Source: an uncultured Candidatus Saccharibacteria bacterium (lineage in GTDB: Bacteria; Patescibacteriota; Minisyncoccia; Phycocordibacterales; VMEP01). Taken from it: a stretch of DNA of 64,000 nt. The DNA is taken from NCBI GenBank assembly GCA_964579635.1, contig CAZOFV010000001.1, positions 5,622-69,621 of the forward strand, given 5' to 3'. The notes beneath the pieces were generated by a model. That model searched no databases. It saw only the letters and a program-made list of their open reading frames with translations, and was not told where the DNA came from. Below are positions 1-64,000 of the stretch, piece after piece. A program made the translations under genes and the position numbers. The stretch's first letter is position 1, and the number at the start of each line of letters is the position of its first letter.

Positions 1-1
1 C

Positions 2-664
2 AGGACCACAGTTAAAGCCACTGGTTCAGCAATAAAAGAAGTTTCCCCAGCGAAAGAATACATAGACATAACAAACAAAAGCGACAGTTTGCTTGATATT
101 ACAGGGTGGCAAATCGTAAGCGAGAATGGTGTCTCTGCAAAAATAGGACGTGGCGTTCAACTATTTGTTTCTGGAGAAGTGCGCGGATTATCTAACATAG
201 TTTTAAGGTCTGGGGAAACTGCCCACATTATAAGCGGGCAATCTCCTGTCGGGGTCTCCTTTAAACAAAATATTTGCAGTGGCTATCTTTCTCAATTTCA
301 AAAATTTGTTCCACCTTTTTCTCAAAGTTGCCCACGTGTAATAAATACTGAAAACTTATCACGATACAAACCTGACCCTGTCTGTATAAACTTCATAGAA
401 AACTTACCATCGTGCACAACAATAACAAGCATCAACCAAATACCCAGAGGAAGTGATCAATCTTGCGGTCAACTCATAGAAGAACGTTTAACCTACAACG
501 GATGTGTTGAAGATAACCGCAATAACAATAATTTTTATAAACCATATTTTATGGTTTATTTAGGAAGTAATAAAGAATTATGGGAAAACGGTGAAACCTT
601 ACGTATTTTGGATCGCGAAGGAAAAACCGTCACAACAATAAAACAAACATTTTTAAATATCTAA
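2..664 (+). CDS. Lamin-tail-domain (LTD)-like protein, C-terminal part; the reading frame is open to the window edge, so the 5' end lies outside the window
   Basis: The frame of ORF 89..664 stays open back to nt 2. The segment EYIDITNKSDSLLDITGWQIV...GETAHIISG resembles LTD domains (EWVEL.N.S...DLSGW.L). Confidence 0.4.
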   Translation, partial: RTTVKATGSAIKEVSPAKEYIDITNKSDSLLDITGWQIVSENGVSAKIGRGVQLFVSGEVRGLSNIVLRSGETAHIISGQSPVGVSFKQNICSGYLSQFQKFVPPFSQSCPRVINTENLSRYKPDPVCINFIENLPSCTTITSINQIPRGSDQSCGQLIEERLTYNGCVEDNRNNNNFYKPYFMVYLGSNKELWENGETLRILDREGKTVTTIKQTFLNI

Positions 665-1129
665 TATCCTAAACAGAGCAACACCAAGCGCAACCGAAAC
701 ATTTAAAGATTCTTTTCCACCATTCATGGGAATCTCAGCGATAATATCAGCAATTGCAAGGATTTCTTTAGATAAACCAAGAACTTCATTTCCCACAACT
801 AATGCAATATCGTTTTTAGCTTTAACTTTTTTATAATCAAGAGCTTTAGGAGATTGCTCCAGTGCAATGATTTCAACTTTTTTCTTTTTTAAATCTTTAA
901 TTACCTCAAGTGTGTCTGGTTTATGTTCCCATGGAATATTTTTTTCCGCACCCAATGCTGTCTTTAAAATTTCTTTCACTGGTCGATTAAAGCGATCAAC
1001 TGGTCTTGGTGTGTATCCAGTAAGAAATATTTTTGTAACACCAGAAGCATCAGCCGTCCTAAACATCGCGCCAACATTATGAGCGCTTCTTATATCACAC
1101 AAGATTAAATAAATATTTCTTTTTTCCAT
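653..1129 (-). CDS. SpoU/TrmH-family RNA 2'-O-methyltransferase
   Basis: SPOUT motifs are present: NVGAMFRTADASGV and an SLNVSVALGVALF-like C-terminus. Start placed at the internal Met MEKRNIYL. Confidence 0.75.
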   Translation of the reverse strand: MEKRNIYLILCDIRSAHNVGAMFRTADASGVTKIFLTGYTPRPVDRFNRPVKEILKTALGAEKNIPWEHKPDTLEVIKDLKKKKVEIIALEQSPKALDYKKVKAKNDIALVVGNEVLGLSKEILAIADIIAEIPMNGGKESLNVSVALGVALFRILDI

Positions 1130-1174
1130 TTTATATGTTTTCAACCTAGTCGCTCTCTCTGATATAATATCAAC

Positions 1175-1588
1175 ATGACACAAATATTAAACACATTCCC
1201 TTCCCTTTTGACATATGCCTTAGTTGCTCCACTTATCCTTCGTTTGGTTCTTGGTGGTATTTTTTTCTCCGCTGGTTATTTAAAAATTTTCAAATACAAA
1301 GAGCGTTCAATTGGAATGTTCCAATCTGCGGGATTTCCAAAGCCAGTTTCTTTTATGTGGACAATTGCCCTACTAGAACTTGTCTGTGGATTCTTTGTTA
1401 TTATCGGACTTTGGACCCAAGTATCAGCTTTAATAATTGCCCTCATTTCAATTGGTGGCTTAATTATCAAAATGCGACACCCTGGCATATTACACCAAAC
1501 TCTTGATTTCTACTGGTTCGCTATCGCGATAGCAATATCCCTTATTTTCTCTGGTGCAGGATTTTTCTCAATTGATTTACCGTTGTAG
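1175..1588 (+). CDS. DoxX-family membrane protein
   Basis: Small polytopic protein with a DoxX-like N-terminus (LILRLVLGGIFFSAGYLKI). Confidence 0.55.
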   Translation: MTQILNTFPSLLTYALVAPLILRLVLGGIFFSAGYLKIFKYKERSIGMFQSAGFPKPVSFMWTIALLELVCGFFVIIGLWTQVSALIIALISIGGLIIKMRHPGILHQTLDFYWFAIAIAISLIFSGAGFFSIDLPL

Positions 1589-1641
1589 TATTTAAAATCT
1601 TTACTTTTAGCCATTTTTTGATATAGTTTCCCTGTTTTAAT

Positions 1642-1717
1642 CCGCCCATAGCTCAGTTGGTAGAGCAGCTCCCTTTTAAGGAGAGGGTCGCAGGTTCGAC
1701 TCCTGCTGGGCGGACCA
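1642..1717 (+). tRNA. tRNA-Lys (anticodon UUU), CCA encoded
   Basis: Folded by hand: 7-bp acceptor stem CCGCCCA/TGGGCGG, D-arm GCTC..GAGC, anticodon loop CTTTTAA, T-arm GCAGG TTCGACT CCTGC, discriminator A plus CCA. Confidence 0.85.
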
Positions 1718-1724
1718 AAGAAAC

Positions 1725-1752
1725 AAAACCTGCCCTGCGGCAGGTTTTGTGC
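1725..1752 (+). terminator. Hairpin plus T-run immediately after tRNA-Lys
   Basis: Stem AAAACCTGCC / GGCAGGTTTT followed by Ts. Confidence 0.4.
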
Positions 1753-1755
1753 TTT

Positions 1756-1815
1756 GGTCCGAGGCGTAGCGATGTCGCGTGAGCACACGCGACCGCGAGC
1801 CGGGGTCGCGGAAAT
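1756..1815. repeat. GC-rich hairpin repeat, copy F of the tRNA-associated repeat family
   Basis: Contains GAGCCGGGGTCGCGG and an AAATTTT/AAAATT palindrome shared with copies at 53.5 kb and 57.1 kb. Also carries the GTCGCGTGAGCACACGCGAC hairpin. Confidence 0.4.
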
Positions 1816-2159
1816 TTTGTCTTCAAAATTGTTCGTGATGATAAGTTAACTTAGGTCTTTATAATCACACCAAGCTACTTATTATTAACTATCCCACTTG
1901 TCCACACCCACCCTTGCCTATCCTTGTAGTGTTGCTACACTAAATACAGGGTTGGTCAAAAAATCATTATTTAAGAACCAACCACCCGTTGTTGTAAATC
2001 AAAAGAAGGAAAGCGGCTCCGCTTATGGGCACACAAAACAAACCTTTTGAACGATTTGCCACACACCAGTTCTTTAAACAATTTTCGCTCTCTTGAGTTC
2101 TCCTCTCAAGAAGCACGTATCTCGGCCTCGCTTTCTAGCTTGAGGCCAATCTCTTCAAA

Positions 2160-2196
2160 AGAGCCGTCGTCCCGAGGAACACGGCTCTTTTTTTTA
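2160..2196 (+). terminator. Rho-independent terminator ending an ORF-free ~450-nt segment
   Basis: Stem AGAGCCGT / ACGGCTCT followed by a T8 run. No plus-strand CDS lies upstream of it. Confidence 0.5.
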
Positions 2197-2212
2197 CTCA
2201 ATTATTTAAAAA

Positions 2213-2941
2213 CTAAACTGTCTCTAAAATAAATTTCTCCAAACCAGAGCTGAGCTCTAAAATTCCACGATGACTATCATGATAAAGAGTTACTAAATTA
2301 GACATACTTTTTTTAAGTTCACTTTCGGTATAATTTTTTGAATACCTAATAGCTTTCCCCGCCACAAAAGGAGAAACGCCAGCTTTTTTTAATTTATCAG
2401 AATCACCTAGTGCACTTTTTGCAAGAGCGATACTTTTTAGTTGCCATAAAACAATACCGTGAATTTCCTCTGCCTCCGCTCCATACTCAACCGATTTTAA
2501 GAAATTAACCCAAGCCCCCATCCTGTCTCTTCCACCAATAGAATCACCTAAAGCAAAGACGTTAAATTTATTTACTGCCCCACTCTTAACTGAGAACTCT
2601 TGAATTTTTTGCGCGTGTTCTCCTAATTCTAAAATAATTTTAGGGGATATCTCTTTGTCGTTTGTTATAAAAATATTTTCTGAAGATGCGAGCGCTTCAG
2701 CCTTTTCTAAAATTTCTTCTCTTCTTTCTTTACTATCAATAAATCCATTTAAAACAACAATCAATTTTTGTTCAAAAAGACCTTGTCCTAAAATAAACTC
2801 ATCTAGATTTTCAGAACCAACTTCATTTGCATCAATTTTAACCAAAAGAGTATCTGGTTTTTTAGATAAAAGCGTTTCTGTTAGTTGTAAAACTTTCTGA
2901 TTCCTTTTTGAGAAATCGGCGCCATGAAGTACGTAAAACAT
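2213..2941 (-). CDS. Probable DNA polymerase III delta subunit (HolA-like), compact form
   Basis: The N-terminus YVLHGADFSKRNQ...LFEQKLIVVLN resembles the delta-subunit clamp-loader fold. It sits downstream of polA on the same strand. Assignment is tentative. Confidence 0.4.
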   Translation of the reverse strand: MFYVLHGADFSKRNQKVLQLTETLLSKKPDTLLVKIDANEVGSENLDEFILGQGLFEQKLIVVLNGFIDSKERREEILEKAEALASSENIFITNDKEISPKIILELGEHAQKIQEFSVKSGAVNKFNVFALGDSIGGRDRMGAWVNFLKSVEYGAEAEEIHGIVLWQLKSIALAKSALGDSDKLKKAGVSPFVAGKAIRYSKNYTESELKKSMSNLVTLYHDSHRGILELSSGLEKFILETV

Positions 2942-2997
2942 AATTAATTATTTTTCATCAAGTAATGGCTTACAGTTTTTAAAAACGTAGTTAGAAA

Positions 2998-3474
2998 TTA
3001 AAACCAACGACGCACTATTTTTTTATATCCACGATAAGCTTCGCCGTATTTTTTTTCTAATAAATCTTCTTCGGCTGGAAGTATTATAAAATTAACAAAA
3101 AAGAACGATAAGATAAAAGCAATAAGTAATGCTAGTGAGTTCATCACAAATGAAAAACCGAGACTTAAAAGCATAAGACCTAGATAGGTTGGATTCCTTG
3201 AAATACTATATGGTCCGTAAGTAAAAACTTCTTTCTCAACCTGTCCAACCTTCTCTTCTACTGCTTTCAAAAAATTTCTACTACTTTTTCCTGCCCATAA
3301 AATTAGTACTGATGCTAAAAACATAAAAACTAAACCAATCTTGCCAGCACTCTCGAAATTAACAATTTCTACATGTTTCCAATAATCAGCAATAGCCCCT
3401 GCCAACAAAGCCATCATAAACATCATCGGCGAATACACTATTAATTTGTTTATTTTATGTTTTCCGTTACTCAT
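2998..3474 (-). CDS. Isoprenylcysteine carboxyl methyltransferase (ICMT/PEMT)-family membrane methyltransferase
   Basis: Multi-TM protein with the C-terminal motif SRNPTYLG...EE..L...YGEAY..Y. Confidence 0.6.
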   Translation of the reverse strand: MSNGKHKINKLIVYSPMMFMMALLAGAIADYWKHVEIVNFESAGKIGLVFMFLASVLILWAGKSSRNFLKAVEEKVGQVEKEVFTYGPYSISRNPTYLGLMLLSLGFSFVMNSLALLIAFILSFFFVNFIILPAEEDLLEKKYGEAYRGYKKIVRRWF

Positions 3475-3503
3475 GTGTTTATTCTACCACAAGGAACGTT
3501 TCG

Positions 3504-5870
3504 TCAAATCGCCCCCATTTCTCCCCAGTTTTTACCAACCGAAACATTAACCAAAATAGGAACTTCGTGAGGATTTTTCACCTTATCTTTCAACACCCCT
3601 TCCATAGCCTCATCTATAACTTTTGCGACTTCTTTTTCACTCCCCTCTTTTACTTCGTAAATTAATTCGTCGTGAACCTGAAGAAGAAGTTCTGCCTTAT
3701 CAGAAAGTTTTTTATTTTTAATTTCATCATCTGCGCGTTTAATAGCAATCTTAATTATATCTGCTGCTGTCCCTTGAATTGGAGCGTTCACCGCCATTCT
3801 TTCTGCTGCCGCACGAATATATTGAATTGGAGATTTAATTGCTGGGAAATATCGACGACGACCAAAAAGTGTCGAAGTATATCCAAGCTTCGCAACTTCC
3901 ATTTTTATACTATCAAGATATTCCGCGACCCCTGGAAACTTTTTAAAATATTGATTGTAAAATTCTTCCGCTTCAGCACGAGTTCCGCCTAAATTATCTT
4001 TAAGCGCGTTTATTCCCATTCCATAAATAATTCCAAAGTTTATAACCTTAGCCTGTCTTCTCATTTCTTTTGTCACATCTTCTTCTTTAACACCAAAAAC
4101 TCGAGAAGCAACAGTAGCGTGAACATCATCACCATCTTTAAAAATTTTTATTAAATCTTTATCTCCTGAAAGAATCGCTGCCACCCTAAGTTCTATCTGA
4201 GAATAATCAAGTGCAACTAATACGCACCCCTTATCTGCGACAAAAGCTCTTCTTATTTTCCGTCCAGCCTCAGTCTTAATAGGAATATTTTGTAAATTTG
4301 GATTAATTGAAGAAAATCTCCCTGTGGTAGTCCCCGCCTGAAGGAAGTGCGTGTGCAATCTCCCGTCGCTTGCAACAAGTGGCGGAATAGCATCGATATA
4401 CGTCGACAAAAGTTTTTGCCATTCACGATGCGCCATTATCTCTTCAATGATAGGATGAGTGCCACGAAGTTTTTCTAGTTCTGAAACTCTAGTTGAGCGT
4501 GCCCCGCCTTCAGTTTTTTTAAGACCTTTAACAGAAAGGTTAAGCGTATCAAACAAAATCTCCCCCAACTGTTTTGGAGAATTAATATTAAATTCTTTTC
4601 CAGCGTGTTCCCGTATTTTTTTCTCAAGAATTTCAAGCTCTTTGTGATATTCAAGAGAAAGTTCTTTTAAATAGCCCTTATCAATAACAACCCCTTTCTC
4701 TTCTGCTTTTTTTATAATTGGAATAAGTGGAAGCTCTATTTCTTTATAAATCTCCATGAGCCCATTAGCATCTAATCTTTCTAATATCTTTTTCTTTGCT
4801 TCTCCTATTGTTGATGAACCAGAAATTGAAAGTATTTCCTCGCGATCTGGGTTTGTATATTCAGAATTATCAACCCATAAAGCAATTGCCGCTTCCTCAA
4901 TGTCCTCTTTATCTGCGGAAGTATCTTCCACCACTGTCTTCTCTGCTTTCTCTGAAACAAACAAACCCTTAACTCGCTCGTTTAATGTCCTAAAATCAAG
5001 TTCAATAAATAATTTTTCAATTAAACTTAGATCAACGCTATCTCTCCATTCTTTTTCTGGTAAAGAAAATTCAATCGGAGCATCTCTTCTGATTTCAGCA
5101 AGTGTTTTCGAAAAAAAGGCTTCCTCTTCGTGTTCCTTTAAAAGCCCTATCATTCTTTCTTTTATTCCAGCCTTCTCAAAAGCTTCTTTATCTTTCTTTA
5201 AAGTTTTATAAATATTCTCAATAGTCCCAAAGGTCTGTATTAGGGTTGTGGCTGTCTTCTCACCAATCCCCGGAACGCCGATGATGTTATCTGACGGATC
5301 ACCACGTAAACCTTTGTAATCCGGCATGAACTTAGGGGCAAAACCAAACCTAGCAATAACCGCATCCTCATCGTAGATAATAGTGTCATTAATTCCCTTC
5401 TTTAAGGTAAACACTTGAACCTTTTTATCATCAACCAACTGCATGGTATCCATATCGCCAGAAGCAATAATAATATGTGTATTTTTATCTTTTTTTAATT
5501 TCTCTACGATAGTCCCGAGCAAATCGTCCGCTTCAAAACCAGCAAGCTCGTAAGAAGGAATACCAAACGCAGTGAAAACATCTCTTGCTCGAATAAGTTG
5601 GGCAACTAAATTACTTTCTGTTTTTGCTCTGCCCGCCTTGTAGGCTTCGTAGGCTTCATGTCTAAAAGTTGGTTCTGGTAAATCAAAGCAAGCCGCAATA
5701 TAGTCTGGCTTTAAATCTTTAATAATTTTTACAAGCATCGCAACAAGGCCGTAAAGAGCTCCCGTTGGTTCACCTTTAGTGGAAGAAAATTCTGGAAGAG
5801 CGTGGTAGGCGCGGTGAATAATAGCATGGGCATCCAAAAGAATTATTGTTTTTTTATTTTCGCTTTTCAT
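3504..5870 (-). CDS. polA: DNA polymerase I (5'-3' exonuclease plus polymerase domains)
   Basis: N-terminal 5' nuclease region, then RRQAKVINFGIIYGMG and VHDELIYEV polymerase motifs. 788 aa. Confidence 0.95.
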   Translation of the reverse strand: MKSENKKTIILLDAHAIIHRAYHALPEFSSTKGEPTGALYGLVAMLVKIIKDLKPDYIAACFDLPEPTFRHEAYEAYKAGRAKTESNLVAQLIRARDVFTAFGIPSYELAGFEADDLLGTIVEKLKKDKNTHIIIASGDMDTMQLVDDKKVQVFTLKKGINDTIIYDEDAVIARFGFAPKFMPDYKGLRGDPSDNIIGVPGIGEKTATTLIQTFGTIENIYKTLKKDKEAFEKAGIKERMIGLLKEHEEEAFFSKTLAEIRRDAPIEFSLPEKEWRDSVDLSLIEKLFIELDFRTLNERVKGLFVSEKAEKTVVEDTSADKEDIEEAAIALWVDNSEYTNPDREEILSISGSSTIGEAKKKILERLDANGLMEIYKEIELPLIPIIKKAEEKGVVIDKGYLKELSLEYHKELEILEKKIREHAGKEFNINSPKQLGEILFDTLNLSVKGLKKTEGGARSTRVSELEKLRGTHPIIEEIMAHREWQKLLSTYIDAIPPLVASDGRLHTHFLQAGTTTGRFSSINPNLQNIPIKTEAGRKIRRAFVADKGCVLVALDYSQIELRVAAILSGDKDLIKIFKDGDDVHATVASRVFGVKEEDVTKEMRRQAKVINFGIIYGMGINALKDNLGGTRAEAEEFYNQYFKKFPGVAEYLDSIKMEVAKLGYTSTLFGRRRYFPAIKSPIQYIRAAAERMAVNAPIQGTAADIIKIAIKRADDEIKNKKLSDKAELLLQVHDELIYEVKEGSEKEVAKVIDEAMEGVLKDKVKNPHEVPILVNVSVGKNWGEMGAI

Positions 5871-6334
5871 TATTTAATTTCAATCAAACGTTCTGTCTCT
5901 CCTTTATGTGAAAAAGTAATCCATATCGCATTTTGTGGAATTATTTTCTTAACATTCTCTGGCCATTCAATAAAGATGATATTTTTATTATCAGAAATAA
6001 TTTCATTCCAACCTAAACGAATTATCTCACTTTCTTTATCAAGGCGATACGCATCGATATGAATAAATTTTTTCCACGGAAACCCTTCAGGTAATTTATA
6101 TATTTTCTCAATAACAAAAGTTGGGGAAGGCATTCTCTCTTTTATCCCAAGTTTTTCTCCCAAAATTTTCACCATCGCAGTTTTTCCACTACCTAAATCA
6201 CCAGAAAGGGCGACAACTGTGGCTTTGTCGTTTTTTAAAGATTCCTTTTTAGCTAAAAGAATAATCTTATCTGCAAAATCCTTAGTTTCATTGATGTTCT
6301 TGCAAAGCTTTTTCATTTGAGACGATTTTAACAC
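5870..6334 (-). CDS. tsaE: tRNA threonylcarbamoyladenosine biosynthesis protein TsaE
   Basis: Motifs LSGDLGSGKT, SPTFV and HIDAYRL. Confidence 0.8.
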   Translation of the reverse strand: MLKSSQMKKLCKNINETKDFADKIILLAKKESLKNDKATVVALSGDLGSGKTAMVKILGEKLGIKERMPSPTFVIEKIYKLPEGFPWKKFIHIDAYRLDKESEIIRLGWNEIISDNKNIIFIEWPENVKKIIPQNAIWITFSHKGETERLIEIK

Positions 6335-6404
6335 AACAAGAAGAAAGCCCCGCTATCTTAACGATGTGGGGCTTTCTTCTTAAAAATTAAACGTTTTTTT
6401 CGGC

Positions 6405-8366
6405 TTATTGCTTAGAAACATTAGAAGCTCTATATGTACCAACTGCATACCTAGAAAGTATTCCTAATCCAAGAATTATAAGGATTAATAATAACCAACC
6501 AAGCAATGTGTTTGGCAAGAAACTAGAACCGAATATTGGAGCTAAAGCTCGTGAAGACTGGTAGTATTCACCATTTAACAAAACGTAGGCAATTGCTTCT
6601 TCTTGTGTGTTGTTTTCTCTCGTATAAACCATATCAACACTCACAACAACAACCTTACCGCTTTCAATAGTGTTATCTACAACAGTTTCAACGGTAAATG
6701 AGCCTGCCTCTCCGGCCTCTAAGGTCTTTAGATCAACTGTTAAAGTTCTGTCTTTGTCGTTGTAGTAACCTCTTGATGAATCAATGTATGAAAGTTCTCC
6801 AGGAAGAACAACTCTCACAGCAACATCGTGCAAGCTTTCACTTGTCTTGGTGTTGCGATAATTGATTGTAAAGATAACCCTATCTCCACGAGAGACGTTG
6901 TCTCTATTTGAAGAAATAGAAAGTATTATTGCTGATGTCTTTGTACTCCCAGAAGCACCACTTACAACGTAAGTTGTTTTGGAAGAAGTAACAGTTGGTG
7001 AAGTAACAATAACCGAAGTTGTGTTAGATGAACCACCAGTAGTAAAGCTCATTATGTCTCCTTTGTGTGTTCCGTATTGATTTTGAACTACTGCACGGTA
7101 GTAATAAGTCCTTCCATTAACAAGCCCAGTGAGATCTTCAGAAAAGGCTAGGGTCACGGCGCTTCCAATATTCTTACTTTGAGTTGTGTTTCCTAGAGAG
7201 CTTGTTGTTCCCCATTCAAACCAACCAGTTGTATTAACACCACCGTTAATAAAGACGAGACCATTTACCCTTGCCGTTGTTTGCCCTATCGAAGTAGCAA
7301 GAGTTGTAACAGCTGTTGGCTGACTGCCTCCAACGTAGTTATAGGAAGAAGAGTTGTATTGATTGTTATTATTTGTCACAAACGACATAACTGTTCCATA
7401 AACAGTACCGTTTGAGTTCTGAGCAACGGCTCTGTAGTAGTAAGTTGTATTTGGACTCAAACCATTAACTGTTTGTGTAAATGTTCCGGATGAAGTTTGG
7501 TTTAACTTAAGTGTTGTGTTGTTAAAGTAACTAGAATTTGTACCCCATTCAAACCAACGAGTTGTGTTTGTGCTTCCGTTTGGATCAACAAATCCTTGTA
7601 AAATAGCGAACGTGTCACCATTTTGAACTGTTGAATATGTCATGACAAAAGGTGTCTGACCGGTATTTTGATTACAGTTGTAGTTGTTATAACCACAGTT
7701 GTTGCTATTGTTGCTAGTTGTTGTGAAAGATTGAGTTCCGCCATAAACAACAGCACTACCTGAATTTTGTCCTACTGCTCGGTAGTAATAAGTCGTATTT
7801 TGATTTAAGGAATTATTAACTGAGTAGAAAGTTGTGTTAACTGTTCCGATATTTACCTGTGGAGTAGTATTTCCAAAGGAATTTGATGTCCCCCATTCAA
7901 ACCAAACATTTGTCATTACACCTCCATTTGAGTTAACAGAACCTTGAAAAGTTGCTGAATTACTAGAAACGCTTGTTGGAGCATTTGTTGTTATTATTGG
8001 AGACGCCTGATTTTGATTTTGCTGTGAACAAGAGAGAGTTGATGCACTTTGAATATTTGCATAGAAAATATTTTGAGGTGCAGAAGAATCCCAGAAAACC
8101 AACTGGTATTGATAGGTGGAGTTACATGGGATATCAACTGTCTCTGAAACAGGTTGTGTCCCGTTAACAGCTGTACTTCTTGTTGGTGTCACAGATGTTG
8201 CACCACCACTAATACTGTAGGAGAAATAATAACCTGCGTTAGTAGGAACGCTTGAGGTTATGTCACCACGAAATGTAACACTATCCGCTAGAACAGGTGT
8301 TGCAAAAACTCCCATTGCTAAAACGGCGACTGCGACAAAAAATGATTTTATTAATGATTTTTTCAT
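6405..8366 (-). CDS. Secreted cell-surface protein with four Fn3-like repeats, a DUF11-like domain and a C-terminal LPNTL/hydrophobic/charged-tail anchor
   Basis: Signal peptide present. Repeated W.EWGT...YYYRAV.QN..G modules. C-terminus is FLPNTLLG followed by a TM segment and an RYAVGTYRASN tail. Confidence 0.7.
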   Translation of the reverse strand: MKKSLIKSFFVAVAVLAMGVFATPVLADSVTFRGDITSSVPTNAGYYFSYSISGGATSVTPTRSTAVNGTQPVSETVDIPCNSTYQYQLVFWDSSAPQNIFYANIQSASTLSCSQQNQNQASPIITTNAPTSVSSNSATFQGSVNSNGGVMTNVWFEWGTSNSFGNTTPQVNIGTVNTTFYSVNNSLNQNTTYYYRAVGQNSGSAVVYGGTQSFTTTSNNSNNCGYNNYNCNQNTGQTPFVMTYSTVQNGDTFAILQGFVDPNGSTNTTRWFEWGTNSSYFNNTTLKLNQTSSGTFTQTVNGLSPNTTYYYRAVAQNSNGTVYGTVMSFVTNNNNQYNSSSYNYVGGSQPTAVTTLATSIGQTTARVNGLVFINGGVNTTGWFEWGTTSSLGNTTQSKNIGSAVTLAFSEDLTGLVNGRTYYYRAVVQNQYGTHKGDIMSFTTGGSSNTTSVIVTSPTVTSSKTTYVVSGASGSTKTSAIILSISSNRDNVSRGDRVIFTINYRNTKTSESLHDVAVRVVLPGELSYIDSSRGYYNDKDRTLTVDLKTLEAGEAGSFTVETVVDNTIESGKVVVVSVDMVYTRENNTQEEAIAYVLLNGEYYQSSRALAPIFGSSFLPNTLLGWLLLILIILGLGILSRYAVGTYRASNVSKQ

Positions 8367-8471
8367 ATAATTGTTTGGTTTTTTATAATATTAGTAATCT
8401 ATCATGAAACACAAGAAAAGTCAATGGGTAAGAAATTATCTAAAATTAAATTGTTTTTATAAAGATACGGC

Positions 8472-8508
8472 AAAAAAATAAAAGGGGGGCATAAAATGCC
8501 CCCCTCTT
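8472..8508 (-). terminator. Rho-independent terminator of the lipoprotein gene 8558..9580
   Basis: Minus-strand reading: GAGGGGGGCAT ttt ATGCCCCCCT followed by TTTTATTTTTTT. Confidence 0.6.
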
Positions 8509-8557
8509 TAAGCAAAGAACTGCCTATTTTTTGGGTAAAATCTTGCAATCACGAGGA

Positions 8558-9580
8558 CTACAAGGTTCTTCCACTAAAGGAGGTCTGTGGCAAAGTTCTG
8601 CCACTAAATGACGACTGTGGCAAAGTTCTGCCACTGATCGTCGGACCAGAAGATGACGGTGGTAAAGTTCTGCCGGTAAGCACCGGTGCGGTTGACGACG
8701 GGGGTAAGGTTCTGCCCGTAATCGTCGGACCAGCAATGTAGGCTTGTGCTGGTTGGACAACATATGGAGCGCCAATAACAGCGCCACTATTTCCAACCCA
8801 TCCGCTAAAGCCGACGTAGCCGCCACAACCGTCATAACAGCCACTGCTTGCAACCGCGACGGGCGTTTCGGTGATAACTTCCCGCATCACCACTCGGCTC
8901 TTGCGGTACCACTCGCTTTCAGGCGCTTTGACGATCTTCGTCTCCTTGGGAGGAGACTGTGGCACCGGCGGTTCTTCTGGAACTTCTGCCAATGTCTCTG
9001 CCGCCCTGATGACGAAGCCGGCGAAATTGCCACAATCACGCACGCGGAACAGCTTGTATTCGACGCCCTTGAAAGAAGTCGAGTACACGTCGGCGATATG
9101 TTCTTCGCCTTCTGCCCATGCCGCAACGGTGTTAACCCGTACCTTCGCTTTGTTGCCTTTCAGCAAACGGCCGAACGCCATCCAGTCAAACGTGTCGCCA
9201 CGCTTGAGGGTCATTTCTGCCCCCACCTTCTTTTCGAAATTCACGAGAAGGGCTTTCTTTACTTCAGTTGGCCATCCGCTTTGTGCAAGCGCCTGCTCGG
9301 CGTTCCCGATATACGGGTCGCCACCGACCTTGCGCCAGCAAAGATACCCTGCTGTGTTTTTGGGCGCACCAGTGCAATCCTTCAAGGAATACTTCCCTTC
9401 GCGGACAGCAATCCTGGTGCGGACAACAACAGCCGGAGCATCGTTTTTCGAAACCACGACAGTTGCTTCCTTCTCAGGAGCCTTCGTCGTCGCGACGTTC
9501 GTTTTGGTTTCCATTCCAGCACAAGCCGAAAGGAAGACCGCCATGAACAATGATGCCAACAAATTCAATTTGCGTGTCAT
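8558..9580 (-). CDS. Lipoprotein of unknown function (GC-rich islet gene 1) with C-terminal S(F/I)SGRTLPQ(S/T) peptide repeats
   Basis: Signal peptide plus lipobox FLSAC. Perfect SD AAAGGAGGTG 5 nt upstream of the ATG. GC content far above the flanking DNA. Confidence 0.7.
   Translation of the reverse strand: MTRKLNLLASLFMAVFLSACAGMETKTNVATTKAPEKEATVVVSKNDAPAVVVRTRIAVREGKYSLKDCTGAPKNTAGYLCWRKVGGDPYIGNAEQALAQSGWPTEVKKALLVNFEKKVGAEMTLKRGDTFDWMAFGRLLKGNKAKVRVNTVAAWAEGEEHIADVYSTSFKGVEYKLFRVRDCGNFAGFVIRAAETLAEVPEEPPVPQSPPKETKIVKAPESEWYRKSRVVMREVITETPVAVASSGCYDGCGGYVGFSGWVGNSGAVIGAPYVVQPAQAYIAGPTITGRTLPPSSTAPVLTGRTLPPSSSGPTISGRTLPQSSFSGRTLPQTSFSGRTL
8566..8742. repeat. Five tandem 30-42-nt units (GGCAAAGTTCTGCCACT...) inside the 3' end of the lipoprotein CDS
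   Basis: Direct repeats visible in the DNA. They encode the repeated decapeptide SGRTLPQSSF. Confidence 0.6.
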
Positions 9581-9668
9581 GATGACACCTCCTTTTTAAT
9601 TTTCAATTGGCGAAATTGCCAAACTGATTTCTAGATTAAGAATATCATATTTTTATTATTCTGTCAAT

Positions 9669-9704
9669 ATAAAATAAAAAGGGGTACGATTTCTCGTACC
9701 CCTT
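9669..9704 (-). terminator. Rho-independent terminator of the lipoprotein gene 9723..10202
   Basis: Minus-strand reading: AGGGGTACGA gaaa TCGTACCCCT followed by TTTTTATTTT. Confidence 0.6.
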
Positions 9705-9722
9705 GTTTGCTCACTTGAGCAC

Positions 9723-10202
9723 CTAGCAAAGGCTAGGAAACATTGACCAGGTAGACTGGCACGGCCGTGGCGCAGACTGCTGTCCGCGGTAAGGCTGGAT
9801 TTGCCCTTGGTAACCCTGATAGCCAGTGGCACCTGCGCTTTGGCTTCCGGCAACACCGCTATATGGCGCCGCTGCTTGGGCGCAAGCTTCTGGTCGACCG
9901 CCATTTTCAAGACAAGCAGCGATTATTTCCGTTGCGGCCAAACGTCTGGCTGCATCAGCCCGGCCGACCGCAGACCCGATTTCACTCGGAATCCGTGGCT
10001 TGGTTACCATCGCTTGCCTGCTTCCGTCAGAGCGAATCACAGACGTTGCTGGACGACACTCTTCGGTGCCGTCAGCACGAATCCGACATTCCTCCTCAAG
10101 GAGAATCGGTTCATGCGACACTGTGCGAGCTACTTGCTGGCCCCCACACCCCGCGACGAGAATGGATATCATCGCCACGAAAAACAGACTGGTTCTGGAC
10201 AT
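9723..10202 (-). CDS. Small Cys-containing lipoprotein of unknown function (GC-rich islet gene 2)
   Basis: Signal peptide plus lipobox LVAGC. Perfect SD AGAGGAGGA upstream. GC-rich. Confidence 0.6.
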   Translation of the reverse strand: MSRTSLFFVAMISILVAGCGGQQVARTVSHEPILLEEECRIRADGTEECRPATSVIRSDGSRQAMVTKPRIPSEIGSAVGRADAARRLAATEIIAACLENGGRPEACAQAAAPYSGVAGSQSAGATGYQGYQGQIQPYRGQQSAPRPCQSTWSMFPSLC

Positions 10203-10523
10203 GATAGTCCTCCTCTGTAAAAAAACGATTAAAAAGAATAGTTAAACCTGTTTATATTATTAGCATATCTTAAACAAAAAGTCAAGCTATCCGTAATATC
10301 CCCATACCTTGGAATCACTTACTAATTGTGTGTGTTTTGTATTAACAAGCCAAAAATACCATTAAAAAACATTGCGCAGTGCGACGGCACGAGAATAGTA
10401 AATTTTCAGCAGAAAATTATACGTGTTTTTTTGTGGTATTTTAAAAAAAGATATGCGTGTTTTCAGAAACAAAAGCTAAAATACCCCTTTGGAATAAGCT
10501 GAAAATAAAGTATTATTTGATGA

Positions 10524-12224
10524 ATGCAAGAATTTGATGACAAAAAACAAGATGACCGTTTATCTTTTTTAAGAAAAAGAGAAGAGGAAGATCTTATAAA
10601 AATATTATCTGACAAATACGGAATACCTTATATAGACCTCTCTACTGTTTCAATTGAAGGTGATGCTCTTAAAATAATTTCTGAAGAAAAAGCTCGAGCT
10701 GCTGAAATTGCTCCATTCCAACTAATAAACAAAAGGGCTTTTATTGCTGTTCGCTCCCCTGACCGCAATGACACCAAAATAGCCTTGGCGGAAATATCTT
10801 CAAAGGGGTACACTCCAAATTTATTTATCACCTCTACCGCAAGCTTAGAGAGAGTTTGGGCTCGTTATAAAGAAGTTTCTTTTGCTTCTGAATCAAAATC
10901 GGGACTTCTTGATGTTTCCGCTGAATTTCTAAATGAAGCGTTTGAAAAAATAAAAACAATTCCCGACATAACCAATATGGTTAATGATGTCTTAGGCAAA
11001 ACTGGAGGACATAAAATATCAGTAATGTTAGAAATTCTTTTGGCTGGGTCAGTTGCTGTTGGTGCTTCTGATATTCACATAGAACCAGAAGACGGGAGTG
11101 TTCATATTAGAGCGCGTCTTGATGGTGTTCTTGAAAACCTCCTCACTATAAATTACGAAACTTATAAACTTCTTTCTTCTAGAATAAAACTACTCTCTGG
11201 CTTAAAACTTAACGTTATCGCATCCGCCCAAGATGGACGCTTTAGTATTAAACTAAACGAAAAAGAAATAGAGATTCGTTCCTCTGTTATCCCTGGTGCA
11301 TATGGCGAATCTTTTGTTATGCGTGTTTTAAATCCAGAAAGTATCGCTGTTCCATTTGAAGATCTTGGTGTAAACAAACGACTTTTTGAAATTATAGAAA
11401 AAGAATTAAAACGTCCTAATGGAATTATTTTAACCACCGGACCAACTGGTTCTGGTAAAACAACAACCCTATATGCCTTTTTAAGAAAAATTTACTCCCC
11501 TGGAAGTAAGGTGATTACAATCGAAGACCCAATTGAATATCACTTAGAAGGAATCACTCAAACACAAACAAACGAAGAAAAAGGCTACACCTTTTTGGAG
11601 GGACTAAGATCCGCATTACGCCAAGACCCGGATGTAATAATGGTTGGTGAAATCCGCGACACAGAAACAGCAAAAATTTCTATAAACTCAGCTTTAACTG
11701 GACACTTAGTTTTTTCAACCCTACACACCAATACGGCGGCTGGTACAATCCCCCGTTTAATAGACCTTGGAGTTGATGCAAAAATAATAAGCTCAGCTCT
11801 TAACATCTCCCTTGCTCAACGTCTTGCAAGAAAACTTTGTAACTATTGCAAAAAAGAAGCTCCTGCTAACGACGAGGAAAAAAGGATTTTAAATACAGTT
11901 ATTGAACGTATTAAGTCTGAAGGAAAAGAATACGCCCTAACTTCAATAGAATCTTTACTTCCTATTTCAAACCTCTTCCAAGCAGTTGGTTGTGAAAAAT
12001 GTAACAACACTGGTTTTAAGGGGCGTGTTGGTATTTACGAAGCAATATTAACTGATGAAAATATAGAAAAAATTATTAACGAAAATCCAACTGAGCGAGA
12101 AATAAAAAAAGCGAGCTTGCCACAAAAAATTCTTGATTTACAACAAGACGCAACAATCAAAATCATTCAGGGAATAACATCTTTAGACGAAGTTGGTCGT
12201 GTTGTAGACATAGAAGAGGTTTAA
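10524..12224 (+). CDS. pilB: Type IV pilus / type II secretion assembly ATPase (PilB/GspE family)
   Basis: GspE N-terminal domain, then Walker A GPTGSGKTTT, Asp box, His box, and the C-terminal Cys4 cluster CNYC...CEKC. Confidence 0.85.
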   Translation: MQEFDDKKQDDRLSFLRKREEEDLIKILSDKYGIPYIDLSTVSIEGDALKIISEEKARAAEIAPFQLINKRAFIAVRSPDRNDTKIALAEISSKGYTPNLFITSTASLERVWARYKEVSFASESKSGLLDVSAEFLNEAFEKIKTIPDITNMVNDVLGKTGGHKISVMLEILLAGSVAVGASDIHIEPEDGSVHIRARLDGVLENLLTINYETYKLLSSRIKLLSGLKLNVIASAQDGRFSIKLNEKEIEIRSSVIPGAYGESFVMRVLNPESIAVPFEDLGVNKRLFEIIEKELKRPNGIILTTGPTGSGKTTTLYAFLRKIYSPGSKVITIEDPIEYHLEGITQTQTNEEKGYTFLEGLRSALRQDPDVIMVGEIRDTETAKISINSALTGHLVFSTLHTNTAAGTIPRLIDLGVDAKIISSALNISLAQRLARKLCNYCKKEAPANDEEKRILNTVIERIKSEGKEYALTSIESLLPISNLFQAVGCEKCNNTGFKGRVGIYEAILTDENIEKIINENPTEREIKKASLPQKILDLQQDATIKIIQGITSLDEVGRVVDIEEV

Positions 12225-12248
12225 ATAATATTTATAATTAAAAACAAA

Positions 12249-12276
12249 AAAACACCGAACCATCGGTGTTTTTTTG
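12249..12276 (+). terminator. Rho-independent terminator after pilB
   Basis: AACACCGA acc ATCGGTGTT followed by a T7 run. Confidence 0.6.
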
Positions 12277-12289
12277 TTTAGACAAGAGT

Positions 12290-12436
12290 AAAAACCTCTA
12301 AGTAATCCTTTCCACAAAAGCGGAAAGGGAGAAAGTATCTGCAAGGATAGTCTCAGCAAACACGCAAGCGTGCAACCAAAAACGTCCTCCAAACCTCTCC
12401 GGCAAGACACGGGGTCTCATTACTTAGAGATTTCTG
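12290..12436. ncRNA. Structured GC-elevated element closed by 11-12-bp terminal inverted repeats (CCTCTAAGTAAT / ATTACTTAGAGA); a candidate small RNA (6S-like?) or MITE-like element
   Basis: No credible ORF. Long closing helix plus an internal hairpin CCTTTCC..GGAAAGG. GC content is above background. Confidence 0.3.
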
Positions 12437-12498
12437 CCCTCATCTAGAAAAGTGCTATAATTAGCTACGTTCCAATAACCTATCATAGTTATTAAAAC

Positions 12499-13551
12499 AT
12501 GTCAATAGGAAAAAATACCAACACAAAAAACTCATCTAAACTAGGTGATACCGATAAAGAAGAAAAAGATGACTCCTTTTTAGACCAAACTCTTCGGCCA
12601 TCACGTTTTGACGAGTATATAGGACAAAAAAATATAAAAGAAAACTTAAGAATACTTCTAACGGCCGCAAAAGAGCGTAACCACCCACCAGAACATCTTC
12701 TTTTCTATGGACCACCAGGGCTTGGTAAGACAACCCTTGCTTATTTGATTGCTAAAGAAACCGGGTCACAAATTAAGGTAACTTCTGGTCCTGCAATTGA
12801 AAAAGTTGGTGATCTTGCTTCTATTCTCACTAACCTTCTACCTGGAGACATTCTTTTCATCGACGAGATTCACCGTCTAAATAAAACAATTGAGGAAGTT
12901 CTCTATCCTGCTATGGAGTCTGGCTCGCTTGATATTATTATCGGTAAAGGTCCTTCTGCTCGCACAATCCAACTTGAACTCCCCGCTTTCACTTTAGTCG
13001 CAGCAACGACGCGCATTGCTTTATTATCAGCGCCACTTCGTTCTCGTTTTTCTGGAGGAACATTTCGTCTCGAATTTTATACAGAAGATGAAATTAAAAA
13101 AATTATTGATCGCTCAGCAAAAATACTTGGGGCAGAGCTTGTCGAAGAAGCTTCCCGAGCAATTGCAAAAAGAAGTCGTTTTACCCCACGCATGGCAAAC
13201 TATCTTCTAAAACGTTGTCGTGATTTTGCTCAGGTTCATAAAAAATCTCTTTCTCATGAAATTGTTGGCGAAGCACTAAGGCTTTTAGGAGTAGACGAGC
13301 TCGGACTTTCGCTCTCTGACCGCCAAATACTGTCAGTAATTATTGATAAGTTCAGAGGTGGCCCCGTTGGTTTAGGGACAATTGCTGCGGCAACTGGCGA
13401 AGAAGAAGCAACGATTGAAGAAGTTGTTGAACCGTATTTAATTCAGCTGGGGCTTCTTGAGCGTACCACAAGAGGTCGCGTAGCAACGCCCCGTGCCTAC
13501 GAACATCTTGGTTTTAAAATGCCGTCGGATATACAAGAAAAACTTATTTAA
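12499..13551 (+). CDS. ruvB: Holliday junction branch-migration helicase RuvB
   Basis: Motifs [15 protein letters not shown] and DEIHRL, plus the C-terminal winged-helix region. Confidence 0.95.
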
Positions 13552-13566
13552 ATTAATCAAAAAAAT

Positions 13567-14097
13567 ATGTCAGGTCATTCAAAGTGGTCCCAAATAAAAA
13601 GACAAAAAGGTAGTGAAGATGCAAAGCGCAGTAAGGTTTTTGCAAAACTTGCTCGTGCAATATCGCAAGAATCAAAAAGAGTTAAAGGAGATATTAGTTC
13701 CCCTACTCTTCGTGTGATGATTGAAAAAGCAAAAAAAGAAAACATGCCAAAAGATACTATTGAGCGCGCTGTTAAAAAAGGAACGAGCGCCGACATGGGA
13801 GAATTATTTGAGGTTATGTATGAAGCATACGGACCAGGTGGTTCAGCAATACTTATTGAAGGATTAACTGATAGTAAAAACAGGAGTGCTGCTGAAATTA
13901 AACATTTACTTTCCCTACATGACGCGTCGTTTGCCTCACAAGGAGCAGCTGCTTGGGCTTTTAAAAAAGAGGGTGAGGAGTGGATTCCACAAACAACCGT
14001 TCCTCTTTCAGACGAAGACGGAAATAAACTTTCTGTTTTAATTGAGGAGTTAGAAGAAAGAGATGATGTTCAAGGTGTTTATACAAACGGAAACTAA
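13567..14097 (+). CDS. yebC: YebC/PmpR-family transcriptional regulator (compact)
   Basis: N-terminal signature MSGHSKWSQIKRQKG. Confidence 0.75.
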   Translation: MSGHSKWSQIKRQKGSEDAKRSKVFAKLARAISQESKRVKGDISSPTLRVMIEKAKKENMPKDTIERAVKKGTSADMGELFEVMYEAYGPGGSAILIEGLTDSKNRSAAEIKHLLSLHDASFASQGAAAWAFKKEGEEWIPQTTVPLSDEDGNKLSVLIEELEERDDVQGVYTNGN

Positions 14098-14109
14098 TAT
14101 TATTTAGAT

Positions 14110-14586
14110 ATGCGCATTCTCGCAATCGACCCAGGACTTGAAAGAGTTGGGGTTGCAATACTAGACAAAGAACGTGGAGCAAAAGAAACTCTTATTTTTT
14201 CAGAGTGTTTTAAAACGAAAGCTTCTTTGCCACTTTCAGAAAGATTAAACTTGATTGGTTTGCATATAAATAAAATTGTTTTGGAGTATGAACCGGAAAT
14301 CCTTGCTATTGAATCTCTTTTTTTTACAACCAATCAAAAAACAGCAATGGTGGTTTCTCAAGCGCGTGGAGTAATAATATACGAAGGAACAAAAAACGGT
14401 CTTCCTGTCCACGAATACACACCACTTCAAATAAAAGTTGCTGTAACTGGTTATGGTAAGGCCACAAAAACACAGGTTAATTCAATGGTTCAAAAACTGA
14501 TAAATATACCTAAAAAAATAACCTCCGACGATGAAATGGACGCTGTGGCTATAGGGCTAACCTGCTTTGCCCACATAAGAAACTAG
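14110..14586 (+). CDS. ruvC: Holliday junction resolvase RuvC
   Basis: ILAIDPGLERVGVAIL, the catalytic acidic residues, and a C-terminal SDDEMDAVAIGL. Confidence 0.9.
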   Translation: MRILAIDPGLERVGVAILDKERGAKETLIFSECFKTKASLPLSERLNLIGLHINKIVLEYEPEILAIESLFFTTNQKTAMVVSQARGVIIYEGTKNGLPVHEYTPLQIKVAVTGYGKATKTQVNSMVQKLINIPKKITSDDEMDAVAIGLTCFAHIRN

Positions 14587-14774
14587 CTTTATTTAAGGCA
14601 TTTATCCACACTTTTTACCTAAAAACATTGCGCTTTTTTTTGTTTTTGATACAACAGTGGAAGTTAGGAGTTTAAATATAAAAAATATTGTTTAATAAAC
14701 AAGGAACTACTTACTGTTAGTAGACCAAGTTTGGCCTAAGTTTGTATTTATAAATTAAGTTTTTAAATTATCTT

Positions 14775-14933
14775 ATGGACGACGAAATGGACATAAAAGA
14801 ACCAATATCTGAAGATGCTTTGGATGGTATCTTAGGTGACGATCTCTTAGGAGACGATGGTTTACCAGACGACCTAGATGCTGACGATCTTGGAAGTGCT
14901 CCCGTTGAGGAAGACGACGAGAATGTTTGGTAG
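14775..14933 (+). CDS. Hypothetical 52-aa highly acidic protein (D/E/L/G-rich)
   Basis: Open frame MDDEMDIKEP...DDENVW ending at a strong bidirectional terminator. No SD. Not in the ORF track because it is under 60 aa. Confidence 0.25.
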   Translation: MDDEMDIKEPISEDALDGILGDDLLGDDGLPDDLDADDLGSAPVEEDDENVW

Positions 14934-14934
14934 A

Positions 14935-14966
14935 AAAAAGCGGGACATAATGTCCCGCTTTTTTCT
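14935..14966. terminator. Bidirectional terminator between the small acidic ORF and tyrS
   Basis: AAAAAGCGGGACAT aa TGTCCCGCTTTTTT. Confidence 0.6.
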
Positions 14967-16161
14967 ATTTAACTTTAATTTTTACAAACCTTCTCTTCCC
15001 CACACGAATGGTTATTGGATTGGAAATTTTAAAATATGGGTCATTTATTTTTTCTTCCGTGTCCATATTTAAAACTGCAGACTCTAAAACAAGCCTCTTC
15101 CATTCATTCTTAGAAGAAATAATTTTTTCTTCTAGTAAAACATCCGCCAAAAGCTGACCTTTATTTACAAGAACAGAGACAACATCTTCTGAAACTCCAC
15201 CTTTTTGAAAAGTTTTAATAAAATTATCTTCTGCCTCTTTTGCTTTTTTATCTCCATGATAAAGAGAAACTATTTCTCTTCCAAGTCTCATTTTTGAATC
15301 TCTTGGATTTTCACCGCTATCAATCGATTTTTTAATACCAGCTATTTCTTCACCAGAAAGCCTGGTGCAAAGAGTAAAATACTTCAAAATTAAATCATCT
15401 CGAATTGCCATAACCTTCCCGTACATATCGTTTGGTTCATCTAAAAGATTTATAACATTACCCCAAGAAGAAGACATTTTTCTTCCATCTGTTCCTTCCA
15501 ACATCTGGCAGTTCATTATATCTTGCTCTGTTTGACCGTAATGTTTCTGGATTATGCGTCCAGCCTTCAAGTTAAATAACTGATCAAAACCACCAAGCTC
15601 AACATCTGCTTTTATTGCAACAGAATCATATCCTTGCATAAGCGGGTAAAGAAACTCTCTTAATGAAATTTCTTCTCCTTTTTCAATACGATCAGCAAAA
15701 TTTCTACGATGTGACATTTGTTGCAACGAAAAACATTCTGCTAACTCAGCCACGTCGTTAAAATCTAATTTTTTAAGCCATTTTGAATTAAAATGAAACT
15801 CTGCCTTTCTTAAGTCTAAAATTTTCCCAACTTGAACTCGATAATTTTTTAAATTATCTTTTACTTTTTTTGCCGTGAGCATCGGTCTCTTTTCGAGTTT
15901 GTCTGATGGGTCTCCAACCAATGCCGTAAAATCTCCAACAATAAAAACAACCTTATGCCCAAGGTCTTGAAACTCTCTTAATTTCCATAAAACAATTGCC
16001 CTACCTATATGGAGAAATGGTGAAGTTGGGTCAAAACCAAGCTTTATTCTGAGTTGTTTTCCAGATCGAAGTTTTTTTTCTAACGATTCCCTAACAAAAA
16101 CCTCTTCAACTGCATGTGTTAGTAGGTGTTTGATTTTTTCTTCATCAGTGCTAACTTTCAT
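14965..16161 (-). CDS. tyrS: Tyrosyl-tRNA synthetase
   Basis: HIGH-type motif PFLHIGRA, KMSSS motif, and a C-terminal S4-like domain. Confidence 0.9.
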   Translation of the reverse strand: MKVSTDEEKIKHLLTHAVEEVFVRESLEKKLRSGKQLRIKLGFDPTSPFLHIGRAIVLWKLREFQDLGHKVVFIVGDFTALVGDPSDKLEKRPMLTAKKVKDNLKNYRVQVGKILDLRKAEFHFNSKWLKKLDFNDVAELAECFSLQQMSHRRNFADRIEKGEEISLREFLYPLMQGYDSVAIKADVELGGFDQLFNLKAGRIIQKHYGQTEQDIMNCQMLEGTDGRKMSSSWGNVINLLDEPNDMYGKVMAIRDDLILKYFTLCTRLSGEEIAGIKKSIDSGENPRDSKMRLGREIVSLYHGDKKAKEAEDNFIKTFQKGGVSEDVVSVLVNKGQLLADVLLEEKIISSKNEWKRLVLESAVLNMDTEEKINDPYFKISNPITIRVGKRRFVKIKVK

Positions 16162-16210
16162 ATCGAAAACTTTATCACAAAACCCTTTGTTTGTCTTACG
16201 GTAAAGAATT

Positions 16211-18754
16211 TTGCGTGGTATGCTTAATTTTATGAAAAGACTCTATCGTAGTTATAAAACAGCCCGTAAACACACCTTAAGAAGCCTTCTTATTGTGCTG
16301 TTTATTGTTGGTGGTTTGTTGTTTTTATGGCTTTCCCAATTTCGCCTTCCAGACTTTAATTCTTTCGAGGAAAGAAAGGTGTCTAATTCAACAAAAATAT
16401 ACGACCGAACTGGAAAAATTCTTTTATATGACGTTCACCAAGGAGTACGTAGAACATCCGTCCCTTGGGGTGAAATCAGTGTTTTTGCTAAAAATGCAAC
16501 AGTTGCAATTGAAGATTCCGAGTTTTATGAACACCATGGGATTAAACCAACAGCTATCCTAAGAGCGGTTTTAGTAAATATATTTTCTGGCAGTTATTCA
16601 CAAGGTGGCTCAACAATAACTCAACAAGTTGTGAAAAACGCCATCCTCACACCAGACAAAAGTATTTCTCGTAAAATAAAGGAGTGGGTTTTGTCTTTAA
16701 AACTAGAAAACGCTATGAGTAAGGAGGATATTCTTTCAATTTATTTGAACGAGGCTCCTTATGGTGGAAATATTTACGGCATTGAAGAAGCAAGTAAACT
16801 ATACTTCGGAGTAAGTGCAAAAGATTTAACCTTGGCTCAATCGGCGTACCTTGCAGCTCTTCCACAAGCTCCAACATTTTATTCCCCATACGGAAACAAT
16901 AAGGAAAGATTAGAAAATAGAAAAAATTATGTCCTAAAAAGAATGCTTGATTTAGGTTTTATTAAACAAGAAGAGTATGACAATGCAAAAAACGAAAGTG
17001 TTACTTTTCTACCAAATACGGGTAACAACGCAAAAGCAATGCATTTTGTTTTTTTCATCAGAGAATATTTAGAGCAAAAATACGGACTTGATGCGCTAGA
17101 ATCTGGCGGTTTAAAAATAACAACAACCCTTGATTACGACCTACAAAGCAAAGCTGAAGAAATCGTTAAAAAAACAGCTCTTGTTAATGAAAAAAGTTTC
17201 AACGCAACAAACGCAAGCTTAGTAGCAATTGATCCAAAAACAGGGCAAATCCTTGTTATGGTTGGGTCTCGTGATTATTTCGATAAAGAAATAGATGGGA
17301 ATTTTAATATTGCTATTGCAGAAAGACAGCCTGGTTCTTCATTTAAGCCTTTTGTTTATGCTACAGCATTTATGAAAGGTTACACCCCAGACACAGTTCT
17401 TTTTGACCTAAAAACTGAGTTTCAAACAACATGTACAGCAGACGGTAGACCTCTTCCTGGGACAAAAGCGGAAGATTGTTACCAACCAGAAAACTTTGAT
17501 GGTAAATATTTTGGACCAATGACTATCAGGGAGGCCCTTGCTCAATCAAGAAACATACCAGCTGTTAAAGCTGTTTATCTTGCTGGTGTACAAGATTCTA
17601 TAAACACGGCGAGAATTATGGGAATAAAAAGCCTAGCCAATGATTCTAGTAGGTATGGCCTTACTCTTGTTTTGGGTGGCGGTGAAGTTTCTTTGCTTGA
17701 TATGACTAGTGGTTATTCTGTTTTTGCAAATGGTGGTGTTAGAAACCCATACCAAAGTATTCTAAAAATAGAAGATGTGGAAGGTAAGATACTTGAGGAG
17801 TTTAAAGAAAACGGTAGTGCTGTGATACCAAAAGATATTGCGCTTCAAATATCAGATATTTTATCAGACAACAAAGCTCGAGCTCCAGAGTTTGGGGAAC
17901 ATTCTGCTTTATATGTAGAAGGACATGGTGACGTAGCGTCCAAAACGGGTACTACAAACGATTACCGTGATGCTTGGATACTCGGATATACTCCATCGCT
18001 TGCCGTTGGAGCATGGGCTGGAAACAACGACAATAGCCCTATGCAAAAAAAGATTGCTGGTTTTATTGTCGCACCAATGTGGCATGAGTTTATGATGTAT
18101 GCTCTTGCCTCTTCAACTCCAGAAAGATTTGAGAAACCAAAACCAGTTGACCCTTCTTTAAAACCAACCTTGCGTGGGGTTTGGCAAGGTGGTGAAGTTT
18201 TTGTAATTGATAAAATTTCTGGGAAACTAGCGACCCAATACACACCAAATGAAACAAAAGAAGAACGAGTTATAAAAGACATTCATTCTATTCTTTATTG
18301 GGTTTCAAAAAACGACCCTAAAGGAGAATCTCCAAAAAACCCAGAAAACGATCCTCAGTTTAGACTTTGGGAACCACCAATTTTAAAATGGGCTGAAAAA
18401 AACCCTACGTTAGTTACAGGTTATGACATATCCTCAATTCCAAAAGAATACGATAATGTTCATATTCCTGAGAATATGCCTGTTGTTGAAATAATAGAGC
18501 CATCTATATCAAAAATATATAAAGCTGGTGAAAAAATAAAACCAGAAATACGAGTTTCTTCCAAGTATAATATTACTAGGGTAGATTATTTCCTAAACAA
18601 CTCTTTCCTTGGCACATCTTCAAGTATTTTTAATTTCTCTTTTACCCCACAGCAATCTGATTTAAACTCAGGAAGTAACACATTTAAAGTTGTTGTTTAC
18701 GATTCTGTTTTTAATAAAACAACAAAATCATTAGATTTTAATATTAACCTCTAG
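16211..18754 (+). CDS. Class A penicillin-binding protein (transglycosylase plus transpeptidase; PBP1A-like) with a C-terminal extension
   Basis: GT51 motifs EDSEFYEHHGI and GGSTITQQ. Transpeptidase SxxK/SxN region. Confidence 0.85.
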   Translation: MRGMLNFMKRLYRSYKTARKHTLRSLLIVLFIVGGLLFLWLSQFRLPDFNSFEERKVSNSTKIYDRTGKILLYDVHQGVRRTSVPWGEISVFAKNATVAIEDSEFYEHHGIKPTAILRAVLVNIFSGSYSQGGSTITQQVVKNAILTPDKSISRKIKEWVLSLKLENAMSKEDILSIYLNEAPYGGNIYGIEEASKLYFGVSAKDLTLAQSAYLAALPQAPTFYSPYGNNKERLENRKNYVLKRMLDLGFIKQEEYDNAKNESVTFLPNTGNNAKAMHFVFFIREYLEQKYGLDALESGGLKITTTLDYDLQSKAEEIVKKTALVNEKSFNATNASLVAIDPKTGQILVMVGSRDYFDKEIDGNFNIAIAERQPGSSFKPFVYATAFMKGYTPDTVLFDLKTEFQTTCTADGRPLPGTKAEDCYQPENFDGKYFGPMTIREALAQSRNIPAVKAVYLAGVQDSINTARIMGIKSLANDSSRYGLTLVLGGGEVSLLDMTSGYSVFANGGVRNPYQSILKIEDVEGKILEEFKENGSAVIPKDIALQISDILSDNKARAPEFGEHSALYVEGHGDVASKTGTTNDYRDAWILGYTPSLAVGAWAGNNDNSPMQKKIAGFIVAPMWHEFMMYALASSTPERFEKPKPVDPSLKPTLRGVWQGGEVFVIDKISGKLATQYTPNETKEERVIKDIHSILYWVSKNDPKGESPKNPENDPQFRLWEPPILKWAEKNPTLVTGYDISSIPKEYDNVHIPENMPVVEIIEPSISKIYKAGEKIKPEIRVSSKYNITRVDYFLNNSFLGTSSSIFNFSFTPQQSDLNSGSNTFKVVVYDSVFNKTTKSLDFNINL

Positions 18755-19014
18755 TTAATATCTTTAATTGAATCTGACCCAAGTTCTTTTTGTATTAATT
18801 CAAGTATTTTTATTTTTTTTATATAAATACTATTTTTCTCTTTTGAATTACAAGTAATAGTTATTATTTTTTTGTTTATTTTTATATTTTTTCTATCTAA
18901 AACAATATTGGTTTCTTTTTTTATAATACTAATTATTAAATCAATAATAATTTCTTTTTCTAAGATAGTTTTTTTTATTTTATCAAAAAATGAACCAAGG
19001 TTATTTAAATTCAT
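18751..19014 (-). CDS. Possible DciA/DUF721-like small protein downstream of dnaN
   Basis: Position after dnaN. Pattern KKIITITCNSKEKNSIYIKKIKILELI resembles DUF721. Very AT-rich, so weak. Confidence 0.3.
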   Translation of the reverse strand: MNLNNLGSFFDKIKKTILEKEIIIDLIISIIKKETNIVLDRKNIKINKKIITITCNSKEKNSIYIKKIKILELIQKELGSDSIKDIN

Positions 19015-19015
19015 T

Positions 19016-20116
19016 TTATCTATTCATTGGCATTACAAGGTAGAGGAAGGAGCTATCTGAAACATTTTTAATAATTAACGGTTTAGAATTACCATTAAAC
19101 TGTAAAACTAAACTATCTTGAGTAATAGACTGAAAACAATCAAAGATATATCGATAATTAAAACTAACCTCTACATCTTCCCCTGAAATAGCTGCTTCAA
19201 TATTGGTGTTTGTTTCACCAACATCTTGGTTTTTTGTTTTTATTTTTAATTGCTTTGTTTTTGGAGATACTAAAAATGTAATTTGGTTAAATTTATCAAG
19301 AAAAGTGTTACTTAATTTAAAAGCATTAATGATATCTTGTTTTAAAACAACAACTTCTGTTTTTTTCTCTTTAGGGATTATTTGTTGATAGTCAGGGAAA
19401 ATTCCGTCTATTAATCTTGATGTTATATAAACCCCATCAAAAGAAATGGATATTTGGTTTTTTGTTGTTTTAATCGAGAGTAGACCATCTGTGTTTTCAG
19501 TAATCTTTATAATTTCTACAATATTTTTAAAAGGAATAATAATTCCATTAAAATCATTAATGGTTTTTGTTTTTATTTTTTTCTCAGCTAAACGAAATGA
19601 GTCTGTGGCAACAAAAACTAATTCATTATTATTTTGATAAATATAAACACTAGCTATTTCTGGTTTTATTTCTGTTGCCGCAGCGCTGTAAAAAACTGAT
19701 TTTACCCCTTGGTTAAAAATTTTTGACTCTATTTCAAAAGAATTTCCCGTAGAAATTGATGGAATTGTTGGAAAATCATTATATGGGTAACATTTTATTA
19801 TTGTTTTATTATTGTTTGTTGTAACTACTATATTTTCATTTACTTCTTCTAAAACAACATTTTTCTCATTTTGAATACCAGATAAAAAATTATTTAAAAC
19901 ACTACCTTTAATAGCTAATATTCCCTCTTTCTCTATTTTTGCTGGTATTTCTATTTCTACACCTAAATCAAGATTTGTTGATCTTATTTTTAAAGTTTTA
20001 CCATTCGCAATTAAAAGGACACAACTTAAAACATTTAGTGTTAAATTTTTACCAGTAATTTTTTCTGCAATTGAAATTGCATTTTTAATTTTTTCAACTA
20101 AGCATTCTATCTTCAT
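19016..20116 (-). CDS. dnaN: DNA polymerase III beta sliding clamp
   Basis: Three-domain ~366-aa protein immediately downstream of dnaA. The N-terminus is typical of DnaN. Confidence 0.9.
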   Translation of the reverse strand: MKIECLVEKIKNAISIAEKITGKNLTLNVLSCVLLIANGKTLKIRSTNLDLGVEIEIPAKIEKEGILAIKGSVLNNFLSGIQNEKNVVLEEVNENIVVTTNNNKTIIKCYPYNDFPTIPSISTGNSFEIESKIFNQGVKSVFYSAAATEIKPEIASVYIYQNNNELVFVATDSFRLAEKKIKTKTINDFNGIIIPFKNIVEIIKITENTDGLLSIKTTKNQISISFDGVYITSRLIDGIFPDYQQIIPKEKKTEVVVLKQDIINAFKLSNTFLDKFNQITFLVSPKTKQLKIKTKNQDVGETNTNIEAAISGEDVEVSFNYRYIFDCFQSITQDSLVLQFNGNSKPLIIKNVSDSSFLYLVMPMNR

Positions 20117-20348
20117 AGTATTTATATAAAAGAATTATGATTATGATAATAGAACTGTTTATATGTGGATAAGTTTAAAAAAGATATATTTAATAAACTT
20201 ATTTTAATACCTTTAAATATATTTATATTGTTAATAAATAAATAATTAAAAATAACAACTTTCCGTTTTATTTTTAAAACACCTATTTTTATGTTTTTTA
20301 TTAACTTCATATTGTTTACTTATCAACAACTTTTCCTTAAGTTAAGAA
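20117..20348. promoter_or_regulatory. Candidate oriC / DNA-unwinding region in the dnaN-dnaA spacer, with a perfect DnaA box TGTGGATAA at 20164-20172 and a near-box TTATCAACA at 20319-20327
   Basis: Very AT-rich 230-bp spacer between dnaA and dnaN, plus a consensus DnaA box. Confidence 0.4.
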
Positions 20349-21698
20349 TTAAAACAAAGCCTTAATTTGTTCTAATTCTTGAAGTAAAGAATTATCTGTT
20401 TTAATCTCTTTTTTAATTTTTTCACAAGAATGAATAACAGTTGTATGGTCTCGGCCACCCATTTTTTGTCCGATAGACGGATAAGAAATATCAAATTCTT
20501 CTCTTAATATATACATAGCAACCTGTCTTGGTTTAACAACATCTTTTCTTCTTGTTTTTTCATAAACACTACCTTCTTCAATGTTATAAAAATCAGCTAT
20601 TATTTTAACAACATCTTTTACCGCCATATTTTTCTTTGGTTTTATGTTGTTTTTTAATAGATTTTTTATTTCATATAAAGAAAGATCTTTGTTTTTTAGT
20701 TTTGTATGACAAATAACCAAGTTTAAAGCACCCTCAAGTTCCCTTATGTTTCCTTGAATAAGAGAAGCAATATATTGCATAACTTCGTCAGGTGGGTAGA
20801 AATTATTTTCCTTTGCTTTAGCTGACAAAATAGAAAGTCTCGATTCATATTCTGGTTGACCAACATCAACAGTCATTCCTGCTCCAAAACGTGATTTTAA
20901 GCGTTCTTCTAGGTTTGGAATAAAGTTTGGGTGCACGTCGGAAGAAAAAATAATTTGTTTATTGTTGTCGTAGAAAGCATTAAAAAGATGAAATAATTCT
21001 TCTTGGGTTTTATCTTTGTTTGATAGGAACTGAACATCATCAACAATAAGAACGTCGTATTTTCGATACTTCTCTTTAAATGCTGGAATTTTATTTGCTT
21101 GCATTGATGTAACAAAATCAACTGAAAATTTTTCAGATGTTGTATAGAAAACTTTACGGTTATTATGTTTTGTTTTTAGTGTGTTCCCTACCGATTGGAT
21201 AAGGTGTGTTTTTCCTAAACCAGTACGACCATAAATAAAAAGAGGGTTATAAGCTGTTCCAGGTTTTTCTAAAACTGCTTGGGCTGCGCTGTAGGCGAGT
21301 TCATTAAACGAACCAATAACAAATGAATCAAAAGTATAGCGTGGGTTTAGATTGTCTTCTTTGTTTATATACAAATCTGCAAGTGGAAGTTCACGGAGAA
21401 GTGGTGATTTTGAAAAATCAGCACTAATTGTTTTTGGTTTTTCGCCAATATTTTTTACAACAATATACTCAACTCCTCTAACGTACTCAGAAAGATCACG
21501 CATTTTTTGCAAAATAAATTTGTGATATTTATTAAAAATCCAATCCTTAACAAATTCATTTGGAACTCCAACGAAAATAATACCCCCCTCTTCTTTTACA
21601 ATGTCTGTGTTTTTAAACCAAGTACTAAAATTTGCTTTTGAAACATGAAGCTCTACTTCAAGAAGTGTGTTTGTCCAAAGGTTTTTTAGGTCGAGCAT
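20349..21698 (-). CDS. dnaA: Chromosomal replication initiator DnaA
   Basis: AAA+ Walker A GRTGLGKTHL, sensor motifs, and a C-terminal DNA-binding HTH (SIGQKMGGRDHTTVIH). Start moved to the internal MLDLKNLW. Confidence 0.95.
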   Translation of the reverse strand: MLDLKNLWTNTLLEVELHVSKANFSTWFKNTDIVKEEGGIIFVGVPNEFVKDWIFNKYHKFILQKMRDLSEYVRGVEYIVVKNIGEKPKTISADFSKSPLLRELPLADLYINKEDNLNPRYTFDSFVIGSFNELAYSAAQAVLEKPGTAYNPLFIYGRTGLGKTHLIQSVGNTLKTKHNNRKVFYTTSEKFSVDFVTSMQANKIPAFKEKYRKYDVLIVDDVQFLSNKDKTQEELFHLFNAFYDNNKQIIFSSDVHPNFIPNLEERLKSRFGAGMTVDVGQPEYESRLSILSAKAKENNFYPPDEVMQYIASLIQGNIRELEGALNLVICHTKLKNKDLSLYEIKNLLKNNIKPKKNMAVKDVVKIIADFYNIEEGSVYEKTRRKDVVKPRQVAMYILREEFDISYPSIGQKMGGRDHTTVIHSCEKIKKEIKTDNSLLQELEQIKALF

Positions 21699-21853
21699 AA
21701 AAGAGATGTTTGTTTGAGGTATTATAATGTGTAAAACCAAAAATGGAACGTGACAAAAAAACACTTTTATGTTAATAAGGTGTTAACAAGTTGGTGATTC
21801 TAAAAACTAGAACACATTTGTTTTGTCTTTAGTGGTAATCTATAATCAATCTT

Positions 21854-21991
21854 ATGTCACAAACATATCAGCCCAAAAAAAGAAAAAGAGCTAAATCTCA
21901 CGGTTTTTTAGCTAGAACAGCAACAAAAGGTGGAAAGAAGGTAATAAAAAGAAGAGCTCAAAAAGGAAGAAAAAAGCTTACTACTGTTTAA
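21854..21991 (+). CDS. rpmH: 50S ribosomal protein L34
   Basis: 45-aa [48 protein letters not shown]. Not in the ORF track because it is under 60 aa. Confidence 0.85.
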
Positions 21992-22004
21992 CTAAAAACA
22001 AAAA

Positions 22005-22352
22005 ATGCTCGCCAAAAAAAGGAGGGTAAAAACAAAAGATTTTAACCTAGCTTTTTCTAGTATTAAATCAAAAAACTACATATCCCCATTTTTTTCTATA
22101 AAAGTTGTTTTTAGTGGGGATGCTACTAAAAAAACAATATTTTCCTGTGTGGTTTCAAAGAAGGTTGCTAACACCGCTGTTTTAAGAAATAAAACAAGGC
22201 GTAGAATCTACGAAATAATAAAAAAAGTATTACCTACTGTTAAAAATGGCTACACTTGCTTAGTTTTTGTAAAAAAAGAAGCAATAACCACTGATTTTTC
22301 AACACTTAAGGATGATTTTAACCAATTACTTAAAAAAGCGGGTGTTGTATGA
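22005..22352 (+). CDS. rnpA: RNase P protein component
   Basis: Basic 115-aa protein following rpmH. Contains the RRRIYEIIKK-type RNR motif. Confidence 0.85.
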   Translation: MLAKKRRVKTKDFNLAFSSIKSKNYISPFFSIKVVFSGDATKKTIFSCVVSKKVANTAVLRNKTRRRIYEIIKKVLPTVKNGYTCLVFVKKEAITTDFSTLKDDFNQLLKKAGVV

Positions 22353-22597
22353 AAAAGGTGTTAATTTATATAATTCGTTTATATCAAAAGTATTTATCTC
22401 CAGATCAAGGAGTTTTTTCCTTTTTTATAAGACAACCAAGCTGTATTTTTTACCCAACTTGTTCAAATTATTTTGTTATAGCGCTTGAAAAACATGGGTT
22501 TTTAAGAGGTTCCTGGCTTTTTTTAAGAAGAATAATACGTTGTCATCCTGGAGCGGAGATTAAAATAGATCATGTTCCGGAAGATGTTGCTAAATAA
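22349..22597 (+). CDS. yidD: Membrane protein insertion efficiency factor YidD
   Basis: Motifs YQKYLSP...CIFYPTCSNY and CHPGAE. Confidence 0.8.
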   Translation: MKKVLIYIIRLYQKYLSPDQGVFSFFIRQPSCIFYPTCSNYFVIALEKHGFLRGSWLFLRRIIRCHPGAEIKIDHVPEDVAK

Positions 22598-22622
22598 CAC
22601 AGATTGGTCGTAGAATAGGGTT

Positions 22623-23363
22623 ATGTCTTACCTTTGGGAAGTTTTAATTCATCAGCCGTTGTACAACGGTCTTGTTTTTTTAATTGATGTTATTCCTGGT
22701 GGAAATGTTGCTTTCGCAATTATCATTCTTACTTTGGTTGTTAAGTTAATTCTCTTTCCTCTAACAAAAAAATCAATTAGAACACAGGTTTTGATGAGAA
22801 AACTTGAACCAGAACTTGTTTTAATAAAAGAAAAAATAAAAAACAAAGAAGAACAAGCACGAAAAACAATGGAGCTTTATAAAAAGCACAATGTTAATCC
22901 TTTTTCTAGTTGTTTGATTGCCATTATTCAGGTTTTTATAGCTATCGGACTTTACCGAGTTTTGTCTGCTGGGATTGTTTTGGATCAAGACTCTTTGTAT
23001 TCGTTTGTTGTTTTTCCTGAAATTATAAATTCCATATTCTTAGGATTAATTGATACACATGCACCTAGCTACATACTTGCCGGCTTAGCTGCTATCTCCC
23101 AATATTTTTTGGTGGCACTTTTGCCAGCACCACAACAAGGAGATGGTAAAAAACCCCCAACTTTTCAAGAAGACCTAGCAAAAAACATGTACATGCAAAT
23201 GAAATATGTTTTACCTTTTGTTATTTTTGTTATCGCGGTCACTTTCCCAGCGGCAATCTCTCTTTATTGGTTTGTTAGCAACCTCTTTTCTATCGGACAA
23301 GAAATTGTTATAAGAAAAGGAATGGAAAAATATGATATAAAAAATCCACAGGCTATTGCTTAA
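22623..23363 (+). CDS. yidC: YidC/Oxa1-family membrane insertase (short form)
   Basis: Five-TM 60-kDa-inner-membrane-protein core. Gene order rnpA-yidD-yidC. Confidence 0.85.
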   Translation: MSYLWEVLIHQPLYNGLVFLIDVIPGGNVAFAIIILTLVVKLILFPLTKKSIRTQVLMRKLEPELVLIKEKIKNKEEQARKTMELYKKHNVNPFSSCLIAIIQVFIAIGLYRVLSAGIVLDQDSLYSFVVFPEIINSIFLGLIDTHAPSYILAGLAAISQYFLVALLPAPQQGDGKKPPTFQEDLAKNMYMQMKYVLPFVIFVIAVTFPAAISLYWFVSNLFSIGQEIVIRKGMEKYDIKNPQAIA

Positions 23364-23372
23364 GTAATAAAA

Positions 23373-23861
23373 ATGAAAACAGAAGATATTAAAAAAATAA
23401 TAGAAGAGATCCTCGGTAAACTAACAACTTCTTTTGAAGAAGTGGAGATTAAGAAATTAGAGGATGGGTCTTATGTTTTTTTAATAAAAACAAATGAAAC
23501 TGATTTTCTTGTTGGGAAAGACGGCACTTCCCTGCTCTCCTTAAACCACATTGTTAAAAGAATTTTTGATCAAAAATTAATCAAAGATAAAATCGAAGCC
23601 CCATTTTCTTTTGTTGTTGATGTTAATGGTTATCAGCAAAAAAAGATTGATGAGATAAAAAATAAAGCAAAAATGATGGTTGAGAGAGCTCGATTTTTTA
23701 AGTCTAGCGTTGAGCTTGAGCCAATGTCTTCATATGAAAGAATGATTGTTCATAATTTTTTAAAAACAGTGCCAGACATTAAGACGGAATCCATTGGAAC
23801 CGGTTCAGAAAGAAGGGTTGTCGTTAAGTATAAAGAGGCACCAGATATCGCCTCTCTTTAA
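23373..23861 (+). CDS. Jag/KhpB-like RNA-binding protein (KH plus R3H)
   Basis: C-terminal R3H-like SYERMIVHNFL. Position after yidC. Confidence 0.7.
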   Translation: MKTEDIKKIIEEILGKLTTSFEEVEIKKLEDGSYVFLIKTNETDFLVGKDGTSLLSLNHIVKRIFDQKLIKDKIEAPFSFVVDVNGYQQKKIDEIKNKAKMMVERARFFKSSVELEPMSSYERMIVHNFLKTVPDIKTESIGTGSERRVVVKYKEAPDIASL

Positions 23862-23879
23862 GGCCTTTTTAGCTCTAAT

Positions 23880-25121
23880 CTAGAGAGACAAAAGCCAGAG
23901 CGAGTTGTCGGTTTTATTTAAGAAAACTAATTTGTTACCCGTTTTGTTTATTTGTAGAGAAATTGCATCTATTTGTTCCCTTGAAGTTTCCCTTAAGTTT
24001 ATGATTTGGTCGGTAGCTCCAGATTCAGTGTCTATTTTCCAGATAATATCAGAGAAACTAATTAATCCTTGATACCAAGAGTCTGGATAACCATCGGCGG
24101 TTCTTGGTGTTGATTCTGGTATGGCGCAATAAGCATCGATATTATTTTGATACCAAACACATTTTTCAGAAAGTGTTGCTAGTCCAAATGAGTATGAATT
24201 CTTTGTTTTTCGTAAAAAGAGAGATAAAGATAAACCGTTTTCCGCATTTTCCGAGAAAATTACTTTATTGCCATCTGGTGAAACTAACGTAGTTAGCCCA
24301 TATTTTTTACCAATAAGTTTTACTAAGGAAGGATTCTTTGTGGTAATAAAATAATCAAAACCAAAAATAGAAGCAGATGGTTTTGTGTTTAATGAAATTA
24401 AATCATCCTGTGCCCATTGAGGAAGCCATTCCGTGAAAGAAGATTGAAACACTTGAGATTTTTTTGAGCCGTCAAACAAAGAGATTGTTCCAATAGACGA
24501 GTTGTCGTATTTAGATAGTGTAAATATTTTTAATTTGTCCGGCGAAACAGCTATTTGTTCAATATTTTCATCAAGAAAATTTCCAATAATAGCCCCCTCA
24601 TCTGTACTCGTTGCTTTCAATGTAATTTTTCCAGAATATGTTTTGATTGTTTCTGTGTCTTCGTCTAAATACCTAAATAAAACTTGCTCTCCTTTGTCGG
24701 AAAAAATAGCCTCATGTATTTTGGGAATAGTCGTATTGCTTACTCTTTTTTTCTCTAAGCTATCAGTATTTACATCATGAATATGGCCAGTTCCTTTTTC
24801 CGCATAGCGAACAATCGTTGAACTGCCTTTTTCAAAGACGATAAATCCAGCTGTTGGGGTATCGGTTAGCTTTAAGAGTTTAGCTTTTTTTTGTTGCTCA
24901 CTGTTTTGACTAGATGTTGTTTTGGTTGAACCACTATCTCCTTCCTCATTTGAGCCATTACCGCTCGTTGATTTTGGGTCAAAAATACCAAAAGGTGAAA
25001 AGTTGTCGATGTTTTCTATATTTGATAACCCTGTTTTTTGGGTTAAGAAAAACCAACCCGCTAAAGCAAAGGCTACTAGGACTAAAGAGAGAATTATTGC
25101 GAGTGTTGTTTTTGTAGACAT
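23880..25121 (-). CDS. Bitopic membrane-anchored protein with a probable beta-propeller ectodomain; hypothetical, first gene of the T4SS-like block by position
   Basis: N-terminal TM segment, Ser-rich linker, and TolB/WD-like segments (VSPDGNKVIF). Confidence 0.45.
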   Translation of the reverse strand: MSTKTTLAIILSLVLVAFALAGWFFLTQKTGLSNIENIDNFSPFGIFDPKSTSGNGSNEEGDSGSTKTTSSQNSEQQKKAKLLKLTDTPTAGFIVFEKGSSTIVRYAEKGTGHIHDVNTDSLEKKRVSNTTIPKIHEAIFSDKGEQVLFRYLDEDTETIKTYSGKITLKATSTDEGAIIGNFLDENIEQIAVSPDKLKIFTLSKYDNSSIGTISLFDGSKKSQVFQSSFTEWLPQWAQDDLISLNTKPSASIFGFDYFITTKNPSLVKLIGKKYGLTTLVSPDGNKVIFSENAENGLSLSLFLRKTKNSYSFGLATLSEKCVWYQNNIDAYCAIPESTPRTADGYPDSWYQGLISFSDIIWKIDTESGATDQIINLRETSREQIDAISLQINKTGNKLVFLNKTDNSLWLLSL

Positions 25122-25126
25122 TTTAT

Positions 25127-25996
25127 TTAATATTCTACATGAAAATGAGCAGCACTTATTTCAGGTACAGCTCGTACACAAGTTACACCACCGTTTGCAA
25201 GGGAGTCTTTTTCTGCGGCTGTTTTTACTTCATAAAAAGGTTTTAACCCGACTTTTCTTGCTGCCACACAGAGTGCGTTTATGTTTTCTGTGGATTTGTT
25301 CACCCCAGCAATTAAATTCATATCCACACAACCACCATCGTTATGACATGAACTTTTGTGTGGATATGTTGGTGGATATGCCTCGGTAATTTGCCAAGCA
25401 ATACTACTTACGGAAGGTGAGTTTTTTAACATGATGAGGTTTTCAATAATTTTTTTGTTTGCTCTACATGTTTTTGAGCCACATGCACCGGCTTTTGTTT
25501 TTAGTTCCGGCGGAATAAAAGTACAATCAATACAGGCTTTTTCTGGAATTACTCCAGTAGAACTACGGCTCGGACTAGTACTTGTTGTGGCACTAGTCGT
25601 AGTAATAGATACTACTTTTGTTTGGGGAATCTCTAACTTAAGGCTGACAATATCTGGGTTGATTGTGTATAGAAAAACATAAACCCCAAGAGCTAAAATT
25701 AGCCCTAATATAGCTCCTTCGATTTTTGATTTAGCATCACCTAGTTTAAACGGTGATTCACTAGCCATATATTGAATTCCACCAATAACAATTTGAATAA
25801 CAGCGAGTCCTGCGGCTACTCCGATACCAATTTTAAAAACAAGATTGAGATATTCAGAAAAAGATTTACTTCCAGTTGTGTTGTAGGTGTTGTTGTAGAC
25901 ACTAGGTTCAAGCAGTGTGTATTCTTTTTGGGCAGAAACAAAAACAGGCAATACTGTAAACAGAAAAACTAGTGTAGTTAAAAAAATTTTTTTCAT
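25127..25996 (-). CDS. VirB2/TrbC-like pilin N-terminal module fused to a Ser/Thr linker and a C-terminal 8-Cys domain, possibly a LAS/M15-like zinc hydrolase
   Basis: Signal peptide plus two hydrophobic helices in the pilin-like hairpin. The C-terminus carries SCHNDGGCVD (an S.H..G.A.D-like motif) and AAHFHVEY. Confidence 0.5.
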   Translation of the reverse strand: MKKIFLTTLVFLFTVLPVFVSAQKEYTLLEPSVYNNTYNTTGSKSFSEYLNLVFKIGIGVAAGLAVIQIVIGGIQYMASESPFKLGDAKSKIEGAILGLILALGVYVFLYTINPDIVSLKLEIPQTKVVSITTTSATTSTSPSRSSTGVIPEKACIDCTFIPPELKTKAGACGSKTCRANKKIIENLIMLKNSPSVSSIAWQITEAYPPTYPHKSSCHNDGGCVDMNLIAGVNKSTENINALCVAARKVGLKPFYEVKTAAEKDSLANGGVTCVRAVPEISAAHFHVEY

Positions 25997-25997
25997 A

Positions 25998-26999
25998 TCA
26001 CCTTCCTTTAAAGTTTAACACAATGTTGTTAATCGCAGAGAGTAACACCTTTGATGAATTCGTAACCTCAAGAGATATGTCTGCTTCCCCAGATATTCCA
26101 GGTTGTTGTCTGACAACTAAAACACTAGGGTGGTTATAGTTTGTATCTATAAGGTTATTATTTAATGACCATTTATATTTTAATTGAGAGCTATTTTTGT
26201 TTATTGGAGAAATAAAATATGGCTCTGCCACCAAGGAAAGCTCTTCGTTTGGAAGGTTTGCTGTATTAAAAAGCGATTTGTTATACATAACTCCCAATAG
26301 GGGGTTTTTTTCATAGAATAAAATTTTTGGGTCGACAATAATAATTCGTATCTCCCCTTTTCCTGTTTTAATCCCAGATTTATTTCTGGTTTCTACGCCA
26401 ATTGTTTCCTCTCTTTTGAGATAATTGTTCTTAAAAGAAAGAGTTGAAACACCATTTCCCGAAAGAGATCCTAATATTTCGTAATTACGACTCCATTTAT
26501 AAGATAGATCGCTTGGTTTATACGGACTTCCATTGCTTCTAAAAACATTTGGGATAACGGTTATTTTTATTAGCGACTCCGGTGTTGGAAGACCCTTTCC
26601 TTTGTAAAAACGAGGGGTGTAAACATCAATTGCCTCCCAAAGAACATCAACTTCTGAAGGATTTACTGTTGCCGTTGCTCTTAAAAAAGTATTTCCAAGA
26701 GAGGCTGTGGCATTTATTGTTGTAATATCGCCAACGTCCCCTGTTTTAAAGGAAATAGATTTTTGTCCGATACTTGATGAAACTTTTGTCCCGTTTACAG
26801 ACCAAGAGATGCTTGCGATATCTAAGTTAATGGAAGGACTAGAGATTGACGCCGTGGCTTCTTTATAAGCTCCAGGTATTTCTGGTGAGACCTGAATAAA
26901 AAGAACGTCATTTGACTGAGCTTTGGCAACAATAAAAAACAAAAAAATAGAGATAAATATTGTTGTTTTTATGAAGTTGAGAGAATGGAATTTTTTCAC
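25998..26999 (-). CDS. Secreted hypothetical protein (T4SS-like cluster)
   Basis: Signal peptide; beta-rich composition. Confidence 0.5.
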   Translation of the reverse strand: MKKFHSLNFIKTTIFISIFLFFIVAKAQSNDVLFIQVSPEIPGAYKEATASISSPSINLDIASISWSVNGTKVSSSIGQKSISFKTGDVGDITTINATASLGNTFLRATATVNPSEVDVLWEAIDVYTPRFYKGKGLPTPESLIKITVIPNVFRSNGSPYKPSDLSYKWSRNYEILGSLSGNGVSTLSFKNNYLKREETIGVETRNKSGIKTGKGEIRIIIVDPKILFYEKNPLLGVMYNKSLFNTANLPNEELSLVAEPYFISPINKNSSQLKYKWSLNNNLIDTNYNHPSVLVVRQQPGISGEADISLEVTNSSKVLLSAINNIVLNFKGR

Positions 27000-27059
27000 A
27001 AAAAACGCATTAAAGCTTGTTTGTTATTATAGCTAAAAAATACAAGCTAACCAAACAAA

Positions 27060-28889
27060 TTAAGCAGATGTTTGCTCTTCTGCTGTTCCAAGCTCTGCTT
27101 TTGCTTTCTTGATAGCAAGAACTTGCGATGGGTCGGAGGTAATTATTTGGTCTTCTGTATAGGAAGCGACAATCTTCAAAGCTACGTGTTTTAAACCAGC
27201 GAAAAAGATACCTTCCCCAACCCCTGACTCAAGGAGAAGATATTTTTCCTCATCTGTTAAGTTGAATGTTTTTTGAACCACATCAATAGATGACGGGGAT
27301 TGTTTTAAGAGGAGCTGGATAGAAGAGTTGGTGATAATAGGAAGACCATATGGAGATTTAAGGAAGTCGCCCACGTCTTGGGTGATAGTTGCGAGTCCTA
27401 GGTAATATTTACGTCCACGTTTTGCGATGCTAAACAAGAAAGATGCGGTGTCTTCTGATTTCATCATCCACCAAGCTTCATCAACAACAAGAAGACGTTT
27501 TTTGAGATTTTTACGAACAGCGTTCCAGATATAGTGGGTAACTATATACATCGCAACTGGTTTTAACTCATCTTCCATGTCACGAACAGAGAAAACAACA
27601 AATTTTTTATTGATATCTACGTTTGTTGGCTTATTTATAAAACCAGACCAAGTCCCTTTGGTATATTTAGATAATTTTTGAAGAAGTTCGCCACTACCAT
27701 CCATTCCAGCAAGCACCATTTCAAAGTCTGAAAGTAATGGTGGTTCTATGGCAGAAAAATCTGAATCAGCAGTAATATCTTTTAGAGCATATGTTTCGGT
27801 AATAGCTCTGTCGATAAGAGAATCTTCTCCTGGTGAAAGACCACCGAGCATGATACGAAACAATCCGACCAAATTTACGATATTTGAACGTAAAACATCT
27901 GCTGCTGATTCATCTTCTCTTGGAATAGGAAGATCAAATGGATTTATGTGGTTGTCTGATGTTAGTGAGATATTGAAATAACGCCCACCCGTTGCTTCAG
28001 CCAAGTATTCATACTCTCTTTCAGGGTCTATCACGATGACTTCTGTATCAAACATGAGTGTGCGTATAATCTCTAATTTTGTCGTGTAGGATTTTCCAGA
28101 ACCTGATTTAGCAAAAATAATTGAGTTGTAGTTTTCAAGTGAATAGCGGTCAAAAAGAACGAGACTAGAGTTGTGGCGATTTATTCCGTACAGAATTCCA
28201 CGGTCAGAAGTAAGGTCAAATGAAACGAACGGGAAAAGAGAAGAAAGAGGAGAAGAGTTTAGTTTGGAATGAACGCCTAATTCATCTGAGGCAATAGGAA
28301 TAACGCTTTTAAACCCTTGTTCTTGTTGGAAAAGAGCCGGTTTAACATAAACAAGCTTTGATTCAAGAATAGATTTTATTTCAGTTTCAGTTTTATCAAG
28401 TTCTGCTTCGGTAGCGCCATAGATAGTGAGATAAAGACCAACATCAAATATTTTTTCTTGAGCTTGCTGTAAAGAATCTCGAAGATTCTCCAAATCTTGA
28501 TACGCTGTATCAAGCATTGGGTCGCGAACCATACCCTTCTCTTCTCTCATGTGTATTTGGCTTTGGACTTCAGCTACTTTTTTTTGGAACGTATGAAGAA
28601 TTTTAGCTGTTTCGATTGGATGAATGAAGATTGAAACATCAAAAACTTTATCCAAATTTATTATTGGAGAAAACCAGTTATCAGCGAGTACTCTAGGGTA
28701 TGAAATAACAAAAAAAGTACGAGCTATTTTATCTCCAAGGTTTAATGCTCGAGGTTCTATTTTTAAAGCAGACGGAGCAATAATATCGCGTAACTCAAGT
28801 GTTGCCGCTTGATATATTTCCTGAGGAAGAATTGGCGTAATTTCTTCTTCTTTTTTATCTTCTCCAGTTATGAAATCAAATATTCCCAT
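27060..28889 (-). CDS. VirB4/TrbE-like conjugal-transfer-type ATPase (C-terminal ATPase portion)
   Basis: Walker A AKSGSGKSYTT and Walker B LLVVDEAWWMM. Confidence 0.8.
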   Translation of the reverse strand: MGIFDFITGEDKKEEEITPILPQEIYQAATLELRDIIAPSALKIEPRALNLGDKIARTFFVISYPRVLADNWFSPIINLDKVFDVSIFIHPIETAKILHTFQKKVAEVQSQIHMREEKGMVRDPMLDTAYQDLENLRDSLQQAQEKIFDVGLYLTIYGATEAELDKTETEIKSILESKLVYVKPALFQQEQGFKSVIPIASDELGVHSKLNSSPLSSLFPFVSFDLTSDRGILYGINRHNSSLVLFDRYSLENYNSIIFAKSGSGKSYTTKLEIIRTLMFDTEVIVIDPEREYEYLAEATGGRYFNISLTSDNHINPFDLPIPREDESAADVLRSNIVNLVGLFRIMLGGLSPGEDSLIDRAITETYALKDITADSDFSAIEPPLLSDFEMVLAGMDGSGELLQKLSKYTKGTWSGFINKPTNVDINKKFVVFSVRDMEDELKPVAMYIVTHYIWNAVRKNLKKRLLVVDEAWWMMKSEDTASFLFSIAKRGRKYYLGLATITQDVGDFLKSPYGLPIITNSSIQLLLKQSPSSIDVVQKTFNLTDEEKYLLLESGVGEGIFFAGLKHVALKIVASYTEDQIITSDPSQVLAIKKAKAELGTAEEQTSA

Positions 28890-28893
28890 GTTT

Positions 28894-29556
28894 TTATTGG
28901 TTAAGTTTTATGGCTTTTTCCGTTTCTCCTGGATTAAATATTTTATAAAAAACCTCAATAACCTCTTCTGTTCCAAGTTGAACAGCTCTGACTCCAAAAC
29001 GCGATAAACCCTGAGCAACAACAGAGACGCGCTGGTCAAGCTGAGAACGACTTTCTTCAAAAAGCTCCGTTTCTGCAATTCTTGATTCTGCGGTCGGTTC
29101 TTTTTTACTCGATATTCCGGGAATGTTTGGCACAGAAAAACCACCACTACCCTTTCCCCCGAGAGATGGGGCTGTATATGGGACAACAATAAAGAAATTT
29201 TTAGTCATAATATTCCTTGTTTCAGCTAGGTTTTTTATGAAATCAATATATTCTCTTGTTTGTATTTTAAGAAGATCTTCTAATTGTTCTCTCATTCTGT
29301 CTTCAAGCATTGTGATATATGGCTTGATGTCTAGTTTTCGCGACTGAATAAATATTTGAATTGAAAAATCTAATGAGTTTAAAAATCCTTGGAATTGAAG
29401 AATTGTAGCTGTTTGTTCCTCTTCTGATTTTAAGGAAAGGTTTAAAGAAGACGTCATAACAAGCGCTCTTAAAGAGCCATCTTTTAAAATAACGACTCCA
29501 TCGCGTACTTCTTTGATGGGAACAAAATCTTGAGCTGCTTTTGATTGAATTGCCAT
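28894..29556 (-). CDS. VirB4 N-terminal-domain-like protein, separated from the ATPase ORF by a stop and 4 nt
   Basis: DFVPIKEVRDGVVILKDGSLRALV matches the VirB4 N-terminal region. Sits directly upstream of the ATPase ORF. Confidence 0.5.
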   Translation of the reverse strand: MAIQSKAAQDFVPIKEVRDGVVILKDGSLRALVMTSSLNLSLKSEEEQTATILQFQGFLNSLDFSIQIFIQSRKLDIKPYITMLEDRMREQLEDLLKIQTREYIDFIKNLAETRNIMTKNFFIVVPYTAPSLGGKGSGGFSVPNIPGISSKKEPTAESRIAETELFEESRSQLDQRVSVVAQGLSRFGVRAVQLGTEEVIEVFYKIFNPGETEKAIKLNQ

Positions 29557-29634
29557 TGTTTACTTTGAATCAGTATAGCAAATAGAGGATAAAATGTGTG
29601 TTTATAGTGTTTATTTTTTAATAAAAGACATCGT

Positions 29635-30075
29635 TTAGCTCTCTTTGTTTGAGTTTAAAACATCAAGTCCCCAAGAAAGATCTTTTAGTTTACTGTCAGA
29701 TAGTTTTGGTACTAAAGAATTCTCTTCTGTTTTTCCAACAACTCTTTTTGTAACCTCCATTGGTCGGTTTACTTTTTTCCAAATATATAATTTTTCTCCG
29801 AAATAATAACGAAACGCGGCTTCGACGCTGTAAATAAATGGTTTATCGTTTATTTTGTAAAAAGCAAAAGCAAAAGCTAAGGCTAGAATTGGTATTACAA
29901 AAAACAAAGTTATCATTAAAGGCAAGAAAGAGTCTAGTATTTTATACACGACAAAGGCCATACCAGAACCACCGGCTAGATAGATAAATTGTTTAAAGGT
30001 GAAAGGGCCAAAAATTTTGTCTTCTACCTCTATAAATTGAGGAACGTGAAATTGCATAATTCCATTATAACGCAT
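29635..30075 (-). CDS. PrgI/VirB3-like small membrane protein
   Basis: QFHVPQFIEVEDKIFGPFTFKQFIYLAGG followed by two TM helices; a PrgI-family pattern. Confidence 0.5.
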   Translation of the reverse strand: MRYNGIMQFHVPQFIEVEDKIFGPFTFKQFIYLAGGSGMAFVVYKILDSFLPLMITLFFVIPILALAFAFAFYKINDKPFIYSVEAAFRYYFGEKLYIWKKVNRPMEVTKRVVGKTEENSLVPKLSDSKLKDLSWGLDVLNSNKES

Positions 30076-30103
30076 TAGAGGAACCGCGCGAGAGGAGAAA
30101 GAA

Positions 30104-30838
30104 TTAAATAGGTTCTCTGTATGGGTCTAATTCATGAACACTGTCTTTTTTTGGTAAAGAAAAGTCGTTTGTTAGTTTTTCTTTAACTATATTTATAGAA
30201 GGAGTTGTTTTGACTTCTTCTTTGGTCTCAATATTTTTACTTTCAATAGTTAATGGGGTGTTTGGTTTACTGATTTCTAGCAACTCTGCTTTAGGTGGTA
30301 AGGCCCTTTCTGTGGCTTTTGTTGGATTTTCGATATCATTTAGAACGGACTCTCTGTTTAGGTTTTCGTTCACTACAGCCGTGGTTTCATTGTCGACAAT
30401 TTCAATACCACTTTCTTTTAGAATTGTTTTATCAATAGGCTCCAGAGTTATTTGTACACCGCTTTCTTGTTGTAGGGAGCCCTCAGGAAGGTCGCTATGT
30501 TTTATTTCAACCAATTCTTCTGTATTGTGAATTTTCTTTAACGATTCGCGAATTGACTCAAAAATTTGTTCGTTTATATCATGAACAATTAACTCTGCTA
30601 CATCTTTTGTTATGTTAAGTTTTGATTGGATAATTTGAGAAAAATCATTAGGTTTTGTAAGGCCAAACATAACTAAGTTTGTTTCATCTACTAAAATTGA
30701 AAGTTTGTCTATGTGAAGAGAATATTTTGCTCCAATATTTCTTATTTTTGATCCTGTGTTAAACCCAAAAAGAACGCCCTTAACATCCTCAGGAAGAGAT
30801 TCAAGCATTTGTTCTAGTTGTTGGTTGGTGTAGTCCAT
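30104..30838 (-). CDS. Acidic cytoplasmic hypothetical protein (T4SS-like cluster)
   Basis: Long ORF in an operon-like arrangement. Confidence 0.45.
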   Translation of the reverse strand: MDYTNQQLEQMLESLPEDVKGVLFGFNTGSKIRNIGAKYSLHIDKLSILVDETNLVMFGLTKPNDFSQIIQSKLNITKDVAELIVHDINEQIFESIRESLKKIHNTEELVEIKHSDLPEGSLQQESGVQITLEPIDKTILKESGIEIVDNETTAVVNENLNRESVLNDIENPTKATERALPPKAELLEISKPNTPLTIESKNIETKEEVKTTPSINIVKEKLTNDFSLPKKDSVHELDPYREPI

Positions 30839-30862
30839 AGGAAGATTTACTTTGTTTTAATT

Positions 30863-33061
30863 TTACTTCTTGCTTTCCCTGTCTTTTATTAAATCGAGTT
30901 TGTTTACGTAATTCTGGAGTGTTCGTGCGTTTGTTTTTGCCATCTCTTTCTCAAGGATTAATTTTGCACGAGCGTCTTTGTCTGCACCTTTACCAAGATC
31001 TTCAAGTGTCACACTTATAGTAGCGGCTTGTTTTGTAAAATTATCAATAGCATCTTTTACTGAGCCGTGGCTACCCATTAATTCTTTTATTGTTTCTTCT
31101 AATCCTGCAATCTCTCTGTCCGCTTTATATTTCTGGTCTATTTCTTTTTCTGCTTTTTTAGTTCCACCAGCACTTCCTATCTTAAGACCTTGTGGCGCGA
31201 TTTCACCACCCCAGCCTTTATTTTTTAATTGACTAAAATATTCTTTTTGTCTTTCTTGAGTTGTGGTTCTTTGTTTGTCCGCCTCAGCTGTCTTAAGTTT
31301 TTCCGTTCTTAGTTTATTAATTTCCTCAGAACTTTTTCCTGCTTTTTCCGCAGCCGTTAAATCGATACTATTTACTTCCTGTGTGCTTAATTTTACTTTT
31401 TTCGCTTCAAGAAGTTTTGCCATCTCAACTCTGTCTTTTCCTAGCGTTTCCTCTCCTCGTTTAAGATCTCCTCTGAATCCATCCTTTAGGTTTTCTGGTT
31501 TTTTACCTAGGTCTAATTTGATACCAGCGGCTCCGGCTAGTTTTGATGCCATACCACCAACAAGCGGTGTTTCACCTGCTGCGCGAACGTCAAAACTTGA
31601 TTTGGCGACTCCTTCGGTTGTTTGTAATGCGAGACGACCAACTTTGCTACTTGATGCCCAGCCTATAAAATTCTCACTACCAGCAAGAGCAGCTGCTCCA
31701 CGCCCAATTATTCTTCTTCCCGCTAAGCCACCAACTCCGCCTACCACTGCCCCTGCTACTGTCATTAACCCACTAGTTATTGTCCCACTAATTCCGTCAC
31801 ATTTTGCCATTCTGTATGAAGCAATAAGAAAGACACACACCAAAAGGTAATTAAAAATAATTCCAGTGCTTTCAGTGATTGAGTTGCCGTAGCTACCCAA
31901 ACCAACAAGTGCGTCATTTATACCTTGACCAGGTTTAGCAACGCTAACAGAAGAAAGGATCTGTAAAGAAACCCAAATAAGCAGAAAATAAATTGGCGCA
32001 GACAGCGAGTTACAAATAAGTTCCTCCCACCATTTATCTGTAAATTTTTTTAGTCTTGGTAAAACAGTCCCCAAAAGCATGATTGGTGAAAAAGGAAGAA
32101 GGAAGATAAGAACAGCAGTTCTTACTATAAAAAGAAACGCCCCTTGTAAAAAAATCAAAAACATAATAAAGACCATTGCTGCAGTGGCCCATATTTGAAC
32201 AGTGAAACTCCAGGCTGTTCCACTCGATGCTTCAGAAGAAAACATTGTTTCCGCGTCAAACTTTTGCATAAATGCCCCGCTAATACCATCTGTTGTGCTG
32301 TCTTTTATTATTGAAGAATAAAACTGAACAGCGACAATGTTTGAGGTGTCTATGATTACTTTGGTGAAAAATAAACTGAAATTAACAAGCAACGCTGCAA
32401 TAATAAGTGTTGGTATGAATTTTTTTGCATCACCCATCTGCAGGATGTTCATTATTGAAACCCAGAGCAACATGAATATGAAAATAATATTTCCTAAGTC
32501 TCTGATGGTGCTCCAAGCTATGTTGATACCATTGTCAGCACTTCCAATAAGCGTCCCCATTTCAAGGATGCTGAATTTTGTTGAAAAATCAAAAACTTGC
32601 CCAGCTAGGCTAACTAGAAAAGCAAGAATGTTTAAAACAGCATAACCAAGACCTCTTGCGCTACAGGCAATTGGATTTTTAAAAAAATTATTAAACCCCG
32701 AACATGAAGCAGTCTCCCCGTTCTTTGCAGTATTTTTAGCTACCACGGTGTCATATAGGTTTGCGTTATATGCATAATTGGCGTCGTTTAGATCTGCAAT
32801 ACAGTTTAGGTACTCATTTGATCCTTTGTCTTTGATTGAACTACACTCAGATTCCGCCATTATAGAAGGTGCTTTTGGAACGACATCTCTTTGGTCGTTT
32901 GAATCTGCAATACAGTTTAAATATTCGTTCGAACCTTTGTTTTGAATTGTTTCACAGTTTTGTTGCGCTTGTGCGTTTGTGAAAAACAAAATAAATAAAA
33001 CAAGCACAAAAAAAAGTATTGCTGAAAAATTTATTAGTTTTTTAAAAGAAAAAGATATCAT
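30863..33061 (-). CDS. VirB6/TrbL-like polytopic membrane protein with N-terminal tandem Cys-loop repeats and a long charged coiled-coil C-terminal tail
   Basis: Signal peptide. Two copies of the module C..I.NKGSNEYLNCIAD.ND. At least 6 TM segments. K/E-rich tail. Confidence 0.5.
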   Translation of the reverse strand: MISFSFKKLINFSAILFFVLVLFILFFTNAQAQQNCETIQNKGSNEYLNCIADSNDQRDVVPKAPSIMAESECSSIKDKGSNEYLNCIADLNDANYAYNANLYDTVVAKNTAKNGETASCSGFNNFFKNPIACSARGLGYAVLNILAFLVSLAGQVFDFSTKFSILEMGTLIGSADNGINIAWSTIRDLGNIIFIFMLLWVSIMNILQMGDAKKFIPTLIIAALLVNFSLFFTKVIIDTSNIVAVQFYSSIIKDSTTDGISGAFMQKFDAETMFSSEASSGTAWSFTVQIWATAAMVFIMFLIFLQGAFLFIVRTAVLIFLLPFSPIMLLGTVLPRLKKFTDKWWEELICNSLSAPIYFLLIWVSLQILSSVSVAKPGQGINDALVGLGSYGNSITESTGIIFNYLLVCVFLIASYRMAKCDGISGTITSGLMTVAGAVVGGVGGLAGRRIIGRGAAALAGSENFIGWASSSKVGRLALQTTEGVAKSSFDVRAAGETPLVGGMASKLAGAAGIKLDLGKKPENLKDGFRGDLKRGEETLGKDRVEMAKLLEAKKVKLSTQEVNSIDLTAAEKAGKSSEEINKLRTEKLKTAEADKQRTTTQERQKEYFSQLKNKGWGGEIAPQGLKIGSAGGTKKAEKEIDQKYKADREIAGLEETIKELMGSHGSVKDAIDNFTKQAATISVTLEDLGKGADKDARAKLILEKEMAKTNARTLQNYVNKLDLIKDRESKK

Positions 33062-33065
33062 GCTT

Positions 33066-35255
33066 TTAGTATGTTGTCGGCATATTTTGTTTCTTCCTTT
33101 CTTCTTCCGCTAAAATCTCTTTATGCTCAGCTTCGCAAGCAACAATCATTGCGCTTGTTGTGTCACGAATTGTTCTTGCTTGAGATAATTGAGAAGAAGC
33201 GTTTGTTACCACAGTAGAACTTGGAATTTTGCCTGAAGTGGAGATATTTATTAATTCTCCTGCGGCAGTTTTATAATCAAGACCTCCTAAAGCAACAGCA
33301 TCTTTAAGTGCATATAATTCAACCATTGTTCTCGCTGCAGAATTTACTTCACCTTCTAGACTTGTTATTGCTTGGTTGTATAAAGCTACTCTGTCGAAAA
33401 GTGACGTTACCCCAGAGTTTGATTGGTTTGCTAGATTACTTGGACAATATGTTACCGGTCCTAGTTTTATCAAAGAATTGGTTAAATCAGCGGCTTCAGA
33501 GGTGACATCACGTAGCTCATCAATAATTGTGATATACCCAATTAATGAATTTGAAGTTTTTTCTATACTGCCAACAACATCGTTTGTAGAGTTATTTTCC
33601 TGGCTTGAAATTTCTTTTGCCGTTGAATTGTTGTCGGTAATTTCCCAGAAAGATGAGTTTGAGTCAGTAAGAAAGTTTTGAAGTGCAAGGTCAGCAGTAG
33701 AAATTGTTTCATTTGAATCTGCTCCAATATTTCCAGCATTTCTTTCTGGGGCTGTTGCTACAGAGCGTAGTTTTTCTTCGATTACTGATGCTGGAGTAAC
33801 AATCTTATATCTTCGGCACGCACCAGAAGATTCATCAATATCCACACATTCTTCTTGTGGTGGAACATCGTTAACTAGTTTTTCTTTTGCCTCCTCTTCT
33901 GCCCTATCTTGACCTTCTTGATAAAGTCTTTCTGTTGCAAGAATGTGTCCGAATTTATTATTCGACTCAATTTGAGTCAAAGCGTTCCAAGCTTTCCATC
34001 CACCAGCAGAGAAATCGCCTTTGCGATATTTTACGGCATTGGTTGAACCAATAATACTTGGAAGACTGTCGTTTAAAACACCTGTGTTGTTTGCGTTTTT
34101 TGTTTGTTCTTCATTTACTATATTTTTTATTGCTTCGTTTTTGTAAGGAGAGTTACTTTTTGATAAATCAGAAATAAAAAGTTTTGTTTGGTTTTCGGTT
34201 TGCTTGCTTATGTAATCAGTCATATTTGTTACATAAAGAGGATTACCGTTATTTCCAGTATTTAACCAATTTCTTATATTGTCTTCCATTTTTGCCCTTG
34301 TTATTAAAGAGCTGGTATAGGAAAGTCTATTTAAACAAGTTTCTTTTGTTTTAAGAATACTAGTGTCTTGTTGAAGGGTTGTTATTTGTTGAACAATTGT
34401 TTGAGGGTCTGTTGGAACTTGTCCACCACCACCTATTAAAGAAAGAATAGAACCAACTCCTGGAATGGCACTACTGCCACCAAACATAGAGCCTAGCTCT
34501 CCTGCTGTGTAGCCAGCAGACATTCCGCCAAGGGTGTTTCCAAGACTGACTAAACTACCAGAACCAATAGTTCCACCTAAATCTATAAGGGCGTTGGAAA
34601 CAGCGCTTGTTGCATCAGAAAGCAGATCACTTGATAAAGCGCTTGTTACTAACTTATCTGCTCCGCCGATAATAGCATTTGTTCCGGACTGAATTGCACC
34701 ACCAATACCACCGTTTGAACCATCTACTCCGTTTACTGTTTTGTTGATTTCTTGATTTATAGCATTTGTTGCCCCTGTTACTGCGGTATTGGCAGCCTTG
34801 TCTACAATAGAACCAACAGCTTTTCCAACACTATTCCCGATTTGACCACCACCTAGAGCATCACTTACAGCACCGGAGGCAGAGGAGCCAAGTCCGCTTA
34901 TACCCACACCGCTAATGAGTTGTTTTCCAAGCGAGGATAGTGTATTTCCTATTGCCCCGCCGAGTGCAGTACACCCAGAATTTCCTAATGTTTCAGCCAT
35001 TGATTCATTAGATGAGTTTAGACTTTTTCTTGTATCGAGAGTTTTTGTTTCCGAATCCCTGTTAGTTATGTCGGAGGGAAGAATACAAGAGCCAGGACTT
35101 GTTGGGTCGTCAACGAAACCGTCCGTACAGCCATCAGCTTCTTGAGCTCTAGCGTTGTTTGTATTTAAAAATGACGGCGAAATAATAATCAGAGAAATAA
35201 AAACCACTGAAATTATTTTTTTTACCATATTCCTTTTAGCAGAAAATAGAACCAT
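33066..35255 (-). CDS. Large secreted Gly/Ser/Ala-rich protein (candidate surface, VirB5/adhesin-like component)
   Basis: Signal peptide. GS-rich low-complexity N-terminal half and a globular C-terminal half. Confidence 0.45.
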   Translation of the reverse strand: MVLFSAKRNMVKKIISVVFISLIIISPSFLNTNNARAQEADGCTDGFVDDPTSPGSCILPSDITNRDSETKTLDTRKSLNSSNESMAETLGNSGCTALGGAIGNTLSSLGKQLISGVGISGLGSSASGAVSDALGGGQIGNSVGKAVGSIVDKAANTAVTGATNAINQEINKTVNGVDGSNGGIGGAIQSGTNAIIGGADKLVTSALSSDLLSDATSAVSNALIDLGGTIGSGSLVSLGNTLGGMSAGYTAGELGSMFGGSSAIPGVGSILSLIGGGGQVPTDPQTIVQQITTLQQDTSILKTKETCLNRLSYTSSLITRAKMEDNIRNWLNTGNNGNPLYVTNMTDYISKQTENQTKLFISDLSKSNSPYKNEAIKNIVNEEQTKNANNTGVLNDSLPSIIGSTNAVKYRKGDFSAGGWKAWNALTQIESNNKFGHILATERLYQEGQDRAEEEAKEKLVNDVPPQEECVDIDESSGACRRYKIVTPASVIEEKLRSVATAPERNAGNIGADSNETISTADLALQNFLTDSNSSFWEITDNNSTAKEISSQENNSTNDVVGSIEKTSNSLIGYITIIDELRDVTSEAADLTNSLIKLGPVTYCPSNLANQSNSGVTSLFDRVALYNQAITSLEGEVNSAARTMVELYALKDAVALGGLDYKTAAGELINISTSGKIPSSTVVTNASSQLSQARTIRDTTSAMIVACEAEHKEILAEEERKKQNMPTTY

Positions 35256-35260
35256 AGTTT

Positions 35261-36202
35261 TTACGGCTTTGTGCTGTTAAGTATAACACCACTTTTAAAA
35301 TATATCTCTAGTGTTTTGGCTGTTTCTATTATTTTATTGCTATAAAAAAGATATTGATTAATTCCACTCATCGAAAGAAGTGGATCGCTAAAAATTTTTC
35401 CAGCTATCTTCAAAGAATCAGCGGTTCCTCGGTAACTATTTATTAAATCTAGGTGTATTGTTGCGATTTTGTCTGGCACAGGGATTAATGCTGTTTCTTT
35501 GGCTATGTTTGTATAGGCTTCTATATAAGGAGTTAGTTTCATTGGCAATGTTTTATCTTCTGTTTCAAGTGCTTTTGAGATAATCGGAAGTTCTTGTCCG
35601 AGGTTGTATTTATCATATTTTTGAATTACTTCCCCCAATTTTTTACCATACAATAAAATCTCTGCGTCGTTAGCGTTTTTTATAATTGAAATGTCGTTTG
35701 TTGTGTATAAAGAGACAGGAGATTCTGTTTTTATGTTTGAATATATTGTTTCTGCTGCGTTTTTTATTGACTGTGAGCTAACTTCCCCAGAGTTTTTAAG
35801 AGCAGAAACGGCAACAAAGAATTGTTGGCCAAACTGATCCGTTACGCTTTCTGTTGTCTGGTTGTTAATATTTGCGTTGTTTTGCTTACGGACTTCCGCT
35901 GAATCAACTATACCGTTTCCGTTTGAATCAGCATTTTGTGGGTCTGTTCCATAGAGGGCTTCTTCCCAATCTTTTAATCCGTCGTTATCGCTATCCTTGT
36001 TTATTAAATCTGTTATAGAAGAAGAGTCTACTCCGCCATTAATCACTAAAACGCTCTGCTCTTCTTCTTTAGATCCGTTAATTATCGGTGCGTTATTTTG
36101 ATATTTTGAAAAAATTGAAAGAAGAATAATCCCTACACCCAAAATAGAGGCGCTAACTAGTCTTTTGTTTTGTAAGAAACTGCGCACCAATTGAGGATTC
36201 AT
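35261..36202 (-). CDS. Bitopic membrane protein with a TSP3-like Ca-binding Asp repeat (DSDNDGLKDWEE..GTDP.N.DSNGNG..D)
   Basis: N-terminal TM segment plus an aspartate-rich repeat. Confidence 0.5.
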   Translation of the reverse strand: MNPQLVRSFLQNKRLVSASILGVGIILLSIFSKYQNNAPIINGSKEEEQSVLVINGGVDSSSITDLINKDSDNDGLKDWEEALYGTDPQNADSNGNGIVDSAEVRKQNNANINNQTTESVTDQFGQQFFVAVSALKNSGEVSSQSIKNAAETIYSNIKTESPVSLYTTNDISIIKNANDAEILLYGKKLGEVIQKYDKYNLGQELPIISKALETEDKTLPMKLTPYIEAYTNIAKETALIPVPDKIATIHLDLINSYRGTADSLKIAGKIFSDPLLSMSGINQYLFYSNKIIETAKTLEIYFKSGVILNSTKP

Positions 36203-36340
36203 ATATTCTTTGATTATAGCAAGGAAATTATAGTTTTTTTATGAATTTATAGATTTGTGTGGATATGTTTTTGTTTTTCTCTAAGTTTTTTGTTTCGAAA
36301 GAAAAAAGACAATGGTCTTTGGTGTTGCTATAATGAATAA

Positions 36341-36679
36341 ATGAAAAAAGCAGTACTTTTTTTGTTTATAACTATATTAGTATTTTCTTCAATTCCTCTT
36401 ACCAAAGCTAATGCAGCTTCTGTTTTTGGTGGAAGAATCATGTCTATTGTTCCGTGCACTTGTTCTCCAGGGATGGCTGTGATTGTTGGGGCGCCTAGGC
36501 CAGCCGTTTTGTTGTTTGTTCCTGGAATTTCACGTTTATTCAGTAGAGGGCGCGTTTCCCCTGGGGTTTGGACGTTAGGAGACTATTCTTCTGGAGGGAC
36601 TTGCATGCAGATTGCTGGAAAGACATGTGCTCCGTACCCGCCTATTCAAGGGACAATTCTTAAGATGGGAACATCTTAG
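36341..36679 (+). CDS. Small secreted Cys-containing protein in a GC-elevated patch
   Basis: Signal peptide. An extended -10 TGcTATAAT lies 9 nt upstream, so the mRNA is likely leaderless. About 50% GC. Confidence 0.4.
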   Translation: MKKAVLFLFITILVFSSIPLTKANAASVFGGRIMSIVPCTCSPGMAVIVGAPRPAVLLFVPGISRLFSRGRVSPGVWTLGDYSSGGTCMQIAGKTCAPYPPIQGTILKMGTS

Positions 36680-36693
36680 TTCACGCCAACGTC

Positions 36694-37476
36694 TTATAAT
36701 TCCTTGGCAATCGATAAAAATAGTTCAGGAGATAAATCCTCTGCTCTTGTATTTTGGTCTAGTTTTAGTTTTGTAAAAACACTTAAAATATCCTCCCTTT
36801 TTGCCGCACTGGTTAGGTTGCTAGAAATTTTTTTACGCTTACTACTAAATCCAGCTTTTAATATTTCAAAAAATCTTTCCTCGTCTTTTTTGCTCTTGAA
36901 AGGTGATTTTATTTTTTCAATTGCAAGAACTGCTGAGTCAACGTTTGGTTTTGGGAAAAAACTTCCAGCGGAAACACGACGAATAATTTTAGGAGATCCA
37001 TATGCTTTTATGGAGATAGATAAGACGCTCTCTTTTTTGTCGCGCGCAATTATTCGTTCAGCAACTTCTTTTTGAACCATAAAGACAATTGTTTTTGGGC
37101 GCGGTCCTTTTTCAAGAAAAATTCGAAATAACATTCCAGTTAAGTTGTACGGGATGTTTGAAATTAGTTTATAGGAACCATTTTTTAATTCGTAGTCAGG
37201 AAAATTAAAATTAAGAATATCTTCTTGTAAGAGAATTAGTTTTTTTGAAGAAATTTCTTTCGCAAATTTTTCTGAAAGAAAAGGAAAAAGGTCGCGATCT
37301 TTTTCGACAGCAATAACTTTATCTGCATGTTTAAGCAGAAACTCGGTTAATATCCCCTTCCCCGGACCAACCTCAAGGACAATGTCTTTTTTGGAAATAT
37401 TTCCAGAAAGAGCGATATCTTCTGCAATTTTTTTGTCCGTTAGGAAATTTTGTCCGAATGATTTTTTTGGTTTCAC
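36694..37476 (-). CDS. rsmA: 16S rRNA (adenine1518/1519-N6)-dimethyltransferase
   Basis: FGQNFL and VLEVGPGKGILT motifs. Confidence 0.9.
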   Translation of the reverse strand: MKPKKSFGQNFLTDKKIAEDIALSGNISKKDIVLEVGPGKGILTEFLLKHADKVIAVEKDRDLFPFLSEKFAKEISSKKLILLQEDILNFNFPDYELKNGSYKLISNIPYNLTGMLFRIFLEKGPRPKTIVFMVQKEVAERIIARDKKESVLSISIKAYGSPKIIRRVSAGSFFPKPNVDSAVLAIEKIKSPFKSKKDEERFFEILKAGFSSKRKKISSNLTSAAKREDILSVFTKLKLDQNTRAEDLSPELFLSIAKEL

Positions 37477-37477
37477 G

Positions 37478-39424
37478 TTAATCTAAGTATATTACTTTTC
37501 CAACCGATTCACTTCTTTCTGTTTGTTCAAGTAGTGTTGGGTCGATATCATAAATAAATTCAGATGGAGTTTCAACTTGGCGAGAACCAAAAATAGTACG
37601 AACAGTAGCAAAAGTTAGAAAAACTTTTTTTCGAGCGCGAGTGATAGCGACATAAAATAAACGACGTTCTTCTTCGGAATCCTCCTCTGTTGTAGTTGGA
37701 AGATTAACTCTCGCGTGTGGAAATAAATTTTGCTCAAGCCCAACAATAAAAACATAATCAAATTCTAGGCCCTTTGATGCGTGGGCGGTCATTAAACGTA
37801 CACCATCTTTGTTTTTCTTTTGATCCATGGAGTCTTGGTCGCTCGCAAGGGCGGCATCTGATAGTAACTTCTCAACCCCTTCGTCTGGTTCAAAAATGTC
37901 GTACTTAGTAGCAAGAGAGGCAAGCTCCATCATGTTTTCAAGGCGTTCTAAATCTTCCTCACCACCTTCATCTTTGAAAAATTTTTCTAACCCAGTTTCT
38001 TTAATTACAAAACGGACTAACTCAGAAGTTTTCATCGTTTCCGATGAATTTTTTATTTTTTCAAGAAGCGCCCAAAAAATTGAGATACGTTCTCTCATTT
38101 TTGGAGGGAGTGAGTCTTCTTTACCAGAAAAAATCTTTGCGATGGTTGCATCACCTACTCCGCGCGGTGGAACATTAATAACACGCTTAATGTCGGAAAG
38201 TCCCGCTGGATTTCTCCCTGCACGAATATAAGCAAGCACATCTTTAACCTCTTTTCTTTCAAAAAATTTCACACCCAAAACTCGATGGGGAACATTAAGA
38301 GAAAGAAAACCTTCTTCAAGAGCACGAGATTGATAATTTGCGCGGTATAAAACGGCGATTTCGTTTGATGGTACCCCACTCTCAATTAGTTCTGCTGATT
38401 TTGAGGCAATAAAACGAGCTTCATCAGCTTCATCGTATGCTTCAAAAACAGAAATTTTTTCACCTTCTGCGTTTTTTGTAAAAAGATTTTTTTCTTTGCG
38501 GATTTTATTTTTTTTAATTATATCGTTTGCTGCTTGAAGAATGTTTTGTGTTGAACGATAGTTTTCTTCAAGAAGAACAACTTTTGCTCCAGGATAATCA
38601 TGTTCAAAATTTAAAATATTTCGTAAGTTTGCACCACGCCAACCATAAATATTTTGATCACTATCACCAACGACACAAATATTTTTTTCTTTTTTAGCAA
38701 GAAGGTGTGATAGTTCGTATTGAGCTGTGTTTGTATCTTGATACTCATCAATATGAATATATTTCCAGGTATCGTTATATTTTTTAAGAACTTCGTTATT
38801 TTCGCGTAAAAGAATTGTGGTTTTAGTAACAAGGTCGTCAAAATCAAAAGCATTTTCTTCTTTTAAAAGAGTTTCGTATTTTTTCCAAACAGAAGAAAGT
38901 ATTTTAGGAAAATAACCTTCCGCCGTTTCGGCGTATTCGTCTGCCGAAACAACGTTTCCTTTGTGTCTTGAAATAGCCCATCGTAGTCGCGCTGGGTCAA
39001 ATTGTTTTGGATCCAAATCTAGACTTTTGATGGCGTTCCTAACAAGAGAGACAGTTTCCTGCTCATCTAATATGGAAAAGCGGGCGGTGCGACCGACGTG
39101 TTGGGCATTTTCCCGTAATATCTTTACTCCTAAGGAATGGAAGGTTGCAACAAGTGGGCCATCTTTTAGGCCGAAATCGGCAACTGAGCGTCTGGTAGAA
39201 AGGAGGGCAGAAACACGTTGCCCCATTTCTGCCGCCGCCTTGTTTGTAAAAGTAATAGCTAAAATCGAGCTAGGTCTAATCCCTTTTTCAACTAAATGAA
39301 GGATTCTGTGGGTTATAGTCTTTGTTTTTCCAGCACCAGCACCGGCGATAATTAAAAGAGGACCCTCTGTTTGGGTGACAGCCTCTTGTTGTTGTTGGTT
39401 CAAGTCGTTTTTTAGAGAAGACAT
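37478..39424 (-). CDS. UvrD/PcrA-family ATP-dependent DNA helicase
   Basis: GAGAGKTKT Walker A and SF1 helicase motifs. Start moved to the internal MSSLKNDL. Confidence 0.9.
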   Translation of the reverse strand: MSSLKNDLNQQQQEAVTQTEGPLLIIAGAGAGKTKTITHRILHLVEKGIRPSSILAITFTNKAAAEMGQRVSALLSTRRSVADFGLKDGPLVATFHSLGVKILRENAQHVGRTARFSILDEQETVSLVRNAIKSLDLDPKQFDPARLRWAISRHKGNVVSADEYAETAEGYFPKILSSVWKKYETLLKEENAFDFDDLVTKTTILLRENNEVLKKYNDTWKYIHIDEYQDTNTAQYELSHLLAKKEKNICVVGDSDQNIYGWRGANLRNILNFEHDYPGAKVVLLEENYRSTQNILQAANDIIKKNKIRKEKNLFTKNAEGEKISVFEAYDEADEARFIASKSAELIESGVPSNEIAVLYRANYQSRALEEGFLSLNVPHRVLGVKFFERKEVKDVLAYIRAGRNPAGLSDIKRVINVPPRGVGDATIAKIFSGKEDSLPPKMRERISIFWALLEKIKNSSETMKTSELVRFVIKETGLEKFFKDEGGEEDLERLENMMELASLATKYDIFEPDEGVEKLLSDAALASDQDSMDQKKNKDGVRLMTAHASKGLEFDYVFIVGLEQNLFPHARVNLPTTTEEDSEEERRLFYVAITRARKKVFLTFATVRTIFGSRQVETPSEFIYDIDPTLLEQTERSESVGKVIYLD

Positions 39425-39967
39425 AAATGGAACTATAGCATTTAGCTTCGCGTTAAAGAAAAAATAAAAGGTATCATACCGCCGGGCAAGCCCTGCACCC
39501 AAAGCGTGTTCGCTTCGCTCACGCTTTGGCGCGACAAGCCGCGCGGTATTTTAATCCCTTATATTGCTCTCCTCGGCTCGGAAATGAGGAAGATTACTTT
39601 CTCATTTCACTCTCTCTACGTCGGCAATAAACATTTTTTTGTTTTTAAGGACAAAATTTTTCTTATCCCCACCCTGGTTGACTTCCTTACCATAGGGGGA
39701 TACCATTTCATATGAGGGCGGGAATACCCCACCCAAATTAGAAAAATGGCTCTGCTAGGCCATTTTTAGCCCTTTTAGGGACTTAAGATAGCAAAATTGC
39801 TTATTTTTCAACGGTTTTGCCCACTCGGGTCGTACAGGAAAAATAGTAATTTTTAAAATAGGCTTATCGAATATAAAGAAAAAGACCCTGGTTGTGCGAA
39901 TCAGGCGAAAAACCCCTTATTTCTAGGGCTTCTATCAAAGAGGCTTGTAACTTTATTTATAGGTGTT

Positions 39968-40969
39968 TTGTTGGTTTACTCATCTCCTTCTACGGCTTCT
40001 GCTAGTGTTTTTTCTAAAATAGGAGAACTTTTTTCTGGAAATGATGCAGAGCAGGTTGAGGTAACAAACTCTCAAAATATGCCTATTTTACAGGCAGTTT
40101 CCGGGCCTTCATGGCAGAGCCTTCCTCGTGGCGGTGGTGACATAACAATTATTGGTGGTGTTGCTCTTCTGCCGGATGCTGGTCCTTCTGGAACACAGGT
40201 TGAGGTTGATGAAAACCCAACCCCTATTTCTGGTCAGGTTAGTACTTATATAGTTAGAAAAGGAGATACGATCTCAAGTATCGCCAAGATGTTTGACGTC
40301 AGTACGGGGACGATTTTAAGCGCGAATGATTTAAAAAGAGGAGAAACTATTTCTGTTGGTCAAAAACTTATAATTTTACCAATTTCTGGTATTCAATACA
40401 CAGTAAAGAAGGGTGACACAATCACTTCTGTTTCTAAGAAATACAAAGTTGATGTTGGGGAAATTGTTGGATTTAATGGTTTTTCTTCTAGTGAAGATAC
40501 TCTTACTGTTGGTGAAGTGATAATTATACCTTTTGCTGAAATAGAAGAGAAAAGTCCAACAAGCACACAGCCAAGTAAGGTTGTTAATAAGGCTCGTGGG
40601 GTTAGTGGACCAGATTATAGTGGTTATTATATTAGACCCGTTTCATATGATTCTGGAACAAAATCTCAGGGATTGCATGGATATAACGGAGTTGATATCG
40701 CCGGCAAGGTGGGCACTCCAATTATTGCAGCAGCTTCAGGGGAGGTTATTGTTTCAAGACAAGGTGGTTGGAATGGCGGTTATGGCTCGTATGTTGTTAT
40801 CGCCCACGATAATGGGACACAGACTCTTTATGGCCACTTAAGCGGTGTTGTAGCAAAAGAAGGTTGGCATGTAAGCAAGGGTCAATTAATTGGCTATATG
40901 GGTTCAACTGGGCGCTCGACGGGATCACACCTACACTTTGAGATCCGTGGGGCAAAGAATCCATTTTAA
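39968..40969 (+). CDS. Peptidoglycan DD-metalloendopeptidase (2x LysM plus M23/LytM domain)
   Basis: Two LysM repeats (YIVRKGDTISSIA, YTVKKGDTITSVS). M23 motifs HGYNGVDI and GSHLHFEI. TTG start, no obvious signal peptide; start uncertain. Confidence 0.8.
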   Translation: MLVYSSPSTASASVFSKIGELFSGNDAEQVEVTNSQNMPILQAVSGPSWQSLPRGGGDITIIGGVALLPDAGPSGTQVEVDENPTPISGQVSTYIVRKGDTISSIAKMFDVSTGTILSANDLKRGETISVGQKLIILPISGIQYTVKKGDTITSVSKKYKVDVGEIVGFNGFSSSEDTLTVGEVIIIPFAEIEEKSPTSTQPSKVVNKARGVSGPDYSGYYIRPVSYDSGTKSQGLHGYNGVDIAGKVGTPIIAAASGEVIVSRQGGWNGGYGSYVVIAHDNGTQTLYGHLSGVVAKEGWHVSKGQLIGYMGSTGRSTGSHLHFEIRGAKNPF

Positions 40970-41035
40970 AAACAGAACGTCGGGGTAAGGATGATTGCCC
41001 AAAAATATATTTTGCGATCTAGATAATCGACCAAA

Positions 41036-41068
41036 CAAAAATCCACCTAACTTAGGTGGATTTTTGTT
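41036..41068. terminator. Bidirectional terminator between the M23 peptidase gene and comM
   Basis: AAAAATCCACCTAA cTTAGGTGGATTTTT. Confidence 0.5.
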
Positions 41069-41073
41069 TATTG

Positions 41074-42633
41074 TTAACTGCGAGATAAAAACGATTCTCT
41101 TGGGCGATAATGTATAGCTTCTAGTATGTGTTTATCTAAAATTTCGTCACTTTCATCTAAGTCGGCAATAGTGCGAGCGAGTTTGATTGTTTTATGATAA
41201 GCGCGGGCAGAGAAATTAAAACGTTCTGCGCTTTGTCGTAATATTTTTTCTGCATTTTCTGTAATGCGAGACATTTCTATAATATCTTTTGCCTTCATGT
41301 CAGTGTTTAATTTACCTGGTTTATTAAAAGACAAAAATCTTTCTTTTTGGCGCGCTCTTGCGCGTGTAACACGATTTCGTATTTCTTCACTTTTTTCTCC
41401 ATCACCTTTTCCAGAAAGTTTTTCGTAGTCAATTGTTCCAACTTCAATCCACATATCTACTCGATCAATAATTGGACCAGATAATTTTCTTTCGTAGCGA
41501 GCAATAGCAGAGGCAGTACAAGTGCACTGTTGTTTTTTGTTTCCGCGGTTACCACAAGGACAAGGATTTAGCGCCGCTACTAAAATAAAAGATGCTGGGA
41601 AAAGAGCAAAACCACGAGACCTTGAAATATTCACTACACGATCTTCAAGTGGTTGTCGCAATGATTCTAATACACGAGTTTCAAATTCTGGGAATTCATC
41701 CAAGAATAAAACTCCTCGATGCGCTAAAGTTGACTCCCCTGGTTTTGGAATTGCGCCACCGCCTATAACGGAAACATAAGAAGCAGTATGGTGAGGAGAG
41801 CGAAACGGAGGCACGGTGATTATTGTTTCTTTCAGTGTCCCTGCGGCAGAATGTATTCCTGTAACCTCAAGCATTTCTTCTTCGTTTAGGTTTGGTAGGA
41901 GTCCACGGAAACCTTTAGCAAGCATTGTTTTACCTGTTCCCGGTGGCCCATAAAGAGCAATGTTGTGCCCACCGGAAGCAGCTATTTCCAACCCCCTTTT
42001 GCCGGTTTCTTGTCCTCGTATTTCAGATAAATCTAAGTCTATCTCAGAAAACGATTGAGAAATTTCTGTTGGTGCAGAAGTTTTTATAAATTCTTCTTGA
42101 GAATTTTCCTCCTTCTTTTTAGAGAGATGGTTTATTAATTGTTTTAAATTTTTTACGGGAAAAATTTTTATTCCTTTTATTAAAGCAGCTTCGCTCGCAT
42201 TATCTTCTGGGACATAAAGCTCTTCAAACCCTTTTCTTTTTGCTTCTTCTGCAATAAGTAGTGTTCCACGAACAGGCATAACTCTACCATCAAGAGCAAG
42301 CTCCCCTACAAATATTTTTTTATCAGTGTTGAATGAAATATCTTGAGATGCGAGAGCATAAGCAAGAGCAATTGGAACATCAAAAACAGGACCCTCTTTT
42401 TTCATGTCAGCAGGGGCAAGTGAAACTACCACTTTTTCATTTTTACTTTTTGGTGGCTTAAGGCCAGAATTTTTAATTGCGGCGCTAACTCGATCGCGAG
42501 ATTCCTCGACGGCTTTGTCGGGAAGTCCGACAATTGAAAACGAAAAGAGGCCACGAGAAATGTCGGCCTCTACGTTAACCACATGTGCTTTTAGGAATTG
42601 TATTTGAGCTCCATAAACACGCGCGAAATTCAT
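41074..42633 (-). CDS. comM: Mg-chelatase-like AAA+ ATPase YifB/ComM
   Basis: Lon-like N-terminal domain, then Walker A YGPPGTGKT and the ChlI-type C-terminus. Confidence 0.85.
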   Translation of the reverse strand: MNFARVYGAQIQFLKAHVVNVEADISRGLFSFSIVGLPDKAVEESRDRVSAAIKNSGLKPPKSKNEKVVVSLAPADMKKEGPVFDVPIALAYALASQDISFNTDKKIFVGELALDGRVMPVRGTLLIAEEAKRKGFEELYVPEDNASEAALIKGIKIFPVKNLKQLINHLSKKKEENSQEEFIKTSAPTEISQSFSEIDLDLSEIRGQETGKRGLEIAASGGHNIALYGPPGTGKTMLAKGFRGLLPNLNEEEMLEVTGIHSAAGTLKETIITVPPFRSPHHTASYVSVIGGGAIPKPGESTLAHRGVLFLDEFPEFETRVLESLRQPLEDRVVNISRSRGFALFPASFILVAALNPCPCGNRGNKKQQCTCTASAIARYERKLSGPIIDRVDMWIEVGTIDYEKLSGKGDGEKSEEIRNRVTRARARQKERFLSFNKPGKLNTDMKAKDIIEMSRITENAEKILRQSAERFNFSARAYHKTIKLARTIADLDESDEILDKHILEAIHYRPRESFLSRS

Positions 42634-42648
42634 GATCTTAGCGATTGA

Positions 42649-43005
42649 CTATAAGTGCTCCATGCAGGTTGTTGCAGCTGCATTTGCATCAAGTCTTTTT
42701 TCTTCTATTTCTTTTCCACAAACTGAACAAATTCCGTACTTACCATTTTTTATTCGAAGCATCGCAGAATCTACCTCATTTAATCTTTTCTCTAATTCTG
42801 ATTGAGTAGCAGATACTTCTTCAAAATCTTCCATTAAATCCGCCATCTCGTTTTTGTCAGAAGAACTTGCGTCCATTACAGAAGGGACTGGTTCCCAGTC
42901 TTTTGGATTGCTTGGGTTTTTTCTTCCAAGGGATTGCATTTCTTCTTCAAGAAGCTTTTTTTCTTCGGTTAATTTTTGTATGTATTTTTCGTAATTTTTT
43001 TCCAT
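42649..43005 (-). CDS. DksA/TraR-family C4 zinc-finger protein
   Basis: Coiled-coil N-terminus plus CSVCGKEI...TTC. Confidence 0.75.
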   Translation of the reverse strand: MEKNYEKYIQKLTEEKKLLEEEMQSLGRKNPSNPKDWEPVPSVMDASSSDKNEMADLMEDFEEVSATQSELEKRLNEVDSAMLRIKNGKYGICSVCGKEIEEKRLDANAAATTCMEHL

Positions 43006-43066
43006 ATTTTTATTAAGATGTATTTTATCATAACCTTTGTTTTTTATCTCTATATATCAAAGTTGT

Positions 43067-44059
43067 TTATATTTGTGATTTTGAAACGGAAAGTCTGGTA
43101 ATTAGCTCGCTTAGAGTGGCTTCGTTCGTTGTTATTATTATGGTTTTTTTGTCCTTGAAATAATACATAATAATTGGTTGATCCGCGTTATCTTTAAGCA
43201 TTCGAACGTCTTTATTTTTTACAACAGCGTCTACGAAATCTTTTTCATAAATATTAGAATTACCGCTTGGGGCAATCCCAAACAAAGGAAGGATTTCTTC
43301 TGCCATATCTTTTTCCCAAGAATACATTCCGGCAGCCGCATTTTCATAGAAGTTTGTTTTAAGTATTAAGAATGGTTGGTTTCCGTTAAACGAATGAATT
43401 CCAAATAAAAATCCACTATCAAGAGACCGAAGAAGTGGAGAAGGTATTCTGGATTCTAATGCAGAGAAGAATCGCTCGGTGTTTATAATTTCTGGTTGGG
43501 CCGTGTAATCTTTTGTTTCTGTGAAATAAATATTAACCAATGTATCTAACCGAGGAGTTAGGTTTCTTATGGAAGTAATACTTTTTTTCCAAACAGCTTC
43601 ACGATTATTTCCTGTTATGTCTATCCCGAAGTCCTCTTCGGTTAAGATGAAAGTTTTTATGCGTGTAACTTCTGTAGAGGTGTTTCCTCCTATGTTCATG
43701 TTTTTAACAAAAAAGTAAGTTGAAAGAAGAACACCGGCGATTAGAAGAATAACGCTTAAGGAAATAAAGATGATGTTTTTTGAAGAGCGTGGCGAAAGTT
43801 CTCTGAGTTGACTCTCTTTTTTACCTTGTTCAGCAATAACCATTCTTACAAGAGATGTTTTGTTTTCTTTAACAGATCTAGCCGCATCACTTTGATACGT
43901 TCTAATTGGTGATATTTTAGGAGCATTACTTACCTTGGGCTGTTCTGGAACAGGAGAATCGTTTAACGATGTTTGTTGGCTAAGCTGAGCCTCAAAGCCT
44001 AAGTCGTTACTCGGTATTTTATTTTGCTCAGTAGTTTCGTCCATTAATATATTATACAC
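43067..44059 (-). CDS. Hypothetical bitopic membrane protein
   Basis: Single TM segment at about aa 95-118; long ORF. Confidence 0.5.
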   Translation of the reverse strand: MYNILMDETTEQNKIPSNDLGFEAQLSQQTSLNDSPVPEQPKVSNAPKISPIRTYQSDAARSVKENKTSLVRMVIAEQGKKESQLRELSPRSSKNIIFISLSVILLIAGVLLSTYFFVKNMNIGGNTSTEVTRIKTFILTEEDFGIDITGNNREAVWKKSITSIRNLTPRLDTLVNIYFTETKDYTAQPEIINTERFFSALESRIPSPLLRSLDSGFLFGIHSFNGNQPFLILKTNFYENAAAGMYSWEKDMAEEILPLFGIAPSGNSNIYEKDFVDAVVKNKDVRMLKDNADQPIIMYYFKDKKTIIITTNEATLSELITRLSVSKSQI

Positions 44060-44104
44060 GCGCGCACGGATTGCACTCTTTTCTTTTTGTGGAGAATATT
44101 TTTT

Positions 44105-46255
44105 CTAGGCGATATTTTTAGGAATAGTTGGTTCTTCGGGTTTTACTCCTTTTTTTGAAGCAAACTCTGGGTCAACGTCTTTAATAGAAAGATTAATGCG
44201 GTGTTTCTCGTCAATTTCTTTAATGATGACGTTTACTTTTTCTCCTATAGACAAAACATCTGCTACGCGATTGATGTGAAACGGAGCTATCTGTGAAACA
44301 TGAACAAGTCCATCGGTACGAGGTCCTATTTCAACAAAGGCTCCAAAATCCATAATACGAGCGACTGTGCCAACAAATTTTTCTCCAACTTTATATTCTT
44401 TGGTTAACTCCTTTATTTTCTCTAAAGCTTTTTCGGCACTACCATTTTTACCAACAATTATAATTCCACCCGTTTCATCAATATCAATTTGTTCTGCTCC
44501 GGTCATATCTTTAATTCCGTTTATTGTCTTACCACCGGGGCCTATGACGAGTCCTATCTGGTCTTCTTTAATTTTGTGACGCAAAACTTTTGGCGCTGAT
44601 GCTGAAAGCATTGGTCGTGGTGCTGGGATTGCCTCCTTTATTTTCTCTAGAATTTTTAAACGAGCATTTTTTGCATCAACAAGAGCTTCTTTTAAAACTA
44701 AAAGAGGGATACCACCAACTTTAATATCAAGTTGTACTGCGGTTATTCCGACTTCAGTCCCAGCAACCTTGAAGTCCATGTCGCCATAATGATCTTCTGG
44801 TCCTTGGATGTCCGTTAGAATTTTGTAATTTTTTTCACTCTCCATCATCACTCCCATAGCAATCCCGGCAACCGGTCTTTTGATTGGAACACCACCATCC
44901 ATCAACGCGAGAGTTGATCCACAAACAGAGGCCATTGAGGTTGAGCCGTTGGAAGACATTGATTCAGAAACAATACGAATTGTGTATGGAAACTCTTCTT
45001 GGTTAGGCAAAACGGCAAGTAAGGCTTTTTCCGCAAGTGCTCCATGTCCTATTTCTCTTCTGTTTATTGTTCCAACTTTTTTTATTTCTCCAGAAGAAAA
45101 TGGTGGAAAATTATAATGGTGCATGTAACGTTTTTCCGTTTTTATTTCGATTCCATCTATTGTCTGTGATTCTCCTGGGCCAGCAAGTGTTAACGCGGAA
45201 AGAACATGCGTTCCTCCGCGGTAAAAAATTCCTGTTCCATGTAGTACGGGAGAAATTCCACCGGCTTGGGCAAAGAGTGGTCGCACTTCTTTAAAATCTC
45301 TACCATCTGGACGTCTATTATTTTTTACCGCTTCTTGGTGGATAAAGTCATCCATCGCTTTTTCGAAATACGAAAGAGCAAGAGAGCTTTTTTCTTCAGG
45401 TAGTTCGTCTTTAACAACAACCATCCAATTTTCTAGAATTTCGTTAATAATTTTTCCACCCGCGCCACCACTTAGAATTTCATTGAACCTACTGGAAATT
45501 TTTTCGGCAAAAAGATTTTTCGCAACATCGCTAATTTCTTCTTTCTCAATCGTAATTTTTTTCTTCCCTATTTCCTTAATAATATTTTCTTGGAATTCCT
45601 GGAGTTTTTTAAGTTCCAACAAGGATTGTTCTAAAGCATCCTCGATAATGTCTTCTGGTATTTCTTTTCCAGAAGCTTCAATCATGTTTATTTTTCCGTC
45701 ACGTCCACAAATAACAAGCTCAAGATCAGCATCGTCATGGCGACGAAAATCATAATCAGGATTTATTTCTGGGGCATCGGATTTAGAATGTTTTGTTAGA
45801 CGAATTGCAGACACTGGTCCGTTCCAAGGAATGTCTGAAGTTGCAAGAGCGAGAGAGGCAGCATTGATTGCCAAAATATCAGGATCGTCTTTGTCGATTG
45901 CGAGGACGGTTATAATAACTTGTATTTCATTTCTAATATGGTCGTCAAAAAGAGGACGAATTGTGCGGTCAATAATTCTTCCAGAAAGAATTGCTTCGTC
46001 AGATGGTTTTCCTTCGCGTCTAACAAATCTACTTCCTAAGATTTGTCCGGCAGCATAAAAACGTTCTTCGTAATCAACGGTTAGTGGAAAGAAATCAATG
46101 TTGTCACGTTTTTCTTTTGAGATTACTGCGGTCGCAAGAACAATAGTTTTTCCATATGAGACAATAACTGAACCATTTGCTTGTTCGGTTAGGTCAGAAA
46201 AAGTTGCGGTTAGTGTTTTTCCTCCAATTTCACACGAGAAATTTTTCTTTTGCAT
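44105..46255 (-). CDS. pnp: Polynucleotide phosphorylase
   Basis: Two RNase PH domains plus C-terminal KH and S1 domains. Confidence 0.95.
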   Translation of the reverse strand: MQKKNFSCEIGGKTLTATFSDLTEQANGSVIVSYGKTIVLATAVISKEKRDNIDFFPLTVDYEERFYAAGQILGSRFVRREGKPSDEAILSGRIIDRTIRPLFDDHIRNEIQVIITVLAIDKDDPDILAINAASLALATSDIPWNGPVSAIRLTKHSKSDAPEINPDYDFRRHDDADLELVICGRDGKINMIEASGKEIPEDIIEDALEQSLLELKKLQEFQENIIKEIGKKKITIEKEEISDVAKNLFAEKISSRFNEILSGGAGGKIINEILENWMVVVKDELPEEKSSLALSYFEKAMDDFIHQEAVKNNRRPDGRDFKEVRPLFAQAGGISPVLHGTGIFYRGGTHVLSALTLAGPGESQTIDGIEIKTEKRYMHHYNFPPFSSGEIKKVGTINRREIGHGALAEKALLAVLPNQEEFPYTIRIVSESMSSNGSTSMASVCGSTLALMDGGVPIKRPVAGIAMGVMMESEKNYKILTDIQGPEDHYGDMDFKVAGTEVGITAVQLDIKVGGIPLLVLKEALVDAKNARLKILEKIKEAIPAPRPMLSASAPKVLRHKIKEDQIGLVIGPGGKTINGIKDMTGAEQIDIDETGGIIIVGKNGSAEKALEKIKELTKEYKVGEKFVGTVARIMDFGAFVEIGPRTDGLVHVSQIAPFHINRVADVLSIGEKVNVIIKEIDEKHRINLSIKDVDPEFASKKGVKPEEPTIPKNIA

Positions 46256-46418
46256 TTTGTTTTAAACCCGCCGAATTTCAGGATTGAAAGTTCTACAAAC
46301 TCTTTCAACTCTGCGTATCCGGCGACTTTTGTTAATGATAAGTTTCTTTAAGTTTCGCACGGAAACAACGTCTTTTCAATGCAAACAAAAATGAGACCAA
46401 TTTGGTCTCATTTTTGTT

Positions 46419-46961
46419 CTAATTTTTTTCTGATTCCCCCTTCTTTCCGCGTCTTGGCATTATGAGGAATTTTTTTGGATCGTTTGAAAGGTCAATAAAA
46501 TCGTCTGCGACAGCACGAAGGCTACTTGAGGCTGATTTACCAAAGGCGATAACTTCAACCTGTACTCCAACGTTTAGTTTTAGATATTCAACTAAAGGAC
46601 AAAAATCGCCATCTCCAGAAACAATAACAACAGCATCAAGCTTTGGCGCTAGCCTCATGGCATCAACCGCAAGGCCGACGTCCCAATCTGCTTTTTTGGC
46701 ACCCCCCCAAAAAATTTGAAGATCTTTAACTTTTGTTTCTATTCCAACTTTCCCTAGTGCTTCAAAAAACCCTTTTTCATCATCACCCTCTGTCTTTATG
46801 ACATATGCAATAGCTCGGACGAGTTGTCGTACTCCGACAGCCTCTTTCATTATTGCTCCAAAATTTACTTTTGCATGATATAGATTACGTGCGCTGTGAT
46901 AAAGGTTTTGCGTATCAATAAAAACACCAACTCTTTGGTCTTTATGTTTTATAACTGACAT
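46419..46961 (-). CDS. NYN/LabA-like domain protein
   Basis: RVGVFIDTQNLYHSARN and the VIVSGDGDF motif. Confidence 0.7.
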   Translation of the reverse strand: MSVIKHKDQRVGVFIDTQNLYHSARNLYHAKVNFGAIMKEAVGVRQLVRAIAYVIKTEGDDEKGFFEALGKVGIETKVKDLQIFWGGAKKADWDVGLAVDAMRLAPKLDAVVIVSGDGDFCPLVEYLKLNVGVQVEVIAFGKSASSSLRAVADDFIDLSNDPKKFLIMPRRGKKGESEKN

Positions 46962-47035
46962 ATATAAAATTTAAATCTTAAAGGAACTTATTTTATTAAA
47001 AATGAAATTACCCATCTGTTAAGACGGGCTATTTC

Positions 47036-47299
47036 CTACTTTAGAGCTAATTTTTTAACGATAGAATCGTATCGTTTTTTGCTTTTTTTCTCCAAATACT
47101 TTAAATGTGTTCGGCGATCAGCAACAATTTGAATAAGCCCACGGCGAGAGTGGTTATCTTTCTGGTTTTTCTTTAAATGGGTAGCCAAATCAGTGATTCT
47201 TTTGGTCAAAATAGCAATTTGGACCTCTGCAGAACCAGTATCCTTGTCGTGAACCTGTGCTTTTGACATGATTTCAGCCTTTTTCTTCTTCGTTATCAT
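47036..47299 (-). CDS. rpsO: 30S ribosomal protein S15
   Basis: DTGSAEVQIAILT...HSRRGL...RRTHLKYL. A promoter-like TTGCAA-17-TATAGT sits only 7 nt before the ATG, suggesting a leaderless mRNA. Confidence 0.9.
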   Translation of the reverse strand: MITKKKKAEIMSKAQVHDKDTGSAEVQIAILTKRITDLATHLKKNQKDNHSRRGLIQIVADRRTHLKYLEKKSKKRYDSIVKKLALK

Positions 47300-47429
47300 G
47301 GCGCAAACTATAACAAAAAACCCCTATTTTTGCAAGGCCTGTGCTAGTTCGCACACATTACCCACGGCTCTTGACATATATATTTCCACATGTCAATATT
47401 TAACTAGTTTTAATTCTTTGGAGAACGAT

Positions 47430-47636
47430 ATGGGACTGAAGTTCAGCGAATTGCCCGCAGAAGCGTACTTCATCTGCGCCGACGACCTTGGCAATCGAGA
47501 AGGCGTGTATGTTTACCGGAAACGGAATCCGAGAGCAGGGATGTTTACGGAAGAATGCATTGATCATTTCAGTGGAAATACGGTCGCTAGACGCGTATTT
47601 CGTCCGGACACCGCAGTGTTCCGTGTTGCCCGGTAA
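47430..47636 (+). CDS. Hypothetical 68-aa protein encoded by the mini-cassette
   Basis: -35 TTGACA with a 17-nt spacer, then -10 CAATAT. SD GGAGAA 5 nt before the ATG. A strong terminator follows immediately. Confidence 0.5.
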   Translation: MGLKFSELPAEAYFICADDLGNREGVYVYRKRNPRAGMFTEECIDHFSGNTVARRVFRPDTAVFRVAR

Positions 47637-47637
47637 T

Positions 47638-47680
47638 GCCCGCCCAGAAGTCGTCGCTTCTCGGGCGGTTTCTGTTTTTA
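47638..47680 (+). terminator. Rho-independent terminator of the cassette ORF
   Basis: CCGCCCAGAAG..CTTCTCGGGCGG followed by TTTCTGTTTTTAT. Confidence 0.6.
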
Positions 47681-47844
47681 TACACAGGTGGTTAAAGCGA
47701 AGCAAAAATACTTATAGACGTACGACCTGAATCCGTTAGGGGTGCGTTTTCACCAAAAAACTTATAATAGCAACGGCATAATTTTGAATTAAAAAAGCCT
47801 TATTTTTGCAAGGCCTGTGCTAAAAACCATTTTTCTGGTTTATT

Positions 47845-48039
47845 TTAATGAAGTTCGTTGAAAGAAGTGTCTTTTTTAAGCTTTTTTAGAGCTTCGTTGA
47901 GTTCCTTCTCTTCTTCGGCTGTTAATTGTTGTGTCTCTGGGTATTGTTCTGCTTTTTTTTCAAAAAGATCTTTGCGCCCCAAAAGAGAAGCATCTCCGTG
48001 CGGCTCGTTTTCGTTTATTGGTAGTGATTCTAGTCCCAT
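47845..48039 (-). CDS. Hypothetical 64-aa protein
   Basis: ORF with TATAAT upstream and no SD. Weak. Confidence 0.3.
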   Translation of the reverse strand: MGLESLPINENEPHGDASLLGRKDLFEKKAEQYPETQQLTAEEEKELNEALKKLKKDTSFNELH

Positions 48040-48150
48040 ATTTGTATATTCGTGTAATTATATCATAAAAAAAATAAAGGTATCAGATTTTTCTTTCAAA
48101 AATAGATAACGTGCTTGGGTGACTGTCGTGGTAAAATATTTTACGACATC

Positions 48151-49074
48151 ATGACTCAAGATTTAAAGAGTTTAAAACAGCAATTTCTTGAATATATTGA
48201 AATTGAACGTGGAAGAAGTTTAAAAACTGTTCGTAATTACGATGCTTATCTTGAGCGTTTCCTTACTCAAACAAACGCTAAATATCCAAAAGATATAACC
48301 GATGACTCAATAAGAGAATTTCGTCTTTGGTTGAATAGACAAGAGGGTCGCCGTGAGCGCGGGATGAGTGCAGGAACGTTAAAAAAGAAAACCCAGAACT
48401 ATTATTTAATTGCTTTACGTATTTTTCTTAAATATTTAATGAAAAGAGGGATTGAAGCTCTTTCCCCTGATCGTATTGAGCTTGCAAAGGTAGCAGAGAG
48501 GTCGCTTGATCTTATTTCTTTAGATGAACTAGAGCGCTTACTTAAAGCTCCCGATGGCGGTGATTTAAAAAGCTTGCGAGATAAGGCTATTTTAGAATTA
48601 CTTTTCTCAACAGGGCTTCGTGTTTCGGAGTTATGTTCTCTTCCCCGCGATATCGACCTTCGTAAAGATGAATTTTCGGTACGAGGAAAAGGAGAAAAAG
48701 TACGAGTTGTTTTTCTTTCCGATTCGGCAAAAGAAGCAATTAAAAAATATTTAGCAAAGCGAGGAGATATGGAGGATGTTCTTTTTATTGGAACAGGAAG
48801 CGTTGGAAAAAAGAAAGGAGAAATAACACACCTAACGACCCGTTCGGTTGAAAGAATCGTTGCACAATATGCAATTAAGGCCGGTATCTCAAAAAAAGTA
48901 ACCCCACACGTTATCAGACACTCATTTGCCACAGACCTACTTGGTAATGGGGCAGATATTCGTTCTGTTCAAATGATGCTTGGGCATGCCAGTATTTCAA
49001 CCACACAGATTTACACCCACGTGACAGACAAGGCCCTCAGAGAAATACATAAGAAGTTCCACTCTAAAAAATAG
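48151..49074 (+). CDS. Tyrosine site-specific recombinase of the XerC/XerD family
   Basis: C-terminal catalytic region HVIRHSFATDLL...LGHASISTTQIYTHV. Start placed at the internal MTQDLKSL. Confidence 0.85.
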   Translation: MTQDLKSLKQQFLEYIEIERGRSLKTVRNYDAYLERFLTQTNAKYPKDITDDSIREFRLWLNRQEGRRERGMSAGTLKKKTQNYYLIALRIFLKYLMKRGIEALSPDRIELAKVAERSLDLISLDELERLLKAPDGGDLKSLRDKAILELLFSTGLRVSELCSLPRDIDLRKDEFSVRGKGEKVRVVFLSDSAKEAIKKYLAKRGDMEDVLFIGTGSVGKKKGEITHLTTRSVERIVAQYAIKAGISKKVTPHVIRHSFATDLLGNGADIRSVQMMLGHASISTTQIYTHVTDKALREIHKKFHSKK

Positions 49075-49084
49075 GAATATTTAT

Positions 49085-49117
49085 GTAAAAAACAGAAAAG
49101 ACGCCGTTTGGCGTCTT
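49085..49117. terminator. Bidirectional terminator between xer and the convergent small gene
   Basis: AAAGACGCC gttt GGCGTCTTTT. Confidence 0.5.
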
Positions 49118-49402
49118 TTAGTCTGGAAGTCCAGCGTACCACTCTACAGAACCACCGTCTTTTAGGACGAGAGAGACAAACACCTCCTCCATGCCGTATT
49201 CCGGAAAATTTTTCTCCACATAATCAATTATTTCGATAAGTGGAACACGTAGAGATACTTTCCTGCAAGATCTCCCGAAGTATAACGTCTTACCTTTTTC
49301 GCTTGAACAAATCCCCCAGTTGCCGTAGTCACAATTTTCCCCGTCCTCCTCCATTTGTCTCACTAGATGTTTGACGCTATAGGTGTGATTATTTAAGAAC
49401 AT
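49118..49402 (-). CDS. Hypothetical 94-aa Cys-containing protein
   Basis: ORF bounded by terminator and promoter regions; no homology recognised. Confidence 0.4.
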   Translation of the reverse strand: MFLNNHTYSVKHLVRQMEEDGENCDYGNWGICSSEKGKTLYFGRSCRKVSLRVPLIEIIDYVEKNFPEYGMEEVFVSLVLKDGGSVEWYAGLPD

Positions 49403-49456
49403 GTCGAACCTCCTTTTTTGTAATTTCTATATCTATCATATGCTAAAATAGAAAAA

Positions 49457-50230
49457 ATGAAAATAATCTCTTGGAATGTAAATGGTTTGCGGGCCGTGCA
49501 CCGTAAGGACTCATTTCTTTCTTTTATAAAGAAAGAAAAGCCAGATATTTTATGTTTACAGGAAACTAAAGCCGAAGAAGTTCAATTACCAGAAGAGATA
49601 AAAAATATTCCTGGATACTTTGGCTATTTTTCTCACTCAAAAGGACGGAAAGGATATAGTGGAGTTGGTATTTATACAAAAATAGCACCAGAAAAAATTG
49701 AAGAAGGAATGGGGATTAAAAAATTTGATGATGAAGGAAGACTTCTAGTTCTACACTTTAAAGATTTTGTACTTTTAAATGTTTATTTTCCAAACGGCGG
49801 AGGTGAACCCCATCGATTGAAATACAAATTAGATTTCTATGAAGAATTTTTAAAACATATCGAAAAATTAAAAAATAAAAATAAAGAAATTATTTTTTGT
49901 GGGGATGTTAATGTCGCACACGAAGCAATAGATATTGCAAGACCAAAGGAAAATGAGAACCAGATCGGGTTTTTACCAGAAGAGCGTGCTTGGATTGATG
50001 AATATATTGCGCATGGATATATAGATATTTTTCGTTATTTTAATCCGGAAAAACAAAATGCTTATACTTGGTGGGATATGAAAACTCGCGCTCGCGATAG
50101 AAACGTTGGGTGGAGGATAGATTATTTTTTTGCGTCACGCGGTTTATTAAAAAAAATTACGGGAACAAAAATACTCTCAGATGTTTTAGGTTCAGACCAT
50201 TGCCCGATTACACTAACGTTGAGTGATTAA
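49457..50230 (+). CDS. xth: Exodeoxyribonuclease III (AP endonuclease)
   Basis: Motifs WNVNGLRA, LCLQETK and SDHCP. Confidence 0.9.
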   Translation: MKIISWNVNGLRAVHRKDSFLSFIKKEKPDILCLQETKAEEVQLPEEIKNIPGYFGYFSHSKGRKGYSGVGIYTKIAPEKIEEGMGIKKFDDEGRLLVLHFKDFVLLNVYFPNGGGEPHRLKYKLDFYEEFLKHIEKLKNKNKEIIFCGDVNVAHEAIDIARPKENENQIGFLPEERAWIDEYIAHGYIDIFRYFNPEKQNAYTWWDMKTRARDRNVGWRIDYFFASRGLLKKITGTKILSDVLGSDHCPITLTLSD

Positions 50231-50272
50231 GTAGATAAAGGACACTTACATTAAATTTGTGTCCTTTATCTA

Positions 50273-51742
50273 TTATTTTACCCAGTGTTTTTTTCTTATC
50301 TCAGATACTTCCTTTGATTCCTCCTTCTCTTTTTTAGCCTTTCCTTCTTCTCCTAATTTCTTTAACTCTTCAATAGATAGTTTTATCATTTCAATTGAAC
50401 GTTTTTCTAGGTATTCAGTTGTGTTTCTTTCTGGTTCATCAAGTACTTCCTCAAGGAGGGCGTGTAAAACATAACCGATTTTAGGACCTGGAGTTTCATG
50501 TGTAACTTCCATAATACGTTTCCCGTCTATTTTTAGCATGGCAACCGATATCGGCGCACGCATCGCCTCTTCGATCATAGACTCATATTTTCTAAGCCGA
50601 TACGGGGTCTCTTTTGGCCTTCCCATGCCGATACGGTCGCAAGCACGAAGTTTCATTAAATCCCAAACATGTTCTGGTCCAACATTTTTCACGATACGCC
50701 TTACTGCCGATAAGGTTATTTTATCTACGTCTGAAAAAAATAAATGGTAACGCACTAGCTTTGAAACAACATCTACAATTTCTCGCGGAAAACGCATTCT
50801 TTCTAGAATTTTTTTTGTTACACGTGAACCAACTACGTCATGCCCATAGAAGGTATAATCTTTCTTTTCGTCAGACCAACGACGTGTTTCAGGCTTAGAA
50901 ACATCATGAAATAGAGCAGAAAGTCTCACGTGTAACGGCCATTCACGATCTGCTGAGTGTTGCAACGCCCTTAGGTTGTGCTCCCAGACATCATAGATAT
51001 GATCACCATTTTGTTTAACATTAATCCCAGCCTCTGTTTCAGGTGAAACATATTTAAGAATACCAAGTCGATTAGCTAAAACTATCCCAACCATTGGGTT
51101 TGGAGACATAATCAATTTAATGAATTCATCACGAATACGCTCTTGGGCAATTTTACCGAGGTTTTTAACGTTGTTTTCTAAGGCTTTTTCAGTCTCGCCG
51201 TTAATTATGAAACCTAATTCAGTGGCTAATCTGATAGCTCTGAGGACCCGAAGAGCATCTTCGGCAAATCTTTCCTCTGGGTTACCTACAGCTCTAATAA
51301 CTTTGTCCTTTATATCTTTTTGTCCGTTATACGGATCAACAATTTGTCCTTTAGTAATATCGTAGGCGATTGCGTTGATGGTGAAGTCTCGTCGCTTTAA
51401 ATCGTCTTCTAGTTTTTTACTAAAAACAACTGAATCTGGCCTACGGTAGTCGCTATACTTCCCCTCAATTCTGTATGGAGTTATTTCAACTACTTTTAAA
51501 GATTCATCTTCAGTATTTTCATTTACAACACCAACTGTTCCATACTCGTTTTCGTAAAATGTTTTTGGAAATATTTTAATAATATCTTCTGGTCTTGCGT
51601 TAGTTGTGAAATCCCAATCTTTTGGTTTTCTTCCTGCCAATACATCACGAACACAACCTCCAACTAGGTATGCCTCAAAACCAGCTTTTTCCAAAGATTC
51701 GCTTATGGCGCCTATGTTTTCTGGAATATTTTCCGGTTTCAT
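50273..51742 (-). CDS. cca: CCA-adding tRNA nucleotidyltransferase with HD domain
   Basis: GGCVRD.L, the DxD nucleotidyltransferase motif, and a central HD motif. Confidence 0.85.
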   Translation of the reverse strand: MKPENIPENIGAISESLEKAGFEAYLVGGCVRDVLAGRKPKDWDFTTNARPEDIIKIFPKTFYENEYGTVGVVNENTEDESLKVVEITPYRIEGKYSDYRRPDSVVFSKKLEDDLKRRDFTINAIAYDITKGQIVDPYNGQKDIKDKVIRAVGNPEERFAEDALRVLRAIRLATELGFIINGETEKALENNVKNLGKIAQERIRDEFIKLIMSPNPMVGIVLANRLGILKYVSPETEAGINVKQNGDHIYDVWEHNLRALQHSADREWPLHVRLSALFHDVSKPETRRWSDEKKDYTFYGHDVVGSRVTKKILERMRFPREIVDVVSKLVRYHLFFSDVDKITLSAVRRIVKNVGPEHVWDLMKLRACDRIGMGRPKETPYRLRKYESMIEEAMRAPISVAMLKIDGKRIMEVTHETPGPKIGYVLHALLEEVLDEPERNTTEYLEKRSIEMIKLSIEELKKLGEEGKAKKEKEESKEVSEIRKKHWVK

Positions 51743-51806
51743 TGTTTAAAAATTTTACTCCAGGTTTTGATATTTTCCTAATTTTCCTTATGATATATGG
51801 GATTAA

Positions 51807-51880
51807 GCCCCCGTAGTGAAATGGATATCACGACAGTCTTCGAAACTGTTATTCCAGGTTCGAATCCTGGCGAGGGCACA
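51807..51880 (+). tRNA. tRNA-Arg (anticodon UCG), no encoded CCA
   Basis: Hand fold: acceptor GCCCCCG/CGAGGGC with one mismatch; anticodon stem ACAGT/ACTGT, loop CTTCGAA; T-arm CCAGG TTCGAAT CCTGG. Confidence 0.7.
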
Positions 51881-51883
51881 TGA

Positions 51884-52035
51884 AGTGTGCTTTCGCAGCA
51901 AGCCAACTGCTTGGCTTGCGTCAGGATTCGAAAGCCGGAGCATGTCGCTCTGCGACAGCGAGGCGGGGTCGCAGGTTCTTTGTGTATGAGAATGTTTTCA
52001 TTCGAAGACACTTAGAAACCTGTGACCGATTCTAT
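51884..52035. repeat. tRNA-associated hairpin repeat, copy A
   Basis: Hairpins GCAAGCCAA ctg CTTGGCTTGC and GTCGC tct GCGAC, the core GAGGCGGGGTCGCAGGTTC, and a terminal GTGACCGATTC motif. Confidence 0.5.
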
Positions 52036-52108
52036 AGATTAACAATAAATATAAAAACATTTTTATTTGAACTTATCCTAATCTCTGTTAAAATACTTCG
52101 ATAAAAAT

Positions 52109-52179
52109 GCGGGTATGGTTTAGTGGTAGAACACGTCCTTGCCAAGGATGAGACGGGAGTTCGATTCTCCCTACCCGCA
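52109..52179 (+). tRNA. tRNA-Gly (anticodon GCC), no encoded CCA
   Basis: Acceptor GCGGGTA/TACCCGC, anticodon loop TTGCCAA, T-arm GGGAG TTCGATT CTCCC. Confidence 0.85.
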
Positions 52180-52189
52180 CAGCGAACAA

Positions 52190-52390
52190 AGTGAGCAAGC
52201 GTGTAGAGCAAGCCAACTGCTTGGCTTGCGTCAGGATTCGAAAGCCGGAGCATGTCGCTCTGCGACAGCGAGGCGGGGTCGCGACCTTCGTTGCGGAGAT
52301 TTATCGTAGCAGAAGAGTTGTGACCGATTATCTTTGATTTCGGAGTTATTAACGAGTAATCCGTGACCGATTCTCTCTTTCAGGATCTTC
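52190..52390. repeat. tRNA-associated hairpin repeat, copy B, with two trailing GTGACCGATT motifs
   Basis: Near-identical to copy A over about 75 nt. Confidence 0.5.
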
Positions 52391-52646
52391 ACCTTTACGG
52401 ACAATTTTTCACATAAATGAGCATATTTTGTAAAGAGTAATCTTATAAAAATAAGGCTAAAATAGGTCAAAAGTGGGGATAAGTCGGGGGACAATGTTAA
52501 TAAGAGACACTAAAATTGTCCAAGAAAACGACCTTTAAACGCCTTAAAATGGCTTTAAATAAGGGGATATTGTCTTTTTCCACAGAAACTGCTTATAAAG
52601 TTTCACGTGAAACTAAAAAGATGTTTATTTTGATATATAATCATAT

Positions 52647-53066
52647 TTGATGGATTCAAAAGTATTGAAAAACAAGGAGAGACAGCATGTTGGTAGGCTT
52701 GGTGAGGATATTGCTTGTCGTTTTTTAGAAGAAAAAGGTTTTAAGGTTATCGATAGAAACTACAGAAAGTTTATTGGAGAAATAGATATTATTGCCAAAA
52801 AGGACAAAATTTTATACTTTGTTGAAGTAAAAACTGTTTCTCGTGAAAACTTTAAAGAAGGTGAAAGTGGATTGAGTACTCAATATAGAGCTGAAGATAA
52901 TATTCATCCACAAAAGTTAAAGCGCTTAAGTAGAGCAATTAATGCCTATCTTTCAGAAAAAGTGGGAAATGTTGATTATGTTTGGCAATGCGATGCGATT
53001 ATTGTTAATTTATTCACTGCTAACAAGATTGCAAAAGTTAAGTATTTAGAAAATATTTTTGCGTAA
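52647..53066 (+). CDS. yraN: YraN/UPF0102-family predicted endonuclease
   Basis: GEDIACRFL...GEIDIIA...LYFVEVKT signature. Confidence 0.75.
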   Translation: MMDSKVLKNKERQHVGRLGEDIACRFLEEKGFKVIDRNYRKFIGEIDIIAKKDKILYFVEVKTVSRENFKEGESGLSTQYRAEDNIHPQKLKRLSRAINAYLSEKVGNVDYVWQCDAIIVNLFTANKIAKVKYLENIFA

Positions 53067-53124
53067 TTTTTTGTTTTTTGTGATAGGATTGATAAATTGT
53101 CGGATTGGAGGAGGTTTGTTTTTA

Positions 53125-53160
53125 CGGGGTGTAGTATAGAGGTAGTACGTCTGCTTTGGG
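53125..53160 (+). pseudogene. 5' fragment of tRNA-Pro (36 nt, up to the anticodon), a duplicate of the intact gene 75 nt downstream
   Basis: Identical to nt 1-36 of the intact tRNA-Pro, then diverges. Confidence 0.5.
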
Positions 53161-53199
53161 GTTAAGAAGATTTTTCGTTTAGTATTTTGGTTTCATCGT

Positions 53200-53270
53200 C
53201 GGGGTGTAGTATAGAGGTAGTACGTCTGCTTTGGGAGCAGATAGCCCGAGTTCGATTCTCGGCACCCCGA
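53200..53270 (+). tRNA. tRNA-Pro (anticodon UGG), no encoded CCA
   Basis: Acceptor CGGGGTG/CACCCCG, anticodon stem-loop TCTGC TTTGGGA GCAGA, T-arm CCCGAG TTCGATT CTCGG. Confidence 0.85.
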
Positions 53271-53349
53271 CGATGAAACTAAACGATTTTTAGAAATCTT
53301 ATTAACCGGAAGTCCGGGGGACTTCCGTGGAAATTTCCCGAAGAAATTT

Positions 53350-53381
53350 AGATAGCCCGAGTTCGATTCTCGGCACCCCGA
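53350..53381 (+). repeat. 3' fragment of tRNA-Pro (32 nt identical) plus a duplicated downstream flank CAATGTAACTAA
   Basis: Exact copy of the last 32 nt of tRNA-Pro. The flank is similar to that after the intact gene. Confidence 0.5.
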
Positions 53382-53439
53382 CAATGTAACTAAATGGTGT
53401 GTTAGAAACTCTTTGTAATCAGAAGTTCATTATAAACGT

Positions 53440-53592
53440 AACGAAGCACTGTAAGGGGTGAGCAGGCAAAGGGCTTTGCCTGCGTCCGGAATCGAAAGCC
53501 GGAGCGCGACGGCGCGAGGCGGGGCTGCGCAAAAATTTAGTAAAATTTTATGCGTAGCCGATTCTCGGCACCCCGACAATGTAACTAAGTAA
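53440..53592. repeat. tRNA-associated hairpin repeat, copy C, ending in a second tRNA-Pro 3'-end fragment (53558-53576) plus flank
   Basis: Hairpin GCAGGCAAAG..CTTTGCCTGC carries compensatory changes relative to copies A and B. Also has GAATCGAAAGCCGGAGC and a GCAAAAATTTAGTAAAATTTTATGCG palindrome. Confidence 0.45.
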
Positions 53593-53602
53593 CTAAGGTT
53601 TT

Positions 53603-54760
53603 TTAATCTATTTCGTTGAGCAATAAGAACATTAGTGGGATAGATAGATTTTCATGAAAATCTTTTTGAATCAAATCCAAGTCTTGTGAAATAAATGCAT
53701 TTAAGTTTTTTCCGGTTTCATCCTCTATTTTTCTATTGATATGACCAGGTGTAATAGCAAATAATTCTCTGGTGTTTGTTTCTTTTGTTTCTGTGCTTGT
53801 TGTAATAATCCCTTCAAGTTTTCCAGTTGAACGATTGACCACCGCCCCACCAGAAGATCCTTGTTGAGAAAGAATGTTTCCTTCAATTGAAATAATGTCT
53901 AGTAAAGCACCATCATGGAAGTTATATAATTCTTTAATAACCCCAATACTTGAGGTAAGAAAAAGATTTGTTTGAATTGTTACACCACCTAAAAACCCAG
54001 CAGGGTAAGCAGAAATTAAGACAGGAAGGCCACGCAACACATTTTCTGGGTCTATGTTTGGTTCGAGATAGGGGAAGGTGAGTGGTAATTGTTTTCCATC
54101 TGTTGTCCCAACAACACGAAGAAGGGCGAAATCGTCTTCACCTGTGCCAGTTGGCTTTTCTTGTTTGATAACTTTTGAATTTTCGGTTACCCATTTTTTT
54201 GAGACATAGATAGGTTCAATCAAAAAAGCTGGTGAAGCAGGGGAGCCTTGTCTTGCGATACAGGTTATATAATTTTTTACTCCGTAATCACGAAGTAGGA
54301 AGTATTGTCCAATGTGGGCATTTGTTAGGATAACTCCTTTATCGCTAATAAAGACCCCACTTCCCGATAATGGCTTGAAATCGCCACCATTTTGAGTGGT
54401 ACAAAGGATATTAACAATAGTACTGCGGGTTAGTGCGTTCAGTGGTTCAAGAGGGAGAATTTCAAGCGTAACGGTACGTGGGCTTGTTGAGGCGACAATA
54501 ACTGGTTCCGTTTTACTTACGGTTGATGTTTTTAGGTTTTTTGTAGTAGTTGTTGCGATTTTTTTTAATGAGTCTGTGGTTGTTGTTCCTTTTTCTGGGG
54601 AAGATGTAATTTTAGAAGTATTGTTTTCTTCTGTTTTTATAACATTTGGCGAGATTGTTGGTGTTTCTTTTTGGATATTATTTATCGGGAATATTGAAAA
54701 AATTCCAGCAATAATACCAATTAGGGTGTTTCTTAGTGCTGTTTCTATTATTTCAAGCAT
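53603..54760 (-). CDS. Membrane-anchored trypsin-like (S1) serine protease
   Basis: His region ILTNAHIG, DFALLRV, and GSSGGAVVN around the catalytic Ser. N-terminal TM segment. Confidence 0.75.
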   Translation of the reverse strand: MLEIIETALRNTLIGIIAGIFSIFPINNIQKETPTISPNVIKTEENNTSKITSSPEKGTTTTDSLKKIATTTTKNLKTSTVSKTEPVIVASTSPRTVTLEILPLEPLNALTRSTIVNILCTTQNGGDFKPLSGSGVFISDKGVILTNAHIGQYFLLRDYGVKNYITCIARQGSPASPAFLIEPIYVSKKWVTENSKVIKQEKPTGTGEDDFALLRVVGTTDGKQLPLTFPYLEPNIDPENVLRGLPVLISAYPAGFLGGVTIQTNLFLTSSIGVIKELYNFHDGALLDIISIEGNILSQQGSSGGAVVNRSTGKLEGIITTSTETKETNTRELFAITPGHINRKIEDETGKNLNAFISQDLDLIQKDFHENLSIPLMFLLLNEID

Positions 54761-54829
54761 TGATATGTTGTTGTCAGAATAAGTTTACTAAATATTACCT
54801 TATCTGATAATATGTCGGATACGTAGTTT

Positions 54830-54900
54830 GCGGGATTAGTTAAATGGTATAACTCCAGTTTTCCAAACTGGTGTCGGGAGTTCGATTCTCCCATCCCGCA
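54830..54900 (+). tRNA. tRNA-Gly (anticodon UCC), no encoded CCA
   Basis: Acceptor GCGGGAT/ATCCCGC, anticodon loop TTTCCAA, T-arm GGGAG TTCGATT CTCCC. Confidence 0.85.
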
Positions 54901-55037
54901 CACAGTAATACTAGGTAGTACTCAGTCGGACTAAGCACGAAATAGCCAAGAATCCCCAAAGAGGCCCCAATTGTTGCCTCTGTGGCATTTTCTCGCGCCT
55001 TCACCCAGTTCCCCTCAGGTGAGAACATATTCACCAT

Positions 55038-55205
55038 ATGGCACGCGTCACCGTTACCTTCTCGATCTCCCTCCCGCCAGAAATGGCAGAAGAACTTGAG
55101 AAAATTAGAAAGAAGGAGCATCGGACCCGCTCCGAGCTTCTGCGTGAAGCGCTACGTCGATATATTTCCGCCAGATCTCAGGACGTCCCCGCACCTGGGA
55201 TTTGA
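55038..55205 (+). CDS. Ribbon-helix-helix (CopG/NikR-N/ParD-like) DNA-binding protein, 55 aa
   Basis: MARVTVTFSISLPPEMAEELEKIRKKEHRTRSELLREALRRYIS is a classic RHH pattern. It overlaps the longer but unrecognisable ORF 54982..55263, which is in another frame. Confidence 0.6.
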   Translation: MARVTVTFSISLPPEMAEELEKIRKKEHRTRSELLREALRRYISARSQDVPAPGI

Positions 55206-55268
55206 ACTTTCTAAGAAATTCGTTGTCGTTTGCAGTAGGCGGTCTGCTTATGAAAGGGGGTGAGGGAG

Positions 55269-55472
55269 ATGGGATGGTTTGGATGGTCTACTGAAAAGGA
55301 CACAGGAGACGAGGTCAACGTCAAGATGGAAAAGAGTTCGAGTGACGCCTCGCACGTCCATTACATACGTTCTACCGACGGCGACAAAGCCGATCACTCG
55401 CATGTGGTCTATACAAAGGAGTCAGACGGAAGTCGCCACGCACACGGTTATCCGAGTAAGAGCAAGCGCTAA
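55269..55472 (+). CDS. Small His-rich hypothetical protein (about 67 aa; HxH, DHSH and HAH motifs)
   Basis: Strong SD GGGGGTGAGGGAG before the ATG. Immediately downstream of the RHH gene. Confidence 0.4.
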   Translation: MGWFGWSTEKDTGDEVNVKMEKSSSDASHVHYIRSTDGDKADHSHVVYTKESDGSRHAHGYPSKSKR

Positions 55473-55477
55473 CAGTC

Positions 55478-55882
55478 CTACGCCCGCTCCTTAACTGCAG
55501 TACGGTTAAGGAGTGGGCGTATTTGTTCTTCATAACGTCGTTCCAGTCCCTTCCGGCTATCTGTAGTTCCAGATCCTTCAGCAAACAACATCGCGTCCAG
55601 GAAGAAACTGCGGATATTCTCCGCATCAGAATTCTCTCGTTCAGGGAGATCCCATTCCGAAGCGATAAGGCAGACGGTCCCAAGATTCCAATCCGGCTCC
55701 ATCGCCGGGTCGTTGGGAAGGTTCTTCAATATATATTCCACTACCCTAAGCAGTACATCCTCTCCATCACCGGAAAGTCCGATGACATGTAGCAGGTGCG
55801 GGTTGTCATGAGTATCACGCACAATGCGGCCGAATTCCGGTCGAAACGCTGATCGTACGTATTTTGCAAATTGGTGCTCCAT
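55478..55882 (-). CDS. Hypothetical protein (islet)
   Basis: 134-aa ORF in GC-rich DNA; no recognisable motif. Confidence 0.35.
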   Translation of the reverse strand: MEHQFAKYVRSAFRPEFGRIVRDTHDNPHLLHVIGLSGDGEDVLLRVVEYILKNLPNDPAMEPDWNLGTVCLIASEWDLPERENSDAENIRSFFLDAMLFAEGSGTTDSRKGLERRYEEQIRPLLNRTAVKERA

Positions 55883-56047
55883 AGAAAAATACTAACTCTT
55901 GAAACTGAGTTGTCAATTAGCCCTGATCCATAGCGAAAAGCATGGTGTAAGTCACAACCTTTTCAGATATTTGGTAGCAGCGAGAATTGTTTTTAAAAAA
56001 AGGCCACTCCCGTGCTGGGGTGGCCTTTTTTCGGGGTGTCTCCCCGA

Positions 56048-56413
56048 TTAACGAACAAGAGATCGAAGGGTGTGGAATTGCTCGTGTGTTAAGCGCAGTT
56101 CATACCTCAAGCACTGACACGAGATGATTATGCTAATTGGGGTTATGAACAATACCGCTACGACAGAGAACCAGTTACCGGGCTGAACGACGTTGTATCC
56201 GATAAGGACCCCCGATACAGCAAAATATGACAGCGTCCAAACCAACGACGCCGTTAGCCACAAAACCCCACGGAGCCAGCGATCGCGTTCCTTTTGAAGC
56301 AATACACGGAGACGTCGCCTCAACCAAGGACGCTCGTTGAGTTCTTCTTGAATCTCAGCACAGTCTGTAATTCTTGTGATTCTTGAAAGGTGTCCCATTT
56401 TTTCTTCCTCCAC
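56048..56413 (-). CDS. Hypothetical two-TM membrane protein (islet)
   Basis: SD GGAGGAAG upstream. Terminator hairpin AGGCCAC..GTGGCCTTTTTT downstream. Confidence 0.45.
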   Translation of the reverse strand: MEEEKMGHLSRITRITDCAEIQEELNERPWLRRRLRVLLQKERDRWLRGVLWLTASLVWTLSYFAVSGVLIGYNVVQPGNWFSVVAVLFITPISIIISCQCLRYELRLTHEQFHTLRSLVR

Positions 56414-56612
56414 ACATTGTCACTACCCGAGCCAATCTCAGGTGGTAACAAATATGGAAGAGGAAACTTCTCACTACAACATACATCTCCCACCATTTCC
56501 GTCAATGGTACGTTTTTCAGAGTGAATATTTCTTCACTAGGTACTTACTTTTCGATTACGCTATATTCATATAGTGTATGTGAGTTAATTCTTGAATGAA
56601 TAATAACAACCA

Positions 56613-56888
56613 ATGCGAATCGACGATACAGATTATGAAGAAATACTGGCGCTTCTTGATCACAAGAGCGTTCCGTTTGATCCCACTGAAGCCCGACAGG
56701 CAGTCGAGAATTTTGTCGATCTCGTTGAACTCTTGATGCGACCACTTCCACTGCCACCGGCCGGGGAAACTTCGTTCAAGCAGCCTTCTTCAGATCATCC
56801 GGGACCATCTTCTCCGTCGCTTCCACCGACTGAATTAATTCAAGAAGTTGAGGGTCGCGACTCAGGTATCGAGTTCGAACATCGTTGA
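56613..56888 (+). CDS. Hypothetical Pro-rich protein (islet)
   Basis: ORF only. Confidence 0.3.
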   Translation: MRIDDTDYEEILALLDHKSVPFDPTEARQAVENFVDLVELLMRPLPLPPAGETSFKQPSSDHPGPSSPSLPPTELIQEVEGRDSGIEFEHR

Positions 56889-56914
56889 TGAGCCCGCACA
56901 AATTTGAGCAAAGC

Positions 56915-57230
56915 GAAAAGTTGGGCGGGATGAGCAAGCAAACTGCTTTGCTTGCGTGGAGAATCGAAAGCCGGAGCATGTCGCTTTGCGACAGCGAGGC
57001 GGGGTCCGCGAGTACTTATGAGCGAAGCGAATTAGTAACTCGTGACCGATTCCCATCCCGCACAAAGCGTTAAGAAAACATGCTAGGAACAGCATGTTTT
57101 CAGCTTTGTGGGGCGGAGGCTGACGAGCCGAGCCGGGGTCGCGCAAAAATTTAGCAAAATTTTATGCGTGACCAGATTTGAACTATAGCGAAACGAATTA
57201 GTAACTTGTGACCGATTCTCTAATCTTTTT
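56915..57230. repeat. tRNA-associated hairpin repeats, copies D and E (tandem, partially duplicated), each ending in ..AATTAGTAACT(C/T)GTGACCGATTC
   Basis: Copy D hairpin GCAAGCAAA ctg CTTTGCTTGC has compensatory changes against copies A and B. Copy E shares GAGCCGGGGTCGCGCAAAAATTTAGCAAAATTTTATGCG with copies C and F. Confidence 0.5.
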
Positions 57231-57288
57231 CACAAAAAAACAAAAGACCGCACAAATGCGGTCTTTTATTTTTAGAGATGAGTGAATA

Positions 57289-57561
57289 TTATTTCACTGC
57301 GTCTTTCAAACCCTTGCCTGCGCGGAACTTAGGAACGTTCATTGCTGGTACGTTTACTGGTTCGCCAGTGCGAGGATTTCGGGCGGTTCTTGCTGCGCGT
57401 TTCTTTACAACGAATGTTCCGAAACCTGCAACAGAGACCTCATCACCCTTTTTGAGTGATTTTACGATCGAGTCAAACACGGTCTCAACAGCTTGTTCTG
57501 CAGAAACTTTTGTTCCGCCTAACACTCCATGGACTGCGTCGACGATGGCTGCTTTATTCAT
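57289..57561 (-). CDS. hup: HU-family DNA-binding protein
   Basis: MNKAAIVDAV...GFGTF...RNPRTGE motifs. Confidence 0.9.
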   Translation of the reverse strand: MNKAAIVDAVHGVLGGTKVSAEQAVETVFDSIVKSLKKGDEVSVAGFGTFVVKKRAARTARNPRTGEPVNVPAMNVPKFRAGKGLKDAVK

Positions 57562-57827
57562 TTTTTTAAGTAGCTACTTAAACGATTAATAATGCTCGAC
57601 CGAGTTTTATTATGGTCATACACGCGTATGAACCGCCTTAAGACCACGCAAACATTATATATCAGGCCGTTTTTTAGGCAACAACCATATGGGATAGAAA
57701 GTGGAGTACAGAAAAGACAAGTTAATAAAAAGAAAAAAAGGAACATTGATTGATTACAACAAAAAATCAAGGGGACCCCTTGATTTTTTGTTGTAAAATA
57801 TAGTGTTTTTACGTTTTTAGTGTTCCT

Positions 57828-59357
57828 TTATCTCGCGTATTCGATAACACGTGACTCACGAATGACGTTTATTTTTATCTCACCGGGATATTTTAATTCT
57901 TTTTCAACACGAAGAGCAATTTCTTGCGCCATCTTCTTGGCTTCAAGGTCGCTAACTTTTTCAGGATAAACAAAAATACGAACTTCTCTTCCTGCTTGAA
58001 GTGCATAAGTTTTTTCAACACCTTCAAAAGAATTTGCGATAGCTTCAAGGTCGCCCAATCTCTTTAGATAATTTTCTGCAGTATCACGACGTGCACCAGG
58101 ACGTCCACCAGAAATTGCATCGGCTGTTTGAACAATTATTGACTCTATTGTTTCGTAAGGATACTCATCATGGTGTGATTGCATTGCTTGAATTATGCGA
58201 ACATCAGCTCCGTATTTTTGAAGAATACGTCTGCCGATATCAACATGAGTTCCTTGCACTTCGTGGTCAACAGCTTTACCAATATCATGCAAAAGAGCTC
58301 CTGCTTTAGCGATTGTGACATCGCCACCTAATTCTTCCGCAAGCATTCCAGAGATATGTGCCATCTCCAGAGAGTGTTGAAGGACATTTTGCCCATAACT
58401 CGTACGGAAATATAATCTTCCTAAGATTGCGATTATGCGTGGGTCTATATTGAATAGGCCACATTCGTAAACAGCTTGTTCCCCTTTTTCTTTAATTATT
58501 TTATGAATTTCATTTTTTGCTTTTTCAACCATTTCCTCGATTTTTACTGGTTGAATACGTCCGTCAAGAATTAAATTCTCAAGGGCGACCCGAGCAATTT
58601 GTCTACGAACAGGATCAAACGAAGAAATAATGATATAGCCTGGGGTATCATCAACGATAAGTTCAACTCCAGCTGCACGTTCAAACGCTCTAATATTTCT
58701 TCCTTCTTTACCGATAATTTTTCCTTTAACTTCGTCTGATGGAATAGTGACGTTTGTGGTCATTATTTCAGCAGCAGTTGAAGCGGCAAGGCGTTGTATT
58801 GATGTAGCGAGAATATCTTTTGCTTTACGGTCAAGACGCTCAGCGTTTGCTGTTTCTAGTTTTTGCATTCGAATAAGCATGTCTTCTTCGTATCTTTTTT
58901 CTAGAGTAGCAAAAAGTTCTGCGCGTGCTTCTTCTTCGGTAAGTTTAGTTACGCGCTCAAGCTCATGCTGATGTTTTATTAAGACCTCCTCAGATTCCTC
59001 TTTTATTTTTTTAACTTCTTCAACTTTAGATTTTAGACTCTCTACTTCTTTGTCTATATCAATTTGGCGTTGATCAAGAAGACCTTCTTTTTTAATAAGG
59101 CGTTCTTCCGTTTTTTTAAATTCTGCGTCGTGTTTTTTCTCTTCTTCGCGGAGTTCTTCCATTCTCGTCTCCGCCTTTTTTACTGCCTCATTTACTATTT
59201 TTCCAGCTTCTTCTTTGGCCTGGAGAATCATCTGTTTGATTTGAAGCTCCATGGACCCCTTTTTCCCTAAAAGAACGAGCCAGCGTAAAATATAGCCTAC
59301 TGCTATACCAAGAACACCAGCTATGGCGATTAGCGCCAAAACTATTTTAAGACTCAT
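57828..59357 (-). CDS. rny: Ribonuclease Y
   Basis: N-terminal TM segment, coiled coil, KH domain (GKIIGKEGRNIR) and HD domain (HSLEMAH..LLHDIGK). Confidence 0.9.
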   Translation of the reverse strand: MSLKIVLALIAIAGVLGIAVGYILRWLVLLGKKGSMELQIKQMILQAKEEAGKIVNEAVKKAETRMEELREEEKKHDAEFKKTEERLIKKEGLLDQRQIDIDKEVESLKSKVEEVKKIKEESEEVLIKHQHELERVTKLTEEEARAELFATLEKRYEEDMLIRMQKLETANAERLDRKAKDILATSIQRLAASTAAEIMTTNVTIPSDEVKGKIIGKEGRNIRAFERAAGVELIVDDTPGYIIISSFDPVRRQIARVALENLILDGRIQPVKIEEMVEKAKNEIHKIIKEKGEQAVYECGLFNIDPRIIAILGRLYFRTSYGQNVLQHSLEMAHISGMLAEELGGDVTIAKAGALLHDIGKAVDHEVQGTHVDIGRRILQKYGADVRIIQAMQSHHDEYPYETIESIIVQTADAISGGRPGARRDTAENYLKRLGDLEAIANSFEGVEKTYALQAGREVRIFVYPEKVSDLEAKKMAQEIALRVEKELKYPGEIKINVIRESRVIEYAR

Positions 59358-59523
59358 AAGCGATCAGGAATCGCTCGTAAAAACGTTGCAATTATTAGGT
59401 TTTTTGACTATTGCCTAGTGATTTTTCCAGAGTGTAATTCATACAGAAGCTAAAACTGAACGTTTGTTTCAAGTGATTCATTTTAATTTATTAAGTGAAC
59501 AAATCTATTCTATCATTGTCAAT

Positions 59524-59567
59524 AGTAAAAGTAAAAATGGCCATTTCTGGCCATTTTTACTTTTACT
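59524..59567. terminator. 20-bp perfect inverted repeat (AGTAAAAGTAAAAATGGCCA tttc TGGCCATTTTTACTTTTACT) downstream of clpP
   Basis: Seen directly in the sequence. Followed by T-rich sequence in both orientations. Confidence 0.55.
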
Positions 59568-60159
59568 ATTTTCCGTTACCGATGCGAGTTTTGATAATGT
59601 CATCAATTAACCCATATTTTTTGGCTTCTTCTGCCGACATGTAGTAGTCACGGTCGACATCTTTCTCAATTTGAGAAATAGGTTGCCCTGTATTCTTGGA
59701 AAGAATCTTATTAAGAGAGTCTTTTGTTTTTAAAATATGTTTTGCGGAGATGGCAATGTCTGATGCTTGTCCTTCTGTGCCACCCATTGGTTGATGAATC
59801 ATCACTTCAGCGTTTGGAAGAACAAAACGCTTTCCTTTTGCGCCAGCGGAGAGAAGCACCGCACCCATTGAGGCAGCAATACCGACACAAATGGTCGAAA
59901 CATCAGGTTTGATGAAATTCATGGTGTCTAAAATGGCAAGACCTGCCGTGACATGTCCTCCTGGAGAATTAATATAGAGGGAAATATCTTTTTTAGGATC
60001 TTCGTTTTCGAGAAAGATTAGTTGGGCAATAACGATGTTTGCTGTGTGGTCATCAATTGGTCCGCCTAAAAAAATAATACGATCACGCAAAAGACGCGAA
60101 TAGATGTCGTATGCGCGTTCTCCGTATTGTGACTTTTCAATAACTGTTGGTATTAACAT
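59566..60159 (-). CDS. clpP: ATP-dependent Clp protease proteolytic subunit
   Basis: Active-site regions GIAASMGA and MIHQP. Typical ~197-aa length. Confidence 0.95.
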
Positions 60160-60243
60160 ATAATTAAAGTTTGTTTAGCTTATGGCCTATAAAGTTAGAT
60201 TATAGCAGAACTAAAAAACTGGCAAATTTGTAAATATTTACAA

Positions 60244-60966
60244 ATGAATATATTAATCTATAGTGACAAAATGCGATTACATAGATTTTTTGTGGAACAA
60301 GAAATAGGGGAGAAGAAAACTCTTGAGATAAAAGAAGAGAGAGTTTTGTATCAATGGAGAAATGTTCTACGTTTTTCAGTAGGGGATAAGGTAATTTTGT
60401 TTGACGGAGAGGGTATCGATTTTTTGTGCGAAATTAATATTCTTACAAAAAATGAAGCAAAACTTTCTGTTTTAGAAAAAAAAGAAGGAATTAACCAAGA
60501 GAAAAAAATTACTCTCTTTGTTTCTTTAATCAAGCGGGAAAATTTTGAGCTTGTACTTGAGAAGGCGACAGAACTTGGGGTAGCACATATTGTCCCTGTT
60601 GTTGCCGACAGGAGCGAGAAGAAAACTTTTAATTACGAAAGAAGCACTAAAATTATAGTTGAGGCAAGCGAACAGTCAGGTAGGGCCGATATCCCTGTTC
60701 TTGATGAAGAAATAAGATTAGAAGAAGCTGTAAATAAATACAAAAAAGAACTAAGGCTATTTGTTTTTGATCCAACTGGTTCGGATTCATACAAAACGAT
60801 AAACAAAGATGCTAATACAGGTTTATTTATCGGCCCTGAAGGCGGGTTCACGTCAAAAGAGCTAGATTTTTTTAAGGAAAATAAAATTCCAGTCGTAAAA
60901 TTAGGTGAACAGATTCTTCGAGCAGAAACAGCAAACATTGTCGCTGTTTCTTTGGCTGCGTTTTAG
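60244..60966 (+). CDS. rsmE: 16S rRNA (uracil1498-N3)-methyltransferase RsmE
   Basis: PUA-like N-terminus and the SPOUT C-terminus (LGEQILRAETA). Confidence 0.8.
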   Translation: MNILIYSDKMRLHRFFVEQEIGEKKTLEIKEERVLYQWRNVLRFSVGDKVILFDGEGIDFLCEINILTKNEAKLSVLEKKEGINQEKKITLFVSLIKRENFELVLEKATELGVAHIVPVVADRSEKKTFNYERSTKIIVEASEQSGRADIPVLDEEIRLEEAVNKYKKELRLFVFDPTGSDSYKTINKDANTGLFIGPEGGFTSKELDFFKENKIPVVKLGEQILRAETANIVAVSLAAF

Positions 60967-61997
60967 TTCTGTGCTTCTAGAAACTCAATAACCTTTTGGT
61001 TAGACATAATTCCCTCAAGGTATACTTCTGCTCGTTCACGATCAGCGCCAATATTGTGCTCAAGTAAGTGTTTCAGCTCTTTTTCAAGTTCTTCTTTGGG
61101 GACTTCTATTTTTTCTGCGCGCGCGATTTCAGCGAGGATGAGTTCCGTTTTTACACGTTTTTCAGCATCTTTAGCCCAGTCTTTTTTGATATCTTCTTCT
61201 GTTTTCTTAACGTTTTTGAGGTATTCATCAAATTTTAAACCAAGTTTTTCGATATCATATTGTAGGCGGGTAAGCATTTTTCTCTGCTCTTCTTCAACAA
61301 GAATTACCGGAATTTCAACTTCTGTTTTTTCGGCAATAGCATCTAGAATTGCAACTCGCATCTTTTCTTTATGAACTTGTTCTTTTTCGAACTTTATGTT
61401 TTCTTTTAGTTTTTCTTTGAAGTCGGCAACATTTTCAAATTTGCCGAGCGTTTTTACGAACTCGTCGTCTAGTTCTGGTAATAATGGTTCCACCGCTTCT
61501 TCTCCTTCTTTTACCTCAATCTTAGGAGCGCGCGCTTTTTGTATTTCTTTTATGGTATCTTCAACTTCTTTTTCCTCTACGACAACAGCCTCGTCTTTTG
61601 AGAGTTCTTTTTTTGCGATTGATTTGTAATCCGCAAGCTTAACTTCTGGAAATACAGCCGTTTTCAGTTTAAAAGAAAGAGGATTTCCTTTTGCAATTTT
61701 TGTTATAGATACTTCAGGGCGTCCAATTGGGTCAATTTTATTTTCCGTGATTATTTTAGGATAAGCATCTCGTATAGCAAATTCAGCCATTTCTTCTAAA
61801 ATAGCCATTTCACCTAGTTTTTGTGTAAGGATTTCTTCTGACGCTTTACCTTTCCTAAACCCGGGTATTTCAACCTGTTCTGCTAAATGCACAACAGCTT
61901 TTTTTCTAAATGATTCAAAAACATCGGCAGTTATTTCTGCTTCAATTTCAATTTCTGAATTTTTAAGTTTATTTATTGTTGCTTTCATAGCGAGCAT
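60963..61997 (-). CDS. tig: Trigger factor (compact form)
   Basis: N-terminal ribosome-binding motif GFRKGK. tig-clpP neighbourhood. Confidence 0.75.
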   Translation of the reverse strand: MLAMKATINKLKNSEIEIEAEITADVFESFRKKAVVHLAEQVEIPGFRKGKASEEILTQKLGEMAILEEMAEFAIRDAYPKIITENKIDPIGRPEVSITKIAKGNPLSFKLKTAVFPEVKLADYKSIAKKELSKDEAVVVEEKEVEDTIKEIQKARAPKIEVKEGEEAVEPLLPELDDEFVKTLGKFENVADFKEKLKENIKFEKEQVHKEKMRVAILDAIAEKTEVEIPVILVEEEQRKMLTRLQYDIEKLGLKFDEYLKNVKKTEEDIKKDWAKDAEKRVKTELILAEIARAEKIEVPKEELEKELKHLLEHNIGADRERAEVYLEGIMSNQKVIEFLEAQN

Positions 61998-62073
61998 CCT
62001 ACCCGAAAACAGTCCATAAAGTCAAAACAAAAACCCGCTTAAGGCGGGTTTTTGTGGAGTGTTTAAGTATTTT

Positions 62074-62385
62074 TTATTGAAGCAATTCGCCTTCAATATT
62101 TTTTATATCAGCAGATGTTTCTGTTGAAGTATCAATCGCCCCCAAATCTGCTTCAATTTGAGCAAGATCGTTATTAGCTGGCACTTCAGTTTTAGCAGTA
62201 TTTTCAGGTATTGTTGGAACAACCCCGCTAGATTGCCAAACATAATATCCGCCAACAGCAAGAACTAACACAATAATAATAATAGCGATTATTCCACCAA
62301 CTCCACCTTTTTCTTCCGCCACTTGAGGTTGTGCTGGTGTTTGGTTTATTTGATTCATCGAGCCCATTTCGTTTATTGGTTCCAT
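62074..62385 (-). CDS. Hypothetical bitopic membrane protein
   Basis: Single TM segment (IIAIIIIVLVLAVGGYYVW). Terminator hairpin AACCCGC..GCGGGTTTTT downstream. Confidence 0.45.
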   Translation of the reverse strand: MEPINEMGSMNQINQTPAQPQVAEEKGGVGGIIAIIIIVLVLAVGGYYVWQSSGVVPTIPENTAKTEVPANNDLAQIEADLGAIDTSTETSADIKNIEGELLQ

Positions 62386-62418
62386 ATTTTTCTATTTTAC
62401 TTTAATAAATTTTATTTT

Positions 62419-63411
62419 TTATTGTGTTGTTGTTGAAGTTGCGGTGGTTGTCGTCGCTGTTTCTGTTGTTTGTTGTCCTTGAGTAGCAACTTTTCTAACT
62501 TCTGGTATTACTTTCCCGCTCAATTCCTTACGAGCTTCTTCTATTGCAGTACTTGCCTCATCAGCTGATTTCTTTATTTGTTCTGTGGCTGATTTAATGT
62601 TTTCTTTGGTAATTGTTCCGGAAAGTGATGTTACTAGAGCTTTTGTTTCTGAAACTTTTTGTGTAGCTGTGTCAATTTTTGTTTGCGCGAGAGAAAGTGC
62701 TGTTTTTGCAGCAGAAGTATCTGCCCCCTTGCTTTCAAAGTTGATTAAAACACGTTCAATGTTTGAAACAGCTTTATTTAAGGATTCTATTCTTGATGTT
62801 AGGTTATTTGATCTTAGTCCAAAATAATTTTTACTAAGGCCTATTTTTTGTTCTTTAATTTTTTCACTAGCTTCTTTTCTTTCTGAAGTTGAAGAAGCAT
62901 TGTTCATTTGTTCGCGAAGATTTTTAACCTGAGAAAAGTCGTCCTTTGCTTGTTCTCTCGCTTTTTCAAACGCTTCCTTTGCTTTTTCTACAGCTTCTTT
63001 TTGTGATTCACGCGCTTCTTCTAAGGCTTTTTTCCTGTTTTCTCGAATTCTTTCCATCTCTTCTTTTAATAGTTGAGAAGATGTTGAGCTTGCCATTATT
63101 GGGCGTAGTGTTTTTCTTGCGTCTTTAGCTTCTTCGCGTTTTCTTTCCTGAAGGTCTTTTAACTCCTCCCTTTTTCTTTCCGCTGCATCTTTTATTGCCT
63201 CTCTTTTTAGTTCAGCCGCGTCTTTTAACTCCTCCCTTCTTAATTCAGCAGCTTTTTTAATTGCCTCTCTTTCTTCTTGGCTTTCTCCGATTGCCGTTGT
63301 TGTAACTGCGGGTGTTGCCGTGACCGCGTTTAAAGAAGTCGTTTCTTCTGCTTTTGCACTAGAAACAAAAATTAAACAAAGCACGATTAACGGAATTATT
63401 TTTCTATTCAT
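62419..63411 (-). CDS. Secreted coiled-coil protein with RE/KD-rich repeats (REELKDAAELKREAIKDAAERKREELKD)
   Basis: Signal peptide; repetitive charged heptads. Confidence 0.5.
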   Translation of the reverse strand: MNRKIIPLIVLCLIFVSSAKAEETTSLNAVTATPAVTTTAIGESQEEREAIKKAAELRREELKDAAELKREAIKDAAERKREELKDLQERKREEAKDARKTLRPIMASSTSSQLLKEEMERIRENRKKALEEARESQKEAVEKAKEAFEKAREQAKDDFSQVKNLREQMNNASSTSERKEASEKIKEQKIGLSKNYFGLRSNNLTSRIESLNKAVSNIERVLINFESKGADTSAAKTALSLAQTKIDTATQKVSETKALVTSLSGTITKENIKSATEQIKKSADEASTAIEEARKELSGKVIPEVRKVATQGQQTTETATTTTATSTTTQ

Positions 63412-63545
63412 AAATATTTTTTAACTTGAATACTAATAATATAATAACCAAAACGAAATGTTTGTTTGATTATTATAGCAAAAAAAGAGCGATCTTAACG
63501 ACGCTCTTTTTCTGTGGAAAACTTTAGACCTAAGAATACTTTGAT

Positions 63546-64000
63546 TTATAAGTCTTTATTGTATTTTTCTTGATATAAGATTACAGATCTTTCGAAGTCT
63601 TTCATTGCTGCTTCTTTGTCTTGCCAGTCTCCAACGGTAACTTTTTTATTCTGTAGTTCTTTATAGACGGCGAAGAAATGTTTTATTTCATGAAGAAGAT
63701 GTGGCTCAATATCACTAATAGTGATTGTGTTTTTAAACCTTGGGTCATCTGCCGGAACGGCGAGAAGTTTTGCGTCGTCGTCGCCACCATCGTTCATTGG
63801 AAGAACTCCAATTGGACGTGATTTTACAAGACATCCTGGGATAAACGCTTCGTGGGCTAATACCAGAACATCAAGCGGGTCTCCATCATCCCAGAGAGTG
63901 TTTGGCACAAATCCATAGTTTGCTGGATAGTGCATTGGAGAATAAAGAACACGATCAAATTTAATAAGACCAGTTTCTTTATCTAATTCATACTTAACAC
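63546..64000 (-). CDS. ppa: Inorganic pyrophosphatase (family I); the N-terminus extends past the window end
   Basis: Upstream codons translate to ..KYELDKETGLIKFDRVLYSPMHYPANYGFVPNT, a PPase signature. The frame is open to the window edge. Confidence 0.85.
   Translation of the reverse strand, partial: VKYELDKETGLIKFDRVLYSPMHYPANYGFVPNTLWDDGDPLDVLVLAHEAFIPGCLVKSRPIGVLPMNDGGDDDAKLLAVPADDPRFKNTITISDIEPHLLHEIKHFFAVYKELQNKKVTVGDWQDKEAAMKDFERSVILYQEKYNKDL

What the first reader, a model, noticed from the sequence alone, without database searches (positions are those of the whole stretch)
53125..53592. Partial duplications of tRNA-Pro (one 5' fragment, two 3' fragments with duplicated downstream flank) around the intact gene
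There is a 36-nt 5' fragment (53125-53160), a 32-nt 3' fragment (53350-53381) and a 19-nt 3' fragment (53558-53576). Each 3' copy is followed by the same C(A/G)ATG(A/T)AACTAA flank as the intact gene. This pattern is what serial integration and excision of tRNA-targeting elements leaves behind (attL/attR scars), yet no integrase or cargo remains here. The spurious 63-aa ORF 53193..53384 overlaps these repeats.
Basis: seen in the sequence. Interest (0 to 1): 0.5.

Follow-up and report, generated by a model that had tools for sequence, protein, structure and literature searches.

The report
tRNA-Pro fragments from nested mini-element insertions
The three tRNA-Pro pieces are real target duplications at a tRNA insertion hot spot, and one belongs to a small structured non-coding element, apparently undescribed, that sits just downstream of tRNA and tmRNA genes in many Patescibacteria (CPR) and Elusimicrobia genomes.

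Summary
All three fragments and the shared flank are real. Related organisms, assembled independently, carry the same junctions, so this is not an artefact.

It is a complete GC-rich structured element (about 53394-53558). Its 3' end is fragment 3.

- **Family:** a 24-base pattern from its core hit at least 117 stretches of CPR and Elusimicrobia genomes.
- **Position:** 133 of 156 copies lie within 400 nt downstream of a tRNA or tmRNA gene on the same strand. All 20 amino-acid specificities occur.
- **Layout:** tRNA, leader hairpin, arm antisense to the tRNA 3' segment, conserved covarying core, then a sense copy of T-loop C56 to the 3' end.
- **This window:** all five tRNA genes are followed by a copy.
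- **No partners:** there is no Rfam match, no conserved neighbouring protein and no literature hit.

Six relatives show empty and occupied states in several combinations. The 5' fragment and the 111-nt unit with fragment 2 are separate, older events. They break in the anticodon loop and stem, and relatives only 73% identical share them.

How the element inserts is inferred, not shown.

The parts
53125..53160 (+). 5' fragment of tRNA-Pro (positions 1-37, ending after the anticodon and G37). It keeps the native 5' flank and, by inference, the promoter context of the gene.
   Evidence: 36/36 identity to 53200-53235. In LiPW_30 (L085) and L124 the same upstream flank abuts the single intact gene. 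In L027 and L125 the fragment has decayed and carries a 63-nt hairpin insert.
53161..53199 (+). 39-nt spacer ('B39'). It is an inverted copy of the trailer 53272-53311 and extends the acceptor stem of the intact gene into a stem of about 45 bp.
   Evidence: Inverted repeat 53186-53206 / 53263-83, 21 nt, 95%. The minimum-free-energy fold of 53120-53390 has z = -6.3. It is 39/39 identical in L027. L122 has compensating changes: gttgtgaag / cttcacaac against gttaagaag / cttattaac here.
53200..53271 (+). Intact tRNA-Pro(TGG) gene.
   Evidence: ARAGORN; Rfam RF00005 67.8 bits.
53272..53349 (+). 78-nt insert ('F1'). Its left part is a diverged copy of the native tRNA-Pro trailer. It then has a hairpin ggaagtcc-ggg-ggacttcc and a ggaaatttcc palindrome. 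With 53350-53381 it forms the 111-nt unit missing from L027, L124, L125 and LiPW_30.
   Evidence: Direct-repeat spacing of 111 nt. 53239-53313 against 53350-53426 is 85.7% over 77 nt. The homologous unit in L122 and L123 has two compensatory pairs in the hairpin.
53350..53381 (+). 3' fragment 1 of tRNA-Pro (positions 41-73), the displaced copy.
   Evidence: D1. In L122 and L123 it is fused at the T-loop to the 3' end of tRNA-Gly(TCC).
53364..53393 (+). Left copy of the 30-nt direct repeat (T-loop C56 to 12 nt past the tRNA end) that bounds the GC-rich element.
   Evidence: The empty site in L125 reads ...ccccgacaatgtaactaa|ggtttttt.
53394..53454 (+). Leader of the element. It resembles the tRNA-Pro trailer of other lineages (F1 here and in L122).
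   Evidence: It is absent from the empty site in L125.
53455..53494 (+). Antisense arm. ggggtg is complementary to the acceptor 3' strand. It is split by a conserved hairpin (53461-53483). tccggaatcg is complementary to the T-stem 3' strand and T-loop.
   Evidence: Pairing with the tRNA 3' segment is general across loci. The column pairing with T-loop position 59 covaries: AU 44, UA 18, CG 10, GC 4.
53495..53558 (+). Conserved core: AAAGCCGGAGC, short hairpin, CGAGGCGGGG, then helix P3 (GGCTGC...GTAGCC) with a variable hairpin.
   Evidence: Covariance model R1: 92.3 bits, E = 3.7e-25 for 53470-53580. P3 is 94% paired, 12 of 15 pairs change on both sides, and one G.U is present in 80 of 81 sequences.
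53559..53588 (+). By inference this is the displaced native tRNA 3' segment. It is the right copy of the 30-nt direct repeat.
   Evidence: The same architecture occurs in about 100 loci.
51906..52048 (+). Family copy downstream of tRNA-Arg(TCG) (51807-51879), long subtype.
   Evidence: R1 67.6 bits; alignment A1.
52216..52346 (+). Family copy downstream of tRNA-Gly(GCC) (52109-52180). Its antisense arm (caggattcg) matches tRNA-Arg, not tRNA-Gly.
   Evidence: R1 59.2 bits; sequence.
56942..57068 (+). Family copy belonging to tRNA-Gly(TCC) (54830-54901). A 2-kb GC-rich island now separates it from the gene. Its sense arm is 57047-57066.
   Evidence: R1 75.3 bits. LiPW_30 has the element without the island.
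57084..57194 (+). Further, variant or partial family copy.
   Evidence: R1 50.7 bits.

Best explanation
**What it is.** The tRNA-Pro gene of this Parcubacteria-type (CPR) genome is a recombination hot spot that carries nested small insertions. Each fragment is a displaced or duplicated piece of the target.

**The youngest layer (53394-53588).** This is an intact copy of a widespread non-coding mini-element that targets the segment from the T-loop to the 3' end of tRNA and tmRNA genes.
- The element brings a replacement copy of that segment, and sometimes a few to about 40 nt of trailer.
- It also brings a leader that is often a terminator-like hairpin, an arm antisense to the segment, and a conserved three-helix core ending in GYRRC.
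- The native 3' segment is pushed to the right end as the 'sense arm', which here is fragment 3.

**Shown.**
- The anatomy and the target association.
- Covariation in the core.
- Direct repeats that always begin at T-loop C56 and vary in length (18, 29, 30 and 55 nt).
- Empty and occupied sites, different subtypes at one tRNA, and tandem arrays.
- No protein gene in cis.

**Inferred.**
- Insertion happens by strand exchange inside the shared T-loop-to-3'-end segment.
- The active form is a folded single strand, or a small circle, in which the sense copy, leader and antisense arm make one long hairpin presented by the core.
- This layout is the same as the CTX-phage attP(+): two inverted target-like sites about 90 nt apart.
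- The enzymes are supplied in trans by the host or a helper.

**The two older layers.** These are the 5' fragment with the 39-nt spacer, and the 111-nt unit with fragment 2. They are separate events with breakpoints in the anticodon loop (37/38) and anticodon stem (40/41). Each can be lost by deletion between its 36-nt or 32-nt direct repeat. The spacer-trailer stem that encloses the intact gene has been kept by compensating changes.
For: **Family and target.**
Hits came from Saccharibacteria, Paceibacterota and other Parcubacteria, Berkelbacteria, Moraniibacteriota and Elusimicrobia.
- The same pattern had no hit in viral contigs.
- The module lies 24-115 nt downstream of a same-strand tRNA in nearly every locus with enough flank.
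- By nhmmer, 133 of 156 copies lie within 400 nt downstream of a tRNA or tmRNA gene. All 20 amino-acid specificities and 3 tmRNA genes are represented.

**Structure.**
- 86% of cells are paired, against 68% after shuffling and 34-45% with the partner slid.
- The covariation score is 0.49, against 0.16 shuffled.
- One G.U pair is present in 80 of 81 sequences.
- In the arm helix P1, G:T pairs outnumber A:C by 78 to 26.
- In most loci the tRNA 3' segment, leader and antisense arm fold into one closed hairpin.
- Where the two target copies differ, the antisense arm fits the left (tRNA) copy more often than the right (45 against 26).

**Mobility.**
- L125 is an empty site. L124, L027 and the window are occupied, with a 30-nt repeat.
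- LiPW_30 carries a different subtype with an 18-nt repeat at the same tRNA.
- Different subtypes also sit at tRNA-Arg and tRNA-Gly(GCC) in the window, L027 and L096.
- Tandem arrays occur in L047 (3 copies, 144-nt period), L120 and L082.
- The copy after tRNA-Gly(GCC) carries an arm that matches tRNA-Arg.
- Decayed copies lie at 1743-1853 and 10347-10445.

**No helper in cis, and not catalogued.**
- Neighbouring ORFs are housekeeping genes.
- There is no Rfam match at E up to 5.

**Older layers.** The states in six relatives are, and their yraN identities are.

**CTX-phage layout.** PMC3089051.
Against: - No free circular or single-stranded form, junction read or transcript was observed.
- No recombinase can be assigned. 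The Xer-type tyrosine recombinase at 48115-49074 is only a candidate.
- Xer sites (dif) do not resemble a T-loop.
- A recombination model does not explain how both arms become re-matched when the element moves to a different tRNA. The mismatched arm of the copy after tRNA-Gly(GCC) shows that re-matching is not automatic.
- The invariant G.U, a tandem G.A motif and covariation are more typical of functional RNA than of a DNA site.
- The preference of the antisense arm for the left copy (45 against 26) is modest.
- For the older layers, a single fold-back template switch explains the 5' fragment and inverted spacer just as well.
Confidence: 0.55

Rival explanations
1. Classical scars. Phages or integrative elements with tyrosine integrases entered tRNA-Pro at the anticodon loop and the T-loop. 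They later lost their integrase and cargo by deletion, leaving attL/attR repeats.
For: - Direct repeats of tRNA segments flank the inserts.
- The breakpoints fall in the anticodon loop and the T-loop. From my own knowledge (Williams 2002, Nucleic Acids Res), these are the classical integrase sublocations; this was not tested here.
- A genuine 2-kb GC-rich island with an RHH gene sits at tRNA-Gly(TCC) and is absent from LiPW_30.
- A tyrosine recombinase gene lies at 48115-49074.
Against: - The inserts are 78-165 nt.
- The one ending in fragment 3 is a full-length member of a conserved family, not a remnant.
- No integrase recurs near about 117 family copies.
- The core pattern has no hit in viral contigs.
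- Antisense arms and a covarying core are not features of a double-stranded attP.
- A displaced 5' half is not produced by integration at the 3' end.
Confidence: 0.12
2. The GC-rich module is a host-beneficial non-coding RNA or cis-acting RNA structure linked to tRNA genes, for example in 3' processing, termination or decoy functions. It is not a mobile element. The tRNA-like arms exist because the RNA must pair with, or mimic, its neighbouring tRNA.
For: - Covariation is strong, with an invariant G.U and invariant single-stranded blocks.
- G:T pairs far outnumber A:C, which indicates folding of the + strand.
- All five tRNA genes in the window, and all 20 specificities across genomes, are followed by a copy.
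- The window and L124 orthologues differ by a compensatory C-G to T-A change in helix P3.
Against: - Close relatives differ in presence or absence and in subtype at the same tRNA.
- Tandem arrays exist.
- Decayed and truncated copies are common.
- One copy has an arm matching the wrong tRNA.
- Many leaders look like intrinsic terminators placed between the tRNA and the module.
- The family is spread across CPR and Elusimicrobia with near-identical core blocks.
- Right-hand arms decay.
Confidence: 0.18
3. For the two older layers only. The 5' fragment with the inverted spacer arose from one fold-back template switch during replication or repair, in which the nascent strand copied the trailer backwards and re-annealed through the acceptor stem. 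The 111-nt unit arose from unequal crossing-over. No element was involved.
For: - The spacer is an inverted copy of the trailer.
- GG/CC microhomology lies at the first junction, and acceptor-stem complementarity at the second (sequence).
- The left part of F1 is homologous to the next trailer copy, 85.7% over 77 nt including the fragment.
- All observed states are interconvertible by deletion between direct repeats.
Against: - L122 and L123 may carry a second, older 5' piece ending at the same anticodon-loop position. That points to a site-specific process.
- The spacer is 39/39 identical between the window and L027, although the yraN genes are 86% identical. That fits exchange or constraint better than one old accident.
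Confidence: 0.3
4. Assembly artefact: mis-joined or collapsed repeats.
For: Short-read Logan contigs of the same strain break inside the repeats.
Against: Homologous junctions are found in independent assemblies of related organisms: L027, L122, L123, L124 and L125. L004 reads through the left junction of the 5' fragment.
Confidence: 0.02

Closest known systems
CTX-phage type IMEX elements (folded single-stranded attP recombined by host XerCD)
   Same: - Two copies of the target-like site in opposite orientation are separated by a spacer of about 70-100 nt, so that a single strand folds into a hairpin that mimics the target (PMC3089051).
- The integrated order is target copy, element body, inverted copy, spacer, target copy.
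- Tandem arrays occur.
- The element encodes no recombinase.
   Different: - The target is the T-loop-to-3'-end segment of any tRNA or tmRNA gene, not dif.
- The spacer is a conserved, covarying three-helix core.
- The elements are 110-200 nt with no genes at all.
- Xer dependence and a single-stranded form are unproven.
Genomic islands and prophages integrated in tRNA or tmRNA genes by tyrosine integrases
   Same: - The element carries a replacement copy of the tRNA 3' segment.
- The native segment is displaced as a direct repeat.
- T-loop and anticodon-loop breakpoints occur, tmRNA is also a target, and serial accretion happens at one gene.
   Different: - There is no integrase and no cargo.
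- One conserved core serves all tRNA specificities.
- An obligatory antisense arm is present.
MITEs and REP/BIME-type small palindromic repeats
   Same: They are small, non-coding, multi-copy, hairpin-forming, must be mobilised in trans, and often sit next to terminators.
   Different: - The paired arms are copied from the target and differ from copy to copy.
- The flanking repeat is 18-55 nt and always starts at T-loop C56.
- Position and orientation relative to tRNA genes are strict.
Integron attC sites
   Same: They are recombination sites defined by a conserved folded structure with variable stem sequence, and cassettes can be arrayed.
   Different: - No integron integrase or attI lies nearby.
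- There are no R/L boxes.
- Long invariant single-stranded blocks are present.
- The elements are linked to tRNA genes.
Group I introns in Patescibacteria tRNA genes (PMC13011429)
   Same: They occur in the same phylum and are structured RNA elements associated with tRNA genes.
   Different: - Those introns lie inside the anticodon loop (position 35/36) and match Rfam intron models.
- The present elements lie outside an intact gene, are much smaller and match no Rfam family.

Membership tests
tRNA-integrating island or prophage (tyrosine integrase) | Direct repeats of a tRNA 3' segment flank the insert, and the intact gene is at one end. | tested here: met
   There is a 30-nt repeat around 53394-53558 and a 32-nt repeat around 53272-53349.
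tRNA-integrating island or prophage (tyrosine integrase) | An integrase gene lies inside or next to the insert. | tested here: not met
   The inserts are 78-165 nt. No recombinase recurs within 3.5 kb of about 117 family copies. The nearest tyrosine recombinase (48115-49074) is about 4 kb away and has Xer-type architecture.
tRNA-integrating island or prophage (tyrosine integrase) | Relatives show empty and occupied sites. | tested here: met
   L125 is empty. L124 and L027 are occupied. LiPW_30 carries a different insert.
CTX-phage type IMEX (folded ssDNA attP) | Two inverted target-like sites about 90 nt apart can form a hairpin. | tested here: met
   The antisense and sense arms are separated by a 64-100-nt core. 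The arms pair and covary.
CTX-phage type IMEX (folded ssDNA attP) | The target is the chromosome dimer resolution site dif, and recombination is by XerC/D. | tested here: not met
   The target is the tRNA or tmRNA T-loop-to-3'-end segment. The enzyme cannot be tested with these tools.
CTX-phage type IMEX (folded ssDNA attP) | A single-stranded circular replicative form exists. | not testable with these tools
   No reads or small circles were accessible. None of the short contigs examined has terminal overlaps.
MITE | Constant terminal inverted repeats and a fixed-length target-site duplication. | tested here: not met
   The arms change with the tRNA. The repeat is 18, 29, 30 or 55 nt long.
Any Rfam 15 RNA family | A covariance-model match at or near the gathering score. 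| tested here: not met
   Only tRNA matched at the gathering score. Nothing overlapped the modules at E up to 5 over 51700-57400.
Group I intron in tRNA | It interrupts the gene and matches an intron model. | tested here: not met
   The gene is intact and the element lies downstream.
Integron attC | An IntI integrase and attI lie nearby, with R''/L''-L'/R' boxes. | tested here: not met
   No such gene appears among the neighbours, and the motifs are absent from the consensus.

The most novel reading that the evidence does not exclude
The GC-rich module is a new class of gene-less, structure-guided mobile element, or the RNA of one. It specifies its insertion site by carrying a base-paired copy of the T-loop-to-3'-end segment of its target tRNA or tmRNA on a conserved three-helix scaffold. 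It can be re-templated to any tRNA and relies entirely on host or helper enzymes. It has spread across Patescibacteria and Elusimicrobia, possibly as folded single-stranded DNA.
Probability: 0.3. Interest if true: 0.85.

Novelty: new variant of a known kind. Interest (0 to 1): 0.68.

Why it matters
- **Genome reduction.** CPR bacteria have tiny, streamlined genomes, yet here every tRNA gene in 64 kb drags a structured 110-200-nt passenger, and the same passenger occurs in another phylum.
- **If mobile.** It would be an unusually economical way to target the most conserved sequences in a genome without encoding a recombinase. The scaffold carries a swappable target-matching helix.
- **If a host RNA.** It would be a widespread uncatalogued RNA linked to tRNA genes.
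- **Annotation.** These elements create tRNA pseudo-fragments, long palindromes, assembly breaks and spurious ORFs such as 53193..53384. Annotators of CPR genomes should expect them.

Tried and rejected
**The 2-kb island as cargo of the module: rejected.**
- The island (54903-56892) has its own 8-nt repeat CCCGCACA.
- It sits between tRNA-Gly(TCC) and a resident mini-element.
- It is absent from LiPW_30 but present in L125.

**A protein partner in cis: none found.**
- All-against-all clustering of ORFs within 3.5 kb of the modules gave only housekeeping genes.
- The island ORFs gave only an RHH_1 match.
- The island's 134-aa protein has homologues only in close relatives.

**Known RNA families.** Rfam gave nothing at the gathering score or at E up to 5. 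By eye I compared the core with group II domain V, RNase P CR-I, SRP, tmRNA and small ribozymes, and found nothing convincing.

**Free forms.**
- Short contigs carrying modules have no terminal overlaps.
- Viral contigs had no hit for the core pattern or for the Pro flank.

**Outer split tRNA with an intron.** I considered reading the 5' and 3' fragments this way. It is rejected because positions 38-40 are missing and the anticodon stem cannot reform (sequence).

**L045.** Methylase genes lie upstream of a module there, but no link between them could be shown.

**Literature.** Searches for the motif strings and for tRNA-flanking elements in CPR found no description.

Full report
**1. The observation**

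ARAGORN and Rfam place an intact tRNA-Pro(TGG) at 53200-53271. The repeat finder confirms three partial copies:
- a 36-nt 5' copy at 53125-53160, 36/36 identical;
- a 3' copy at 53350-53381;
- a third copy whose identity starts at 53559.

In the Rfam alignment:
- the 5' copy is positions 1-37 and stops after the anticodon and G37;
- the first 3' copy starts at the third base of the 3' anticodon-stem strand (position 41);
- the third copy starts at C56 of the T-loop.

The 30-mer CGATTCTCGGCACCCCGACRATGWAACTAA occurs three times, against 0 expected. The minus-strand 63-aa ORF exists and lies antisense to the tRNA.

**2. What lies between fragments 2 and 3**

The interval contains a GC-rich block in an AT-rich genome. 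Similar blocks follow tRNA-Arg(TCG) and tRNA-Gly(GCC), and one lies beyond tRNA-Gly(TCC). All are on the + strand.

Hits came from Saccharibacteria, Paceibacterota and other Parcubacteria, Berkelbacteria, Moraniibacteriota and Elusimicrobia. There were none in viral contigs.

In almost every locus with enough flank, the block lies 24-115 nt downstream of a tRNA gene on the same strand. With a profile, 133 of 156 copies lie within 400 nt downstream of a tRNA or tmRNA gene. All 20 specificities and three tmRNA genes are represented.

**3. Anatomy of the family**

Printing the copies in one orientation shows this order:
- the tRNA;
- a leader, often a long terminator-like hairpin;
- an arm antisense to the tRNA's T-loop, T-stem 3' strand and acceptor 3' strand, sometimes split by a conserved hairpin;
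- (A/T)TCG-AAAGCCGGAGC;
- a variable hairpin;
- CGAGGCGGGG;
- helix P3 (GGYNRC...GYNRCC) enclosing a second variable hairpin;
- CGA plus a sense copy of the tRNA from C56 to its 3' end, sometimes with trailer.

The evidence for structure on an 81-sequence alignment is strong:
- 86% of cells pair, against 68% after shuffling and 34-45% with slid partners.
- The covariation score is 0.49 against 0.16.
- P3 is 94% paired, with 12 of 15 pairs changed on both sides.
- One G.U pair is present in 80 of 81 sequences.
- The pair opposite T-loop position 59 switches among AU, UA, CG and GC.

In the arm helix, G:T pairs outnumber A:C by 78 to 26, which indicates that the + strand folds. The tRNA 3' segment, leader and antisense arm fold into one closed hairpin in most loci. 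Where the left and right target copies differ, the antisense arm fits the left copy more often (45 against 26).

A covariance model (R1) scores the window's copies as follows:

| Window position | Bits or E-value |
|---|---|
| 53470-53580 | 92 bits |
| 56942-57068 | 75 bits |
| 51906-52048 | 68 bits |
| 52216-52346 | 59 bits |
| 57084-57194 | 51 bits |
| 1743-1853 (behind the tRNA at 1642) | E = 5e-5 |
| 10347-10445 (remnant) | E = 8.5e-4 |

All five tRNA genes in the window are therefore followed by a copy.

**4. Not catalogued, and no partner**

- Rfam gives nothing beyond tRNA.
- ORFs around about 117 loci cluster only into housekeeping families.
- Motif strings and topical searches found no paper.
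- The Patescibacteria tRNA group I introns (PMC13011429) are a different thing. They sit inside the anticodon loop.

**5. Evidence for insertion and turnover**

Relatives of the Pro locus all have yraN, tRNA-Pro and the protease gene in the same order. Their yraN identity to the window is 93% for L085, about 86% for L027 and L124, and about 73% for L122 and L123.

| Relative | State of the tRNA-Pro locus |
|---|---|
| L125 | 5' fragment and spacer; gene followed directly by caatgtaactaaggtttttt (empty 3' side) |
| L124 | Single gene plus the short-subtype element, bounded by the 30-nt repeat |
| L027 | As L124, plus the 5' fragment and spacer |
| LiPW_30 (L085) | Single gene plus a long-subtype element with an 18-nt repeat |
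| L122, L123 | The window's full inner arrangement |

Further signs of turnover:
- tRNA-Arg and tRNA-Gly(GCC) carry different subtypes in the window, L027 and L096.
- Tandem arrays occur.
- The copy after tRNA-Gly(GCC) has an arm that matches tRNA-Arg.
- Repeat length varies (18, 29, 30 and 55 nt), but the repeat always starts at C56.

**6. The older layers at tRNA-Pro**

- The 39-nt spacer (53161-53199) is an inverted copy of the trailer (53272-53311). It extends the acceptor stem.
- L122 and L123 keep this pairing through compensating changes.
- The 111-nt unit (F1 plus fragment 2) is a diverged copy of the tRNA 3' part and trailer. It is absent from L027, L124, L125 and LiPW_30.
- Every state can be derived from another by deletion between the 36-nt or 32-nt repeats.
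- The native 5' flank is now attached to the 5' fragment. I infer that the fragment and spacer are transcribed as a long leader, and that the spacer-trailer stem insulates folding of the real tRNA.
- I cannot decide between anticodon-loop site-specific events and a fold-back template switch.

**7. Mechanism**

I commit to insertion by strand exchange within the shared T-loop-to-3'-end segment. In this model a folded single strand or small circle carries the sense copy, leader and antisense arm as one hairpin on the conserved core, and the enzymes act in trans.

- The integrated order matches that predicted for a CTX-phage-like folded attP (PMC3089051).
- The model explains the fixed left boundary, the variable right boundary, the tandem arrays, the element-borne leaders and the decay of right arms.
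- It does not explain how the arms are re-matched on a new tRNA.
- The RNA-like features keep a functional-RNA reading alive.

**8. Corrections to my own earlier ideas**

I first took the 2-kb GC-rich island after tRNA-Gly(TCC) as cargo of the module. It is a separate insertion with its own 8-nt repeat. It lies between the gene and a resident mini-element, is absent from LiPW_30 and is present in L125.

**9. Verdict**

- The 'nothing remains' part is wrong, and the responsible agent for fragment 3 is a widespread, apparently undescribed structured mini-element.

Noticed in passing
window 54903-56892: A GC-rich island (about 49% GC against about 37%) lies between tRNA-Gly(TCC) and its resident mini-element. 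It is flanked by an 8-nt direct repeat CCCGCACA (54895-54902 and 56893-56900). It encodes an RHH_1 protein (55038-55205) and three ORFs with no family match. It is absent from LiPW_30 and present in L125.
   Followed up: yes
window 8496-10245 and 10347-10445: A second GC-rich island (52% GC at 9-10 kb) carries two minus-strand ORFs (340 aa with a lipoprotein-like N-terminus, and 159 aa) that have no Pfam match. A decayed module remnant follows it (R1 E = 8.5e-4). No tRNA is detected beside it.
   Followed up: partly
window 1642-1717: ARAGORN calls this tRNA-Stop with anticodon TTA. The loop can also be read as CTTTTAA, giving anticodon TTT (tRNA-Lys), which looks more likely. A terminator hairpin and a weak module copy (1743-1853) follow it.
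   Followed up: partly
window 52216-52346: The module after tRNA-Gly(GCC) has the T-stem-complementary arm of tRNA-Arg (caggattcg) and a core almost identical to the copy after tRNA-Arg 300 nt upstream. It looks like a local copy that was not re-matched to its new tRNA.
   Followed up: partly
window 51807-51879; L027 6091-6162; L096 7344-7415: tRNA-Arg(TCG) has a C.A mismatch in the acceptor stem at different positions in the window (3' strand CGAGGGC) and in L027 and L096 (CAGGGGC), against the same 5' strand GCCCCCG. This is what replacement of the 3' strand by element-borne copies from different sources would give.
   Followed up: no
L122 about 800-830 and L123 (reverse strand): The tRNA-Pro 3' fragment is fused inside the T-loop (gagttcgattctc) to the 3' end of tRNA-Gly(TCC). 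This implies recombination between the T-loops of different tRNA genes and loss of the DNA between them. A possible second, older 5' piece (tacgtctgcgtgggg) lies further upstream.
   Followed up: partly
L027 7342-7404; L125 8437-8500: A 63-nt perfect-stem hairpin is inserted in the D-loop of the displaced 5' fragment. This is another small palindromic insertion at the same locus.
   Followed up: no
L027 7680-7760; L096 7750-7810; L085 2190-2250: These are double-core variants. A hairpin and a second, diverged half-core (GACGGAGGCTGACGAGCCGAGNNGGGGTCGC) are inserted after CGAGGCGGG. The same variant half-core occurs in the window at 57110-57140.
   Followed up: no
window 48115-49074: This is a tyrosine recombinase with Xer-type architecture (Phage_integrase plus an N-terminal SAM-like domain). 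It lies 2.7 kb upstream of the tRNA cluster and is a candidate trans-acting enzyme, but nothing links it to the elements.
   Followed up: partly
L025, L057 and one other locus: Modules also follow tmRNA genes (three cases by ARAGORN -m), so the target is the shared T-arm and acceptor 3' segment rather than tRNA identity.
   Followed up: partly
L071 (JBAXGJ010000327.1): One hit lies on a 1.9-kb, 62% GC contig binned as Actinomycetes. It is either mis-binned or marks a wider host range.
   Followed up: no

Follow-up and report, generated by a model that had tools for sequence, protein, structure and literature searches.

A Probable Accretion Zone Behind tRNA-Gly(UCC) in a Candidate-Phylum Genome: An Integrase-Less Gene Cassette and Non-Coding Modules at tRNA Ends

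Introduction

Among the closest described systems are the ssrA islands of Dehalococcoides, tandem accretions behind a tRNA-like gene whose 3' end is copied at their borders (McMurdie et al. 2011, PMC3146451). These islands encode a serine recombinase of ~540 aa, and some of them have no integration module and are presumed to depend on their neighbours for mobilisation; the target of the islands is ssrA, their 20-bp repeat starts within the T-loop, and the whole integrase gene lies beside attL (PMC3146451). The cassette described here differs in target, repeat and integrase placement: it targets a tRNA-Gly gene, its core comprises 8 bp of the acceptor end, and in its family the attachment site is straddled by the integrase gene, with no integrase present at attL. 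It is therefore not a Dehalococcoides-type island. In SSV1-type archaeal integrases, attP also lies inside the integrase gene and integration splits that gene. The large serine recombinase (LSR) relatives of our cassette share this placement of the attachment site within coding sequence; however, the SSV1-type enzymes are tyrosine recombinases of archaeal viruses that are split in the gene body, whereas here a serine recombinase is separated from its last 42 codons only. The tycheposons of Prochlorococcus reportedly comprise small integrative elements and integrase-less satellites that carry variable cargo at the tRNA genes of streamlined genomes, but their recombinases and hosts differ from those considered here.

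A second set of comparisons concerns the small structured modules that accompany the cassette. The attP hairpin of the CTX phage and the attC sites of integrons are recombined by XerCD at dif or by IntI at attI, respectively, and the folded CTX attP mimics dif. The modules likewise hold two inverted copies of their target ~90 nt apart, and a single strand of them can form a duplex that matches the target, but a conserved three-way junction lies between the arms and no such enzyme or site is involved. tRNA-like RNAs include tmRNA and the tRNA-like structures of viruses, and the primer-binding site of LTR retroelements is complementary to a tRNA 3' end. Modules resemble the former in having an acceptor-like stem to which a genuine tRNA 3' end contributes, and the latter in having an 18-19-nt perfect complement of that end. 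They match no tmRNA or tRNA model, however, with a three-way junction replacing the T-loop, and they have no linked reverse transcriptase.

Here we analyze the DNA between tRNA-Gly(UCC) and the terminator of the HU gene in a stretch of 64 kb (hereafter the window). The GC-rich sequence that follows the tRNA is a 2.0-kb gene cassette joined end to end with two copies of a small structured element. We consider it probable that the region is an accretion zone in which two unrelated kinds of tRNA-end elements, an LSR-family cassette and non-coding modules, have come together.

Results

The locus and its borders

The integration target, tRNA-Gly(UCC), occupies positions 54830-54901 of the plus strand (ARAGORN; Rfam tRNA, 70.9 bits). 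In 300-nt windows, GC content increased from 0.30-0.36 upstream of this gene to 0.48-0.52 at 54800-55850 and dropped to ~0.43 past 57050, which confirms the abrupt rise at the tRNA 3' end reported in an earlier note on this DNA. The cassette itself has a GC content of ~0.50, compared with ~0.37 in the host. The earlier note had interpreted the segment as an islet inserted at the tRNA, bounded by an 18/20 direct repeat of the tRNA 3' end, and our analysis supports both a horizontally acquired island at that end and the repeat. The tRNA end CGATTCTCCCATCCCGCACA (54883-54902) was seen again at 57047-57064 as CGATTC--CCATCCCGCACA, with 18 matching letters, a 2-nt gap and identity in all of the final 12 letters (12/12), and no equivalent was recovered from the shuffled window. 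The repeat is nevertheless not the attR that it had been taken for. It belongs to a separate module of ~150 nt (56901-57064), in which it forms the 3' strand of the helix that closes the structure. Neither does the island end at 57062, since homology to related cassettes and to the relative L123 stops at 56900-56902.

Both ends of the cassette (54903-56900) were defined by comparison with related elements. The conserved left-end leader (AGTAAYACTNAGT...TTGTTGCC...GGCAC..., 54903-55037, plus strand) could be aligned to 8 further cassettes at their left ends, and each of these begins behind either a tRNA-Gly gene or the terminus of another cassette. The right terminus (GTTCGAACATCGTTGATGAGCCCGCAC(A), 56873-56900, plus strand) was invariant in an alignment of 6 sequences and the same in 22 metagenome contigs; it is identical over at least 27 nt to integrase-bearing relatives and does not change across unrelated contexts. 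A common core, CCCGCACA, is found on the plus strand at both junctions, at 54895-54902 in the tRNA end (attL) and at 56893-56900 in the cassette's own right end (attR). This core occurs 4 times in the window against 0.58 expected; 8 bp are weak evidence on their own. Related cassettes lie at a distance of 0.8-2.0 kb downstream of tRNA-Gly(CCC), (GCC) or (UCC) in 8 loci, and tandem cassette arrays with an LSR occur in related loci.

Genes of the cassette

The four open reading frames other than the ribbon-helix-helix (RHH) gene are present as previously described, and so is the RHH gene, a CopG-type gene at 55038-55205 of the plus strand (Pfam RHH_1, E 8e-13). It is the conserved first gene of class-1 cassettes, and most related cassettes begin with it; 12 loci have a homologue, 70-93% identical, about 125 nt in from the left end, and its dN/dS against L123 was 0.21. 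A small His-rich frame (55270-55472, plus strand) is variable and doubtful as a gene, its counterpart in L123 being unrelated except for the last ~10 codons. The third frame (134 aa, 55478-55882, minus strand; dN/dS 0.42), whose 3' end is overlapped by a terminator-like hairpin at 55479-55521, had only 2 homologues among 5.8 billion proteins and no sequence match in the PDB. Its AlphaFold2 model was poor (pLDDT 59), and the Foldseek search with it returned meaningless hits and no fold match. A PemK toxin gene occupies the same relative place in L130, and this candidate identity was rejected because the two proteins have no similarity. The 116-aa protein encoded at 56048-56398 of the minus strand, with two transmembrane segments and a GGAGGAAG Shine-Dalgarno sequence, was 96% identical in L123 and L149 and showed a dN/dS of 0.19; the search for further homologues was empty. 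Finally, the 91-aa frame (56613-56888, plus strand) combines an N-terminal portion of ~59 aa, which represents the conserved last gene of the cassettes, with a 3' part that is antisense to the integrase remnant described below. Its 71 homologues (51-137 aa, without a Pfam domain) always adjoin the terminus. Apart from the RHH protein, no cargo protein, the His-rich one included, matched a family in Pfam, PADLOC, PHROGs or NCBIfam. The cargo DNA had no match in phage and plasmid collections, and the patterns of modules and terminus gave 0 matches in IMG/VR.

An integrase remnant at the right border

The earlier note had stated that the island has no integrase. This holds for an intact gene, but the 3' end of an LSR gene was retained on the minus strand at 56779-56904. 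The remnant (residues 489-530 plus stop, 56776-56904) is cut at the crossover site, 56900, and encodes the final 42 residues (126 nt) of a 530-aa protein with 79% identity (E 5e-22). The full protein contains the Pfam domains Resolvase, Recombinase and Zn_ribbon_recom and is also annotated in L130. The integrase-bearing relatives that the earlier note had proposed to look for thus exist. Intact recombinases in metagenome contigs read across the same conserved terminus (...GTTCGAACATCGTTGAYGAGCCCGCAC), and the full LSRs of L130, L135, L138 and L140 all cross it, with the stop codon 97 nt left of the terminus. In the autonomous relatives, the LSR gene reads across the attachment site, which places its last 42 codons beyond the crossover. 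About 30 other loci keep only residues ~491-530, with the same break point. No other part of the recombinase was detected in the 64-kb window (tblastn), neither a circular nor an excised form of the cassette was observed, and none of the loci shows an LSR directly adjoining a tRNA-Gly, the state expected right after autonomous integration.

These observations classify the cassette. It is not an autonomous LSR element, as its recombinase gene is not intact. It does have what a non-autonomous derivative should have: two ends homologous to those of integrase-bearing relatives (terminus, leader and RHH gene), a shared core at both junctions and a tRNA-Gly target. It is not an integron gene cassette either, as the recombinase of the arrays is a serine enzyme, the ends are a coding remnant and there is no attC.

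Comparison with related strains

Nucleotide identity between the window and L123 changes from ~75% to ~95% exactly at tRNA-Gly(UCC). Values of dS were 0.05-0.25 for the cargo and 0.37-0.79 for the genes of the CCA enzyme, YraN, the protease and RNase Y. The earlier note had expected a relative carrying the same segment in conserved synteny to speak against insertion. L123 is formally such a relative, but its cargo is far less diverged than the flanks, which argues for recent transfer and not against mobility. The HU gene beside the locus has a low dS as well (0.095), and an import by homologous recombination across the region could thus account for some of the similarity of the cargo. The same cargo was found at the same site in L123, L124 and L149. 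In L123 it is followed by a different module; cargo and module are consequently separable. L118 and L122 contain other DNA at this locus and provide no clean empty site, and the synteny of L118 with the window ends at 57236. Exact look-ups of HU, protease and RNase Y revealed no empty tRNA-Gly(UCC) site; they returned the same strain, or strains with contigs broken at the modules.

Structured modules behind tRNA genes

A covariance model (R1) of the ~150-nt module found five strong or clear and two weak or decayed matches in the window, one behind every tRNA. The GC-rich block and the tRNA-end repeat are also seen behind the other tRNAs of the window, an observation overlooked in the earlier note. 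All copies are on the plus strand. Modules A (51880-52036; 56.9 bits) and B (52182-52376; 51.3 bits) follow tRNA-Arg(UCG) and tRNA-Gly(GCC), respectively, and their 76-nt cores are 100% identical. Module C (53395-53589; 92.1 bits) follows tRNA-Pro(UGG); it is absent from L123, which misses window positions 53293-53558 and thereby shows an empty site for this module. Module D (56901-57064; 54.7 bits, E 2e-15) is the one that abuts the cassette. Following a spacer, it is composed of an acceptor 5' strand (GCGGGAT, 56925-56931), a hairpin (56934-56955), an antisense segment (GGAGAATCG, 56958-56966), a three-way-junction core and the copy of tRNA nt 56-74 (57047-57064) that was the originally reported repeat. 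Its predicted RNA fold of -64 kcal/mol (z -5.1) contains an 8-bp acceptor-like stem. Module E, older and decayed (57065-57235; 61.6 bits at 57097-57182), has a compensating hairpin 1 in the alignment, and the truncated 3' end of a further module lies within its stretch (57187-57235). Another decayed copy (1718-1845; 21.7 bits, E 1e-4) lies behind the tRNA at 1642-1717.

The general architecture of the module is a three-way junction closed by a helix, in which an internal antisense segment pairs with the copy of tRNA nt 56-74; the antisense segment lies upstream of the copy and is the Watson-Crick complement of the same stretch. The model recovered 135 copies in 98 sources. Modules occur behind tRNA genes in more than 100 species of candidate phyla and Elusimicrobia, behind about half of the tRNAs in the sampled loci and behind tRNAs of at least 19 amino-acid classes, always on the tRNA strand and 20-110 nt downstream. 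Matches in L008, L078 and L079 were chance matches of the pattern in coding DNA. In an alignment fitted to the model, compensatory (double) changes were observed in 26 of 28 pairs and 93.5% of cells were paired, and the covariation score in this fitted alignment was 0.51, compared with 0.14 after shuffling (0/500 reached the observed value) and less than 0.1 with the partners slid. An independent RNAalifold run on 21 sequences recovered 16 of the 28 pairs. G.T combinations were more numerous than A.C combinations in the pairs (236 vs 45). In showing compensatory change beyond that of the controls, the module qualifies as a conserved structured RNA or folded single strand.

The modules are also related in sequence to their neighbouring tRNAs. 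The last 12 nt of the tRNA recur without mismatch (12/12) in 51 of 98 loci and in none of 941 controls, the repeat begins at C56 in 47 of 60 cases with a right end that varies in length, and the antisense dinucleotide complementary to T-loop nt 59-60 is present in 93 of 98. In its acceptor 5' strand the module complements the 3' strand and does not reproduce the 5' strand of the tRNA itself (15 informative positions vs 2). In type-2 modules the antisense is a single contiguous stretch of 16-17 nt. Tandem identical units were found in L050, L094 and L115.

The module is apparently an undescribed structured element. No Rfam 15 family matches any of the modules, at the gathering score or at E values up to 10, and nothing was found in the literature searched. 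ARAGORN detected no tmRNA or tRNA-like gene in the modules; the motif GGATTCGAAAG, which we took to resemble the 5' region of tmRNA, was dropped as a lead. A group I intron in tRNA was also rejected, as those introns differ in site and size, being much larger and inserted at position 35/36 of the anticodon loop (PMC13011429). No module-linked recombinase gene was present among 117 genome loci. The modules are not elements of the IS110 type with a bridge RNA, as there is no ORF in or beside them and the repeat is 18-20 nt long; IS110-type elements have a DEDD recombinase gene adjoining the RNA and duplicate a core of only 2 nt. MITEs are marked by constant terminal inverted repeats and a short target duplication. 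Modules have inverted arms of 10-19 nt, with a sequence that changes with the neighbouring tRNA, and a duplication of 18-20 nt.

Discussion

Origin of the cassette

Comparative sequence evidence leads us to regard the cassette at 54903-56900 as an integrase-less, non-autonomous member of an LSR-driven integrative family, presumably mobilised in trans. The earlier suggestion that the integrase had been lost or acted in trans was the right idea for an island with no working integrase whose relatives carry an LSR. In the proposed scheme, the site ...GAGCCCGCAC|A... of a circular element would recombine with the tRNA-Gly 3' end (...CCCGCAC|A), inserting the circle. Insertion would leave the RHH end beside the tRNA, and the small-ORF end together with the integrase tail would become the right border. 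The modules at 56901-57235 would have been in place behind tRNA-Gly(UCC) before the cassette arrived. Without an integrase body of its own, the cassette could move only if an LSR were supplied in trans; no LSR body lies in the 64-kb window. The lower divergence of the cargo than of its flanks gives indirect support to such mobilisation.

An improbable alternative is that the cargo is an old resident spread by natural transformation and homologous recombination, with the tRNA and HU as arms and the integrase tail as a fossil. The shared cargo and site in L123, L124 and L149, the low dS of the HU gene beside it and the lack of an LSR in the window are all consistent with such a history, and the window encodes a PilB-type ATPase (10524-12224) and RuvB. 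However, the modules between cargo and HU are wholly different in the window and in L123, which makes the import of a single tract from tRNA to HU unlikely. In addition, the ends of the cassette recur on related cassettes of unrelated genomes, both at tRNA-Gly(CCC) and (GCC) and in LSR-containing tandem arrays, so site-specific insertion is required at some point. That a single 2.2-kb island (54901-57062) integrated as a unit, with the tRNA-end copy as attR and a lost integrase, is highly improbable: the repeat is real and far beyond chance and GC remains high until ~57200, but the repeat belongs to a module that the window has at 4 other tRNAs and that occurs with no cargo in more than 100 species. 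Homology is lost at 56900-56902 in every related cassette as well as in L123, where a different module follows the same cargo, and the integrase remnant is cut at 56900.

Possible mechanisms of the modules

We infer the modules to be mobile units, whose conserved fold may be that of an RNA transcribed along with the tRNA or that of a single DNA strand. The first of these readings, which we regard as a serious possibility while leaning against it, proposes that the module is an RNA gene, read along with the tRNA or immediately behind it. Its acceptor-like stem and extended T stem would form a tRNA-like minihelix, a substrate for RNase P, for 3' trimming and for the CCA enzyme. Spread would be left to host recombination: with a copy of a universally conserved host sequence on either side, a module could be inserted at any such tRNA. 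The constant strand and distance downstream of the tRNA, the strong covariation with tolerance of G.U and the fold of module D with its 8-bp acceptor-like stem fit such a gene. Some loci have the acceptor 5' strand (7/7 in 8%, vs 0.2% of controls), an encoded CCA is commoner on the downstream than on the upstream copy (11 vs 3), and repeats that extend 6-36 nt into the flank fit an import from the same locus of another strain. However, terminator-like hairpins occupy the spacer between tRNA and module in many loci, and simple co-transcription fits them badly. The proposal also leaves unexplained how the antisense and sense parts are matched anew when a new type of tRNA is colonised.

Alternatively, and in our view somewhat unlikely, the module could be a folded single-stranded DNA whose arms rebuild the duplex of the T-loop-to-3'-end segment of the tRNA, serving as an att site for a recombinase acting in trans. 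An inverted arm, an intervening region of ~90 nt and a direct arm joined to host flank are what remains of hairpin att integration in the CTX phage, and by analogy the layout of the modules agrees with such a remnant. The duplex copies its target exactly, with Watson-Crick pairs in place of the G.U pairs of the tRNA. Hairpins of the GCGAAGC type, which are very stable in DNA, are frequent in the modules, tandem identical units exist, and the window encodes a single XerC/D-type recombinase. Against this stand the lack of a recombinase linked to modules in the 117 genome loci, an intervening core far more conserved than a mere loop needs, and a target that is not a dif site; nor are the modules known in a circular single-stranded form.

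It is unlikely that the antisense is an RNA or DNA guide by which an unlinked enzyme is steered to nt 54-74 of the tRNA, with duplication of the guide-bound target as the source of the 18-20-nt repeat. The repeat (C56 to ~C74) does coincide with the region complementary to the antisense, the type-2 antisense is contiguous, and a sequence-reading protein would hardly be capable of targeting at least 19 tRNA classes; however, the guide already has a pairing partner in cis, namely the downstream repeat, the repeat is full even in many modules without the acceptor part of the antisense, its right end is variable in length, and there is no candidate protein.

Bolder and doubtful proposals can be made separately for the two kinds of elements. 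The serine-recombinase cassettes would be integron-like, each carrying a C-terminal exon of the integrase that restores the gene when placed beside an integrase body, and the modules would be a new class of protein-less mobile element homing to the T-loop-to-3'-end segment of any tRNA. Targeting would be achieved by the built-in antisense, acting as a guide RNA or as a folded single-stranded att site that copies the target, and the three-way junction would be a handle for a host or trans-acting enzyme.

Significance

The modules break short-read assemblies and mimic attL/attR signatures. Consequently, searches for islands by tRNA-end repeats misplace borders in these phyla, as happened here. 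They constitute a widespread, strongly covarying non-coding element that is missing from Rfam and in which the 3' end of the neighbouring tRNA has a perfect antisense, and they represent a new RNA gene linked to tRNAs or else a new means by which DNA insertion is targeted. Should the latter be true, they could embody a programmable targeting principle. As regards the cassettes, the 27-nt terminus provides a simple tag with which to find them in metagenomes, and the overlap of an integrase gene with its own attachment site would act as a built-in switch, because the protein changes on integration. Overall, the island points to a route by which tiny, streamlined genomes of candidate phyla still acquire foreign genes, namely a serine-integrase system specific for tRNA-Gly, with cassettes that pass between phyla and do not need an integrase of their own.

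The tRNA-Gly(UCC) Locus Is Composite

ARAGORN and Rfam place tRNA-Gly(UCC) at 54830-54901. In 300-nt windows, GC content is 0.30-0.36 immediately before the tRNA and abruptly higher (0.48-0.52) from it onward, dropping back past ~57050. The tRNA end (CGATTCTCCCATCCCGCACA, 54883-54902) is present again at 57047-57064 with a 2-nt gap, a repeat to which shuffled sequence gave no comparable match. The RHH gene of the cargo was confirmed (Pfam RHH_1, E 8e-13), and the remaining cargo ORFs named in an earlier note were all found. The locus had therefore been described accurately. However, the tRNA-end repeat, which the note took as the cargo's own attachment site, is not particular to the cargo. A repeat finder revealed that a 76-nt GC-rich block (56933-57008), close to the islet's right border, has further copies behind tRNA-Arg (51897-51972), tRNA-Gly(GCC) (52207-52282, 100% identical to the tRNA-Arg copy) and tRNA-Pro (53461-53536), each followed by ...GTGACCGATTC and then by a remnant of the adjacent tRNA's 3' end. 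We call this non-coding element the module.

L123, a contig of 82 kb that shares the gene order of the window, resolves the locus further. Here modules A (behind tRNA-Arg(UCG)), B (behind tRNA-Gly(GCC)), D (56901-57064) and E (57065-57235) are replaced by other modules, including a second type, and the same cargo occupies the same place, its homology ending at window position 56902. The cargo (54903-56900) and module D are therefore separate pieces. The check for an empty site in relatives succeeded for module C, behind tRNA-Pro(UGG), which is cleanly missing from L123 together with an adjoining 66-nt insert, but not for the cargo; tRNA-Gly(UCC) of L123 is followed by it as well.

Two strains 97-98% identical to the window were also compared over the interval from the HU terminator to the following tRNA, which is hypervariable. 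In L118 (98.5% identical) synteny extends from ClpP as far as the HU terminator; divergence starts at 57236, past which a GrpB gene and partial module-like sequence stand instead. L122 diverges at the same point. In the L118 interval (3776-4449) the GrpB gene is preceded by ACGGGTA-CCGGGG-ATCGAAAG-ATGGAGCACGACGG, the left half of a module fused to the upstream region of the gene, and the L122 interval (360-524) carries a different ORF that ends in CGGGATGGA.

A Family of Serine-Recombinase Cassettes

The rightmost ORF of the cargo (91 aa) has 71 homologues. In a soil contig (L130) three copies are spaced 1.1-1.3 kb apart; after one of them comes a counterpart of the window's RHH gene (70% identity), and after another a large serine recombinase of 630 aa. 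In the nucleotide alignment the 3' end of the ORF carries an invariant block (...GGGTCGCGA..GGTTCGAACATCGTTGAYGAGCCCGCAC), past which similarity wholly stops, and a metagenome scan with this terminus yielded 22 additional contigs. In L130, L135, L138 and L140 an opposite-strand ORF of 530-630 aa, with Resolvase, Recombinase and Zn_ribbon_recom domains, crosses the terminus and has its stop 97 nt beyond; in L136 and L137 the same ORF is cut by contig ends. The minus strand of the window encodes the last 42 residues of this recombinase at 56779-56904 (79% identity, E 5e-22), and ~30 further loci keep the tail alone, the break falling always at the CCCGCAC site (residue ~489-491). The earlier statement that the element has no integrase consequently stands for the integrase body, which was sought in the window and not found (the sole recombinase there is a XerC/D-type protein, 48115-49074), but not for its tail.

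Cassettes lie 0.8-2.0 kb to the 3' side of tRNA-Gly(CCC) in L131, L139, L147, L148 and L156, two in tandem lie 3' of tRNA-Gly(GCC) in L152, and those of the window and L123 lie 3' of tRNA-Gly(UCC). Both after a tRNA and after the terminus of another cassette, most open with a common leader and the same RHH gene. A second class starts with a GTGCCAA..GGCAC hairpin and carries a PemK toxin in L130 and L131; a poly-gamma-glutamate hydrolase is cargo in L142/L143. Tandem arrays with units of 1.1 to ~6 kb occur in L130 (8800-13400) and L140 (1-12500), each unit ending in an integrase-tail terminus, with one full serine recombinase distally. Their layout resembles that of an integron, although the recombinase here is a serine recombinase. 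In the way it works, the cassette is like the serine-recombinase islands found at Dehalococcoides ssrA; its target, core length and integrase-gene position set it apart. To our knowledge, integrase genes that contain the attachment site are otherwise known only among SSV1-type tyrosine integrases.

Age of the Cargo and a Possible Route of Insertion

Compared with L123, host genes have dS values of 0.37-0.79 (dN/dS 0.03-0.14) and cargo genes 0.05-0.25, and identity per 100 nt steps from ~75% to ~95% exactly at the tRNA; both point to a recent arrival of the cargo. Because the right-hand modules differ between the window and L123, the simplest history has two steps, with lineage-specific modules coming first and the cassette arriving later at the tRNA end in both. 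Homologous import may contribute to the low cargo divergence, and the likewise low dS of HU is consistent with it. Purifying selection acts on the TM protein (dN/dS 0.19), the 134-aa ORF is under weaker constraint (0.42), and the His-rich ORF, replaced in L123, is doubtful as a gene.

End homology, integrase-tail homology, target preference and lower divergence are established for the cassette. We infer that the site of the circular cassette is its terminus joined to its leader, and that the serine integrase would pair this site with the tRNA-Gly 3' end and exchange strands within CCCGCAC|A. Since the integrase gene lies across this site, integration at a bare tRNA would cost an autonomous element the final 42 codons of that gene; a cassette that inserted between tRNA and element would give them back, which would account for the integrase bodies that come after a cassette terminus in arrays.

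Distribution of the Module

A covariance model built from the RNAalifold structure of 21 short members recovered strong modules at 51919-52036, 52229-52334, 53483-53568, 56955-57056 and 57097-57182, and a decayed module after the tRNA at 1642-1717; there is therefore a module behind each tRNA of the window. An AT-rich, decayed intergenic remnant with no adjoining tRNA (10360-10433; 28 bits, E 1e-6) may be the trace of a lost tRNA gene or a relocated remnant. ARAGORN calls the tRNA at 1642-1717 a suppressor (anticodon TTA at position 35). Renumbered by the standard scheme (D stem 10-13/22-25, anticodon stem 27-31/39-43), it has the loop CTTTTAA and anticodon TTT of tRNA-Lys, and its acceptor stem is like those of the tRNA-Lys genes of L022 and L056; the call is probably a register error and no recoding signal.

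A pattern derived from the block matches at least 117 species genomes. Among the matches listed, three chance ones aside, all are Patescibacteria (Saccharibacteria, many Paceibacterota/Parcubacteria lineages and Berkelbacteria) or Elusimicrobia; viral contigs scanned with the pattern gave 0 matches. In ~90 of the 125 matches listed, a same-strand tRNA of nearly any identity ends 23-114 nt upstream, a range to which the 2,062 nt between tRNA-Gly(UCC) and its block is an outlier.

Head-to-tail arrays of 2-3 identical modules per tRNA (period 131-163 nt) occur in L050 (2587-3010), L094 (890-1140), L115 and L108, and could result from repeated insertion, unequal crossing-over or rolling-circle copying. 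Same-strain short-read (Logan) contigs L119-L121, L125 and L126 stop in or beside modules (window 57134-57145, 56867), so module repeats break assemblies. The tRNA-Pro locus (53125-53394) has two extra insertions without modules. One, made up of tRNA nt 1-36 in copy plus 39 nt, immediately precedes the gene (53125-53199) and is present in L123; the other is the 66-nt insert absent from L123, bounded by 45-nt repeats (53239-53283 and 53350-53394) that run from the anticodon stem to 11 nt beyond tRNA-Pro. Leader and trailer of this tRNA share 9 further complementary nt (inverted repeat I4).

Fold and Anatomy of the Module

RNAalifold predicted a three-way junction for the 21 short members, with compensatory change in 16 of 28 pairs. 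The model extended this to 135 copies across 98 sources. In this alignment, which is fitted to the model, 93.5% of cells are paired, double changes occur in 26 of the 28 pairs, and the covariation score is 0.51, against 0.14 for shuffles and <0.1 with partners slid. A single G.U pair is retained in 122 of 128 sequences and G.T exceeds A.C in module pairs (236 vs 45); it is therefore the tRNA-sense strand that folds, as RNA or single-stranded DNA. Module D by itself is predicted to fold at -64 kcal/mol (z -5.1), with the 57047-57064 repeat wholly paired with upstream antisense. An Rfam search gave no match even at E 10, and no description was found in the literature; outside every family tested, the module could be something new.

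The full arrangement runs from an intact tRNA through a spacer, often a single long hairpin; a 7-9-nt complement of the acceptor 3' strand, discriminator and C74 (in a subset only); a hairpin (in one subtype only); a 10-nt antisense of T-loop nt 56-60 and the T-stem 3' strand; AAAGCCGGAGC and GCGAGGCGGGGTCGC, each followed by a variable hairpin; GTGAC; and a direct copy of tRNA nt 56 to ~74. In the type-2 modules of L123 (13255-13367 and 8820-8932, minus strand), an unbroken antisense of the tRNA 3' end, 16-17 nt long, runs right up to TCGAAAG/TAGAAAG. Their core also differs (ACGGAGGCGGG.ACCATGAGTCTGCGAATGGTCGCCGAG...TTGACCC), and the type-1 model still scores them at 32-40 bits.

The repeat starts precisely at C56 in 47 of 60 loci and ends mostly within 2 nt of the tRNA end; the final 12 tRNA nt are repeated 12/12 in 51 of 98 loci, compared with 0 of 941 mismatched controls, and T-loop nt 59-60 have their complement in the dinucleotide preceding TCGAAAG (93 of 98 cases). 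At G.U pairs and mismatches of the acceptor, the module is the Watson-Crick complement of the 3' strand at 15 informative positions versus 2, so the antisense is fitted to the 3' strand and does not duplicate the tRNA 5' strand. Some tRNA-end copies differ just past the discriminator, with N73-CCA downstream and N73-CAA in the upstream functional tRNA in 11 loci, and the reverse in 3; module insertion may strip a tRNA gene of its encoded CCA.

Of three readings of the module, the first in rank, itself less likely than not, is a tRNA-like RNA gene that would spread by host recombination via the flanking tRNA repeats; terminator-like spacers speak against simple co-transcription. That it is a folded single-stranded attachment site copying its own target is rather doubtful, and its highly conserved core speaks against a mere loop. 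A guide serving an unlinked enzyme is improbable, and the cis pairing of the antisense speaks against a free guide. The tRNA-like reading has a consequence for tRNA-Ala, whose modules (L051, L064, L076) have A3 opposite U70 where the tRNA has the alanine identity pair G3.U70: if module RNA is tRNA-like, these A3-U70 modules should escape charging by AlaRS.
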